The notes below the pieces were generated by a model. It had not been told where the DNA came from. It saw only the letters and a list, made by a program, of their open reading frames with translations, and did no database searches. Source: Squalus acanthias (lineage: Eukaryota). From it: DNA of 64,000 bases. How positions within the stretch are numbered: position 1 is the stretch's first letter; each line of letters opens with the position of its first letter. The translations under genes were made by a program, and so were the position numbers. Below, piece by piece: positions 1 through 64,000 of this stretch. The stretch lies in the NCBI GenBank assembly GCA_030390025.1, contig CM059432.1, forward strand, positions 97,404,001 through 97,468,000. The letters are read 5' to 3'.

Positions 1-81
1 GGTCACATATAGTTTGACCTGTCGTAAGCAACATGGATATCTGTTATTTGAAATGTTGGCATAATGCTTCATATCATAGCT

Positions 82-2852
82 CAACAACAACAACAACTTG
101 TATTTATATATTGCCTTTAATGTAGTAAAATGTCCCAAGGCGTTTCACAGGAGTGTTATAAGACAAAAAACAGGAGAAAGTAGGGCAGGTGGCCAAAAGC
201 TTGGTCAAAGAGGTAGGTTTTAAGGAGCGTCTTAATGGAGGAAAGAGAGGTAGAGAGGCGGAGAGGTTTAGGGGGGGAATTCCAGAGCTTAGGGCCTAGA
301 TAGCTGAAGGCACGGCCACCGATGGTTGAGTGATTATAATCAGGGATGCTCAAGAGGGCAGAATTAGAGGAGCGCAGATATCTCGTGGGGGTTTTGGGAG
401 GAGATTACTGAGATAGGGAGGGGTGAGGCCATGGAGGGATTTGAAAATAAAGGATGAGAATTTTGAAATCGAGGCGTTGCTTAACCGGGAGCCAATGTAG
501 GTCAGTGAGCACAGGGGTGATGGGTGAACGGAACTTGGTGCGAGTTAGGACACGGGCAGCTGAGTTTTGGATGACCTCAAGTTTATGTAGGGTAGAACAT
601 GGGAGGCCAGCCAGGAATGCATTGAAATAGTCAAGTCTAGAGGTAACAGGCATGGATGAGGGTTTCAGCATCAGATGAGGCAGGGGCAGAGATGGGCGAT
701 GTTACAGAGGTGGAAATAGGCGGTCTTAGTTAGGCTGCGGATATGTGATCAGAAGGTAATTTCAGGGTCAAATATGACAAAAAGGTTGCGAACAGTGTGG
801 TTCAGCCTCAGACAGATGTTCGGGAGAAGGATGGAGTCAGTGGCAAGGGAACGGAGTTTGTGGCGGGGACTGAAAACAATTTGGAGAAAATTTCTACTCA
901 TCCAGTACTGGATGTCGGACAAGCAGTCTGACAATTTAGAGACTGTGGAGGGGGCCGAGAGACGTGGTGGTGAGGTAGAGCTGGATGTCGCCAGCGTACA
1001 TGTGGAAATTGATGCTGTGTTTTCGGATGATGTCACCATGGGGCAGCATGTAGATGAGAAATAGGAGTGGGCCAAGGATAGATCCTTGGGGGACACCAGA
1101 GGTAACGATGCGGGAGCAGGAAGAGAAGCCATTGCAGGTGATTCTCTGGTTACGATTAGATAGATAAGAATGGAACCAGGCGAGTGCAGTCCCACCCAGC
1201 TGGACGACGTTGGAGAAGGATGGAGTGGTCAACCGTGTCAAAGGTTGCAGACAAGTCGAGAAGGACGAGGAGGGATAGTTTACCTTTGTCACAGTCACAA
1301 AAGATGTCATTTGTGACTTTGATGAGAGCCATTTCGGTACTTTGGCAGGGGTGGAAACCTGATTGGAGGGATTCAAACATGGAGTTCTGGGAAAGATGGG
1401 CATGGATTTGGGAGGCGACAATATGTTCAAGGACTTTGGAGAGGAAAGGGAGGTAGGAGATGGGATGGTAGTTTTCAAGGACGGAGAGGTCAAGGTTTGG
1501 TTTTTTGAGGAGAGGGGTGATGATGGTAGATTTGAAGAGAGGGGGACAGTACCTGAGAGAGAGAATCGTTAACAATGTCTGCTAACATGGGAGCCAGCAA
1601 AGGAAGTTAGGTGGTCAGCAGTTTGGTGGGAATAGGGTTGAGGGAGCAGGAAGTGGGTCTCATGGACAAGATGAGCGCGGAGAGGTCATGAGGGGAGATT
1701 GGAGAGAAATTGGAGAAAGATACGACTTCAGAGCTAGGGCAGGGGGGAACCTTAGAGGAAGTTTGGCTCGGTGGGCTAGGGGAAGGAAGGGAAGTGGCAG
1801 AGGCAGCTGAACAGATGGTCTCAATCTTAGAGACAAAGAAGTCCATGAGCTCCTCACACTTGTTGTTGGAGGTGAGGATGGAAGAGATGGGGAGAGGGGT
1901 TTAAGAAGACGGTTATCAGTAGAGAATAGAAATCGGGGGTTACCTTTGCATTCCAAAATGATCCTGGAATAGTGAGCAGTTTTGGCAGACGTGAGCAGGA
2001 CCCGATAATGCTTTATGTGGTCCACCCAGATCTGACGGTGAATGGCTCAACCAGTTGTCTGCCATATCCATTCAAGTTTGCGTCCCTTGGACTTAAGGGA
2101 GCAATGATGAGGGCCCTACCAGGGGGATAGCCAGGGTAACAGAGAGTAATAGTGGTGGTGAGGGTGTGGTTAAGCAGATCGGTAGCTGCAGAAATGTCAT
2201 GGTGAATGGAGGGCCAAAAGCTGGACAGTTGGGATTTCGTAAGTGCAGTTGTAAGAGAGTTGGGAGAGAAATTTTCCGGGGGTGGACACAGAAGGAAGTA
2301 AGATTGGAGGGGGGTGGGAAGTGGGATGTGGGTGGAGAGCAATACAAGGAAATGGTCAGAGATGGCCTTATCTGCGATTGATACGATGGGAGTAGCGAGG
2401 CCACATGAGATAGCAAGGTCGAGGGGGTGGCTGTGAATATGGGTTGGGGAGTTTACATGGAGGTAGAGATTAAGGGAGAATAGGAGGGTAGTGAACTTAG
2501 AGGAGAGAGAGCATGATGAATTGAGATGGAGGTTGAAATCACAGAGGATGAGAAGTTGCCCAGTGTAGAGACTGAGGGAGGAAAGCAGTGAAGATATCTC
2601 GGTGATAACATTTTTATGGTACTTGGGTGGGCGGTAGTGAACGAGAATTTTAAATGAGAGGTGAGAGAGTTGGAATAAGGTGAGATGCTCAAAGGAGGAG
2701 AAAGTGCCAGAGAAATAGGGGGACAGACCAAGTGTGATTTGGTGATGAGAGCCACACTGCCACCACAATGGTTTAGGTGGGGCAAGTGGTGGAAGGTATT
2801 GCTAGGCAGGGAGGCTTCATTTAAGGGTAAGGTGTCATCACCTCTCAACCAA
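82..2852 (-). mobile_element. L2-clade LINE, 5'-truncated, frameshifted (APE endonuclease part plus RT plus 3' tail)
   Basis: Minus-strand ORF pieces carry APE motifs (HYRPP, CDFNLH, SDHF) and RT motifs (QSGF, LLDLSATFDTVDH, GVPQGSILGPLLF, YAGD for YADD). L2 C-terminus LHWLPVKQR...GGRAFS. (CAA)n tail at 82-97. Confidence 0.93.
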
Positions 2853-3289
2853 ACTGATTTATTAAAAGGAATTTCATGTGCTCTAAGGCAATGCTGAGAG
2901 CACATAAACCCCTCCACACTAGATGACTTGGGCTCCGACTTATACTTCCTAGCAACAGACTGAATACTCCTTATCCCTATTAAACCACCAGGGACTGTAC
3001 AGAGGTGTCACTACCTGTGGAGTACATACAGTGCTCCCAATTAGGGAATCAATAACATCCTGAAAGCAATGCTGACTTTAGTGTCGATATTGCAGGGCCT
3101 TTTCTATAGCACTGATCATCCATGCATGCGTGTTTCAAAATTCATTACAAATCTCAGACTTGATCTCAACTGGATCAAGTTCAGATTTTCCAAATCAATC
3201 TAAAGAGGCTTAATTTGAAATAACAACAGAAAATGCTGGAAACACTCAGCAGGCCAGGCAGCATCCGTGGAGAGAGAAACAGAGTTAAT

Positions 3290-4146
3290 GGGCTGGATTT
3301 TGAATCTGGGGTCGGGTTGGGGTCAGGAATCACACATTCTGGCTTGTGAACCCGCCTCCATCGAGATGTGGCCAACCCACTGTATTTTCCCTTGATTGAC
3401 CTTGTTGAGCCCGCCCAGTGGGCTCAGCAGACCAATTAAGGGCCACTCGGCAACAGGTGACATCACAGACTGACATTTCATCGGTCAAGAGCTTTTGACA
3501 GATGAAATATCAGCGTTTGACAGCTCTGTGAAGCTGTCAAACACTCACAATATGATTTCTAACTTCAGTCCTGCCTCTCAGGCTGAATTAGAAATCATTC
3601 CAGCACAGAAAACAGAAGGCTGCAGTTTCTGACAGAACCATGGCTTTCCTGCTTTCTGTGCCAGGTGAGATTTCTAACTCCCGAGGACTGAAGGGCTGAC
3701 ACCTGCAGGAGGAAGTTAAGGTAAGTAAAACTTTTTCCAACACTTAGCACTTACCTTACACACTTACCTCCGCACACATGCACCCATCACTCACCTGCCC
3801 ACCGGACTTATCGACCCCTGCAACCCCTGCAGACCCACGGCCCGCCCCAATAACTTGGCGTGGTTGCCACCTGTCGGGAAGCCCACACTTTTCTTTTTAA
3901 AATAGGGATTATGCAAAAAACTGCCTGTTAACTAGCTGTTAACAGGCAGTTAATTGTCACTAATCCCTTCCCGACTCGGGGAGTCGGGTCTCAGAACAGG
4001 TCGGGTACCCGCCGCCAGAGAAACTGGCATGGAGGCGGGTTGGAGGTGGGATGGGGTCGGGACCCCCGAATCTGCAACTCTAACCCACGCCCCCCCCCAC
4101 CTCCCGCCTCCAAACCCGACTCCACGGGTCATTGAAAATCCAGCCC
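3290..4146. mobile_element. Harbinger-type MITE, family 1 (GGGCTGGATTTT TIR)
   Basis: 16-bp TIR with 1 mismatch (gggctggattttgaat / attgaaaatccagccc). AAT TSD at 3287-3289 and 4147-4149. Confidence 0.9.
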
Positions 4147-4347
4147 AATGTTTCAGGTCTGGGACCCTTCTTCAGAACTGGAAAAGGCTAGAGATGTCAC
4201 AGATTTTAATCAGGTGCAGAGGCAGAGGTGAGGCGGGGGGGGGGGGGGGGGGGCGGCGGGCGTGGAGGGGAGGAAGGAATTGAAGGAATAGTCTGTGCTA
4301 AGGTAAGAGGCAGGAAAGATAAAATGTTGCAAATGGGGATAGCAAAA

Positions 4348-5094
4348 TCATAGTCTGAAATTGTTGAACTCAATGTTGAGTCCAGAAGGTTGTAAAGTGC
4401 CTAATTGAAAAATGAGGTGCTGTTCCTCGAGCTTACATTGAGCTTCATTGGAACAGTGTAATAGGCCGAGGACAGAGAGATCAGAGTGGGAGTGAAGCGG
4501 AGAATTAAAGTGACAGGCGACCAGAAGCTCAGGGCCACCCTTACGGACTGAACGGAGGTGTTCCGCAAAGCGGTCGCCCAATCTGCGTTTGGTCTCCCCA
4601 ATGTAGAGGAGACCGCATCGTGAGCAGCGAATACAGTATACTAAATTGCAAGAAGTACAAGTGAATCGCTGTTTCACCTGGAAGGGGTGTTTGGGGCCCT
4701 GGACAGTGGGAAGGGAGGAGGTAAAAGGGCAGGTGTTGCATCTCCTGCGCTTGCACGGGAAGGTACCGGGCGAAGGGGAAGGGGTGTTGGGGGTGATAGA
4801 GGAATGGACCAGGGTGTCACAGAGGGAGTGGTCCCTTTGGAATGCTGAAAGGGGAGGTGAGGGGAAGATGCGTTTGGTGGTGGGATCACGCTGGAGGTGG
4901 CGGAAATGGTGGAGGATGATCCGTTGAATGTGGAGGCTGGTGGGGTGAAAGGTGAGGACAAGGGGAACCCTATCGTGGTTCTGGGAGGGAGGGGAAGGGG
5001 TGAGAGCAGAAGTGCGGGAAATGGAACGGACACGGTCAAGGGCCGTGTCAACCACAGTAGAGGGGAATCCTCGGTTGAGGAAAAAGGAAGACAT
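4348..5094 (-). CDS. Penelope RT thumb plus GIY-YIG endonuclease, C-terminal 248 aa, uninterrupted
   Basis: CxxxRCNTC linker, LVYCIRC..YIGETKRRL..RFAEH, EQHLIFQLGTLQPSGLN. Confidence 0.85.
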   Translation of the reverse strand: MSSFFLNRGFPSTVVDTALDRVRSISRTSALTPSPPSQNHDRVPLVLTFHPTSLHIQRIILHHFRHLQRDPTTKRIFPSPPLSAFQRDHSLCDTLVHSSITPNTPSPSPGTFPCKRRRCNTCPFTSSLPTVQGPKHPFQVKQRFTCTSCNLVYCIRCSRCGLLYIGETKRRLGDRFAEHLRSVRKGGPELLVACHFNSPLHSHSDLSVLGLLHCSNEAQCKLEEQHLIFQLGTLQPSGLNIEFNNFRL

Positions 5095-5978
5095 GTCGGA
5101 AGCACTGGCTTAATTCCAGTCTGCTTCAGACTCAATGCTCATCCCTATGAGATAAGGAAGTACTGAACCCTTAGATTCCTGACAGGCTCTGGGAATCTCC
5201 AGGTTTTTTTGCAGAACCATTTTTGTTAAAATTTTCAGCCGACATTAAAACAAACACTAATGTCAGGAATTGCTTTCTTACTGTAATATTAACCTTATAC
5301 AGCTAAGATAAACAGTTAAAGAACAACTTGAATTGAAAATGTTAAACCTTTTACCTCCATTTGCAGTGCTTCACTTTTCCTCCTATTCACTCTTGTTTCC
5401 CCTTCTCCTGTTATTTCATTTTTGTTATTTTAACTTCATTGTACCTTCCAAGAATACTCATCCCAAGTATTCTAGTATATATATATATATATTTCATTTT
5501 TTTTTGAAAAAATGGTAAAAACACTGCTTACTTTCCTAAGATCTTAGGCTCCATTGTTCATTTTGGAGGAGGGAGGAATTTATGAGGCTAGTTTTTCAAT
5601 GCAATACATGGCATCAGTCTAAAGATTGACATATTTATGTCACAGATGTGATTGGGTAATTTAATATTTGATGGATTTTTATACATCAAACCAGGACTGC
5701 AAAATGAGTTATCTTGTTGGCTGCTCAATGACCCTGATCATGGTGATAGGCTGAATCTAAATAATACATCTTGTGAGATCATCTATGTATTGTCACCACA
5801 GTTGCTTTGAGCAGCAGCTTCTGAGTCACACTCACCAATCTGATGAGTTACTGCTAATATTATTTTGCTGATTTGTTATTTGACAGGCATTCCGGTGTAT
5901 AGGTTGCACCATCCTGCATCTACATTATATAAACCTATACAAATGATTGTACTTGTGGAAAGATTAAGGAAAAATTAT

Positions 5979-6432
5979 AGCCGAGAAATCCGCCTGTTTT
6001 TTCGGACGCTAATGTGCCTACTGAGCCCCTAGAATGACGGATAGGAAGTACGTGCACATTTCTGGACGGAAGTGTGCCGCCTGCTATATTGGGACAGAAC
6101 CAAAAAAAATCACCGTGCAGTACCCATGCCTGAAACAGGCGTTAAGCCCTTTGCATATGCAAATAAAGGGCTTAACATCTATCTGAAGCCACCACTGCAA
6201 GATTGGTTTGCCCTAAGTGCACTCAAGAAAACCAGACTTGAAACCATTTGTTAGGCCGCAACCAACAATGTAGGTTTTCGATATATACTTACCTGAATGT
6301 GGCGCTGGGACTGCTCCTCCTGACCCCACATTTAAAGAATGGGCGGCACTACCCTGCCCAGGCCTCCGATCTCTGCCCCCACACTCCTCCCACTCCCCCC
6401 CACCCCACCCTATGGTATAATTCCCAGGCACA
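5979..6432. mobile_element. Decayed Harbinger-type MITE, related in reverse orientation to 61421-62107
   Basis: Degenerate GCCNAGAAAT end. Shared tgcctgaaacagg, atgcaaat, acttacctg and ctgctcctcct blocks. Ends approximate. Confidence 0.45.
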
Positions 6433-6966
6433 TCCACCCAGAGAGCTCTTGATAGGAGCAGCAGAAGTTATTTCTGCTGAGCTCAGGTGTAGGACTAGTC
6501 CTGGGCCTTAAAAAGGCTCCAACAAAGAGGAGGGATTGATTACAGTTGAATAGCTGACCTGCATATCAGGAGCAATGATTAAAAATATTTTTTATGCATT
6601 TCTTCTTGGGCCTTTAACTCCCCCTCTTGAAATAGCATGGTGCCACACCAAGATCTGAAGGGGTAATTACTAGTCCTAGCCCCTTTAGGGCTACCCCGGA
6701 TCAGGCGTATTTCTCAGACGTTCACTTTCAACTAAAGTTTGAGGTAGCTGAATCCTAAATTGGGTGTAAAGGTCCGGACTATCTCTCCCTAAAGGAAAGG
6801 AACAACCTGTAAATGTTACCGTCCTCCAGATAGCACTTTTAATAAGTTTAGCTAGACTGTAACGTTCTGGATATTATGAGGGTCTGGAAAACTCCCCCAG
6901 AATTCTGCAACTCCTCACCAAAGAGTGTACAGAGATTGAGTTTGCGAGTTTGATACAGAAGTATTA

Positions 6967-7774
6967 TGTGAGACAATTCTAAAAATATATAGATTTATTA
7001 AAGAACCGACATGTAATTTACAGTTGGTGAGTCAATCGCAACATTAACAGTTCCAAAAAGAGAAAGCTTTACAATCTTATTATCAGAGATCCTTACTCTC
7101 AAATCTTAACTTCACTACAGTTTTACAGTTCTTAAAGTTTTGTACAGGATATCCACCAAAATCAAATACAGTACCTTTGATCCCCGAGGTACAAAGAGTT
7201 GGAGACTTACAGAGCTGCCTCTGAAGCCTGAGAATCACTTTGCCCCTTTACACCGAATCTCCTATCCCATTTGAAAGTTCAATATTTATATCCTTTTTCA
7301 GTGGTATTTCCTTTAAGGTTTTCTGCTGATGTAAGCTAATTATCTCTAGTCATTTTTCTGCTGACCCCTGCAATTCTTTGTCACCTCAGCTGGTAGCAAT
7401 ACAGAATCATGTCTCATCTCTAGGTGTTCTAAGTTTACCATAAAAAATGGTATAACAGCAGGTGCATTTTTTACTTGATGTCATTTTTACGAAGGCACAT
7501 GTTTGTGCTTCTTTACAAAGTGTAAATTAGAACACCTTATACAGGGTGAACTATTGTCTTGTTCCCAAAGGTTCAGACTGTCAGGAGCCTTTAACCTTCT
7601 GTTTCAATAAGGTTATTGATTCAGTGTCAACAACTATCTTATCTCAATAGCCAGAATGCTGTCACAGTTTTTCCATAGTTTGGGTTTCCCAGTTTGTCAT
7701 GTTTTAATAAGGCCAGAATTCTTTCATAGAATGGTGTATTTTTCTGAATAGGTTATATGGCTTATTCCTTCACA
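6967..7774 (-). mobile_element. Possible solo LTR
   Basis: TGTGA...TCACA ends. On the minus strand TATAAAT (~7290) precedes AATAAA (~6999). TSD not preserved. Confidence 0.3.
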
Positions 7775-9673
7775 GATCAGCCTCCTCCATGGGTCGGGCA
7801 TCCTGATCCACTGCTACAGGCATGGGTACCTGCCCAGAATATTTAAATGACCCCATCTCCAGGACTTAGGGCAGTCATGAGTTGGTCACAGTGGTGACCA
7901 GAAGTGCTGTCCATCGCACTTCTGCCCCTTCCAAATAAATTACAAGATTTTGATCCGATTATGTTTTGCTCGTCCATAGTGTCACACCTTTCAAGGTTAT
8001 CACATCTAAAAGTTTGGCCTCAGAAATGATTTATTTCAGGGCACACTCAACTAGAGGACAAAAAATATGATCCAATAGACTAAATATGCATAAATCAAAA
8101 ATAGCAAAAAGTATAATGAAAATAATTAACCACCAGAAAACCAAGCGCACCTGAATCCTACAATTTTTTTAAAGTTATGATTCATCAACCAGCAAGTACT
8201 AGAAAAGCCAACTGTTCAAATACTTTTGACCACTATTTTCTTTCTTCACTCAGGTCAGTATGAACAGGTGACAATGACATTTATAACATAACAAACAATA
8301 GAATTACAGTGTTGATAGTAAATCATCAAACATACTTCCAAAAGAACTTTCTCCTTCTGTCTAGGACCTGGAGCTTGAGTTGTATTTTCCCCTTAGATCT
8401 TGAATATTGGAGATTTTCATCTGCTGCAAAAAAATTGTGTGAGAGAAAAAATGTATCATGAGAGTTGGAGGTGTAAATGTTTGCCTTTTAATGGATAGAA
8501 CATTGTGGGATGCACACCTGAATTCCCAATATGGAGATGTAAATTTGACCTGAAGTTTTCATCATGTTTCTCTGCTACGACAATACCTAGAGTGTGCTTT
8601 AACATTCACGCAGAAAACTTACAAGCAACTCAGGAGACACAACTGTTTGGAAAAGAAAACACACACACACCAAAAAAAAGTCAGCATTTTTCAAAGAATT
8701 CAAAAGTTAACCCCATTGTTTGGGTTGAGACTTCTTTTGTACGCCTAAATCCAATAGGAACAAAAAAGACTTGTGAGGAACATTGAAGCAGCAATCAAAA
8801 ATCATTCAAATTAGATTCATGGGGGAGTGTAGGAAGCTAACTGGATCCCAGATGGGATGATCATAGGGCAGAGAAGAAAGTCAGCAGGTGAATTTGGACA
8901 CAGAAACCCAAAGCAATATAGATGTACCACACTCCAGGAAAAATCAGACATAGGGAGAAATAAAATGGAGGTTGGATGTTGATACATGAATGCTAGAAGC
9001 ATTAAAAAGATGTCAGAACTGTAAGTTGTTATGGCAGTAGGGAACTTGTGGGTATATCAGAAATATGGCTAAAACCAGAGGATAAAATCATCATACAATC
9101 ATAGAATGATACAGCATAGAAGGAGGGCATTCGGCCCATTTTGCCTGTCCCGGTTCTTTGGCAGAGCTATCCAATTAATCCCACTCCCTGCTCTTTCCCC
9201 ATAGCCCTGTATTTTTTTTTCCTTCAAGTATTTATCTAATTCTCTTTTGAATGATGTTATTGAATCTGCTTCCACCATCCTTTCAGACAATGCATTCCAG
9301 ATCACAACAACTCGCTGTGTAAAAAAAATGTTCCCTCATGTCGCCTAAGGTTCTTTTGCCAATCAACTTAAATTGGTGTCCTCTGGATCCCACCCCTCTG
9401 TCACTGGAAACAGTTTCTCTTTATTTACTCTATCAAAACCATTCATGATTTTGAACACCTCTATCAAATCTTCTCTTATCCTTCTCTGCTCTAAGGAGAA
9501 CAACCCCAGCTTCTCCACATAACTGAAGTCCCTTATCCTTGGTACCATTCTAGTAAATCTCTTCTGTACTCTCTCTAAGGCCTTGACATCCTTCCTAAAT
9601 TGTGGTGCCCAGAATTGAAAACAAAACTCCAGCTGAGGCCCAACCAGTGTTTTATAAAAGTTTTGTACTCTAT

Positions 9674-9968
9674 GGGCTGGATTTTGTCTTGGAGTTGGGT
9701 TGAGGTCGTGTCATCCGCATTTCGTGTCCCCACCCCCGACTCCAGATTAATGTGGATGAATGATGCTATTTTCACTTAATTGGGCAATTGAGTTCCAGCA
9801 TGTGGGAACCCATGAACTAATTAGTGGTTTCAGTCTGAAAGTTGCCTCTGATGATGTCATCATTGCTGCTGCATTGCAGGTCAGAGACTGACTGGATGTT
9901 GGTGAGAGAGGACCTGCCTGGCTTTTGCTGTGAGTGGACCTGGATGCAATATATATATGAATATGACA

Positions 9969-10009
<41 letters not shown>

Positions 10010-10032
10010 AGAGTGAGAGAGAGAGAGAGAGA

Positions 10033-10067
<35 letters not shown>

Positions 10068-10539
10068 AGAGAGAGAGAGAGAATATGTCCTTTCACAGCA
10101 AAGGCTGTGCAGTCTCTAAAGACAATGCAGCAGCATCAGAGGCGACTTTCAGACCTAATACTACTACTACCTTCATCACTACTACCTTCATCACATCTCC
10201 GTTGCAATAGTGGACCTGCAGCTGATAGTCAGCTATCCACTGCTCCCGCCAGGTTTCACTGGAGTGTTTCACATCAGGCGTACTTCACGTCAGAAAAGGG
10301 TTAAACTAGCTAAAACGTTTCAAAATGGCATTACAGAGCCAATTTAGGGCTTGTTAAGGGCTTTAATGGCCTCTCCCGCCTCTTGGAGGTGGGACGGAGT
10401 CGGGAACCCCGCGACTGATTTTGTCAAAATTGTGTGGAGGCGGGATGGAGTCAGGATGGGGTCGGGACCCCCGACCCCGCAAATTTAACCCCCCACACGC
10501 CTCCGAACCCGACTCCACGGGTCATTCAAAATCCAGCCC
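9674..10539. mobile_element. Harbinger-type MITE, family 1
   Basis: gggctggattttg / caaaatccagccc TIR. TAT TSD at 9671-9673 and 10540-10542. Confidence 0.9.
9968..10082. repeat. (GAGAGT)n/(GA)n microsatellite inside MITE
   Basis: Read directly from the sequence. Confidence 0.95.
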
Positions 10540-11285
10540 TATACCTCTATTAATAAAGCCAAGGATCCCATATGTTTTTTTTAACAGCCTTCTCAACTTG
10601 TTCCACCACCTTCAAAGATTTGTGTACATACATCCCCAGGTCTCTCTGCTCTAAATCTAGTCTTGCGTGCTTGCAATTAGCATTTAACTTAAATTTACTG
10701 TTTCAAGTTTTAAGTTTCTTCCAGGCTTGGGCAGGGGTAAGCAAGCTCTGTGCTGGAGAGCAGGTGAGATTAGTTAATTAATTAACTGGTCTAATCTGGT
10801 TCTGTAACTGCCAGAGAGCTCACTCATCTAAACCTCAGAAGTATAAATAAGGGAGGCTAGAGTGTAGCTTGGAACAGAGTGTAAACCTGTGAGTTTGGTG
10901 AGTAAGGGAGCTCGGTGAGGAGGGGAGGGGAGGGGAGGCGGTGCTCCTTTCTTCTTTTTCTATCTTTATCAGCCTCCAGGAGAGCAGGAGTTAAAAAGCT
11001 GCATGAGAGGGGACAGAGAACCAGTGGGAGTTCGGCTCTGTGAAACCCCCCAACCGCATTTGGAGAAAAATTAAAAGTGACATCACAGGGAAAATGATAA
11101 GTGATTGGTTGGTGAGTATTTTGCTCACTTATCCTTTAAAAGCCCAGGTAATTTATTAGTAATTGTAAGGTTTCATTAGTATTAGTAAAGTTTACTAGCA
11201 GTAATAAATCTTTATTGGATGTAGTAGGGGTTATTAATTATTAATGATTAATTAATTAAACTAAATTAATTAAGACACAATAAAG

Positions 11286-12208
11286 ATGACAGGGCAGTTG
11301 ATGTGTTGCAACTGCAGGATGTGGGAGCTCCTGGACACCAGTGTGATCCAGGACGAACACGTCTGCGGTAAGTGTCTGTGGCTCGAGGAGCTTTGGCTCA
11401 GAGTTGATGAGCTGGAGGCCGAGCTGCAGACACTGCGATGCATCAGGGAGGTGGAAAGTTAACTGGAAACTTTATTCCAGGAGGCAGTCACACCCCTTAG
11501 GATAGGGTCTTCTGATTTGGTCAGTGGTCAGGGACAGGAGGATGTGACTGCAAGTGAGGCAGGTATGGGGACCCAAGAGGTGGAGGAGCCTCAGCCTTTG
11601 CAATTGTCCAACAGGTTTGAGGTTCTTGCGGCCTGTATGGATGCAAGCAATGGCTGCAGGGTGGATGAGCAAACTGACCATGGCACCGTGGCACAGGAAA
11701 CCATTCAAGTGGGGGGGGGGGGGGGCAGTTAATAGGAATGTAGTGGTAATAGGGGACAGAGCAAGACTCCAGACGGCTGTGTTGCCTGCCCGGTGCCAGG
11801 GTTCAGGACATCTGCTCTGGGCTGGAGAGGAACTTGCAGTGGGAGGGGGAGGAGCCAGTGGTCATGGTCCACGTAGGTACCAACGACATAGGTAGAACTA
11901 GGAAAGAGGTTCTGCTGAGAGAGTATGAGTAGCTAGGGGCTAAATTAAAAAGCAGAACCTCAAGGGTAATAATGTCTGTATTATTACCTGAGACACGAGC
12001 AAATTGGCATAGGGTAAATAAAATTAGAGAGATGAAAGCGTGGCTCAAAGACTGGTGTGGGAGAAATGGGTTTTGATTCCTGGGGCACTGGCACCAGTAC
12101 TGAGGATAGTGGGATTTGTATCATTGGGACGGACTTCACCTGAACTGTGCTGGGACCAGTGTTCTGGCAAGTCATATAACTAGGGTGGTAGAGAGGGCTT
12201 TAAACTAA
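11286..12208 (+). pseudogene. CR1 ORF1 (zinc finger/leucine zipper plus SGNH/GDSL esterase), disrupted
   Basis: MTGQLMCCNCRMW...VCGKCLWLEELWLRVDELEAEL, VVVIGD, VHVGTNDIG, DGLHLN. Several stops and frameshifts. Confidence 0.8.
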
Positions 12209-12384
12209 ATAGTGGGGGCAAGGGATCAAATTTGGGAAGATGTGGTAAATCAAAGAGTAGAGACAAGGCAAGAGTGAAAACCATTAATATGGGAAATGAT
12301 AAACAGACCGTGACAGGCAGGGATAGAGAGTACAAATCTAAGAGTAAATCAACAGATAAGGCTAGAGGTTACAAAAATAATAAA

Positions 12385-15240
12385 AGGACAAAACTAAAGG
12401 CTCTCTATCTGAAGGCACGTAGCATTCGAAACAAAACAGATGAACTGATAGCGCAAATAGAAATACATAAGTACGATCTGATAACCATTACAGAAACATG
12501 GCTGCAGGATGACATAGATTGGTACCTAAATATTGAAGGGTACAGGACATTTAGGAAGGACAGGAAGCTAGGAAAAGGTGGAGGCGTGGCTCTGTTAATT
12601 AATGATGGTATTAGCACAATAGAGAGGGATGACCTAAGTTCAGGAAACCAGGATGTAGAAGCGGTTTGGGTAGAGATGAGAAATCATAAAGGCAAGAAGT
12701 TACTTGTGGGAGTGGTGTACAGGCCCCCTAACAGTAACCACACGGTAGGATGGAGTATTAAGGAAGAAATAATGGGAGCTTGTCAGAAAGGTATGGCAAT
12801 ACTCATGGGGTATTCTAATCTACATATAGACTGGAAAAATCAGATGGGCAAAGGTAGCCTAGATGAAGAGTTTATAGAATGTTTTTGGGATAGTTTCTTG
12901 GGACAGCACGTTCTGGAGCCAACCAGAGAGCAGGCTATACTAGACCTGGTATTGTACAACGAGATAGGATTAATTAATGACCTCATAGTGAAGGTGCCCC
13001 TAGGTAGCAGCGATCATAATATGATTGAATTTTACATTCAGTTTGAGGGAGAGAAGAGTGGGTCCAAGACTAGTATTTTAAACTTAAATAAGGGCAATTA
13101 TGAGGGCATGAAAGCAGAGCTAGCTAAAGTGAACTGGCAAATTAGGTTAAGGAATAGGTCAATAGAGTTGCAGTGGCAGACATTTAAGGGGATATTTCAA
13201 AATACACAGAATATATACATTCCAACGAGAAAGAAAAATTTCAAGGGGTGGACCCACCATCCGTGGTTAACTAAAAAAGTTAAAGATAGTATCAAACTTA
13301 AAGAAAAAGCATATAATTGCGAAAAGATGGGTGACAGGTCAGAAGATTGGACAGAATATAAAAAACAGCAAAGAATGACTAAAAGATGAATAAGGAGAGA
13401 AAAATTAGAGTACGAGAGAAAGCTAGCTAGAAATATAAAAAGATGAATAAGGAGAGAAAAATTAGAGTACGAGAGAAAGCTAGCTAGAAATATAAAAAGA
13501 TAGTAAGAGTTTCTATAGATATTTTAAAAAGAAAAGAGTTAACAAAGTGAGCGTTGGTCCTATAGAAAGTGAGTCTGGGGAATTAATAATGGAAAATAAG
13601 GAGATGGCAGTTGAATTGAACAGGTATTTTGCATCGGTCTTCACTATAGAAGATACAAGTAACATCCCAGAAATAGCTGTAAATCAGGAAATGGAAGGGA
13701 GGGAGGAACTCAAGAGAATTACAATCACCAGGGAAGTGGTACTGAGAAAATTGTTGGAGCTGTGGGCTGACAAGTCCCCGGGTCCTGATGGACTTCATCC
13801 TAGGGTCTTAAAAGAAGAGGCTAGTGAGACAGTTGATGCGTTGGTTTTAATTTTCCAAAATTCCCTAGATTCGGGGAAGGTTCCATTAAATTGGAAAATA
13901 GCGAATGTAACTCCTTTATTCAAAAAGGGAAGGAGACAGAAAGCAGGAAACTACAGGCCAGTTAGCTCAGCATCTGTCATAGGGAAGATGTTAGAAGCTA
14001 TTATTAAAGACGTTATAACAGGGCACTTAGAAAAGTTCAAGGTAATCAGGCAGAGTCAACATGGTTTTGTGAAAGGGAAATCATGTTTAAACAATTTATT
14101 GGAGTTCTTTGAGGAAGTAACATGTGCTGTGGATAAAGGGGAACTGGGGATGTACTGTACTTAGATTTCCAGAAGGCATTTGATAAGGTGCCATATTAAA
14201 GGTTATTGTGGAAAATAAAAGCTCATGGTGTATGGGGTAACATATTGGCATGGATAGAAGATTGGCTAGCTAACAGGAAACAGAGAGTAGGCATAAATGG
14301 GTCATTTTCTGGTTGGCAAGATGTAACGAGTGGTGTGCCACAGAGATCAGTGCTGGGGCCTCAACTTTTTACAATTTATATAAATGACTTGGATGAAGGG
14401 TCCGAAGGTATGGTTGCTAAATTTACTGATGACACAAAGATAGGTAGGAAAGTAAATTGTGAAGAGGACATAAGGAGGCTACAAAGGGATATAGATAGGT
14501 TAAGTGAGTGGGCAAAGATCTGACAAATAGAGTATAATGTGGGAAAATGTGAAATTGTCCATTTTGGCAGGAAGAATAAAAAAGAAGCATATTATCTAAA
14601 TGGTGAGAGATTGCAGAGCTCTGAGATGCAAAGGGATCTGGGTGTCCTCGTGCATGAATCGCAAAAGGTTAGTATGCAGGTACAGCAAGTAATTAGGAAA
14701 GCTAATAGAATGTTATCGTTTATTGCGAGGGAAATTGAAAACAAAAGTAGGGAGGTTATGCTTTAGTTATACAGGGCATTGGTGAGACCACATCTGGAGT
14801 ACTGTGTACAGTATTGGTCTCCTTATTTAAGGAAGGATGTAAATGTGTTGGAAGCAGTTTAGAGAAGGTTTACTAGACTAATACTTAGAATGGGCAGGTT
14901 GTCTTATGAGGAAAGGTTGGACAGGCTAGGCTTGTATCTGCTGGAGCTTAGAAGAGTAAGAGGTGACTTGATTGAAATATAAGATCCTGAGGGGTCTTGA
15001 CAGGGTGGATGTGGAGAGGATGTTCCCTCTTGTGGGAGAATCTAGAACTAGGGGTCACTGTTTAAAATAAGGGGTCGCCCATTCAAGACAGAGATGAGGA
15101 GAAATTTTTTCTCACAGAGGGTCGTGAGTCTTTGGAACTCTCTTCCTCAGAGGACGGTGGAAGCAAAGTCTTTGAATATTTTTAAGGCAGAGGTAGATAG
15201 ATTCTTGATCAGCAAGGGGGTGAAAGGTTATCGGGGGTAG
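12385..15240 (+). pseudogene. CR1 ORF2 (APE endonuclease plus reverse transcriptase), disrupted
   Basis: ITETWL, YRPP, SDH, KSPGPDG, NYRPVS, QHGF, GVPQRSVLGP, FTDD. Stops at 13387, 14521 and 14764, plus frameshifts. Confidence 0.9.
13381..13494 (+). repeat. Exact 57-bp tandem duplication in CR1 ORF2
   Basis: 13381-13437 equals 13438-13494, followed by aaaagat microhomology. Confidence 0.92.
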
Positions 15241-15417
15241 GCGGGAATGTGGAGCAATCAGATCAGCCATGATCTTATTGAATGGCAGAGCAGGCTCAAG
15301 AGGCCGAGTGGCCTACTCCTGCTCCTAATTCGTATGTACGTATGTTCCTGCACCACTTTTGAAATTGTACCATTTATTTCATATTGCCGCTCCTCATTCT
15401 TCCTACCAAAATATATC

Positions 15418-15632
15418 TGACGTAATAAAGACTCACTATGCACTTGAACATAAAGCAAGGCTTTAATCAACTTGTAACAAAACATGGAGGTCTAGTTAGC
15501 AGTCACTAGCTTCCTGTTTCCAGATTGTCTCTGCCCAAGGTGGGCCCATGCCTGAGTATTTATACTCCCTGGACGGCGCCCCAGCTGGCCGCCCAGTAGT
15601 ACTTCCTGAGTTGTTACTTGCGATTTATGACA
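15418..15632 (-). repeat. 3' LTR
   Basis: Direct repeat of 19715-19929, preceded on the minus strand by the polypurine tract AGGGAGGAAGAA (15633-15644). Confidence 0.97.
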
Positions 15633-15670
15633 TTCTTCCTCCCTAAAAGGTTTGGAAGTCCAGTCTTCCT

Positions 15671-18600
15671 TTAACGGACTAGGCGGACCAGAAATAGCCG
15701 CAGACGTTCAGCTCTCTGCTTGTGACTGGAAGGCACGTCTCCCCGGACCGTGTCCTGGTCCCTGGGTCGCTTGGCCCGTACCGGTAAGTCAGTAGAGTCT
15801 GCGTCATCTTGATCATCCTGTGGAGGACTGGGAATATCATGACTCCGGGTGCGGGTCCCCACAGGTGCTGAGCTGGCCTCATCCCGGGTCATGGCTGGAG
15901 ATTGTCCGGCGTCCTGGTTTCGGGTGGCCATCCTACGGGGAGCGTCCAGCTCCCTGAGTTGATCTGGTAGCGTTGCCGGCAGATCCCCCGATGTCCCAGG
16001 CGGGGCGTCATTTTCATAGGGGTGCGGAGTGTTGATATCATTGTCGGGGGATCCTTCATCATTCGGGCCCGTGTGACCGGTTGGGCAGGGAGCCAGATCT
16101 CGGAGCGAGACGGTGGTCTCCCGGCCATCAGGGTACCGTACGTGCGCATACGTGGGGTTTACCTCCGTTAACTCCACCTCGTCAACGAGAGGGTCGTTTT
16201 TGGCAGACCGGACGAACCTCCGGAGTAGTACCGGGCCTGGAGCCACCAACCATGACGGTAGAGACGTCACATGTGTAGAGCGACGCCGGAATTTGAAGAA
16301 TCGCTCATGAGGCGTGACATTAGTAGATGTGGAGAGAAGAGACCTGATAGAGTGTAACGCGTCGGGGAGCACCGTTTCCCACTGCTGGTCCGGCAGGTTG
16401 CGTGACCTTAGTGCCAGACGGACAGTGTTCCAGATGATGGCATTGTATCGTTCAACCTGTCCGTTACCGATTGGGTGATATGGTGTCGTCCAACTTGAGG
16501 CGATTCCCCGTTGGGAGAGATAACTTTTAAGTTCACTCGACATAAAGGAGGGACCCCGATCAGTGTGGATAAAATTGGCCGTCCCGCAAAGGGAAAAGAC
16601 CTGATCGAGGCATTTAATTACCGTAGAGGTAAGCATATTAGGGCAGGGGAAGGCGAAGGGAAAGCGTGAATACTCGTCCACCATCGTAAGTAGGTAGGTG
16701 TTCCTTGTCGACGAAGGCAATGGCCCTTTAAAGTCTATGCTGAGCCTCTGCATAGGCTGCATTGCATGTATGAGTAAGCCATCTGATGGGCGAAAGAATT
16801 GTGGTTTCAATTCTGCACAAATCCTACAGGAGGAGCATGTTTTCTTTACGTCCTCGGTTGAAAATGGTAGATTTTTGGAGCGCACAAAGTGCAACATGCG
16901 GGTCACACCAGGATGGCATAAGTCCATATGCAAATCCGCCAGAGTCGACGTTGACATTGAGGAGCAAAATGCCCGTGTGAAGGTATCTGGGGCCACGTTC
17001 TGTTTGCCGGGTCGGTAACAGATAGTATATCCAAAGGCAGCCAGCTCCATCCTCCAGAGTTGAATTTTATTATTTTTGATTTTCGTGCGCCTCCGGTTAT
17101 CCAACATGAAGGCCACAGAGCGCTGGTCAGTTATAAGCGTAAAATGACGCCGAGCAAGAAAATGACCCCATTGGCGTACAGCCTCGATGATGGCCGTAGC
17201 CTCCTTCTCGACAGGGGGGGTAATGGAGCTCGCTACCCTGCAAGGTTCTGGATAGGAATGCCACGGGTCGGCCACCTTGATTCAAGGTAGCGGAGATCGC
17301 CACCTCCGATGCATCGCATTCGACCACAAAAGGAAGATTTTCGTCAATGGAGCGAAGCGTGGCTTTCTCCAGCTGTCGTTTGAGGAGGTTGAAGGCAGAA
17401 ATAGCCGTAGCTTCCAATGGAAAAGACTTCGCATGGAGCAGGGGCTGTATTTTATCGGAGAAGTGTGGTATCCATTTTGCGTAATAAGCAAACATGCCAA
17501 GTGCCCGACGAAGAGAGCCGAGGTTCGTCGGGGGAGGGAGCTCCTGAAGTGGACGAAGTCGCTCTGGGTCCGGTTTAAGAACACCGTTGCCCACCCAGTA
17601 GCCAAGAATGTTCACCGATGGCACCGACTTCACCGATTTGGATTCGTTTAACGTTAAGTGGCGACGGCGGAGTACGTCAAAAAATCTCTGAAGATTGGCG
17701 TCATGCTCCTTTTGATCATGGCCGGCAATAGTGATATTGTCTAAATACGGAAAGGTATCCGTCAAGTTCTCTTGCCGGACTAGGCCATCCATGGCCCGTT
17801 GGAAGACGGCCACCCCATTGGTGACCCCGAATGGAAGGCGGCGAAACTGGAAAAGCCGACCATTGGCCTCAAAGGCCGTATACTTCTTGTCGGAGTCTTG
17901 CAGTGGCACCTGATGGTACGCGCTTTTTAAATCGAAGGTCGAGAATACCTTGTATTTGGCAAGGTTGTTGACCATGTCATCTATGCGTGGCAGCGGGTAG
18001 GCATCCAGATCGGTATATAGATTAATAGTCTGCGAATAATCGATACACAGACGTTTTTTTATGTTGTTTTAAGGGATTCCTCACGATGACGACCTGAGCC
18101 CGCCAGGGAGATGAACATGGCTCGATAATACCGTCGACTAAAAGGCGAGAGATTTCCGCCTCAATAAACGCTCGATCGTCTTGGCTAAAGCGCCGCGATT
18201 TGGTGGCTATGGGTTTACAGCGGGGGGGAAGATTGGCAAACAGGGAGGGTTCACCGAGTAAGGCCGCCGAGAGTGCACAAAACGGCACCTTAGAAATGGT
18301 AAGCTCCGGCCTTGACCCTCCAAACTCAAAAGTGATCTTCTTGTGCTGCTTCTGGAAGTCCTGTCCCAGAAGCACATCGCTGCATAAGTTTGCGAGTACT
18401 CCGAGCCGGGTGGAGAGATACGTGCGGCCGTTGAGGATGAGGTTGACCAGACAGAAGCCAGAAGAATTGGTGGTCAGAGTCGTCAGAGCCATTGCAATCT
18501 CCCTGTCCGAGGGATAAATGTGCAGTTTTAACCTGTTGACAGCCCGCTTACTAATGAAGCTGTCAGAGCTGCAGGAGTCGATTAGCGCGCTTAGAGTGTG

Positions 18601-19614
18601 CCCATTTACTGAAACCTTCGTGGCTGCATGGGACAAACTTTGGGGAAAAACAGCCGTGATGGGAGGAGGGGCAATTTTCCCTTCGGCAACTGTAGCCTTA
18701 ACAGTAGTTCTTGGGGGAGGAACAGCTCCATAGATAGCAGCTGTGAAGCTAACAGGAGCTCTCGACCGGTATACTTTAGAGGAGCGGCCTTTCTTGTTAG
18801 CAAAGGCCCGTGACTGGCATACCTTGGAAAAGTGTCCTTTCTTGCTGCAATGATTGCAGGTCACATTACGAGCCGGGCAAAATTTTCTGTGATGGCACGC
18901 CCCTCCACAAAAGAAACACTTTCTTCCTGATTGCCAGGATGCTGCTAGGGCGGGGTCGTCATCAGCGAAGGCCTCTAGGGTAGGGTCGTCGTCTGTTAGA
19001 GTAGAGTCAACATCAGTGGGGGCATCCGCCCGAGACCTACCGAAAGACTCATTAAAGGAGATAGCCGCCGCCCGTGCACGTGGTGGGAGATAAGTGTCTG
19101 CATTTTTCTTGGCCAAGTCCAAGGAACACGCCTGGTCATAAGCAGCCCGTAAATTGAGGGTTTTATTTTCCAGCAGGCGCTGACGTATAAAAGGGGACGC
19201 GATTCCATTGATAAAGGAATCGCGGATTAGTTCCTCTTGATACTGTTCAGCTGAAACTGCTTTAAGGTTACAATCCTTGCTGAGCCTGCGAAGTTTCTGG
19301 AGAAATTCATCGAGTGATTCCCCAGGCTACTGCCGAGTTGTGGCCAGTAGGTGTCGAGCAAAGATTTCATTTGGGGACTTGACATATAGCTGCTGTAAGA
19401 TTTCGATAGCAGTGTCATAGTCTATACAGTCCTCAATATAATCATACACATGAGGAGACACGTAGTTGATAAGCATTCGTAACTTATTAGGGACATCCGC
19501 CCCACATTCTTCAAGAAAGTTGCTAAAGGTACGAAACCAATGCTTCCATACCTTTGCTGCCGCAGGTGCATTCGGGTCCAGGTCGAGACGAGCGGGTCTA
19601 AGGAGTTTTTCCAT
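15671..19614 (-). pseudogene. Single gag-pol polyprotein with three disablements (stop at 19327, +1 frameshifts at ~18056 and ~17217)
   Basis: Two CCHC knuckles, protease LIDSC, RT DLKSAYHQ/PFG/YLDN, RNase H CDAS..EKEA..TDQ, integrase HHCC plus DDE (IDF, TDRG, GQVER). No chromodomain seen. Confidence 0.93.
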
Positions 19615-19700
19615 GATGGATCAGTTTCTTGCCCAAGTTCCCTTCTGTGGTTCGAGTTGCAGCTGGTTGTTCCGAATCACCCAAAGCGTGGAGACGATAT

Positions 19701-19713
19701 CAAGTTGATTAAA
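19701..19713 (-). promoter_or_regulatory. Non-tRNA primer-binding-site position, complementary to LTR 19759-19771
   Basis: TTTAATCAACTTG starts 1 nt after the 5' LTR. There is no TGG start. It is a perfect 13-bp complement of CAAGTTGATTAAA in the LTR. Confidence 0.75.
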
Positions 19714-19714
19714 T

Positions 19715-19929
19715 TGACGTAATAAAGACTCACTACGCACTTGAACATAAAGCAAGGCTTTAATCAACTTGTAACAAAACATGGAGGTCTAGTTAGCAGT
19801 CACTAGCTTCCTGTTTCCAGATTGTCTCTGCCCAAGGTGGGCCCATGCCTGAGTATTTATACTCCCTGGACGGCGCCCCAGCTGGCCGCCCAGTAGTACT
19901 TCCTGAGTTGTTACTTGCGATTTATGACA
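19715..19929 (-). repeat. 5' LTR with TATA box (19854-19861) and ATTAAA poly(A) signal (19759-19764)
   Basis: Minus strand reads TGTCAT...TATAAATA...CAAGTTGATTAAA...ACGTCA. Confidence 0.95.
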
Positions 19930-20493
19930 ATATCACTTCACACTTCTCTGCATTAATTTTCATCTGCCATGTGTCTGCCCATTTCACCAGTCTGTCTATG
20001 TCCTCCTGAAGTCTGTTACTATCCATCTCATTGTTTACTATATTTCTGAGTTTTGTATCCTCTGCAAACTTTGAAATTATGCCCTGTATACCCACATCCA
20101 GGTTATTAATATATAATCAAAAAGAGCAGTGGTCCCAACACTGACCCCTGGGGAACACCACTGTGTGCTTCTCTCCATTCTGAAAAACAACCGTTTACCA
20201 CTACTCTCTGCTTTCTGCAACTTAGTCAATTTTGTATCCATGCTGCCATTGTCCCATTAATCCCATGGGCTTTAATTATGCTAACAAATCTATTGTGTGA
20301 TACTTTGTCAAACACCTTTTGAAAGTCCATATACATAACATCAACCACACTACCCTCATCAACCCTCTCCGTTACTTCATCAAAGAACTCAATCAAGTTA
20401 GTCAAACATGATTTGCCTTTAACAAATCCATGCTGACTTTCATTTATTGGCCCATACTTTTCTAAATGCCAATTAATTTTGTCCTGGATTATT

Positions 20494-21356
20494 GGCTGGA
20501 ATTTTGCCGGTCCTCAGAATGTGGGATTGAAGGCGGGACTGCTGTCAAAATCACAAAGATTGACAGCGGGTAGGAAACCCGCTGTCAACCCGCCTCCAAT
20601 CAATCTTCCCAAGTGTCGGGTCCCTGATTTGCGCATGGACCCGACACCTGGCGGCGAGAAGATGATTATAACCACTTACCTGGCTGTTAACAGGTACTTG
20701 ATACTTGTTAACAGGCTCTTTTTCAATTTTGCCGCTTCTGCCTCGGGTTCCTTGATGTCCAGACACTACGCCAGGTAAGTGTGGCGTGTTTGTGAGTCTG
20801 CTGTAATGTTTCTGCATTGATGACAGCTGCAGAAGTGGTGTGAAGGATCCAATGGTACACTGGTGAGTTTCAGAGGTAAGAAAATGTTGGGAAAATCATT
20901 TTTAATGCATTTACACTTTTCTGTAGGTAACAAGTTTCGAATTGGCTGTCTAGTCCCACCTCATTGGGAGAACCTCTCTCACCAGTGACAGATCACTGCT
21001 GTAACCTCACCTGCAGCTGCCATCTGTTCCAGCTTATGGAGGGAGTTACAGAAGAGCTCACCTGTGAACAGTCATTGTCAGTGTTTGCAGCACCTCAATG
21101 CTGTCAAACACTGAGAAATGAGCTGTCAAAGAAAAATTGTGCGTGGTCCCTTTAAGAAAACCGGCAGATGACACATCATCAAATTATATCATCTGACCGA
21201 CTTCTCTTAATTGACCAGCAAGTTCGCAGGGCAGGCTTAACAAGACAAAATCGATGTAAAATCACTTCCGTGGGCCGGATGCAGTTGGGGGCGGGACTGG
21301 AACCCGGAAACCAGCTGACTCACTCTCAGGCCACATCCATTTGCAAAATCGCGGCC
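20494..21356. mobile_element. Harbinger-type MITE related to family 1
   Basis: ggctggaattttgc / gcaaaatcgcggcc ends. ATT TSD. Confidence 0.85.
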
Positions 21357-22332
21357 ATTGTCTCGAAAATTTTCCCCACCATCGACATTAGGCTGACTGG
21401 CCTGTAGTTGCCGGGTTTATCCCTCTCTTTTTTTAAACACGGGGTGTAACATTTTCAATCCTCAAGTCCTGTGGAACCACCCCCATATCCGAGGAGGATT
21501 GGGACATTGTGGCCAGAGCCGCCGGAATTCCCACCCTTACTTCCCTCAGTAACCTAGGATGCATCCCATCCTGACCGGGTGACTTTTCTACTTTGAATGC
21601 TGCCAATGTTTTAAGTACCCCCTCATTATTTTTATCCTATCCAATATCGCTAGTGCGTCGTCCTTTACTGCTACATTGGCAGCATTCTCTTCTTTAGTGA
21701 AGACCGATGCAAAGTACTCATTTAGTACCTCAGCCATGCCCTCTGCCTCCACAAGATCTCCTTTTCTGTCCCTAATCTGCCCCACCCTTTCTTTGACTAC
21801 GTCTTTACTATTTATGTGTTTATAAAAGACTTTTGGGTTTCCTTTTTATGTTAACTGCTAATCCATTCTCATATTCTCCCTGCCCCCTTTAATCCCTTTC
21901 TTTAGATCTCCTCTGTACTTTGTATATTCAGCTTGGTTCTCTACTGTAAGCTTCCTTTTTCTGTCTCATTTTATCCTCGATGTCTTTAGTCATCCAGGGG
22001 GCTATAGCTTTGGATGCCCTTCCTTTCCCTCTCATAGGAATCTGTCTACTCTGTACCCAAACTATCTCCACTTTGAATGCCATACATTCATGGAGATGAA
22101 CTTAACATTCAGGAGTACAGAGTGTTCAGAAGGGTCAGAAAAGGAAGCCATATATATATTAGATACAGCTGGGAGGTAAATGAAGTTGATCCTGTGGGAG
22201 GGGTAAACTACATAATGAACAACTTTGGATAGACATCTCTAGAGCAAAACAAATGCAAGCTAACACTTAAGGTTTGCTACATACACCAGGTCAGTGCAAG
22301 AAACAGGACAGTTTTCTCTAAGAAGAGATAAT

Positions 22333-23095
22333 TGCCCAGAAATTCCGTTCGCAGCCCTCCCGCGGGCGGAGGGCTGCGATCCGGAAAGATCTGCGCCTGG
22401 ACCGGAGGGCTCCCGGGAGACGCAGAATTCCATTGCTGTGCCTCTTCAATCTGCCGGTGTCCAGGGCACGCGTATCCCAGGGGCGCAGGCGAATCGCAGA
22501 GTCCCTGGGATCACGTGGGCCATGGGGAGCCAATCCGAGCAGGGAATCTCCATTGATAGATTTGACAGGAAGGCCTGTCAAATCTATGAATAGAGATCAG
22601 CCCCAAAACATAAGTAAAACTTCAAATAAATTTTAAAAAAAACATCACATTTTTAAAATGACTATAAATTACATAAATTAACTATTTTAAACAAAAAATG
22701 TTTAAATTTTTGAAAAAAGTAATTAAAGTTTTTAACAGGGCTAAAAATAAACTTACCTTTCTTTAAAGTATTTTAAAATGATAAATCAGTGGAAAAAATT
22801 TTTTGTTTTACTTTCTTAAACTATTAGCCTGCTAAAAGCGGGCCTTGTGCCTGCTTTTCTAGGCGCAGCTGTTCCCGACTTACCTGGACTCAAGCCAGTG
22901 TGGAAAAAAATGGAAGTTTCTAACGTACGCGCTGCCTATCCAGCGCAGGCGTTTGAGCAGACAAGCCCTTTCTTCAGACAACGGAAGTTCCGGTTTCCAG
23001 CGCTTGCACAGTGCATCGTAAAACCGGCACTTTCGTTGGCCCTACGGGTGAGTACACAGCGCGTACACACCCGTAGGAAACGGAATTTCTAGGCC
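22333..23095. mobile_element. Harbinger-type MITE, family 2 (GGCCNAGAAATT TIR, AT-rich core), reverse orientation to 43098 and 60671 copies
   Basis: gcccagaaattcc / ggaatttctaggcc ends. Shared internal hairpins. TSD imperfect. Confidence 0.85.
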
Positions 23096-23427
23096 TAAAG
23101 TTAGGTGAGAACAATAGAAACTTTAATCAACCAAATATAAATAGGAAAAAATAACAAGCAGTTTGGAGTCAGATGTAAATGTAATGCATGAATGTTTCAT
23201 GGACTATGCAAGACAGTGCTCATCTTGAGCTGCTACTTGTAAATGGTCCAGACAAAGTATAGGAATCTGAGGTCATTGAACCCCTGGGGGCCAGCAACCA
23301 TAGTATGATCACAATTAACATGATCTCGAATACATATATATCAAAGTCCAGGAACCAGATGTAGAACTTTAAAAGGGCTAAATTCATAAAAAATGAAGGA
23401 AGAACGAAAGCAAATGGATTAGAGAAG

Positions 23428-23625
23428 TAACAGAAAATACTGGAAACACTCAGCAGGTCAGGAAGCATTGAGGAGAGAGAAACAGAGTCAACGTTTCGAG
23501 TCGGGTACGGTTCCCCAACTCAATGTTAACTCTTTCTCTCCTCGATGCTGCCTGACCTGCTGAGTGTTTCCAGCATTTTCTGTTGTTATTTCAGATTTCC
23601 AGCATCTGCAGTATTTTGCTATTGT
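23428..23625. mobile_element. Penelope terminal-repeat inverted dimer (same family as 3214 and 30975)
   Basis: Inverted arms of the pLTR. ATTAGAGAAG TSD at 23418-23427 and 23626-23635. Confidence 0.85.
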
Positions 23626-24273
23626 ATTAGAGAAGGTTGTTTATGAACACTTCAGTGGAAAACAAATAAAACACCTTAATGCTGAACATGCAGGACAATA
23701 CATACCCCAGGTCAGCAAGCTAAAAGTAAACAATTGTGATCCTAAATGGGTTAACAAGCCAATACAAGTGACATAAAGAGGAAAAAGGCTTCTACAAATC
23801 TTGCAGGGAGATAGGGGAAGGAGTTCACTAGAACAAATATAGGAACATGGGAGTAAATATTCATTTTCACCACTTGGCTGAGCAGATCACCCACCCATTA
23901 TAGAACTCATCCAATTTTCATCCCATTGATTTCTTTCCCAATAATATTCAAAATTAATACTTCCTCAAAGTATTCACAAGGGAAGACATTAACAACATGC
24001 CCTCCTCCAGAAAACAGCACTAAGCTAAAATGTATGAATTTGATATAAATTAAATCAATGTCCTAAACATGCTGATAGGGCTTGAAATAAATAAATCCAC
24101 TGGCTTAGGTGGTACATATTCCAGTGTGCTGAGAAAGACTAGGCAGAAGATTTGTGAGACATTGAGAGTCACTGGATACTGGAAATGATGCGGAGATGCC
24201 GGTGTTGGACTGGGGTGGACAAAAATGAGAAGTCGCACAACACCAGGTTATAGTCCAACAGTTTTATTTGAAA

Positions 24274-24310
24274 TCACGAGCTTTCGGAGCGCTGCTCCTT
24301 CGTCAGGTAA
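24274..24310 (-). ncRNA. Minimal type I hammerhead ribozyme (mirror copy)
   Basis: Exact reverse complement of 24539-24575. Confidence 0.85.
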
Positions 24311-24538
24311 AGTGAGGGAATACAAATCAGCAAAGCATATATAGACAGAGAACAATGTGTTTCTGACTGCCCTCCATCGCACCTCGGCAGAGATACAATC
24401 AGTCAGGAAGGCATTACATCATGTCTTTGACGTAATGCCTTCCTGACTGATTGTATCTCTGCCGAGGTGTGATGGAGGGCAGTCAGAAACACATTGTTCT
24501 CTGTCTATATATGCTTTGCTGATTTGTATTCCCTCACT

Positions 24539-24575
24539 TTACCTGACGAAGGAGCAGCGCTCCGAAAGCTCGTGA
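24539..24575 (+). ncRNA. Minimal type I hammerhead ribozyme
   Basis: TTAC-CTGACGA-A-GGAGC(agc)GCTCC-GAA-AGCT-C-GTGA. Predicted cleavage after 24571. Confidence 0.85.
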
Positions 24576-26425
24576 TTTCAAATAAAACTGTTGGACTATA
24601 ACCTGGTGTTGTGCGACTTCTCATTTTTGGATACTGGAAAGACATCAGTAGATTCGAAACTAGCAAATACGGTGCCATTATTCAAAAAGGGTGATGGAAC
24701 AGAGTCACAGGCAACTACAGACCTTATTAAATAATGGAAGCAATTATCAAGAGTACATTTGAGGATTATCTGCACCACAGCAACCTAGTAAACTGCAGTC
24801 AACAAAGCTTCAAAGGAGGAACATCCTGCTGGACTAATTTCCCTGATTTCTTTGAGGAAGTGGCAATCCAAGTGGATCATGGTAAACATTACGGCATTGT
24901 GTACTTTAGACTTCCAAAGGCCACCAGCAGCTTCTCCTGGTCACTCATTCTATGTGGGTCACCTAGTGCAAAGCCTTTGGCTCACTCTATATTTCTCCCC
25001 AAATGGATATCTCTGGGCTAATGCTTCTGAAAGAGTGAGTGACATTCTGTGCTCTGAAGTGCTAGCAGGGCTGATTTACTGCTGACTGGTTCTGATTCCT
25101 CTGGCACATCTGAAGTTGGAAAAAAAAGAGAGGTTAGAATGTGCTGCTGAGGAGAACAGTTCACTTGTCACTTTCAATACGAGTAACATGAGGGTTTCAT
25201 GATATAGCTTGTAGACAGATAGTGCAGGATTCCGTAAGCAGGATGCTTACTGCAGCTGGCACTTGCTACCCTACCATCACCACCTCCCTAGGATTTGATG
25301 AGCTTATTCCTCATAGGGAGTGAGAAGGCAGAGACTTGGGGGCCTGTCACCTGTTGCATTTCTCACTCTGGTATTAGAGGTCTTCTCCTTGAAAACCACG
25401 ATATGCAGCAAAACGTAAGGGTCAGCAGGCATCTCATAATGTGTGTGAGAATAGGTGCATGCATCAAGCAATTACATTGAGTGAGGTTTTTAGTAGAGTG
25501 AAGTAAGAGGCTTTCAAGGGCACTGTACTGCCTTCTGGACATTGATGATAAGCATTTCAAGCAGTTTAACGTAGTTTGAGGTAAGGTCATTGTAAGTGGG
25601 AGACTTGTTTAGACTAGTGCATTATTAGAAGGTGTAGCTATCTCCTTTTACCTTGCTCGACCTGGCAAGGTCATTACATTTTGTCTGGTGCAGAGTTGCA
25701 TGGGGCGTTGTTGCTGGCATGGACTATCATGGCCACCTCATTCTATTGCCCCTGAGCAGCTCTTCTTAATACCATGCAGTGCTCTGTGTCAAATAAGGCC
25801 TTCCTCCTTTGCGTTACTTTATCCAGCAGCACATCAACAGCTCCAATTCAAAATCTGGAGCCTTCCTGCAGTTCTCCAAGATATCTTTTGCAAAGAAACC
25901 TTTATGCTTTCCTTCTGAACCATTTTGGTTGATGACTGCACCATTAAACTGTTGCAGGCCTTTAAGTCCTGCAGCAGCACATTAATTCCTATCTCCCCAC
26001 TCAGTCATGGTGCTGATGCCTGAGCTCACTCTGGAAACTATCACTGAGCCAGCTCACATCACATCAAGTGGGTATGAATCATGCACTGCCCTACATCCAT
26101 TCTCAATTCTGTCTGAGTGAAAAATCTGATCTTTAGTGTGTTCATTCCACCTGTCCAAATCTGCACCTTGAGCTATGCCAACCATGGAAAATTGAGTACA
26201 AGCAGCACACTTTTATTTGAGGTTGTCTGAAACGTGCTTTTAACTGCCCACACATTGGAAAATCAAGGCTATTGTTTCCAGCAAATTTGCTGTATTCCAG
26301 TAACAGGTGAACACTCATCATATTTAGGATGGAGTGAGATCACAAGTAACATCAGAAACCAAACTCCAGGTTTATTTAAAGCTCTACTACTCCTGGAGAT
26401 ACATCTTTGTGACATTTAAGTCAAT

Positions 26426-27235
26426 GGGCTGGATTTTTCAAGCCCCAAGGAGGCAAGCATGGAGGCAGAACAGCCGGTAAATTAGGAGAAAGTGGGGGCG
26501 GATGGCAAAGCCGACCCCATCCCGCCTCTGCTCTTTTGCCAGGAGGCGGGAAGATGTGCTGCTTCGGATCCCGTCTCCTGGAGGCGGGAAAGGCATTTAA
26601 TCCTTTTAACTGCCTGTTAACAGGTAGTTAACAGGCAGAAAAAAGGATTAGTGCCATTTTACCTTCACAGGTGAAGGCTTCCCAACCTCGGAGAACCCCG
26701 TCGGGGTGGAGGAGATCTGTGACGGTCGGAGGCAGCTGGAAGTAGAGGTGAGTGATGGGTGCAAGTGTGGAGTGGTAAGTATGTAAGGTGAGTGATAAGT
26801 TTTTAAAAATGTTCACTTACCTTGTTTTCTTCCTACAGCCTTCAGCCGCGCTGGATCGGGAGAGCCAACATCCTCCTTGTCAATTTCACAGACTGGCTGT
26901 TGGAACCTCCGAAACAACAGCCATGTGAAATTTACAAAGTTGAAAGATTTGATGAGTCCTGAACACAAGGACTCATCAAACTGAAGAGAATGTCAGTGTT
27001 TGACAGCTTCACAGAGCTGTCAAACGCTGACATTTATTCTTTCAAGAAGTCTTGACAGATAGCACGTCTGTCAGTGAATTCCTCCCTAATTGGCCTGCTG
27101 AGCCCACAGGGTGGGCTTAACATGGTCAATCAGGGGAAAATCCCTCTGGTTGGTCAGGTGAGGATGGAGGCGGGACATTGACATGACAAGCAGCAGTCCC
27201 GCCTCCAACTCGTCTCCATTCACAAAATCCAGCCC
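26426..27235. mobile_element. Harbinger-type MITE, family 1, reverse orientation to 3290-4146
   Basis: gggctggatttt / aaaatccagccc TIR. AAT TSD. Confidence 0.9.
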
Positions 27236-28152
27236 AATGGGTCCAAAAATCTGCGACCCTTCCAGTGCACTCCCAACATACCTATGAAAAGTTGCAAATT
27301 AGGCCAAGACCCAAATATACCATATCGCAGTCTTCCCTAAGACTTTCCACAGGGTTTTGTGAGGGGCTAGACACGGCCAGCAGTGTAGAAGACGGCATGA
27401 GCAGGGGGTGGGTTGGGGGGTGGGTGGGATGGAGACTCACAGGCTAGAAGTTCCCACCTTTCCAACTTGCCAGAAGAATAGTGGGCTGGTACTCTGAGTG
27501 GAAGCAAGCTTGTTCAAAATGGATTTGGGTCCCACCTTGAGTCCAGCCTTGGGACACAACCAGGACCCCCAAAGATTATTAAGGGGCGCAATGGGGAAAG
27601 CACTGAGATGTTTTCGGTGGAGCAGAACCCCATTGCAGACCTAGCACACTCCACCAGGATTCCTGTCCTCCTGTGATAGGTAGGCACCTGAGATGGACCC
27701 TTTTTAAAGTACACAATTGAGGTGACCTCTCCCTGATCTGCAGAATTTGGCAGGTTCATTGTGAGAGGTCACTGGCAGCCAGCTGCTGGCATTTACACCA
27801 GCATCAAAGGCCTAAGCATCTCAGTCCCATTATGTTGTACTCTCTGAACCACCTGAAGCGTGCCTGCAGTGAATAATTATGTGATTTGTGTGAACCAACT
27901 GTATGATTCCTAAGCCTGCATTTTCTATTCAACTCAAACCTGAGAAAAGGATTAGGTTGAATGTGAATTCTAACACAAGGTATAATGTAACCTGCCCACT
28001 ATTTCACATCATCCAGTGATAATACCACAAAATGTTATTAAAATTCAGTTGGGTGCAGAAAAAAAATTACAATTGATGTAACTATAAGAAGTTTCTTGCT
28101 GCACTCTGTACTGTATACAAACCATTTTAAGTTAAGCGTCTACTAAATTATT

Positions 28153-29277
28153 GGCCTAGAAATTGCAGTCGGAGGTGTACCTCTGGAGTAGGCCTCCGAC
28201 CCGCGAAACAATTCCGAAAGTACCTCCTGACGCCCAGGCTGCGAAGAGTTGCGGTCTCGGGCCTTCAGGCGGACGGCAGTGTAAAGGCCCACAGATCCCA
28301 GGAACGCAGGCAGTTCGGAGGCATCCCTGAGATCACGTGGGACCAGTCCTCCAATGACAAAGGACGATTCCATTGTAAAGTTCCTTCATTGCACCAACCC
28401 CAATAAAAATTACATTTTTTGATAAATAATTCTAAACATCTTAATCCAGGCCAATATTTAAAGTGTATGTGCATAATTTTGGATTTTTAAATATTTTATT
28501 TAAGCCTTATATATACCCTTGTGCTGATGAAAGCAGGCCCTCGCCTGCTTTTAAAGTAGAAACATAGAAAAATAGGAGCAGGTGTAGGCCATTCGGCCCT
28601 TCGCGCCTGCTCCGCCATTCAATATGATCATGGCTGATCCTCTATCTCAATACCATATTCCCGCTCTCTCCCCATACCCCTTGATGCCTTTTGTGTCTAG
28701 AAATCTATCTATCTCCTTCTTAAATATATTCAGTGACTTGGCCTCCACAGCCTTCTGTGGTAGAGAATTCCACAGGTTCACCACCCTCTGAGTGAAGAAA
28801 TTTCTCCTCATCTCAGTCCTAAATGTCCTATCCCGTTTCCTGAGACTGTGACCCCTCGTTCTAGACCCCCCAGCCAGGGGAAACATCCTCCCTGCATCCA
28901 GTCTGTCTAGCCCCTCTCATTCTTCTAAACTCTAGTGAATACCAGCCTAGTCGACCCAATCTCTTCTCATACGACAGTCCTGCCATCCCAGGAATCAGTC
29001 TGGTGAGCCTTCGTTGCACTCCCTCTATGGCAAGTATATCCTTTCTTTACTAGCTATAAGAGTTGCGTGGGCAATTGCTGGGCAGTTGTTGGGAAAATAG
29101 CCCAACTCTGAGCCAGCAAAACTAATTTTCAGGCGGTTCGGATGAATTGTCGAGGCGTACCATGACCGATCGCAAGTTCTGGATTTCGCGGAAATCCGGA
29201 AGTTGCAGGGCCTTTCAAATGGATTACGACGGTGTGCCCTGAGAGTATGCCATCACGGAGACTGCAATTTCAGGGCC
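28153..29277. mobile_element. Harbinger-type MITE, family 2-like, interrupted by a CR1 3' fragment
   Basis: ggcctagaaattgcagtc / gactgcaatttcagggcc ends. Confidence 0.85.
28556..29048 (-). mobile_element. CR1 3' fragment
   Basis: MFPLAGGSRTRGHSL...RRNFFTQRVVNLWNSLP, with a tagaaacatagaaa tail. Confidence 0.92.
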
Positions 29278-30164
29278 AATGTATTTTTAAGATTGCTCAA
29301 TAGAGATTCAGACAGGAGTAGCAAGGAGATAGGTAAGGGTTAAATATGTTGTGAATTTTATATATAATGGAATGTTGTCTTTTAGTTTAAGATTTTGAAA
29401 AATATGTGATTCAATTGCACTGTTCAATAATTTGAAATGTTGCCATCCACCTGGGACTTTTTCATGCAAAATCCCATCTTAGACTAAAGAGCAATGTGAA
29501 TTGATTTAAAATTTATCAGCATTTCTATTTCTTCAACAAGATAAAGAAGACAAAGCATGCACAATTCTATTTTCCTCTTGGGTGAACTACAGACGAAACT
29601 TCGAATTGTGATGTGCTGACTGTCCCTGAATACAGCACGGATTTTCAAAGGAATGTCTGAAGAATTTTCATACAGGAGCAGTCTTCTGATCTGAATCTGG
29701 GTTTTATCTTCAACAATGGTACCACAGTGTGTTTGACTAATTCAATTTGTGATGCTCACATCCTCTGAGAAATGGGACTAGAATTATTTCACATCAAATA
29801 ATACAGCATTATTTTTATGGACTATATTTTCCTCCTGTAGCATAAAAGTGGTGTGCATTAACAGTCATGCAATTTTGGTAAAAAGCATTAACAGTTTATT
29901 CATCTGCCCTTATCACTGCTTTGTAGATTGCTCCTATGCAAATATGGGTTGCGGGAAATTAGCAAAAAATAAAACAGAAAAAGTTTCTTACTTGGTAAGG
30001 TTGTGTTGAAGGGCTGAAGGGCAGTCATGAGAATCTTAGCAGAATTGTATGGAGAGGGCATCGAATTTATGACATTAGTCAAATGAGGGAAGTAAAAGAA
30101 TTTGAGCACCTCACTGCAAAACTGGAAGTGAATAGGATGGAGATTGATTCTGCTCCACAATGTA

Positions 30165-30562
30165 GATGCTCATCAAAATTCCCATCCTTGTTTTCAAATC
30201 CCTCCATGGCCTCGCCCCTCCTATCTCTGTAATCGTCTTCAGCCCCACAAATCCCCCCGAGATATCTGCGCTCCTCTAATTCTGCCCTCATGAGCATCCC
30301 TGATTATAATCGCTCAACCATTGGTGGCCGTGCCATCTGTTGCCTAGGCCCTAAGCTCTGTAATTCCCTGCCTAAACCTGTCGCCTCGCTACCTCTCTTT
30401 CCTCCTTTAAGACACTCCTTAAAACCTACCTCTTTGACCAAGCTTTTGGTCACCTGCCCTAATTTCTCCTTATGTGGCTTGGTGTCAAATTTTTTGTCTT
30501 ATAATACTCCTGTGAAGCACCTTGGGATGCTTTACTACATTAAAGGCGCCATGTTGTTGTTG
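30165..30562 (+). mobile_element. L2 3' fragment
   Basis: Homologous to 82-460, with a TTG tail. Confidence 0.88.
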
Positions 30563-30974
30563 CAGCCATTTCTTGGTAACACTTGGTGCAGCAGGAGCAG
30601 GGGGAGAGGCAGCTCTGGATTGCATGGGCCTCAGTAGACACAGGACTTGCAGATTGGATTACTGCAGTCGATCTTGCTTTTTACTGATAGTGTTCAAAAA
30701 CTACAAATCTGTGTCTCTATTACCAAGTTTCAATCGAAAAAAAAGCTTTATGCAGCAAAACCTTTCTTTCCAAAATGGGAGTCCAAAATAAAACTTTAGC
30801 ACATGTTGATAATGTTAGGATTGAAGTAACTCACCAATTCTTTCAGTTTTGAAGTCTAATGTTCTTCAAATTAAGAGACCTGCATGCACAAGATTATATT
30901 TTAAACAGGGCTATAAAGTGACTGATTTTTGGTAGGATCGAATCTGTATCCCAAGTGAACCACAGATGGAAATT

Positions 30975-32346
30975 TTCAATAGCAAAATACTGCGGATGCT
31001 GGAAAACTGAAATAATAACAGAAAGCGCTGGAAACACTCAGCAGGCCAGGCAACATCCGTGGAGAGAGAAACAGAGTTAACGTTTCAGGTCGAAGACCCT
31101 CGTCAGAACTGAGAAAAAAGCAGGAAATGAAACAGATGAAAAAGCAAGTGGGAGGCTGGGGGAAGGAATAAAAGAACAAAAGGGGAGGTCTGTGAGAAGT
31201 AGAGACTTTAAGAGATGCTCAAGGCGAGATGAGATGGTAATATGACAGGTTAAGAAACAAAAGATGGCTCAGAAGTGTGAAATGCGCTGGCAGAATGAAA
31301 GACAGCTGCCATGTGGGAGAGAGAAAAAAGGGGAAAAGGCACAAACCAAAAGTGTGGATAAAAAAAAAATATATATATATGTGGTAGGGGCCGAGGTTAT
31401 GATCTGAAATTGTTGAACTCGATATTGAGTCCGGAAGGCTGTAAAGTGCTGAATCGGAAGATGAGGTGCTGTTCCTCAAGCTTACGCTGAGCTTCCGTGG
31501 AACAATGCACGAGGCCGAGGATGGTGAAGTCTGAGTGGGCGTGGAGCGGTGAATTAAAGTGACAAGCGACCGGAAGCTCGGGGTCACCCTTACGGACTGA
31601 ACGGTGGTGTTCCGCAAAGCGGTCACCCAATCTGCGTTTGGTCTCCCCAATGTAGAGGAGACCACATCATGAGCAGCGAATACAGTATACTAGATTGCAA
31701 GAAGTACAAGTAAATTGCTGTTTCACCTGGAAGGGGTGTTTGGGGCCCTGGACAGTGGGAAGGGGGGAGGTATAAGGGCAGGTGTTGCATCTCCTGCGCT
31801 TGCACGGGAAGGTGCCGGGCAAGGGGGAAGGGGTGCTGGGGGTGATAGAGGAGTGGACTAGGGTGTCTCGGAGGGAGCAGTCCCTACGGAATGCTGAAAG
31901 GGGAGGTGAGGGGAAGATACGTTTGGTGGTGGGATCACGTTGGAGGTGGTGGAAATGGCGGAGGATGATCCGTTGAATGTGGAGGCTGATGGGGTGAAAG
32001 GTGAGGACAAGGGGAACTCTATCGTGGTTCTGGGAGGGAGGGGCCGGGGTGAGGGCAGAAGTGCGGGAGATAGAACGGACACGGTCGAGGGCCGTGTCAA
32101 CCACGGTAGAGGGGAATCCTCGGTTGAGGAAAAAGGAAGACATGTCGGAAGCACTGGTATGGAAGGTGGCATCGTCGGAGCAGATGCGGCGGAGACGGAG
32201 AAACTGGGAGAAGGGAATAGAGTCCTTACAGGAGGCAGGGTGGGAGGAAGTGTAGTCCAGGTAGCTGTGGGAGTCAGTGGGCTTGTAGTGAATGTTGGTC
32301 AATAACCTATCCCCAGAGATGGAGACGGAGAAGTCGAGGAAGGGAG
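30975..32346 (-). mobile_element. Penelope-like element, 5'-truncated (RT C-terminus plus GIY-YIG, stop at 31667)
   Basis: PFLDFSV..YKPTDSHSYL..CKDSIPFSQFLRLRRICS. Close to the 4348-5094 protein. 3' terminal repeat present. Confidence 0.92.
31075..31110 (-). ncRNA. Minimal type I hammerhead ribozyme in Penelope terminal repeat
   Basis: AGTT-CTGACGA-GGGTC(ttc)GACCT-GAA-ACGT-T-AACT. Predicted cleavage between 31079 and 31078. Confidence 0.85.
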
Positions 32347-33097
32347 TTGGTTTGGAAAATTGGGAGTTTAAAAGAAAAGTGTGTTTATATATTGCTAACA
32401 CGAAATTCATATTTTCTGATATAGGTTTAATCCAATGTTAGCTAATTTTCACCAGTAGAATGAAAGCATAATTTAAAGTAATGTGCTCATTTTGGATGTT
32501 GCAACACCTTATATGATGTTTGCAAATTAGTTCAGCTATATAACAGCGATCTTTTTTACCAAATGTAGAAAAGATTTGTCTAATCACTTTTCACACTTCA
32601 AAGATGCAATATATTTCTTATACTACATTTTTGGAATTTTTTCACACATGTACAAAAGATATGATGCACACAAGAGGAACTTTAACACTTGTAATATATC
32701 AACTAATAATCTATATCCAGCTATAAATAATATACTAAGGGCTAGAAATTCATTATAGCCCAGGAATGGCCGCTATCATTAGAAAAGTTGGAGATTTAAA
32801 GCCAGGCGTTAATGCTTTAGACTGCACACAAAATTCGTGCTTACTGCTCAAAGAAATGATTGGAGCGCTAATTCATGTCTTAAAGCCCAAGCTCATTGGC
32901 GTTACACTCAAAGGGTGGACCAATATCAGGTGCAGTCTAATCACAACTCATGATTGCCACAAGCTTTTTTCAGTTCTTAAAGGGGAACTTCATTGATGCT
33001 GCAGAACCTCATTCTCGGTATTGCTGGCTGTGCAGCTGCCTCAGCAAGCAGCAACAGGTCAAGGAGAAGGAGCCGAAGGACTGAAGCAGCTATACTC

Positions 33098-34990
33098 ATG
33101 GCTGATCCCCACCCCAGGGAGAGATCCTGCAGATTCTGCAATCAAGCATTGAAGACGTTGGTGTTCGCTGTGGAGAGACGGAGGACGGTGCTCTACCGGC
33201 AAGTGGCAGGAGGCTCTCGACGCAACTCTTCCGTTCATGTGGAGGGAGGTAGCGCAGCACGTCTCGGGCAGCATTGTGGTCCCCAGGACCCACACACAGT
33301 GCAGGAAGAAATTTAATGACCTCACTCAGATGGGCAGGGTGAGTGAATGTTTCAACAAATGCTACATACCACCATCTGAACCACAGCCTTCACACACTGC
33401 CCAAAGAACCACACCCCCAGCACTCACCAACCAACAATCTCTAACTAGCAACAATCACACCTGCATCTCATACCTTGCACTGAGAGCTATTCAACTATGG
33501 CAGGCACGTCACCCAAACACATTGCTCCATATTCACTCACACACTTTCCTTTCTTTTGCAGGCCAAGGTAGCTCACAACAGGAGGGAGTAGGAGCGTACA
33601 GGTGGGGGGACAAGCCGACAATCAACCACTGTCTGCGCTGGAAAATCGAGTGCTGCAGATTATTGGGTGCCAGGTGGTGGGCGCCGTGGCCACCGGCAAT
33701 GTTGACCTTCTTGGGGACAACAACGGTATGTTCATTGTTACTCCTTCTCACATCCCACTTCCCCCTCACCCCACAAGAGTTACGCACTTTCAAGCTAATC
33801 ATGCTGTATGCATGCATTTCTCCCTTCCTGCCTCCCTCCCCTCACCTTAACCTGACTCTTGTGCCTTTATGCTTTCAGACAATGAGCAAGCACCTGAGCA
33901 GCCTATCCCTGAGGCCACCGTAGAGAGCGAGGTGGGAGAAGAGGAGGAGGAAGAACGCACCGCGTGTCTCACCCGCAGGCACTAGCTCAGATATTGGCAC
34001 TAAGCGTTCTTTAGAGGCTGGTATAGTAGCAGAATCGGCACAGGTTGAGGCACCAGGGACGAGCGGGCTGCAGCAAGGCCAGGGGGAAAGGGTAGTTCGG
34101 GGGCAAGCTCCCCGGAAAGCGAGTTTGCACGCGAGTTCTGCTGCACAGGACTCAGATGAGGACCTCAATGGGGAGGCGTTTAGAAGAAGGGTGATGGGCA
34201 TGCACATGGAGATAATAGGTGCAATGGCAAGGGTGCCCAAGAGCATGTTGGCAATGATAAGGAGCGTGGAGGAGTCTACCTCCAACATTGCACAAGGCTC
34301 TGCACACACTATGGAACCCATCATTTCCAGTCTGCAAAGGATGGTCGACTCCCAGAGAGACCGTGGCGACCCAGACCTGATGCCGTGTGTGATGGGCGAT
34401 CTGGCAGCTTCCATTGCAGCACAGGCGGAAGTGACGTAACGTCTTAGTGCTGTAATGCAGTCTATGCTTAGTGGCATCTAATCTCAGACTGCTGTCATGC
34501 AGTCTCAGCTTGATGCCATGTAAGCTCTGACTGCTGCCATCGTGGCTGGGTCTACCACCGTCGACCGGGGCTTTCACGGTATCACAGCAGGACAGCGATT
34601 TGTGCTCCAACAGATTGCTAGTGATGCTGAGGTGCTGCCCCGGGGGAGTGGCAGTGGGTCAGTGGAGCAGGAACCTGCTGTCCTCTCTCAGGATGACAGC
34701 ATTCCTGCTCCCACCACTGCCACTCTGCCATTGCCCTTGTCACTGCCTGCCATCCAGCCAGCCCAGACTGCTGCCGCCCATGCTGAGGTGGTGCAGTATA
34801 CAGCCAAGCCTTCCAGGCCCAGAGCTGATCGAGGGCGTCCTGCAAGGCCATCTGAAGTCTCCCGCACGGACACTCAGCAGCCTTCCACCAGCCCTGCTGC
34901 AGCCATTGGGCCAACACTTCATAGGAGCACTAGAGTAGGCAAAGGCACTGTAACGAGAGGCACTAAGGGTTTGCACAAGGGCGAAGAGTT
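33098..34990 (+). pseudogene. Harbinger Myb/SANT-like DNA-binding gene, 3 exons (33098-33338, 33562-33725, 33879-~34990), disrupted
   Basis: WREVAQHVS..RTHTQCRKKFNDL. GT-AG introns at the same positions as in the other copies. Confidence 0.8.
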
Positions 34991-34993
34991 AAT

Positions 34994-35890
34994 GGGGTAA
35001 AAATTCAGTTGGTTGCGCCTCCCGTTAGCGCCTTAAGAGGGCGCTAATGGGGGGCAAAGCCGCTAACGCCCGGGCGCAGCGATGTTTACGCCGCTCGGGA
35101 ACTTAACTAGAGATTGTGCGGCGGCGCTAAAACTTACCGCTGCGACCACCTGCGCGCGCAGATTGTGACGTCATTCCATGGTGCAATGCCCTTGTGGCGC
35201 CCCGGAGCGGAAATTGAGTGGCGCCCCCTGCCTTACCGCCTGGCGCATCCAACGACCAGAAGACTGGAACGCTATCAATCGCTGTGGGGCTGGGGGGGGG
35301 GGGCGCTATTTAAAGGGGGCCTCTTCCTGTCTTTTATTGTTGGTGGCATTTTTGAACTACGCATTCTGAGAGAGAGAGGGAGAGACTTCTGGAGAGATTC
35401 AACGTTGTGTGAAGGAGTTTTGGGTACTGAGCAGCACTTTGCAGGTTCATTTTGATTTGCCATTCCTTGTATCGATTTAGCAGAGACTGTGGGAGCTGCA
35501 CTCTGAGCTCTTTGCCTGGTACTCTCCATTGTTCTTTCCAGCACATTTGATGTGCAAGTCTCTCCAGGCCGAGATTCAAGGCTGCAATGAACAGGATGTG
35601 GATGGAAAGCAAGATTAACCATCCCCTTTAAGAACTGGCCCGTGCCATTGTGTGTGTGTTCCATTGCTGACTGACATTACATGAGCTTCGCCAGCGCTCT
35701 GAGGTACCGCCTCACTCCTTGGCCTTTGCGCCTTAAGACAGGTGTGCAGCGCCTGATTTAGCGCTCCACTCACCTCCCGGGGCGGTAAAAGTGAAGTTTC
35801 CAGTCAGTGCCGATAATTAGCGCCAGGCGCTAATATTTGCGTCCAGACGATATTTGCGCCCCAAATGGGGCGCGACCTAATTTTTACCCC
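34994..35890. mobile_element. Non-autonomous internal-deletion derivative of the Harbinger B/E family
   Basis: ggggtaaaaatt / aatttttacccc TIR with AAT TSD. Left arm matches 62888-63415 and right arm matches 40296-40685. Confidence 0.92.
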
Positions 35891-37121
35891 AATATTTTTG
35901 ACGTAAATATGTGTTCACTGATTTTTGATAAATTTATTAATTCAGTTTGGATTCTTTTGTGGTCTGTCTCATTTTAGCTTTGCCTGCGACAGGGATGGAA
36001 TGATGGGGATGTGGTGAGCAATGGGGATCTGGGGTTTAATTCATTGGAACCGCGGTCTGATGAGGTGGTCACGGATGCCAAATCCCGCCCCCAACCCCCG
36101 CAGCGTGACCACTAGCAGTTATCGGCGGGAGCCTCAACGCTATGTGGATCGTGATGTCAGTGAATGTGCAACGCTCACTGACCACCTGATCTGCGAAATT
36201 GATTATCACCACCTACCTTAATGCCTGGAGGGTCACCCTTCTGGAGGGCCGATTGAGTGGCTGCCTCTTCCCTCACTCTTGTTCCTCCTCCTCCTCGCCC
36301 CCCTCCTCGTCTCCCTTCTTCCTCCTTCTGAGGTGGTCCCACAATCCCTGGTGGCAAGGATTGGGCCCTCATGATGGCCAAGTTGTGGAGCATGCAGCAG
36401 ACCAGGATGAAATGGGACACCCGCTCCGGCAAGTACTGTTTATCTCAAGATTCAAAACAAAATGGTTCCTTGAAACAACTGATGGATCTCAAAGAACTGT
36501 ACCATTATTCTGAATAAAAATCTTGAATTTAAATATTTTAATTTGAGCAGACCATTTTGGTAACACTACTGCAGAGATGCAAATTAGATTCATCTATTGG
36601 GAGAAAAATTCGGTTGGTTTGCGCCTCCCATTAGTACCCTAATAGGGCACTAATGGGGCGCAAAGCAACTAGCGCCTGGGCGTGGCGATGTTTGTGCCGC
36701 TCGCAAAATTGACTAGATTTTGTGGCGGCGCAAAAGTTTACCGCCCCGATCTCCTGCGCCCACAGATCGTGACATCAGTCGAGCGTGCAATGCCCTGGTG
36801 GCGCCCCGGACCGGATATTAAGTGGCACCCCCCCTCCTTTCCACCTGGCGCAAGCAATGACAGGGAGACTGGAACGTTTCCCAGTCGATGAGGGGCTGGG
36901 GGTGGGGGGGGCGGGGGGGCGCTATTTAAAGGCGCCCTCTTCCTGGCTTTTTCTGTGGTAGATATTTTTGCAACACTCATTCTGACAGAGAGAGAGATTC
37001 TGAGAGAGAGATAGAGAGACTTCTGCATAGAGTCAACGCTGTGTGAAGTAGTTTTGGCTACTGAGCATCACTTTGCAGGTACTTTTGGATTTGACCTTCA
37101 TTACTTCGATTGCCAAGAGAC

Positions 37122-38250
37122 TTGGGGGCTGCACTGATTGGGGGCGTCGTCCTACACCTGCAGAATCAGAGGCAACAGAGACTCAGAGAGAGAGTGGCAA
37201 TCATGGCCAGATGGAGGAGGGCCAACAGGCCTCTGCATAGGAGACCTTACCCTCCCAGGGTATTCCGGGAACAATTCTCCTACATTAATTTGTCTGAGGA
37301 GCAGTGTTTGCACAGGCTGCACTTCAGCAAGGAGGTGGTCACTGAGCTCTGCCACCTGCTACAGCGAGATCTGCCGCCTCAACTGAGGACCAGGACGTCT
37401 CTGTCAGTGGCTCTGAATTTTTATGCCACCAGCTCCTTTCAAGCAGCTACTGGGAACATCGCCAATATCTCCCAGTTCGCAGTCCATTGCTGCATCCAGC
37501 AGGTCACAAATGCCCTCTATAAAAGGAGACGCCAGTACATTTCTTTCCCGATGACCTGGGCCAAACAGCATGAACGCGCATTGGGCTTTGCGAGGATAGC
37601 GGGCTTCCCCATGGTGCAGGGCGCCATTGACTGCACGCATGTGGCATTGCGGGCACCACATGAGAATGCAGCGGTTTCTGAAACCGCAAGGGGTTCCACT
37701 CCTGAAACGTCCAGTTGGTCTGTGATCACAGACAGCTGATACTCGCTCTCAATGCCCGCTATCCTGGCAGCAGCCACGATGCTTTCATCCTGAGCCAGAC
37801 TGGTATGCCAGAACTTTTCCAGGCACCGCATCAGCCAAGTGGTTGGCTCCTCGGGGACAAGGGTTAGCCACTCTGCACCTGGCTGATGACACCGCTCCGT
37901 AACCCCAACACCCCTGCTGAGCTGCGGTATAATGAGAGCCAACTCGCCACCAGGAACATCATTGAGCAGACGATCAGCGTGCTCAAGCAACGGTTCCGCT
38001 GTCTGGACCACTCAGGAGGAGCCCTGCAGTACTCGCCTGAGTGACTCTCCCTCTTCATAGTTGTGTGCTGCATGCTTCACAACCTGGCAATCCTCAGGAC
38101 CCAGCCAATGTCACCAGGCCTTGGAGCACCACCTAAGAGAAGGAGGAAGAGGAGGAGGATGATCAGCAGTCGCACCAAGGTGGGAGGAAGGCCCACCCTG
38201 TTGAAACTGCAAGGGCCGTCCGTCAACGACTGATAACAAGCCGCTTCTAG
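37122..38250 (+). pseudogene. HARBI1-like DDE transposase, disrupted
   Basis: GAIDCTHV, YPGSSHDAFI, WLLGDKG, RNIIEQTI, CCMLHNL. Lost ATG, frameshift and stops. Confidence 0.9.
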
Positions 38251-38561
38251 GCCCCTACAGAGGAAATGGCTTTTGGCATGGAGAACAACATGATGGAAAG
38301 CAACCTGCAACCCCAAAGCCGGCCAAGGCAGCAATGATTCCAAAGGCCAAACCTGTACATTTTGAATACAAAAACTTTTTTATTTTACAAACTGTGTGTG
38401 TGTCATTTCTTCATGACAAACTAATAGAAACAAACACAAAAAATCATTAATTAACATAACTGGTTCTCACAACCTGGAGATAATGTCCAAAACACTAAAC
38501 AAAAGATTGAACACGAACCTCGGCCTTTAATAAAAAAATTCCCAACATTTCGTCACACCTC

Positions 38562-40325
38562 CTACTTTTTGCCCTTCGAGGGTGATCTCCTTCCCTTGCG
38601 CACTTCCCCCCTTCCCACCCTACTGCTTCTCTGTAATGGGGCCCCAGTAGCTGCAGCAAGGCTGGTGGAAGGCTGCTGACTGTCAGAACCTGAGACTACA
38701 GATGCCCTTGAAGGACGGCCTCGACCAAATCTGGGCCTGAAGAGCCCGGCAGCAGACTGCACCAACTCTGCATGGGTGGCAGCAGTCTGGGCTACAGGCG
38801 GTGGCAAGTGCAATGGGGAAGTGACAGTGGTGGCAGCAGGAATGCTGTCATCTTGAGAGAGGACAGCACCTCCCTGCTCGACCGACACACTGGCACTCCC
38901 ACGGGGCAGCACCTCAGCATCCGGAGCAATCTGCTGGAGCACAGATTGCTGGTCTGCTGTGGCACTGTGAGAGCCCCGGGGAAATGTGGCCGAACCAGCG
39001 AGGATGGCAGCAGTCAGTGCTTGCGTGGCCTTAATCTGAGTCTCCATGAGACCAGTCTGAGATTGGATCGTGGCAGCCAGTGACTGAATTGCAACACTAA
39101 GCATTTGCGTGGCATCCGCCTGTGCTACAGCGTAGTGCTCCACACTCCTTGCCAGTGCATCAATGCATTCATGCACCCTTCCTACTGCACCCATGAGCTC
39201 AGTGTGCATGTCCACCACCTGGGTGTTCATTTCAGCGATGAGCTGCTCCTCCTCTGCGTCCAGTGCAACAGGACTTGCTGACCTACTCTCCCTCCGGGGA
39301 GAAATCCCCGAGTTTACCTAGCCACATTGCGTTGCTGCAGCCTGCTGGGTCCCAGAGCTTCACCCTCATCAGACCCTTCCTCCCTGCTCCCCTCCAGGGA
39401 AGGCGTGGTCCCAGTGTGGGCATGGGCTTCCTCGGGAGAGGGTGGCGCTGATGCTCCAGCTTCCTCTTCCTCCTCGCCTGCGGCTTCGCTCCCACTGGCA
39501 GCTTGAGGGCCTGTCTCCTCAGCTGGTGAATCACCATCTGAAAGCAGGGAGGTACAAGAGTGGTTATAGCGTCAGGACAGGGGGGCAGTAAGGGAGGAAG
39601 GAGTGGAGCGATTTAGTAAGATGGATTGAAAGTGTCAAGGCTGGTGTTGTGAGGGACAAGTGGGATGAGAGAGGAGAGAAAGCTGATGACCTTACCATTG
39701 CTGTCTCGAACGGGGTCGACCTCTCCAGGGGCGACGGGACCGAACACCTGGCTTGCCACAATCCTGTGGATGCGTGCCTCAAGATCGCTGAGGGGTTGCA
39801 GCTGAGGCCGCCCTCCACCCGTCTGTTGCTGCTGTTTCCTGTTATGAGATAGCTTGGCCTGCAAGAAAAAGGATGGAGTCTGAGTAAATATCGAGCCATG
39901 GTCTTGGCTGATGTGCCTCCCATAATTGAATAGCCCTTAATGTATGCAAGGTGTGGAATGTGCGTGTGTGTTTCATGAGAGGGCCATAGGTGTTGGATGA
40001 GTGTTGGGCATTGGGGTTTTAAGACCCTCTGGCCATAGAGTGAGGTTGAAATGGAGGGATGGAGAGATATTGAAAAAAAGCCACTCACCCTGACGACCCG
40101 AGTGAGGTCGTTGAACTTTTTGCGACGTTGAGTATGGGTCCTGGGCACCATGCTCCTGGAGGAGACGCTCTGAGCCACCTCCCTCCACACTCTTCTGTAG
40201 TCGCTCGACAAAGGCCTCCTGCCACTCTCAGGGTAGAGTATAGATCTTCTGCGCTCCACCGTGCCAACTACAGCCTCCAAGGCCCGCTCGCTGAAGCACT
40301 GAGCTCGTTCTCTCACCCTCTCCAT
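38562..40325 (-). pseudogene. Harbinger Myb/SANT-like gene, exons 40325-40089, 39858-39696, 39537-38562, with one frameshift near 39315
   Basis: FSERALEAVV..WREVAQSVS..KKFNDL|AKLSHNRKQQQQTGGG. Canonical splice sites. Confidence 0.85.
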
Positions 40326-40840
40326 AGTCCTTGGCTGGAAAATGTAGTCACAGGTCTCTCCAGGCCGAGATTCAAGGCTCCAATGAGCAGGGTGTGGCTG
40401 GAGAGCAAGATCGACCCTCCCCTTTAAGAACTGTCCGGCGCCAGTGTGTCTGTGTTCCATCGCTAACTGACATCACCAGCGCAGCGCCCGCGCTTTGAGT
40501 TAGCGCTTCGCTCCTCGGCCTTTGCGCCTTAAGACAGGTGTGCAGTGCCTGATTTAGCGCTCCAATCACATCCAGGGGCAATAAAAGCCAAGTTTGCAGT
40601 CGTAGGCGATAATTAGCACCAGGCGCTAAACTTAGTGCCCGGCTGATAATTGCGCCCCAAACAGGGCGATACCAAATTTCTCCCCCTTTAAGTTTTATGT
40701 ATTTGTTGGCCTATCATTCTATGATGACTTCAGTAATTTACTATTACTTGGATTTGCTTATTTAGACACAACTCTGCCTGAGCTGCAAAATAATACATGG
40801 TGTGTTACATGGCCTCATGCTTCTGTCTTTAGAAAACAGT

Positions 40841-41021
40841 GGGGTAGATTTCTGTCTTTGCCATATCATCTTGGCAGATAAGAAATTCTGGTGGGGAGGA
40901 TCACACACCAGTAACAAAACCTGTCACAGTTTCCTTCCATTGAAATGAATGGTCAGAATTTCTTTTGTGTTCCGTTCAGGCAATACTCACCACCCAGGAG
41001 ATAAAGACAGAATTCTACCTC
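40841..41021. mobile_element. Short MITE
   Basis: ggggtagatttctgtcttt / aaagacagaattctacctc ends. AGT TSD. Confidence 0.75.
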
Positions 41022-41554
41022 AGTGTATCCTCTGACTCACCATGAGCAATTCCACAAGAGATCCACTAACAATGAAAAGTTGCTCAAGCAGAACTCAGCT
41101 ACTTACTACAGAAATATATTGATGAATGCTGGTCTAGCTTGGCACCTCAAGTGAAATAACCAAAAATAAATTCATTAGCTTTGACTTAGAATGGAGAACA
41201 GCCATCATATTGCAATGTCTGACTCTAAATTACATCAAAATCAAGAGGGGGATAAAGACATTTTATAAAGAGGTGAAAAAACGACTTACTTCAACCTGTT
41301 CTGAAGTTTCACAGGTAAATAATCTTGTGTTTTCTTTACATAGTTTATTCAATCTTCTAATGGCAAAACAAAAACAGCAGGAATATCACAACAAACAGTA
41401 TGGTCAGCTAGTATTATTTTGTTTCATATGAGAAACTGCAACAATAATCATGTTGTTGCACTGAGAAAACACACTTGATTCTATACCCTTTCACAGTTGT
41501 AGGGTGGACAATCTAGCCCACAGTGTCAGTTGTTTCTAACATACAATACTTAAT

Positions 41555-42155
41555 GGGCCGAAAATTGCTACAGGCTGCGCGCACGCTGTGCACTTCATGC
41601 TTTGGACGCGCAGGTAAGTAGGGAAGATTTTGGAAATGTAAAAAGGAGGAGTAAGACCCACTTTTAAGAAGGTAAGTAGTGAATTAAGTATTTTTTTGAA
41701 TTTTTTTTTACAGGTATATCTTTTTTAGAGACTTTAAAGACAGGTAAGTTTATTTTTATAACTTTTTAAAAGATTTTAAATTTTTTCAAAAATTTAATTT
41801 TTTATTTAAAATGGTTAATTTAATTAACTATACTTATTTTATTAATGTGATGGTTTTTTTTTTAAATTTAATTGAGGTTTAGCTGTTATTTTGGGGGGGT
41901 GTAAGATTCATAGATTTCACAGCCGTGCTGTGAAACTTATGAATGGAAGATGGTGTGCTGCCATTGGCTCTAACTGAGTCACGTGATCCCACAGCTCGCA
42001 CGAATTCACTACGCCGGTGGGATACGCAAGCACTGCACAGCTGATGTCTGGAACATCAAGTTCGTGCGAGCTGGATCTGAAAAAGCACAAGCGAGGTGAG
42101 AGATCGCGGGGAAGCCTTACCCCCGCGGGAACAGAGCGAGATCAATTTCTGGGCC
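41555..42155. mobile_element. Harbinger-type MITE, family 2-like
   Basis: gggccgaaaattg / caatttctgggcc ends. AT-rich core. Confidence 0.8.
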
Positions 42156-42173
42156 ATTAATGTCAAATGTTAT

Positions 42174-42327
42174 GGGAGGGAGATTCAACTTCGGCGGGGA
42201 CACAAATCGGGTGGTAGTGGATTGACTGCCCATTATACATCCAACCTGATTTTCCTTTCCATTGAAGTGAATAGGAAAGTAAATCAGACAGGTGTAGAAC
42301 AGCTGCCAAAATTGAATTTCACCCCCC
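42174..42327. mobile_element. Short MITE
   Basis: gggagggagattcaacttcggc / gccaaaattgaatttcacccccc ends. TAT TSD. Confidence 0.75.
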
Positions 42328-43097
42328 TATATCTTTCTTGCTTTTACAGATACCACTTTGGGCTGAGTGCCAAGGTCTAGGAAGACCCATCATTTGGTGA
42401 ATCCTTATATTGGGATGGCACTGTAAAACCACATCAACCTCAGGACCAAAAGAGCGTGGGTTCAGCTGTGCAGATATAAAAGACATTTTATGCGGTTATA
42501 ATATGCAGAGAGCATGACCTTCCAAATTGAAAGCAGTAAAACTATTGCACAAGAAGCAAAACAATTTAAATAATTTACAGGGAGCACCTCAAACAATGGA
42601 CGATGCAGAAGAATATTATTGAAGGATATACAAGCTTTATCACATTATACTTGACATGCATTTATGAGTGGACTTCATGAGTTTTACAATATTATGTATT
42701 TATAGCTGCAAAGGACATTAAATTATTGTATGGCTTACCATATTCCTCAGAAGCCTCAGATGAAGAACTGATGATGTTGTCATGCTTGGGTCTGGAGAGA
42801 TGAGCTATGATTTTTTCATGCTTTATCAGAGGGTTTCTGGTTGGCCTTTGGTATCCGGCTGGCATTCATTTCAATTTTCAGCTGTGTTCCAATTTGTATT
42901 TTGCTGATCTTTTCAGATTGTGAATGCATTTTTGACAGTCTGATAGATTCCAGTGTATTTTTGAATATTGTTTAACTTTTAAACAATGCTAGCCTATGCT
43001 TTAGCTCATCCCCATGGTTTGGATCAAGGCTGCTTGTTTTCTGTCGATTTGAAAAGTTTGGTTTTGCTATAATGTGGCTTTGCTTTGTTGTAACATT

Positions 43098-43751
43098 GGG
43101 CCAGAAATTCGGCTCTTGTCGGGTGAGTATGCGCTGTGTACTCAGCCGTAAGGCCACCTGAAGTGCCGGTTTCCCGCATGCACTGCGCTTCTCCGTGAAG
43201 GTAAGTATGGAGAAGCTACACTTTTAAAAAGGAGGCGCAAGGCCTGTTTTTAACAAGGTAAGTGGTTAATTAATGACAATTTAAACATGTTTTCAACAGG
43301 TTTATCATTATTACATACTTTAAAGAAAGGTACGTTTATTTTTAGCACCGTTAAAAAGTATAATTAATTTTTTCAAAAATTTACATTTTTGTTTAAAGTA
43401 GTTAATTTATGTAACTTATAGTTATTTTAAAAATGTGATTAAAAAAAAAAAAATATTTGAAGTTTAAGTGTGGTTTTGGGGCCGATCTCTATTCATAGAT
43501 TTGACAGGTCTTCCTGTCAAATCTAGGAATGAAAATGCCCTGCTACGATTGGCTCTCCATGGCCCACATGATCCCAGGGGACGCTTCGAACTAACTGCTC
43601 CCCTGGGATACACAAGCACTGCGCGCCGGCAGCTGGAGGAGGCCCAGGACCCGAAGTCCTCATGGGCCCAAAGCACAACTACAGGCGCGGTAAGTAAGTA
43701 CGCGCGCGATGCTTGCACCCGCAGGAAGCCGGAGAGCCGAATTCCTGGCCC
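43098..43751. mobile_element. Harbinger-type MITE, family 2
   Basis: gggccagaaattcggctc / gagccgaattcctggccc ends. ATT TSD. Confidence 0.92.
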
Positions 43752-44842
43752 ATTATTTGCACAGATCAAGTGGCTCATTTACATGCATAAAGGTGAACTA
43801 TTTACCTGACCTTTTTTTTCAGTGTAAATGTAATGAAGTTGGTACTAAAAAACTATCCAAAAAGCCAATGTATGCAACAATCCAAAATCTCTGCCCCCGG
43901 CTCTTCCCTCCTCTGAGCTATAAGAACTCCATCCCAAAATTGTTCAATTTTCATATACATCAAGAAATGTCTGGGACACCTACTTGACCGTTCAATTTAC
44001 CAATCTAAAACATCAAAACATTTTCCGTTGACATCATTAGCCTTGTAATTATGCTGTGTAAACAATAGCAGAAGAGTGCTTAACATTTTAGTATGAAATT
44101 CTTTTGTCCATTATTTTAATGGTGTCATTAACCCATTTAACATAAAGCATAATTACAATGCTATTTCCCCTTCCTGAAGTCAATTTGGGTACTTGATAAA
44201 TTTCATTGACTTCTAACACACTAGCTATACTACATGGAATCAAAACCAGCAGACCGCAAAGCATTTTTGTCAGGGACATGCATTGAGCAGAGTATTTACA
44301 ACATAAATGAGAAATCTGAAGGAATAACAAATATTTAACAGTCCTCTGTTTGAGGTACGTGATTATTAGGATCACAATCTCAAGCATTTGGTTCTTGGAT
44401 GATGCCACACGCAACTGTTGCCATCTGCAGAATTGGTATTTAGTAATCCACCTAAGAAAGAGATCTATTCCAATAATTGAATATAATTCTTGTAGCCAGT
44501 GAAGTTGTATAATAATGTAACAGTCCTTACATATACACAGAATGGGGCACAGATTGCAGTAAACAAACCTCACTCATGTTTCCTGGCTGAAGCAGGCAGG
44601 AAAAAGAGATTAAGTATGAAACTGCATCTAGAATTTAAGCTGGAGTATCTCCCACATGTCTGTGTTGTAGGTTATTCTCTGAATGGAAGGTTCTCTATGG
44701 CTGCTTTTCCCAGAAAAGTCTATTGCCATGGCAACAGAGCGATTTTGGAGTAAATCGGCTCACCCTCTCAAACATCTCAGTGCTGAGAACACCAGGACTC
44801 CTTAGTTTCCTCCTTTGCCCTTAAAATATCTGTATACACATT

Positions 44843-47800
44843 GGCCCCTATTTTAACTGCCCCCACCAGGCATAAACAGGGCAGGGGGCAGGTAAAATAA
44901 TGAGAGTCACTTAGCCCGTCTGATCCCGCTTCCTTCCCGCCATTTTTCCATATTAACCTGCTCTTTTGAGCAGTTGAGCAAGACACCGGCAGGAAGGAAG
45001 CGGGGTCCTAATTTAAATTTGCAGATTGGGTCCGATGATGTCGGCACGGCAGGTCAAGGTGAGTGAAGGCTTCTGCAAATGCCATATCCCACCATCTGCA
45101 CCACAAGCCTCACACACTGCTCAATGCACCACAGCCCCTATCACTCACCTACCAACAATCTCTACCTATCACCACTCATACCTCACAATCATAGCTTCAC
45201 TTCACCCTCACAACCTTACCACTGCTACAACACTCACACCCACATCTCATATCTTGCACACACTGACAGCTATTCAGCTATGGCAGGCACATCACCCAAA
45301 CAAATTGCACCGCACTCACTCACGCACTTCCCTTTCTCTTGCGCACAATCACCAGGAGCAGTGGCAGGCAGGCAGGGGGCAAGCTGCAATACAGGCCTTG
45401 AGCTAACTGGAGGAGAGAGTGCTTGACATCGTTGGACGAGAAGTTGAAGCCCTTTGGGACAACAACAGAATGCTCATTCCTAATCCTTCTTCTCACATCC
45501 CACTTCCCAACATCCCACAATCTTTTCTCACTTGCAAGCTGCTGATGCTGTATGCAGGCATATCTTGCTTTCCACCCCTCCCCTCACCACAACCCAACTC
45601 TTGTGCCTTTCTAGCTTCAGATAACGAAGAACAAGCAGTGCCAGAGCCTCTCCACGAGACGATGGAGGAGAGCGAGGGAGAAGAAGAAGACATAGCGTCA
45701 CTGCATCTGACACTCGCAGATACCAGCTCAGAAGCTGGCACCACGTGTAATTTAGAGGGTATTGTAGATGCGATGAGGCACCCGGCATGAGTGGGCTGCA
45801 GCAAGGCCAGGGGATAGGGTAGCTCGGGGGCCAGCTCCCCGGAGGGCGAGTTAGTGCGCGAGTTCTGCTGCACATGACTCTGATGAGGACCTCGATGGGG
45901 CGGGCTTCAGAAGAAGGGTGATGGGCATGCACACCGAATTGCTAGGTGCAATGACAGGCCTGCCAGAGAGCCTCTTGGCAATATCAAGGAGCATGGAGGC
46001 GTATACCTCCAACATTGGCCAGGGCTTTGCGCAGAGCTTGGAGCCCATGATTTCCAGGCTGGAAATGATGGAAAACTCCAGGAAAGACTGTGTCGACCCA
46101 GACATGATGCTGCGTGTGATGGGCGATGTCGCGACTGCCATTGCAGCACAGGCGGAAGTGACCCAACGACTCACTGCTGCAGCGGAAGTGCAGACCTCTG
46201 TCCTGCAGTCTCAGCTTGCTGCCACCCAAGCTCAGACTGCTGCCATCATGGCTGGGTTTACCAGTGTCGAACGGGGCTTGCAGGGTGTCGCAGCAGGCCA
46301 GCAACCTCTCCTCCAACAGATTGCTAGGAATACTGAGGCATTGCCCAGGGAACTGGCAGTGGGTCTGTGGAGCAGGACCCTGCTGAACTTTCTCAGGATG
46401 ACAGCATTCCTGCTCCCACCACTGCCACTCTGCCATTGTCCTTGCCGCTGCCTATCAGCCAGCCAGCCCAGACTGCTGCCGCCCATGCCAAGGTGGGGCA
46501 ATCTACAGCCGGGCCTTCTAGGTCCAGAGCTGCTCGAGGTCATTCTACAAGGCCATCTGAATTCTCCCCCATGGAAACTCAGCAGCCTTCCACCAGTCAT
46601 GCTGCAACCTCTGTGGGAGCACTTCGTACGAGCACTAGAGCAGAAAAGGGCACTCGAACGACAGGCACTGAGGGATTGCATAAGGATGATTAGTTGATAT
46701 AGTATTTGTGAATTGATTATTGATAAATTTATTTATTTTGTTTGGAATGTTTGTTTTTTGGTGGCTCTCATTTCAGCCTTGTGCCCAGGAGGACGCTCTG
46801 ATATTCTGTGACAGAGGGATGGGATGATCGGGATGTGGTTGATGAGGATGCAGTGAGCAACAGGGATCTGGGGTTTCCTTCACTGGAATCAGAGTCTGAT
46901 GAGGCGTTCACGGATAGCCCGTACCAAAGGGGGATTTGCTGCCTGCCTCCTCCCTTCCTCATTGTCCTCCACCTCTTCCTCCTCGTCGTCCTCCTCTTCC
47001 TCTTCCTCCTCCTCTTCCTCTCCTCCTCCTCTCCCTTGCCCTCCCACTATCCGTGCTGGCAAGTGCTGCGCCTCATGATGGCCAAGTTGTAAAGCATGCA
47101 GCAAACCACCATGAAATGGGCCACCCGCTCTGCCGAGTACTGGAGAGCTCCTCCCGAGCGGTCAAGGATCGGAAGCGTTACTTCAGCAGCTCGATGGTCT
47201 GCTCAATGATGTTCCTGGTGGCAGCATGGCTCTCATTGTATGAGTGCTGGGCACGAGTGGTGGGGTTGCGGAGGGGAGTCATGAGCCAGATGGAGAGCGG
47301 ATAGCTCTTGTCTCCGAGCAGCCACCCTCGGGTTTGACGTGGTGGCTGGAAGATTGCTGGCACACCGGACTGACGCAGGATGAAGGCATCATGACTGCTG
47401 CCAGGATAGCGGGCATTGACCATCAGGATGCACTGGGCGTGGTCGCACAACAACTGCACATTAAATGAGTGGTAGCCTTTGCAGTTAAGGAAGATCTCAG
47501 GATTGTTATGCGGCCTCTCCAAAGCCATGTTGGTGCAGCTGATGGCACCCTGCACCATGGGGAATCCCGTTATGCAGACAAAGCCACATGCCTGATCCTC
47601 CTGCTTCTCTCTGGTCACAGAGAAGAAAACGTAATCCCTTCTCCTGGTGTAGAGGGCTTCTGTGACCTCCCGGATGCAGCGATGGACAGGGAACACGAAG
47701 ATGTTAGCTATGTCTCCTGCTGCAGACTGGAAGGATCCATTGGCGAAGAAATTGAGGGCCACGGTGACCTTGACTGCCACTGGGAGAGCCTTGGTCACCC

Positions 47801-48507
47801 TGCTTTGAGGCTGCAGGTCTGATTGCAGGAGGTGGCAGAGTTCTGTGACCGCTCCTTGCTTAAGTGGATATAAGAGAAGCGCTGTCGGAGGACCCTAGAT
47901 GGGTACGGTCTCATGCTGAGAGGCCTCCTGGCCCTCCTCCTCCTCCCTCTGTGCGCATCTTCTCGTCTTCCTCACTGCCTCTGTTCCCTCTACCAAAGAT
48001 ACTCGAGCGCGAGAGGGACTGCAAGTAGAGCCCCATGACTGTGAGCCAGTCTTGTGAGCAGAAGCCTATACATAAGAATGAAGACATTCTCCACTTGAAA
48101 CAACACTCCCTGTTACGTTACAACCTTGCAAGAAGTTAATAAAGCTGCTGGAGTTGCAGAAAGTTGCACAGAGCCAGTCAAACTGAAGAAACATGTCAGC
48201 TGCAAGTTGTTGCTGATGATCCCTAGCTATGCTTGCTCAGCTGATTACAATTAAGATAGGCCGGTAATTGGAGTGGTGCACTCTAAAATGGCAGATCGGG
48301 CGTCAAATGAGCGTTGCACACTCACTAACGTCATGATCTGCATAATCTCCATAAGGATAACGAGCACACATATCGGCAGCGCTGCTGCCCAGCCGAAAAT
48401 GGCAGCTGCCGCGGGACCCACCGGCAGTGGGTGGAAGTGCAGCAGCTGCCATTTTTTTCCCGTATCTGGCCTTAACGGCTGTCGCTAAACCCCCGAATTT
48501 CTAGGCC
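44843..48507. mobile_element. Harbinger transposon C (Myb gene on + lacking most of exon 1, nuclease on -), decayed
   Basis: Myb remnant at ~45049-46692 homologous to element A. Right end gaatttctaggcc. Left end and TSD match poorly. Confidence 0.85.
46880..48036 (-). pseudogene. HARBI1-like transposase, disrupted
   Basis: VAVKVTVALNFFANGSFQ, KGYHSFNVQLLCD, YPGSSHDAFILR, poly-Glu tail. Confidence 0.9.
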
Positions 48508-49419
48508 TGTGATTCTATTTTCTTCAAGCTCAAATTATGATTATTCCCCTTTTATATTTCTCATCCTTCAAAGTGAGTCTCTACATCATTTACTAAAGCA
48601 TAGCACCTGAATAAATGGAGGCATGGAGCAGACTGACACAAGTTAATTTTTGTTTCTTTTTTAAGCATTGGCTCCATTCATTTCTATTCAATAATAACGC
48701 ACACTTAGGATGTCGTCAGCTTCAAAGAATTTAAATCTGACAAAACTTAATAAACAAAAAGGTCATTCCTGTTTATGAATAACTTATTCATAAAGTAAGT
48801 CAAATCAATTTGATTACAGCACGGAAATTGCCATTTAAATACATAGAAAATGGATGCACAATGTCACTCTTTTGATGCTACTGACATTTCTGTTACCAAA
48901 ATATGTCTTATTTTATCTATTTCAAGTATGTTCTATTCTCCTGAAATAAAATCACTCAGACGTATGCTGGGCTTTCACTAAGTATTATAATGCCCAAAAT
49001 CAGAACAATTTTCAGAACATGAATCTTCAGGAGAATTTCCAATGAACCAGGAAGTTAGTTCATTTCAACAATGCTTCCGAGGTTATTTTTTGATTATCAG
49101 TAAGATTTACTTCCACACATGTATGGATTTTAGCATTCTTCTATGCACAAAGGTTAGCAAGTATCAACTAAGAGCAGTTAACTTGTTATTAGAATCAGCC
49201 TTTCATTTTAGCTAGTGGGCCTCCAAATCCGAAGAAAAGCTTCTTAAACACATATATAGTGCATGATATATATATCTTGTCAGTTTATGTAGACAGCATT
49301 TCAAAAGGCATCCACTCAGATCTATGTAGTATGTAATTCAATCATACTAATCAAACAAATCTCTAATTAATAGTGAATATATCAGAATGCACCATATAAT
49401 GATCCCAAACAAAACTTCC

Positions 49420-49802
49420 CTTCAGTATAGCAGATTAAGGGGTGATCTAATTGAGGTGTTTAAGGTGATTAAAGGATTTAATAGGGTAGATAGATGGTGG
49501 ACTCCAGAACAAGAGGGCATAGCCTTAAAATTAGAGCTAGGCCATTCAGGGTTGATGTCAGAAAGCACTTCTTCCAACAAAGGGTAGTAGAAGTCTAGAA
49601 CTCTACTCCCATCTCAAAAGAAGCTGTTGATGCTCGGTCAATTGAAAACTTCAAAACTGAGATTGATAGACTTTTGTTAGGCAAGAGTTTTAAGGGTTTT
49701 GGAACCAAGGCAGGAGTTAAAATACAGATCAGCCAATTATCTAATTGAATGGCAGAACAGACTCGAAGGGCTGAATAACCTACTCCTGTTCCTATGTTCC
49801 TA
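49420..49802 (+). mobile_element. CR1 3' fragment
   Basis: RLRGDLIEVFKVIKGF, with a cctactcctgttcctatgttccta tail. Confidence 0.85.
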
Positions 49803-49809
49803 AAACAAT

Positions 49810-49957
49810 GACCCGGAATTTGCGGTCGGGATGATGGCAAACTGGCAGCATTCGCTGACATTCCGCCTTTGAAACTGACCGCGACTTCGGGATTTGGCGC
49901 ATGCGCAGGCGCATGTAGAAATACCTTCGCTTTGCTGCTGACTGTAAATTCTGGGCC
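49810..49957. mobile_element. 148-bp MITE
   Basis: gacccggaatttgcggtc / gactgtaaattctgggcc ends. AAT TSD. Confidence 0.75.
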
Positions 49958-50907
49958 AATAAGTTGTTATATCTTCCTCCTCTCTCATTTTTTGATTCAT
50001 TCTCTTTGATTTTTACTTTACCATGCATCCACAGAAGCCAGGAAAACATTGTGATCATGTCAGTAAGAGACAAAAAAAGCAGCAGTAAGGAGCACTGAGC
50101 TCCCAAGTTGCAAATTCATCTGACACAGGAACTAACCTGATGCAAGGTCCAGTTTCAGGATCAAAGCTCAAGGCCCCAAAGAGCGAAGAGGGCTGTGTAG
50201 TGGAAAATGGTTCGAATCTTTGGAGGATGTGTCGGATAAGTTTATGGATCTGCTTTGTGATTTTTTTCCCCCCAGAAATGTTGAACTTTTCCTGTGTTCA
50301 TTACACAATTTTTTTTATGGATATACTCAGGGGTGGCCACCTAAAGGACATTTCATTGTAAAGGTAAATACCCCTCTTTTTCCAATTTATTTCCACCTAC
50401 CTCTTTTTCCCTAGAATCCCCAGTCCATCCACCAACTCTGAGAAGTTGTGTCACCTGGTCCTAAGCCTCTGTTGATATTTCTCTGAAAGGATTACCAAAA
50501 AGTCCATGAGCAGCACTTGTTTGTGACTCTCTATGTAACTTTTCTTACATTTCTGAGGAAATGCTTTACTTGTAGTTGTACTTATGGCAGCATAGCTAAG
50601 ATTGAGAACTCTGCAGTGGAATGAATTCTCAGCATGATTCAGCAGTCCTAGCCATTAGTGCTCCTATGTGCTGCTGTACTCCATGACCTTTTATTAGGCT
50701 TTGCGACTCAAATGAAAACCTATTTCCGATGTGAATTCTCAGCCTATGAGTTAATCTTTTAATCTAGTTCATGATCTGCCGAAGCCAATGTGGTTTAACA
50801 TCTTATACAGGTCTGTGTTTGCATCCAATAATATTCTGGTAGCTTCACAAGGGCATTACCACAGACTTCAGACATGTCAGATCCAATTAGACAAGAACTG
50901 AGTGAAA

Positions 50908-52563
50908 GGGGGCGATTTTCCCAATGGAGGCGGGTTGGAGGCGAGTTTCGGTTTGGGTGGGTTCCAAACTCGCCTCCACTGAGAGGTGGGAAAAAAATTG
51001 TGATTTTTCCGCTAATTGGCCAGTTGATTTCAGAGGTGTGGGTTGTCCTTGGACAATTAGTGTTTTGGGACTGAAACTCTCCTCTGCTGATGTCACTTAT
51101 CCAGCCTCATTTAAGGGCTGCTTGCTGCCTTGGCTCATTCCACTGGATTTTTGTCGATGCTGCACCACCTCCAACATTTTTTCAGAAACTACAATGGCCA
51201 ATTCCAAGGCAAGGGCCTCCCCGAGGTTCTCAGATGAGTCGCTGGGAATGTTGGTTGAGGGGGCGAGAGCCAGCAGGGAGGTGCTCTTCCCCTCATCTGG
51301 GAGGAAGAGGCCTCCCAAAGAAACCACGGCTGTGTGGGTGCAGCTGGCAAGGGATATAACCTCCAGATCTGTGTGCAGCAGAACCTGGATGCAATGCCGT
51401 AAAAGGTTCAATGCCCTTGTAAGATCAGGCAAAGTGAGTATCCCTTCAGCTTGACCCTCCTTCTGCTTCCTTCTCCTCTCATCACTAGCACTCTGCATTG
51501 TCAACCTCCTCCTGCACATCCCACTTTACCCTTACAACCCTTGCACCCTTCACCAACCCTCTCACTCTATGAACCCAATCACTTGACTATTCGACTATGC
51601 TGCCCTCACACTCCCTCTCAATGTTATGCAATGACAACGACTAACAACGCACAGGGAGGGCCCTTGGACATGGAACCTCACTCCATCTTAGTCTCCTTCT
51701 AAGCATCTATACTCTGGACTCTCTACACTCACTCCATCATTCTCACTGCAACTCCACTTATCTCCCTCACTGCAGGAAAAGAGAGCCCACAATAGAAGGG
51801 AAAGGGCGAAGACAGGAGGAGGTCCACGTTCCCTAGCCCATCTCACCCAGGCTGAAGAGGCGGCCCTGGACATCGCCAGCGCAGAGGTGGAGGTGGAAGT
51901 GGGGGATGGACAGATGGGCAAGGCAGAGCAAGCTGGTGACAATAGTTTTACCTCTCTCTCATTTACACTGCTTGAGTGACTGAAATGGCTGCTGGTGTTC
52001 ATGATTAGAATGCCACTTGAGCATCTGCACTATTGCATGTGCATGCCACACTTCCGTCAAATGTCTAACCCATGCCTTTACTCCCCCACAGGACCATCCA
52101 CAGAGCCCCCGCCCCCCCACTGTCCAGGAGGAAGAGGCTGAGCAGCAAGACTCCTCAGGGGAACCTGCAACCTCTGAGGACGCAGCATCAGCAGATGTAA
52201 GCGCACGCAGCACCAGCGCAGATACGCACACATCGGTGGGATCTTTGGGACATAGATTAGTGATGTCACCGTTTGTATCCCATCTCACAGGGTCCATGCA
52301 GAAATAGAACGGTGCTGGAACTCCAGGAGCAGGTGCAGGAGTCTCTGACAGGTCTTGTCTCCAGGGTCACTGCGAGTGTAGAGAAGATGGAGGAGTCCAA
52401 CTCTAACCTGAGCAGTGCCATTGGGGAGGCAATGGCGCATATACACAGCACCATGGAAAGGATGGCAACCTCCTTGGAAAGGCTGGCTACGGCCATGGAG
52501 GCAATAAGTCGCCGGAGTGAGGAAAACATGGTGATTGTTCAGAATAGACTGACATCTCTGGAG
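50908..52563 (+). mobile_element. Harbinger transposon D, left part, with Myb/SANT gene (exons 51194-51433, 51776-51935, 52092-), truncated at a CR1 fragment (~52565-52712, minus)
   Basis: PRFSDESLGMLVEG..WVQLARDI..RTWMQCRKRFNAL|EKRAHNRRERAKTGGG. Subterminal ggaggcgggttggagg shared with family 1 MITEs. Confidence 0.82.
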
Positions 52564-53796
52564 GAGAAAACCCTTCATGATTTTAAACACCTCTATTAAA
52601 TCTCCCCTTGACCATCTCTGCTCTAAGGAGAACAACCCCAGTTTTTCTACTCTCTCCACTAACTCTAGTCCCTCATTCCTGCTACCTGTCTAGTAAATCT
52701 CCTCTGCCTTTTCCATTTCTTGATCACGTTCATTTTAACAGAAGTGGAATTACTGTAATGTGACAACTAGAAATGAATCAGATTATAGTATTCAAATAAG
52801 GAACGAGATGGAACTGAGTTAATATTACAGTACAACAAAGACATAGGCGAGGGTGTTACTGGAATGAAAAGAAATGAAGATGGTCATTTTCTTTAATTTT
52901 TTGCACTCATAATGTTTCAAAATGTCAAGGAAAAATATGGTAACAGGACTGTACATCAAAGCAAGGTCAATGAATCATGAAAAGGGTTCCAGGGCATACA
53001 AAGCACAGCTAAAGAGTCAATGATGACAGCAAATTCTTTACCTGCCATTGCATCAATCCAAGAGTAAATAACTCTTTTAATTGTTGTACAGTAAACATAG
53101 GATTTTATTCATAATACAAAATTGAGGAATGTATGTGCAAGTGGAGGGCAGAGCGGGAAAGATTCTGATACAGCTTTGTAACCAGAGCACTTTTTATATT
53201 TTATTTCAGGATTAATCAATAAAGCTATGAAAAAAAACAATTTTTGAGGGAAAAAATGTGTTTACTTCTTTGAAGTTGGTATTATGAAGGTATACGTTAA
53301 CCATTTAGTCACTGTACATACTTTTGTACAACAATCTGAAAAGGTTTCCATTTATATATACTGAGTCGTGTTATTGACATGATCGTGCAACAGTGGTAGT
53401 CTTGCAGTTGTCCATCAGCAGGGAGAACAGTTTTTATGTGGGGTAGGGGATGGGGCTGAAGATATTTTTATGTTAGCATCCAAATAATGCTGCGAAGACA
53501 TATAAAAAGGGAGATTATCATCTCTCCTCCTTAGGTTATCCCAGTTTGCTCTGAGCAAGGAGAAGGAGATGGAAATCTGTTAAAAGTTGAAAATAGTCGG
53601 CTGCTATACAGCTAGTTCATATTTCTTGTTTCTGTAGCTGCAGGTGCAGACTGTACAATGCCTGTTTGATTAGCAACTGTCCTACAATGATTTTGTTTGT
53701 TGTGGAAGATGTCCGATAAGGAGTTACATTAAGAAGATGCAACTTCTTGTTGCAAACGTTGACAACTGTGTGAGGGGTTGTGCATTGTGGGGTCTC

Positions 53797-53971
53797 TAGG
53801 GCAATTCAGCCATGGGGGTTCTCCCAATCTCCTTACCATAGCTTCAGTGTAAAATCGCCAAAACCCCTGGAGAAATGATACAAACAACTGTTAATGCCAT
53901 TTCTCCAGAGTTTCTGCCATTGTATTTCCACAATGGGAGATCAGGAGAATCCCCATGGAAATTCTACCCCC
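53797..53971. mobile_element. Short decayed MITE
   Basis: ccatgggggttctcc / ggagaatccccatgg inverted ends. Confidence 0.5.
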
Positions 53972-54158
53972 TTGTGTCTCCAGGTAGAATGTAACTAGGC
54001 ATGAGAACATGAACTGCCCTTGCTTTTTGGTACTGACCTTTTCCCTTTCTGTTTGGACCTAAAAACTTATCATTTTATGATCACTACTCCATAGGTACTC
54101 ACCCACATTTAACTCAACTTCCTCATGTGTTTCATTACTCATATCTAGGTTTAACAAT

Positions 54159-54886
54159 GACCCAAAATTTTCTGTCAAAATAATGATGAAGCTAATGGCG
54201 CTCGCCATTACTTATGCGCAAATGCCACAGCAACTTCAGGCGAGGGCAGATGCGCGATTAAACACAGAAATCGAAAAGTTGCTCCGCCATTAGCTTTGCT
54301 AAAACTGCAAATCACTGTCAAGCTCCCCATTCAAATGCATTGAGTGGCATGAAGTTGCTGTATATGCACGGTAGATACAAACCAAACTCGCCACAGAAAA
54401 TTAAGTCATCATTTCAAGTCTCAGTATCTTTTTAACGACATGATAAGTGTTTATTACTGCCAGTCAACCTCTCTGGCAATGAAAATTAACTATTGTAAGT
54501 GTGGAATCTCATTCCTTCAGGCTTTAATTGTTGTTGGAGATTTAAATTAAAAAATTGTTACTTTTTCTTTGTCTCTTTTTTCTCTCTCTCTTAATCCAAC
54601 CTTTCTTTCCCTCTCTTTATTTTTCTTTCTGTACCTGATTTTATATTGAATTCATTCACTCTAATTTACACTTCTTTCTCAGTCCTTGCGCAGTTAATTT
54701 CACAATCTTTCAATCTGATTAGTTAAGGAGATGAACGGTTGCTTGTCCTGTTCACTCAGGTTCCAGATGCCCTGTAGAGGGCACTGCGTTGTTTCCACCT
54801 CCCACAACTTGCAGCGCAAAATATCATGGTGATTAAATGGGCAAGTGCAAGTCTAACTAATGACCGGTTACAACAAATTCTAGGCT
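54159..54886. mobile_element. Decayed Harbinger-type MITE
   Basis: gacccaaaattt / aaattctaggct ends. AAT/ATT flanks. Confidence 0.6.
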
Positions 54887-54899
54887 ATTGCCTCTCATT

Positions 54900-55510
54900 T
54901 TGTAGGCATTCAAACATGCTTGAGGAAAGAGTCCTGGACATACTTTAGGAATTCCATTCCCTTTTCTCTGTTTACTCCCTCCATGCCCCAATCAATGAGT
55001 GGGTAATCCAAATCTCCTGGAACAGTAATTTTGTTATTCCTACTCATCTCCTTTATCTGTCTGTAGATTTCCTCTTCCATTTCACACAAGCAATTAGAGG
55101 GTCTGTAGTACAACCCCACTAATCTAACAATCCCTTTGCTTCAGTGAGTCCAAGACAGAAGGAAATTGGGAAAGTAGTAAATCCTAAATTGGTTCAAAGC
55201 AAGGTGAGAGATATTATAAAAATAAAAGTAAATATTAGTGAAATAGTTTAAGCTAAAGAAGGGCAAAGTGTCAGGACCTGATTGGATACATCAGAGGATC
55301 CTAAGGGAACTTGAGGAAGAAAGAGTGGAGGCCCTAGAAATTGTATTTCAGGGTTCTATCGAGAATAGATGTGTGCTGGAGGAGAGTAGCCAATGCAAAA
55401 CCCATTTTCAAAAGGGAAAACAGAGCTAACACAAATAATTATAGATCAATCAGTTTAACATTTGTGGTACAGGAAATATTTGGGATCTTTAATTCAAGAT
55501 GAAATTACTG
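54900..55510. mobile_element. Old CR1 fragments (minus ~54900-55140, plus ~55140-55510)
   Basis: GLYYRPSN..FLKYVQDSFL, plus decayed KVSGPD and NYRSISLT remnants. Confidence 0.65.
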
Positions 55511-55814
55511 AAGAGGAAATTTGAACTCCCTGGCAGAAAGCTGGTGGAACGAGCGGGCTGATCAGCTGGGAACTGCAGGAGGCCTGGTCCATTTTAAAGC
55601 CTGGGTATCATATAAATTCAGCAGACAAGCTACCTGCCTGAACCAGGCATCCAAAGGCAACTCATGGGGGCCGCCCAGCCGGCATGCAGGTAAATCATCA
55701 GGAAAGGGGTTTGGTAGGATTCCGTGAATGCGGAAGTGGGGGTGGTGAGAAAGCACGGGGCACCAGTGGACCAAAATTTCTTCATGGGGTTTGGAGAAGA
55801 ATCCCTGCTCTTCT

Positions 55815-56219
55815 TGGATGCAGCCCGCTTGATTGGCACCCCATCCACCACCTTAAACATTCACTCCCTCCACCACCGACGCACCATGGCTGCAGGCTTC
55901 TTCGGCAGCACCTCCCAAACCCGCGACCTCTTCCACCTAGAAGGACAAGGGCAGCAGGCGCATGGGAACATCATCACCTCCAAGTTCCCCTCCAAGTCAT
56001 ACACCATCCTGACTTAGAAGTATATCGCCGACCCTTCATCGTCGCTGGGTCAAAACCCTGAAACTCCCTACCTAACAGCACTGTGGGAGTACCTTCACCA
56101 CACGAACTGCAACGGTTCAAGAAGACGGCTCACCACCACCTTCTCAAAGGCAATTAGGGATGGGCAATAAATGCTGGCCTTGCCAGCAATGCCCACTTCC
56201 CATAAACGAATCAAAAAAA
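55815..56219 (+). mobile_element. 3' end of a CR1-group LINE with GGGCAATAAATGCTGGCC tail
   Basis: AARLIG..LNIHSLHHRRT coding remnant, 3' UTR and A-rich end. Confidence 0.8.
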
Positions 56220-57924
56220 TATATAAATTATCCATTTGTACATATTCATAAGGCAACTGCCTGAATCAGGAGGCCCTTCAATTGCCTAGGAAAACAACGG
56301 CATAAAAATGCTGCAGGGAACGAACAGAATGGTAAGTGTGCTGCTTTCATTTTAACTCCTACAGGTCAATGGAAAGGAAAATTGGGCAGTGTCTATAGTG
56401 AGCAGCCAATCCGATACCAGCAGTTATCCACCCCCGCCAGAGTTACAGCTTCCATCTTTCTCTCCCTCCCCATTCTCTGTTGTATTTACTTTAAACACTA
56501 TGCAGTTATAAAGTAATAAAAGGCAGCATCTTAAAAATGAAATCAGACACAATTTTTTTTAAAGTCAGAAGCTTGTTATTGTAACAAGGGCTGAAATGTG
56601 AAACAGGATTGCGAGGACACGCAAGGTTAAAGTTTGACTGATTATGCCATGTCTGTCAGAATCAGATTATCATGCCATATAACATTCAGGAGCAATGCTA
56701 CCATTGGCAAATGGTAAAAGGTTTGCAGCCTAACTGAGCATTATGTAAATGATGTTTGAAATGTGTTGCTATACCATACAGATGGGGAATTCTTAGTGGC
56801 TTTGCCACTAACAAATTCTGTATAAGGAATGAAATGCAAAGGCCCTCCGAACTAAAAGAGGACTGGAATGTTAAATGTATCTAACCCTAACTAGCCTTTA
56901 AATGACCGCACAATGACATAGCACATCAAAGCCACAGGGTATTTTCTATGATAATATAAGACCACCGGTGCAGAAACATTGTTTTACAGATAGGTAGTAC
57001 TCTTTATTCTTTTCTTCAGTGGACAGGAATAATGCATGTCAGAAAACGAAAGTCACTAGCTCCTTCGGGCTCATGGCCCGACTTCACACTGTGGTTTATT
57101 TTTCAGTAAACCACTGAGTTCTTTTATATATATTTTAGAATTCAAATTGTTTTTTTGAATCAAAATCTGGCATAGGATTAGAATAAATTGTGGCAACATT
57201 GGGATTTTAAAATAGTTTAAAATGGTGCGGGACTATTGCCACTTGCCACAAGAAGATAAAAAAATGCAATCAATGCAACAATCATCCAAGGTATCATCAC
57301 TTACTAAATATTGCCAGGCTGGTATAAAAGTCCTCTTGACATCAAAACCCAACTTTCTTGGACAGACTCCAATTATTTGTTTTATTGCCAAGTTTAGTTG
57401 ACATGCTGGACACAGCTGGATAAAGCAAAATTTGTACTTAGACTCACAACACAGATTAGCAGTCAGTACACTAAGCCGTATAACATGCTAAGGTAAATGT
57501 CAACACTATGCACGCTGTTATATCAGTTTCAGCGAGCTTTGCTCTACATACACGATTAGGTAAAGTACCAAAACATTAAATAGCTACTATAAAACAGAGG
57601 TTAAATAAGGGGTTCAGGATTATATTCATCTAAGCTCTCTGGAGCCTGTGGATTGGCAAAAACTCAAATAGCTAAATCATGGAGTATCTTTTCACTACAG
57701 TGGAAAAATAAAGTGTCAGGTTTGGAACCAAGTTCTCAGTTTAATCAAAATTTGCCTGGAAACAGAGACCACTGTGCTTCAAACACTTTTAAGTTTTCAG
57801 TAATATTCTTGCCACAGCAGGTGTTTGTTTGACAGGCTAAAAGGCAGCCTAATGCCAGGATCAGTGGGAGATACTTAATTTCCAATCTCCTGTAAAATCT
57901 CCAATCTGTCATTAACCTTAACAT

Positions 57925-58176
57925 AATTCAACTTTAGCAAGTTACATTGCTCCTCACTTGGTGGCAGAACTTTCAGCTGTCTTGGGCCCCGCCCCCTCTG
58001 GAGCTCCCTGCCTAAACCTATTCACCTTGTTACATCCATCCCTGCCTTTAGAAGCCTTCTTAAAATGTATCTTCTGACTTTGTCTTCAGCTAAGTATTCC
58101 ATCGCTTGGTCCATCTCTTTCTTGTGTGAAGTGCCTTGGGACATTTTGTTGTGTTAAAGGTACTATCCAAAAGCAA
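57925..58176 (+). mobile_element. Old L2 3' fragment; tail resumes at 59502-59523 after the RTE insertion
   Basis: ggtggcagaactttcagc..tgtgaagtgccttgggacatttt..gttaaagg, with gttgttg tail after the RTE. Confidence 0.75.
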
Positions 58177-58177
58177 G

Positions 58178-59501
58178 GGATTATTGAGTGTCCTCCTCAA
58201 ATTCGGCTGCCCTCAAAAGTTTGTCACCATCCTCCGCCTGCTTCACGACGACATGCAAGCCATGATCCTGACCAACGGTTCCACCACAGACCCAATTCAC
58301 GTATGAACCTGGGTCAAGCAAGGCTGTGTCATCGCACCAACGCTCTTCTCGATCTTCCTTGCTGCAATGCTCCATCTCAACCTCAGTAAGCTCCCCACTG
58401 GAGTGGAGCTAATTTACAGAACAAACGGGAAACTGTTCAACCTCCGTCGCCTCCAGTCCAGATCAAAGGTCGTCCCATCCTCTGTCATCGAATTACAGTA
58501 TGCAGACAGCACTTGCGTCTGCGCTCACTCGGAGGTCGAACTCCAAACAATCGTCAACACCCTCACCGAAGCATACGAGAGCATTGGCCTTATACTAAAC
58601 ATCCGTAAGACAAAGGTCCTCTACCAACCTGCCCCCGTCACACAGTACTGCCCCCGATTATCAAAATCCACAACAAGGCCTTGGACAACGTGGACCACTT
58701 TCCATACCTTGGGAGCCTACTGTCAACAAGGGCAGACGTCGATGACGAAGTCCAACACCGCCTTCAGTGTGCCAGTGCAGCCTTCGGTCACCTGAGGAAG
58801 AGAGTGTTTGAAGACCAGGACCTCGAACCCGGCACTAAGCTCATGGTCTACAGAGCAGCAGTGATACCCGCCCTGCTGTATGCCTCAGAGACATGGACCA
58901 TATACAGCAGGCACCTCAAAGCACTGGAGAGGTACCACCAACGCTGCCTCCGCAAGATCCTGCAAATTCATTGGCAAGATAGGTGCACCAACGTCAGTGT
59001 TCTCGCTCAGGCCAACATCCCCAGCATCGAAGCTTTGACCACGCTCAATCAGCTCCGATGGATGGGTCACATTGTCCGCATGCCCGATACGAGACTCCCA
59101 AAACAAGTGCTCTACTCGGAGCTCCGGCACGGCAAGAGAGCCCCAGATGGGCAGAGGAAACGCTTCAAGGATACCCTCAAAGCCTCCTTGAAAAAGTGTA
59201 ACATCCCCACCGACACCTGGGAATCCCTGGCCCAAGACTGCACAAAGTGGAGGAGAAGCATCCGGGAAGGCGCCGAACACCTCGAGTCTCTTCGCCGGGA
59301 GCAAGCGGAAGCCAAGCGCAGGCAGTGCAAGGAGCGCACGTCAACCCAAGCACCCCACCCACCCGCCCCTTCAACCACCGTCTGCCCCATCTGTGACAGA
59401 GACTGTAGGTCCCGCATTGGACTCATCAGTCACCTGCGAACTCATTTTTAATGTGGAAGCAAGTCATCCTCGGTTCCGAGGGTCTGCCTAAGAAGAAGAA
59501 G
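58178..59501 (+). mobile_element. RTE-clade LINE, 5'-truncated
   Basis: VKQGCVIAPTLF, LQYADS, FPYLGS, LLYASETW, LRWMGHIVRM, C-terminal C2H2 CPIC..HLRTH. (AAG)n tail. Degenerate TSD atccaaaagcaa/atacaaatgcaa. Confidence 0.93.
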
Positions 59502-59640
59502 ATACAAATGCAAATAGTTGTTGACCCAATGATCCACAATATGACTGCAGTGTTATAGTGCTCCACAGGATCTTTGATTGTCTATGACTATACTTACCCT
59601 TAGATCTTCAATCCTGCTCTTAACCAGGTACTCCTAACTA

Positions 59641-60016
59641 GGGGGACGGTAGCATAGTGGTTATGTTACTGGACTAGTTAATCCAGAAAACCTGGACTAA
59701 AAATCCAGTAGAATATGTTCAAATCCCACAATGGCAGCTGGGGAATTTAAATTCAGTTAATTAAGTAAATCTGGGATAAGAAGCTAGTATCAGTAATTCA
59801 ACTGTTGTAAAAACCCAATCATTTAGGGAAGGAAATCTGCTGTCCTTACCTGGTCTGGCCTATATGTGACTCCAAACCCACAGCAATGTGGTTGACTCTT
59901 AACTGCCCTCTGCGGTTCAAGAAGGCAGCTCACCACCATCTTCTGAACAGCAATTCGAGATGGGCAATAAATGCTGGCCTTACCAGTGACACCCACATCC
60001 TATGGATGAATTAAAA
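59641..60016 (+). mobile_element. tRNA-derived SINE with LINE-derived tail
   Basis: A box tagcatagtgg and B box gttcaaatc. ACTCCTAACTA TSD at 59630-59640 and 60017-60027. Tail matches 56113-56219. Confidence 0.88.
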
Positions 60017-60670
60017 ACTCCTAACTACAAATTATTGCATCTATTTTTGAGGAAAGCAATTTCCACAATGCTGATGGTAATGAGAATGGTGAATCTAAAT
60101 TTGTGCAAGTTCGACTCAGAAATTGCCAAAGCCAAGTTTGCTCAATTCTCACCAATGAATGGAAAGGCTCATTCCTTCCATTCACACAACCTACTGATTA
60201 AAGTGGCATGGAGTAATTGTTTCCTTCTGTTCCAAGGTGATGATAAACACCTGATTATACAGAAGACAATGCTATGTTGCTGAATTCCAGCATGAATTTT
60301 ACTAATTGTTCCATTAATGTTGACAATTTCCTCTTTTGCACTTTAAAATTCCAGTCTCAATATATGTACAAAAAGACCTTCATGTGACAAAGGATGCTAA
60401 TGTATAAAATCTACCCTCAAGCTCATTCTTAAAATGTAAGCATAAATTTCACAAGGCAAGGCTTCCAGCATGGAGCCTCACTTGACAGAAAAACGGATCA
60501 GTAAATGGGGCATGGAGGTCAACTTAACTGAATCATGGCACTGCCAATTTTCCAGAGATTATTTCTGGTACTAATTGCCAGAAGATATCAAATTTAATTA
60601 TATTATGGCCTCTTGTTCCCAAAGGTTTCACTGCTTCTAGATGCAGGTTCCCCCTGTTGAGGTTCATATT

Positions 60671-61407
60671 GGGCCAAAACTTCGGCACTTGCCAGGTGAG
60701 TACGCACTGTGTACTCACCCGCAAGGCCTCCTGAAGCGCGGGAAACCGGAACTTCCGGTCTGGTGAAGGGAGCGGTTCAGAGGTGAACCGCGTGCGCGGT
60801 AGAGGCTGCGCGCACGCAGCAAACTTAGGTTTTTTTTCAGGTTTCTCCGGGAGGGTAAGTATTGAAGAACCTGCGCTTTTAAAAAGGAAGCGCAGGACCC
60901 GTTTTCAACAAGGTAAGTGGTTAATTAATTATAATTTAAAAAAATTTTCAACAGATTTATCTTTTTTACATACTTTAAAGAAAGGTAAGTTTATTTTTAG
61001 CACTGTTAAAAAGTATTTTAATTTTTTCAAAAATTTAAATTTTTTTTTAAAGTAGTTAAATTATTTAACTTATAGTTATTTTATAAATGTGATGGTTTTA
61101 AAAAAATTTATTTGAAGTTTAGCTGTTCTTTTGGGGCCGATTTCAATTCATAGATTTGACAGGTCTTCCTGTCAAATCTATGAATGAAAGATGGTCTGCT
61201 GCCATTGGCTCTCCATGGCCCACGTGATCCCAGGGGACGCATCGCACTAACTACGCCCCTGGGACACGCAAGCACTGCGCGCCGGCACTTGGAGCAGGCC
61301 CAGGAGCTGAAGTTCCCGTGGGCCCAGAGGTCAACGGCAGGCGCGGTAGGTAAGTGCGCGCGCGATCCTTACCCCCGCGGCAAGCCGGGGAGGCGAATTT
61401 CAGGGCC
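60671..61407. mobile_element. Harbinger-type MITE, family 2
   Basis: gggccaaaacttcg / cgaatttcagggcc ends. Collinear with 43098-43751. Confidence 0.9.
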
Positions 61408-61420
61408 AATGTAATTTATT

Positions 61421-62107
61421 GGTGCCAATTTTAGGTCCCCTCCTTTGCACCAACATTTTGGGCAGTGTGCTGCTGGAGCCAGATGAGACAGCAAATTGAC
61501 CTCATTTGTATGTTACTGGCAAGCTGTGGACACCAGTCACGGCCCCAGAAGCAGCTCACAGATCGCAGGCAAAATCATCCAGCTGGCATACCAACTGAAT
61601 GCCTAAGGTGAATCCGAGAAGTTGGGGGGTGCGGCAATCAGGAGGGGATGAGTGCAGGCCAGCAGTGGCCCATAGTTTTAATGTGGCACCAGGAGGAGCA
61701 CTCCTGCCTTTCCTGGCTCCAAATTCAGGTAAGTAAAACCTTTTAACTTACCTTTTGGGCGGCAGCCTCCAGCAGTCCCTTTAAGAACTGATGGTTTGGC
61801 TGCTGTGCGCCTGAAACTACTGATTGCAGCATGTACAGTGCATGCTGCGTTCAGTCTGGACCCAGTTTCACAAAGGGTCCTGAAACAGCTGTTAGGCCTA
61901 TTGCCTATGCAAATCGGGGACCTAGTGCCTGTTTCAGGCAGGTGCCCTGGATGACTACAGGGAGCCCTAACTAATATGGTTATATAACCAATATGTGTTG
62001 CACTTCCGGGGCAGACTAAGTACGTACCTGTCATGTACCATATTCGGCTCTGCAGTGCCCTTTTTTCAGCCAAAAAGGTGGGTGTTGCACTGTTGAATTT
62101 CTAGCCC
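61421..62107. mobile_element. Decayed Harbinger-type MITE
   Basis: Right end gaatttctagccc. Homology to 5979-6432. Confidence 0.6.
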
Positions 62108-62524
62108 TAAAAGTTTTGGTTTAATCTTCTCTGTAATATTACCCCTGTTGTTAAATTAGACAATAGTACTTTCATTTTTTTTCACTTTGTTATGTTTATA
62201 ATAAGTCAAAAGATCAAAACTAAATACAAAATGTGCATAGTAAAGGAAATAAAATGCCTTAAAACAATTGACTTATGAATTGAAGGGTTTATAGCTATGA
62301 ACAGTAAAAGTGCTTCTCCATAGTATCTTGCTTTAACCAACAAGAGAAATACAAGCTATACGTACCACAAACTAGATTTACTGATGTCCCACAGTACCGT
62401 TTATCCTTTGGGTCATTATTAACAAGCATAATATTATAGACAAAACAAAACTGGATTAACAAGTCCTGCATTATTAAATAGTAGTAAATACTATTCCAGT
62501 TAATTGTGTCAAATTAGAATCATA

Positions 62525-62887
62525 GGGGGAAAAATTCGGTACCTTAGCACCTCCCGTTAGCGGCAGCAGATGGTGCTAACGGGGTGCGAGAGCATTATCG
62601 CTGGGGCAAGGCGAATCCAACGGCACATGCCAAATCCCGCACCCCACGCAGCGCCGCTGCTAATAGTTATTGCCGGGAGCCTAAACACGAGGTGGATCAT
62701 GATGTCAGTGAGTGTGCAATGCTCACTGACCGCCCGATCTGCAAAATTGATTTTCGCCTCCTACCTTAGCGCCTGGAGTAAACAGCGACAGGGAGAGTTG
62801 GCATGAAGCACCAGGAAGCCAGCTCCAGGGACGTTATTTAAAGGGATCATCAGTAATGAGTCACAGCTGTAGGTTAGTGGAATTTAA
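62525..62887. mobile_element. Left end of a Harbinger element (E1), interrupted by E2
   Basis: gggggaaaaattcgg TIR. Subterminal homology to ~48290-48340 (reverse) and 36075-36230. Confidence 0.75.
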
Positions 62888-64000
62888 GGGGGAAAAATTC
62901 AGTTGGTTGCGCCTCCCGTTAGCGCCTTAAGAGGGCGCTAATGGGGCGCAAAGCCGCAAGCGCCCGGGTGCAGCGATGTTTGCGCCGCTCGGGAACTTAA
63001 CTAGACATTGTGCGGCGGCGCTAAACTTTACCGCTGCGACCACCTGCGCGCGCAAATTGTGACGTCATTCCATGGTGCAACGCCCTTGTGGCGCCCCGGA
63101 GCGGAAATTGAGTGGCGCCCCCTGCCTTACCGCCTGGCGCATCCAACGACCGGAAGACTGGAACGCTATCAATCGCTGTGGGGCTGGGGGGGGGGGGCGC
63201 TATTTAAAGGGGGCCTCTTCCTGTCTTTTTCTGTGGTTGACATTTTTGCACCACTCGTTCTGAGAGAGAGAGAGAGATTCGGACAGAGAGAAAGAGAGAC
63301 TTCTGCATTGAGTCAACGCTTTGTGAGGTAGTTTTGCCTACTGATCCTAACTTCGCTGCTACTTTGGTTGCTGTCCTTCATAACTTTGCTTGCAAAGAGA
63401 CTATGGGGGCTGCACTGATTGGGGGCGTCGTCCTGCTCCAGCTGAATCGGAGGACACAGAGACGCAGAGAGAGAGTGGCAATGATGGCCAGACGGAGGAG
63501 GGCCAACAGGCGTATGTACAGGAGAGCTTACCCTCCCAGGGTATATCGTGAACAGCTCTCCTACATTCATTTGTCTGAGGAGCTGTGTTTGCGAAGGCTG
63601 CGATTCAGCAAGGAGGTGGTCACTGAGCTCTGCCACCTGCTGCAGCCAGATCTGCAGCCTCAACTGAGGTCCAGGACGTCTCTGTCGGTGGCAGTGAAGG
63701 TCACACTGGCTCTCAACTTCTATGCTACTGGCTCATTTCAAGCTGCTGCTGGGGACCTCGCCAATATCTCCCAGTTCGCGGTGCATTGCTGCATCCGGCA
63801 GGTCACAATTGCCCTCTTTAAAAGGAGACGAGAGTTCATCTCTTTCCCCATGACCCCAGACAAGCAGCGTGACCGCGCTCTGGGCTTTGCGAGGATAGCG
63901 GGCTTCCCCATGGTGCAGGGCGCCATTGACTGCACGCATGTGGCTTTGCGTGCTCCACATGAGAATGCCAAGGATTTCCAGAACAGAAAGGGGTTCCATT
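62888..64000 (+). mobile_element. Young Harbinger transposon E2, running off the window
   Basis: gggggaaaaattcag TIR after TAA. CpG-rich left arm. Open nuclease frame. Confidence 0.92.
63403..64000 (+). CDS. HARBI1-like transposase, N-terminal 199 codons, open to the window edge (absent from the ORF track because no stop is reached)
   Basis: Hand translation MGAALIGGVV...SVAVKVTLALNFYATGSFQ...GAIDCTHVALRAPHENAKDFQNRKGFH, with no stop. Confidence 0.88.
   Translation, partial: MGAALIGGVVLLQLNRRTQRRRERVAMMARRRRANRRMYRRAYPPRVYREQLSYIHLSEELCLRRLRFSKEVVTELCHLLQPDLQPQLRSRTSLSVAVKVTLALNFYATGSFQAAAGDLANISQFAVHCCIRQVTIALFKRRREFISFPMTPDKQRDRALGFARIAGFPMVQGAIDCTHVALRAPHENAKDFQNRKGFH

Follow-up and report, generated by a model that had tools for sequence, protein, structure and literature searches.

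A Ty3/Gypsy retrotransposon of Squalus acanthias with a primer binding site complementary to its own LTR, and evidence for probable self-priming in a non-chromovirus animal clade

Structure of the element and its family in the host genome

The window, which is the whole stretch of 64,000 nucleotides of Squalus acanthias DNA that was analysed, contains an LTR retrotransposon on its minus strand (Table 1). The TG...CA LTRs, the target site duplication (TSD), the polypurine tract (PPT) and the PR-RT-RH-IN domain order are those of a Ty3/Gypsy LTR retrotransposon. The window copy is broken by a stop in gag (19329-19327) and by frame breaks near 18050 and 17210; an open frame of 1315 aa is present in many family copies. 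A search with the Pfam Chromo model found no chromodomain in the window integrase or in any of the six relatives scanned, in agreement with the sequence-only reading made before this analysis. The sequence flanking the element (19930-20300 and 15100-15417) we take to be a decayed minus-strand LINE, interrupted in its RT region, and an endonuclease-RT copy, presumably LINE-like as well, lies on the plus strand at 12184-14523. The window also carries an inverted repeat (202 nt, 99% complementary, arms 6 nt apart) at 24220-24629.

The host genome (G000) contained 1136 candidate loci of the family of the window element (own family), and all 40 scored matches were identical over 330 nt. Among 80 fetched copies, 70 were full-length with ~98-99% identity, and a 5-bp TSD was found in 58 of the 64 copies that could be scored for it. 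Protein searches of the same genome with the gag and RT of relatives generated 150 matches each, and all 110 gag matches that were fetched belonged to the own family. The element is young and high-copy, and belongs to a compact animal clade of Ty3/Gypsy retrotransposons outside the chromoviruses. Two pairs of loci in the same orientation and ~4.29 kb apart (G000 C4:938041 and 942336; C5:93134929 and 93139215) are probable tandem elements sharing an LTR.

Two further Gypsy families of this genome were used for comparison. The sister family, 76% identical in DNA to the own family, gave 1601 LTR motif matches and, with a different motif, 274 LTR-PBS junctions. Its LTR matches are mostly solo LTRs, and a normal primer binding site (PBS) with leader was present in none of the 30 fetched (L408-L437). 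The GC box plus the TATAAATA block is conserved between the own and sister families. The control family (L282) is tRNA-primed, with a TGG PBS and a 1335-aa frame. The LTR of this second young Gypsy family (L282, L301, L332-L391) apparently ends in AAAA, not CA, and the family carries a variable 22-nt tandem duplication. Several gag-pol loci with an extra long downstream frame (L283-L300) are likely endogenous retroviruses.

Table 1. Features of the retrotransposon in the window
Feature	Position	Strand	Remarks
5′ LTR	19715..19929	-	215 nt, TG...CA, 3′ end ACGTCA
3′ LTR	15418..15632	-	215 nt; one mismatch to 5′ LTR
TSD GATAT	19930..19934; other copy 15413-15417	-	5 bp
PBS position	19701..19713	-	13-mer that pairs with the LTR of the same element; lacks TGG
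LTR segment complementary to PBS	19759..19771	-	Pairing and covariation
Putative self-primer	19771-19760	-	12 nt; ends placed by the toggle and the aberrant insertions
Putative cut	between 19760 and 19759	-	Aberrant insertions
First base past the helix	19700	-	Recurrent A/G site, taken to mark where the primer's plus-strand copy stops
ATTAAA	19759..19764	-	Sole canonical poly(A) hexamer of the LTR; overlaps helix and putative cut; candidate signal
Predicted pair of small stems within the 45-nt loop	19718..19756	-	19756-19753/19743-19740; 19737-19730/19725-19718; MFE fold
GC box	19891-19886	-	Common to sister family only; candidate promoter element
TATAAA	19861-19856	-	Common to sister family only; candidate promoter element
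Predicted hairpin, then CCA (A at 19782)	19782..19811	-	Retained with a different loop in sister family; candidate upstream RNA start; end point of three sister-family aberrant insertions
gag-PR-RT-RH-IN frame, no chromodomain	15671..19614	-	Window copy broken
Polypurine tract	15633..15643	-	Ends AA before 3′ LTR
3′ LTR copy of the 13-mer	15462..15474	-	Same 13-mer as 19771-19759

Pairing of the PBS position with the LTR

The 5′ LTR end ACGTCA is followed by A-TTTAATCAACTTG, and no TGG is present. The 13-mer at 19713-19701 is the exact complement of LTR positions 19771-19759 (3′ copy at 15474-15462), which confirms the initial observation that the element has no tRNA PBS and that the sequence after its LTR pairs perfectly with the LTR itself. 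None of 5000 Markov-resampled LTRs exceeded a self-complement of 11 bp, against 13 bp for the window helix, and the best self-complement of the control family L282 was 5 bp. The predicted probability of each helix pair was 0.51-1.0, whatever start point was tried. The 45-nt loop and the two small stems drawn in it by the sequence-only reading were both present in the MFE fold; as drawn, the stems are family-specific and have weak support across families. TATAAA begins at 19861, 90 nt upstream of 19771, and the distance of about 80 nt given previously was too short.

Covariation of the helix across the clade

The RT of the element matched 1734 proteins at E ≤ 1e-30, and the named hosts among the 120 matches listed were shrimps, a copepod, a soft coral, a sea anemone, a tunicate, a nematode, a ray and a catshark. 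The window RT (17130-18068) was 76-77% identical to some relatives and 62-63% identical to those of the ray and the catshark (P0001-P0003, P0101 and P0116 were compared), and it grouped with metagenome locus L031. This pattern of identity may reflect horizontal transfer.

From 80 metagenome loci, 29 were examined upstream of gag; one more duplicated another, and the rest lacked that region. A helix at the LTR end was found in 23 of the 29. The six loci without a helix show no recognisable LTR end in the available DNA, one of them (L107) having an LTR start but no helix. The 23 helix-bearing loci collapsed to 15 families, or 16 with the window family, and were scored with the helix register fixed at the CA of the LTR. 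Helix positions 4-10 were paired in 16 of 16 families. Over positions 4-13, 154 of 160 cells were paired, compared with a mean of 104 and a maximum of 130 in 20000 permutations, which ignore relatedness among families. The count of concerted changes on a tree, unlike the permutation, takes relatedness into account: on the RH-IN tree (median protein identity 56%), positions 4-9 underwent 17 changes on each side, all of them concerted. A double compensatory change also distinguishes L038 and L040, two copies of one family. Compensatory covariation had been proposed as a check on self-priming, and these results support self-priming without tRNA.

Helix length ranged from 10 to 18 bp over the families, with a mode of 13; pairing reached 18-19 bp in two families, and the excess of pairing extended to position 16 (11 of 16 families against 4.8 expected). 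L045 has an unpaired position 1. The helix has a conserved TAA(A) at its 3′ end, followed by RCC in 15 of 16 families; position 10 is G in all 16 families, and position 11 is A in 14 of 16. A splice-acceptor reading of this fixed AG was rejected, since the unspliced sequence pairs perfectly and two of the 16 families have TG. An RCC...GGY hairpin past the cut was visible in most families and reached P < 0.05 in only four of 16. LTR length in the clade ranged from 80 to 358 nt, the shortest being that of L055, in which 37 nt lie upstream of the helix. L055 also has a duplicated PBS-leader segment.

A TATA at -90 was present in one of the 16 families, plus the sister family. The proposal that the helix hides the 5′ poly(A) signal finds partial support: ATTAAA is the sole canonical hexamer of the window LTR, and across the clade a canonical hexamer (AATAAA or ATTAAA) occurs in only eight of 16 families. 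The helix is thus found throughout the clade, whereas the arguments from the poly(A) hexamer and the TATA box apply to part of it only.

Aberrant insertions and the 3′ end of the primer

Five independent aberrant insertions, four of the sister family and one of the own family, were flanked by an exact 5-bp TSD (four) or by a TSD with one mismatch (one). In these insertions the minus-sense U5 copy runs to the GC after ATTAAA and then has one extra T (four) or three T (one). After this stop, a template switch leads into a copy of the U5 end, then of the primer region, and on into U3. The five insertions look like products of minus strong-stop DNA that ended at a cut template end and then folded back. 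As the extra T is unexplained by homology in three of the five, the cut was placed between 19760 and 19759, and the cut at the 3′ end of the helix is likely ATTAA^A. A cut at this position fits the unpaired position 1 in L045 and leaves two bases before CA, as the PPT leaves AA before TG. The primer would accordingly be 12 nt long in the own family and 11 nt in the sister family. The sequence-only reading had set the cut right after ATTAAA; its location at the 3′ end of the helix is supported by the five insertions, and the exact site is likely one base earlier.

In a second class of insertions (L446, L480, L516, L508-L510), a complete LTR with its PBS runs on into minus-sense R/U3; the copy of the PBS is thus shown to be a DNA 3′ end able to pair with the 12/13-mer. 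In a third class, from the sister family (L517-L519; exact TSD in two), the minus DNA crosses the primer region and ends ~10 nt upstream of the helix, at a conserved CCATGTT that resembles the integrase end motif. Integrated snap-back or palindromic LTR products were observed at L439, L446, L472, L480, L500, L508-L511 and L516-L520, many with an exact 5-bp TSD. Such snap-back insertions are fossils of failed strand transfers and could be used to map reverse-transcription intermediates in any young family.

A recurrent A/G site and the 5′ end of the primer

Position 19700, the first base past the helix, carried G in 15 copies of one set of 77 and in 5 of another set of 30 (20/107), and never C or T; the count leaves out 40 copies that were selected for identity. 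The 13 G carriers among 70 full copies were scattered over haplotypes, with a maximum r2 of 0.19, compared with 0.46-0.94 for internal sites with at least 16 carriers. Parsimony required 12 steps for the 13 carriers (leave-one-out), or nine steps on the whole-element tree. Among the unlinked sites of the element this toggle has the highest frequency, and three further sites (9, 9 and 7 carriers) are fully homoplastic too. LTR position 145 (window 19785 and 15488) showed a recurrent, unlinked change of T to G in 12 of 70 copies, confined to one LTR in 11 of the 12 (8 in the 3′ LTR).

The sister family has its toggle at position 13 (G in 38 and A in 24 of 62 copies, r2 0.13), and its positions 10-12 are fixed in 61 of the 62 copies. 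These were the copies with a normal leader among 70; the eight set aside comprised five inverted junctions, one chimera and two that missed the leader filter. In this older family r2 is 0.18-0.28 at several non-CpG sites, and site 13 is correspondingly less outstanding there. Three sister copies have an extra A at the toggle site. No unlinked site was found beside the PBS in the tRNA-primed control family (41 full copies of 60), which speaks against a general artefact, yet provides no positive control for the method. A cap-derived C past the helix was seen in 0 of 107 own-family and 0 of 62 sister-family copies, a count in which mismatch filtering could hide such a C.

The helix of the sister family is 12 bp, one base shorter than that of the own family, and the toggle moves by one base with it; we read the toggle as a trace of the primer end. 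In the simplest reading, plus strong-stop DNA would copy the primer to a blunt 5′ end, where RT would add an untemplated purine. Untemplated additions are found in Tf1 cDNA. A ratchet model, with the helix growing by untemplated purines as far as the next purine of the LTR, was rejected because an unpaired pyrimidine follows the end of nine of the 17 helices.

Proposed mechanism and alternatives

The element likely primes its own reverse transcription with a ~12-nt piece of its 5′ LTR RNA. That this piece is the start of the transcript, by analogy with Tf1, is the reading we favour, at about even odds. Under this scheme, the genomic RNA would start at or beside 19771, at an initiator-like YNAGY, and its first bases would pair with the PBS. 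The RNase H of the element would cut near ATTAA^A and thereby generate a 3′-OH two bases from the CA of the LTR, matching the AA at the PPT end. Minus strong-stop DNA would end at the cut and jump via the short remaining R, and plus strong-stop DNA would copy the primer to its 5′ end, RT adding an untemplated purine. The PBS would be rewritten from the primer in each cycle, which would explain the lock-step covariation. Where the hexamer is the poly(A) signal, its 5′ copy would be buried and cut.

A start at the helix is favoured by the fixed G10/A11 in a YNAGY context, which is like the INR TCAKTY in the available text of PMC3601003, and Tf1, whose first 11 bases serve as primer after a cut by RNase H, provides a precedent for priming with the transcript start (accessible part of PMC7175516). 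The TATA position is not shared across families and the LTR of L055 is only 80 nt; these features, with the YNAGY at the helix start, also undercut the earlier argument for an internal primer, which was based on the distance to the TATA box. Against a start at the helix, in 11 of 17 families the pairing begins at its 5′ end with a pyrimidine, an unusual start base for Pol II. The lack of a cap-derived C, the pairing excess to position 16, the conservation of the GC box and TATAAATA, and the three aberrant insertions ending ~10 nt upstream count on the same side. No RNA starts or poly(A) joints were visible in the contigs (depths and loose ends), and a search of viral contigs gave one unrelated weak match.

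The same self-primer might instead be excised inside the leader, the RNA starting near 19782 or 19830 (from the TATA) and both helix ends being cut or trimmed to leave an uncapped 12-mer, a possibility that we consider somewhat less likely and that comes nearest to the sequence-only reading. Several of the features just named would suit such an excision: the GC box and TATA block are conserved in both families of the host genome, no cap-copy C was seen past the helix, and the excess pairing reaches position 16, with helices of 18-19 bp. In addition, the primer starts with C preceded by A in the own and sister families, and the three insertions in which minus DNA passes through an uncut primer region to the conserved CCATGTT would fit a start near 19782. 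However, those upstream ends resemble the integrase end motif and may be a selected subset of heterogeneous ends or of RT pauses at the hairpin, relatives do not share the TATA position, L055 leaves just 37 nt for an upstream start, and excision would need a second nuclease step, for which no precedent was found in the available text of the literature surveyed. The broader proposal that a widespread animal Gypsy clade evolved self-priming apart from chromoviruses, that two cuts, one through the poly(A) hexamer, excise the primer inside the leader, that one helix serves both for primer production and for silencing of the 5′ poly(A) signal, and that both cut sites are recorded in the genome by untemplated bases and snap-back insertions appears rather unlikely when taken as a whole. 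The sequence-only reading had allowed the primer to come from either R copy. A primer from the 3′ R (15474-15462), on the same or a second RNA and cut at the poly(A) hexamer, would have the identical 13-mer, and in insertions L480 and L508-L510 the PBS is followed by U3 and internal 3′ sequence, so that the PBS copy can pair with 3′ R. Yet in five insertions the 5′ cut site is where minus DNA terminates, which means that the 5′ template is cut; the primer appears to be blunt at its 5′ end, the local hairpin would out-compete a distant partner, and the cut of cleavage and polyadenylation falls 10-30 nt beyond the hexamer and not at it. An origin in the 5′ R is thus supported, and one in the 3′ R is highly improbable.

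Priming by a host tRNA fragment or another small RNA, with the helix merely hiding the 5′ poly(A) signal, would agree with the canonical hexamer in eight of 16 families. The screen of the 13-mer against tRNA genes, suggested at the outset, scored 63 genes, of which 30 were fetched and 13 typed, all Lys(TTT) or Cys(GCA), a set too narrow to exclude all tRNA halves; within it, the longest word shared on the sense strand was 5 nt. A 7-nt word shared with a tRNA stretch was rejected because it is not on the sense strand. The absence of TGG, the change of the PBS in step with the LTR across families, the retention of the helix where the hexamer is no known signal, and the ending of minus DNA at the helix and not at an upstream start make an external primer very doubtful. 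It would be equally surprising if A-to-I editing where the duplex ends, or an error of assembly, had produced the toggle, in which case self-priming would stand and the 5′ end of the primer would be unmapped. A to G on the sense strand is an editing signature, and another recurrent site exists at LTR position 145. On the other hand, the toggle shifts when helix length changes and has differing contexts in the two families, adenosines within the duplex show single changes only, three sister copies have an added A, and the toggle site has a G on its 5′ side, which disfavours A-to-I editing.

Comparison with known self-priming elements

'Selfy' is presumably a self-priming Gypsy lineage of Repbase and may be the clade described here. 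A literature search, with Repbase and subscription journals outside its range, found no paper on 'Selfy' plus Gypsy and no report of self-priming in a non-chromovirus animal Gypsy clade. PMC12440569 and PMC10886601, which draw on Repbase, do not name Selfy in their available text. The unnamed MolGy clades in the available text of PMC6238403 may include this clade; its motif was not found in the supplement files searched of PMC6238403 and PMC8556966. Prior description of the clade, for example in Repbase or subscription journals, is quite possible.

In the literature surveyed, self-priming was tested only in fission-yeast Tf1 and otherwise predicted for relatives of Tf1 among the chromoviruses and for one lineage of Copia. 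A large non-chromovirus self-priming clade in cnidarians, crustaceans, a tunicate, a nematode and cartilaginous fishes would show that cleavage of RNA duplexes by RTs was gained repeatedly, and self-primed elements would be expected to escape silencing by tRNA fragments. New here is the base-level, genome-internal evidence for both ends of the primer, and the reading of reverse-transcription intermediates from recurrent errors of young repeat families is reusable elsewhere.

As far as the available texts go, Tf1 uses its first 11 bases as primer once RNase H has cut (PMC7175516; PMC4600332; PMC5341516), the Tf1/sushi group is chromoviral with a three-duplex 'pretzel' (bioRxiv 10.1101/2022.12.06.519325), and Skipper and GalEa are without such a complement (PMC5006619; PMC5445492). 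The accessible part of PMC6317226 predicts self-priming from LTR-PBS complementarity for Tcn1 chromoviruses and for TAR (Houba, Osr-1) plant Copia elements, the latter showing that self-priming arose outside chromoviruses, and reports plant non-chromovirus Gypsy as tRNA-primed. The present clade shares the self-priming prediction with Tcn1 and TAR and differs from them in lineage and hosts.

Like Tf1/Tf2 of Schizosaccharomyces pombe, Tj1, Tosmo and the Tf1/sushi group, the element has no tRNA site and a PBS complementary to a short LTR segment. Its putative primer of 11-12 nt is similar in size to that of Tf1 (11 nt in the available text of PMC7175516), and it shares with the Tf1/sushi group a single gag-pol frame and a cut at the duplex end, here deduced from aberrant insertions. 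Unlike that group, this clade is without a chromodomain and has a conserved TAA(A)-RCC cut context, the fixed G10 and short LTRs (80-358 nt). A crude test on short A+T-rich segments showed no excess of a leader-loop duplex of the 'pretzel' kind (P 0.17-0.98 in 16 families). In the host genome, a chromovirus outgroup was sought, and 16 of 16 chromodomain matches were without an adjacent integrase.

The tRNA-primed family L282 has, like the window element, a short LTR and a single frame, and the two gags align over their full length, including the double Cys-His knuckle; identity is 27% over 1078 columns. L282 differs in its TGG PBS and its best self-complement of 5 bp, and its RT is only ~29% identical. 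The Mag lineage is characterized by a tRNA PBS starting with TGG and a gag with a double Cys-His knuckle. From its gag features we take L282 to be Mag-like; the window element has the double knuckle and lacks the TGG PBS. Self-priming in this clade may have originated independently of that in chromoviruses.
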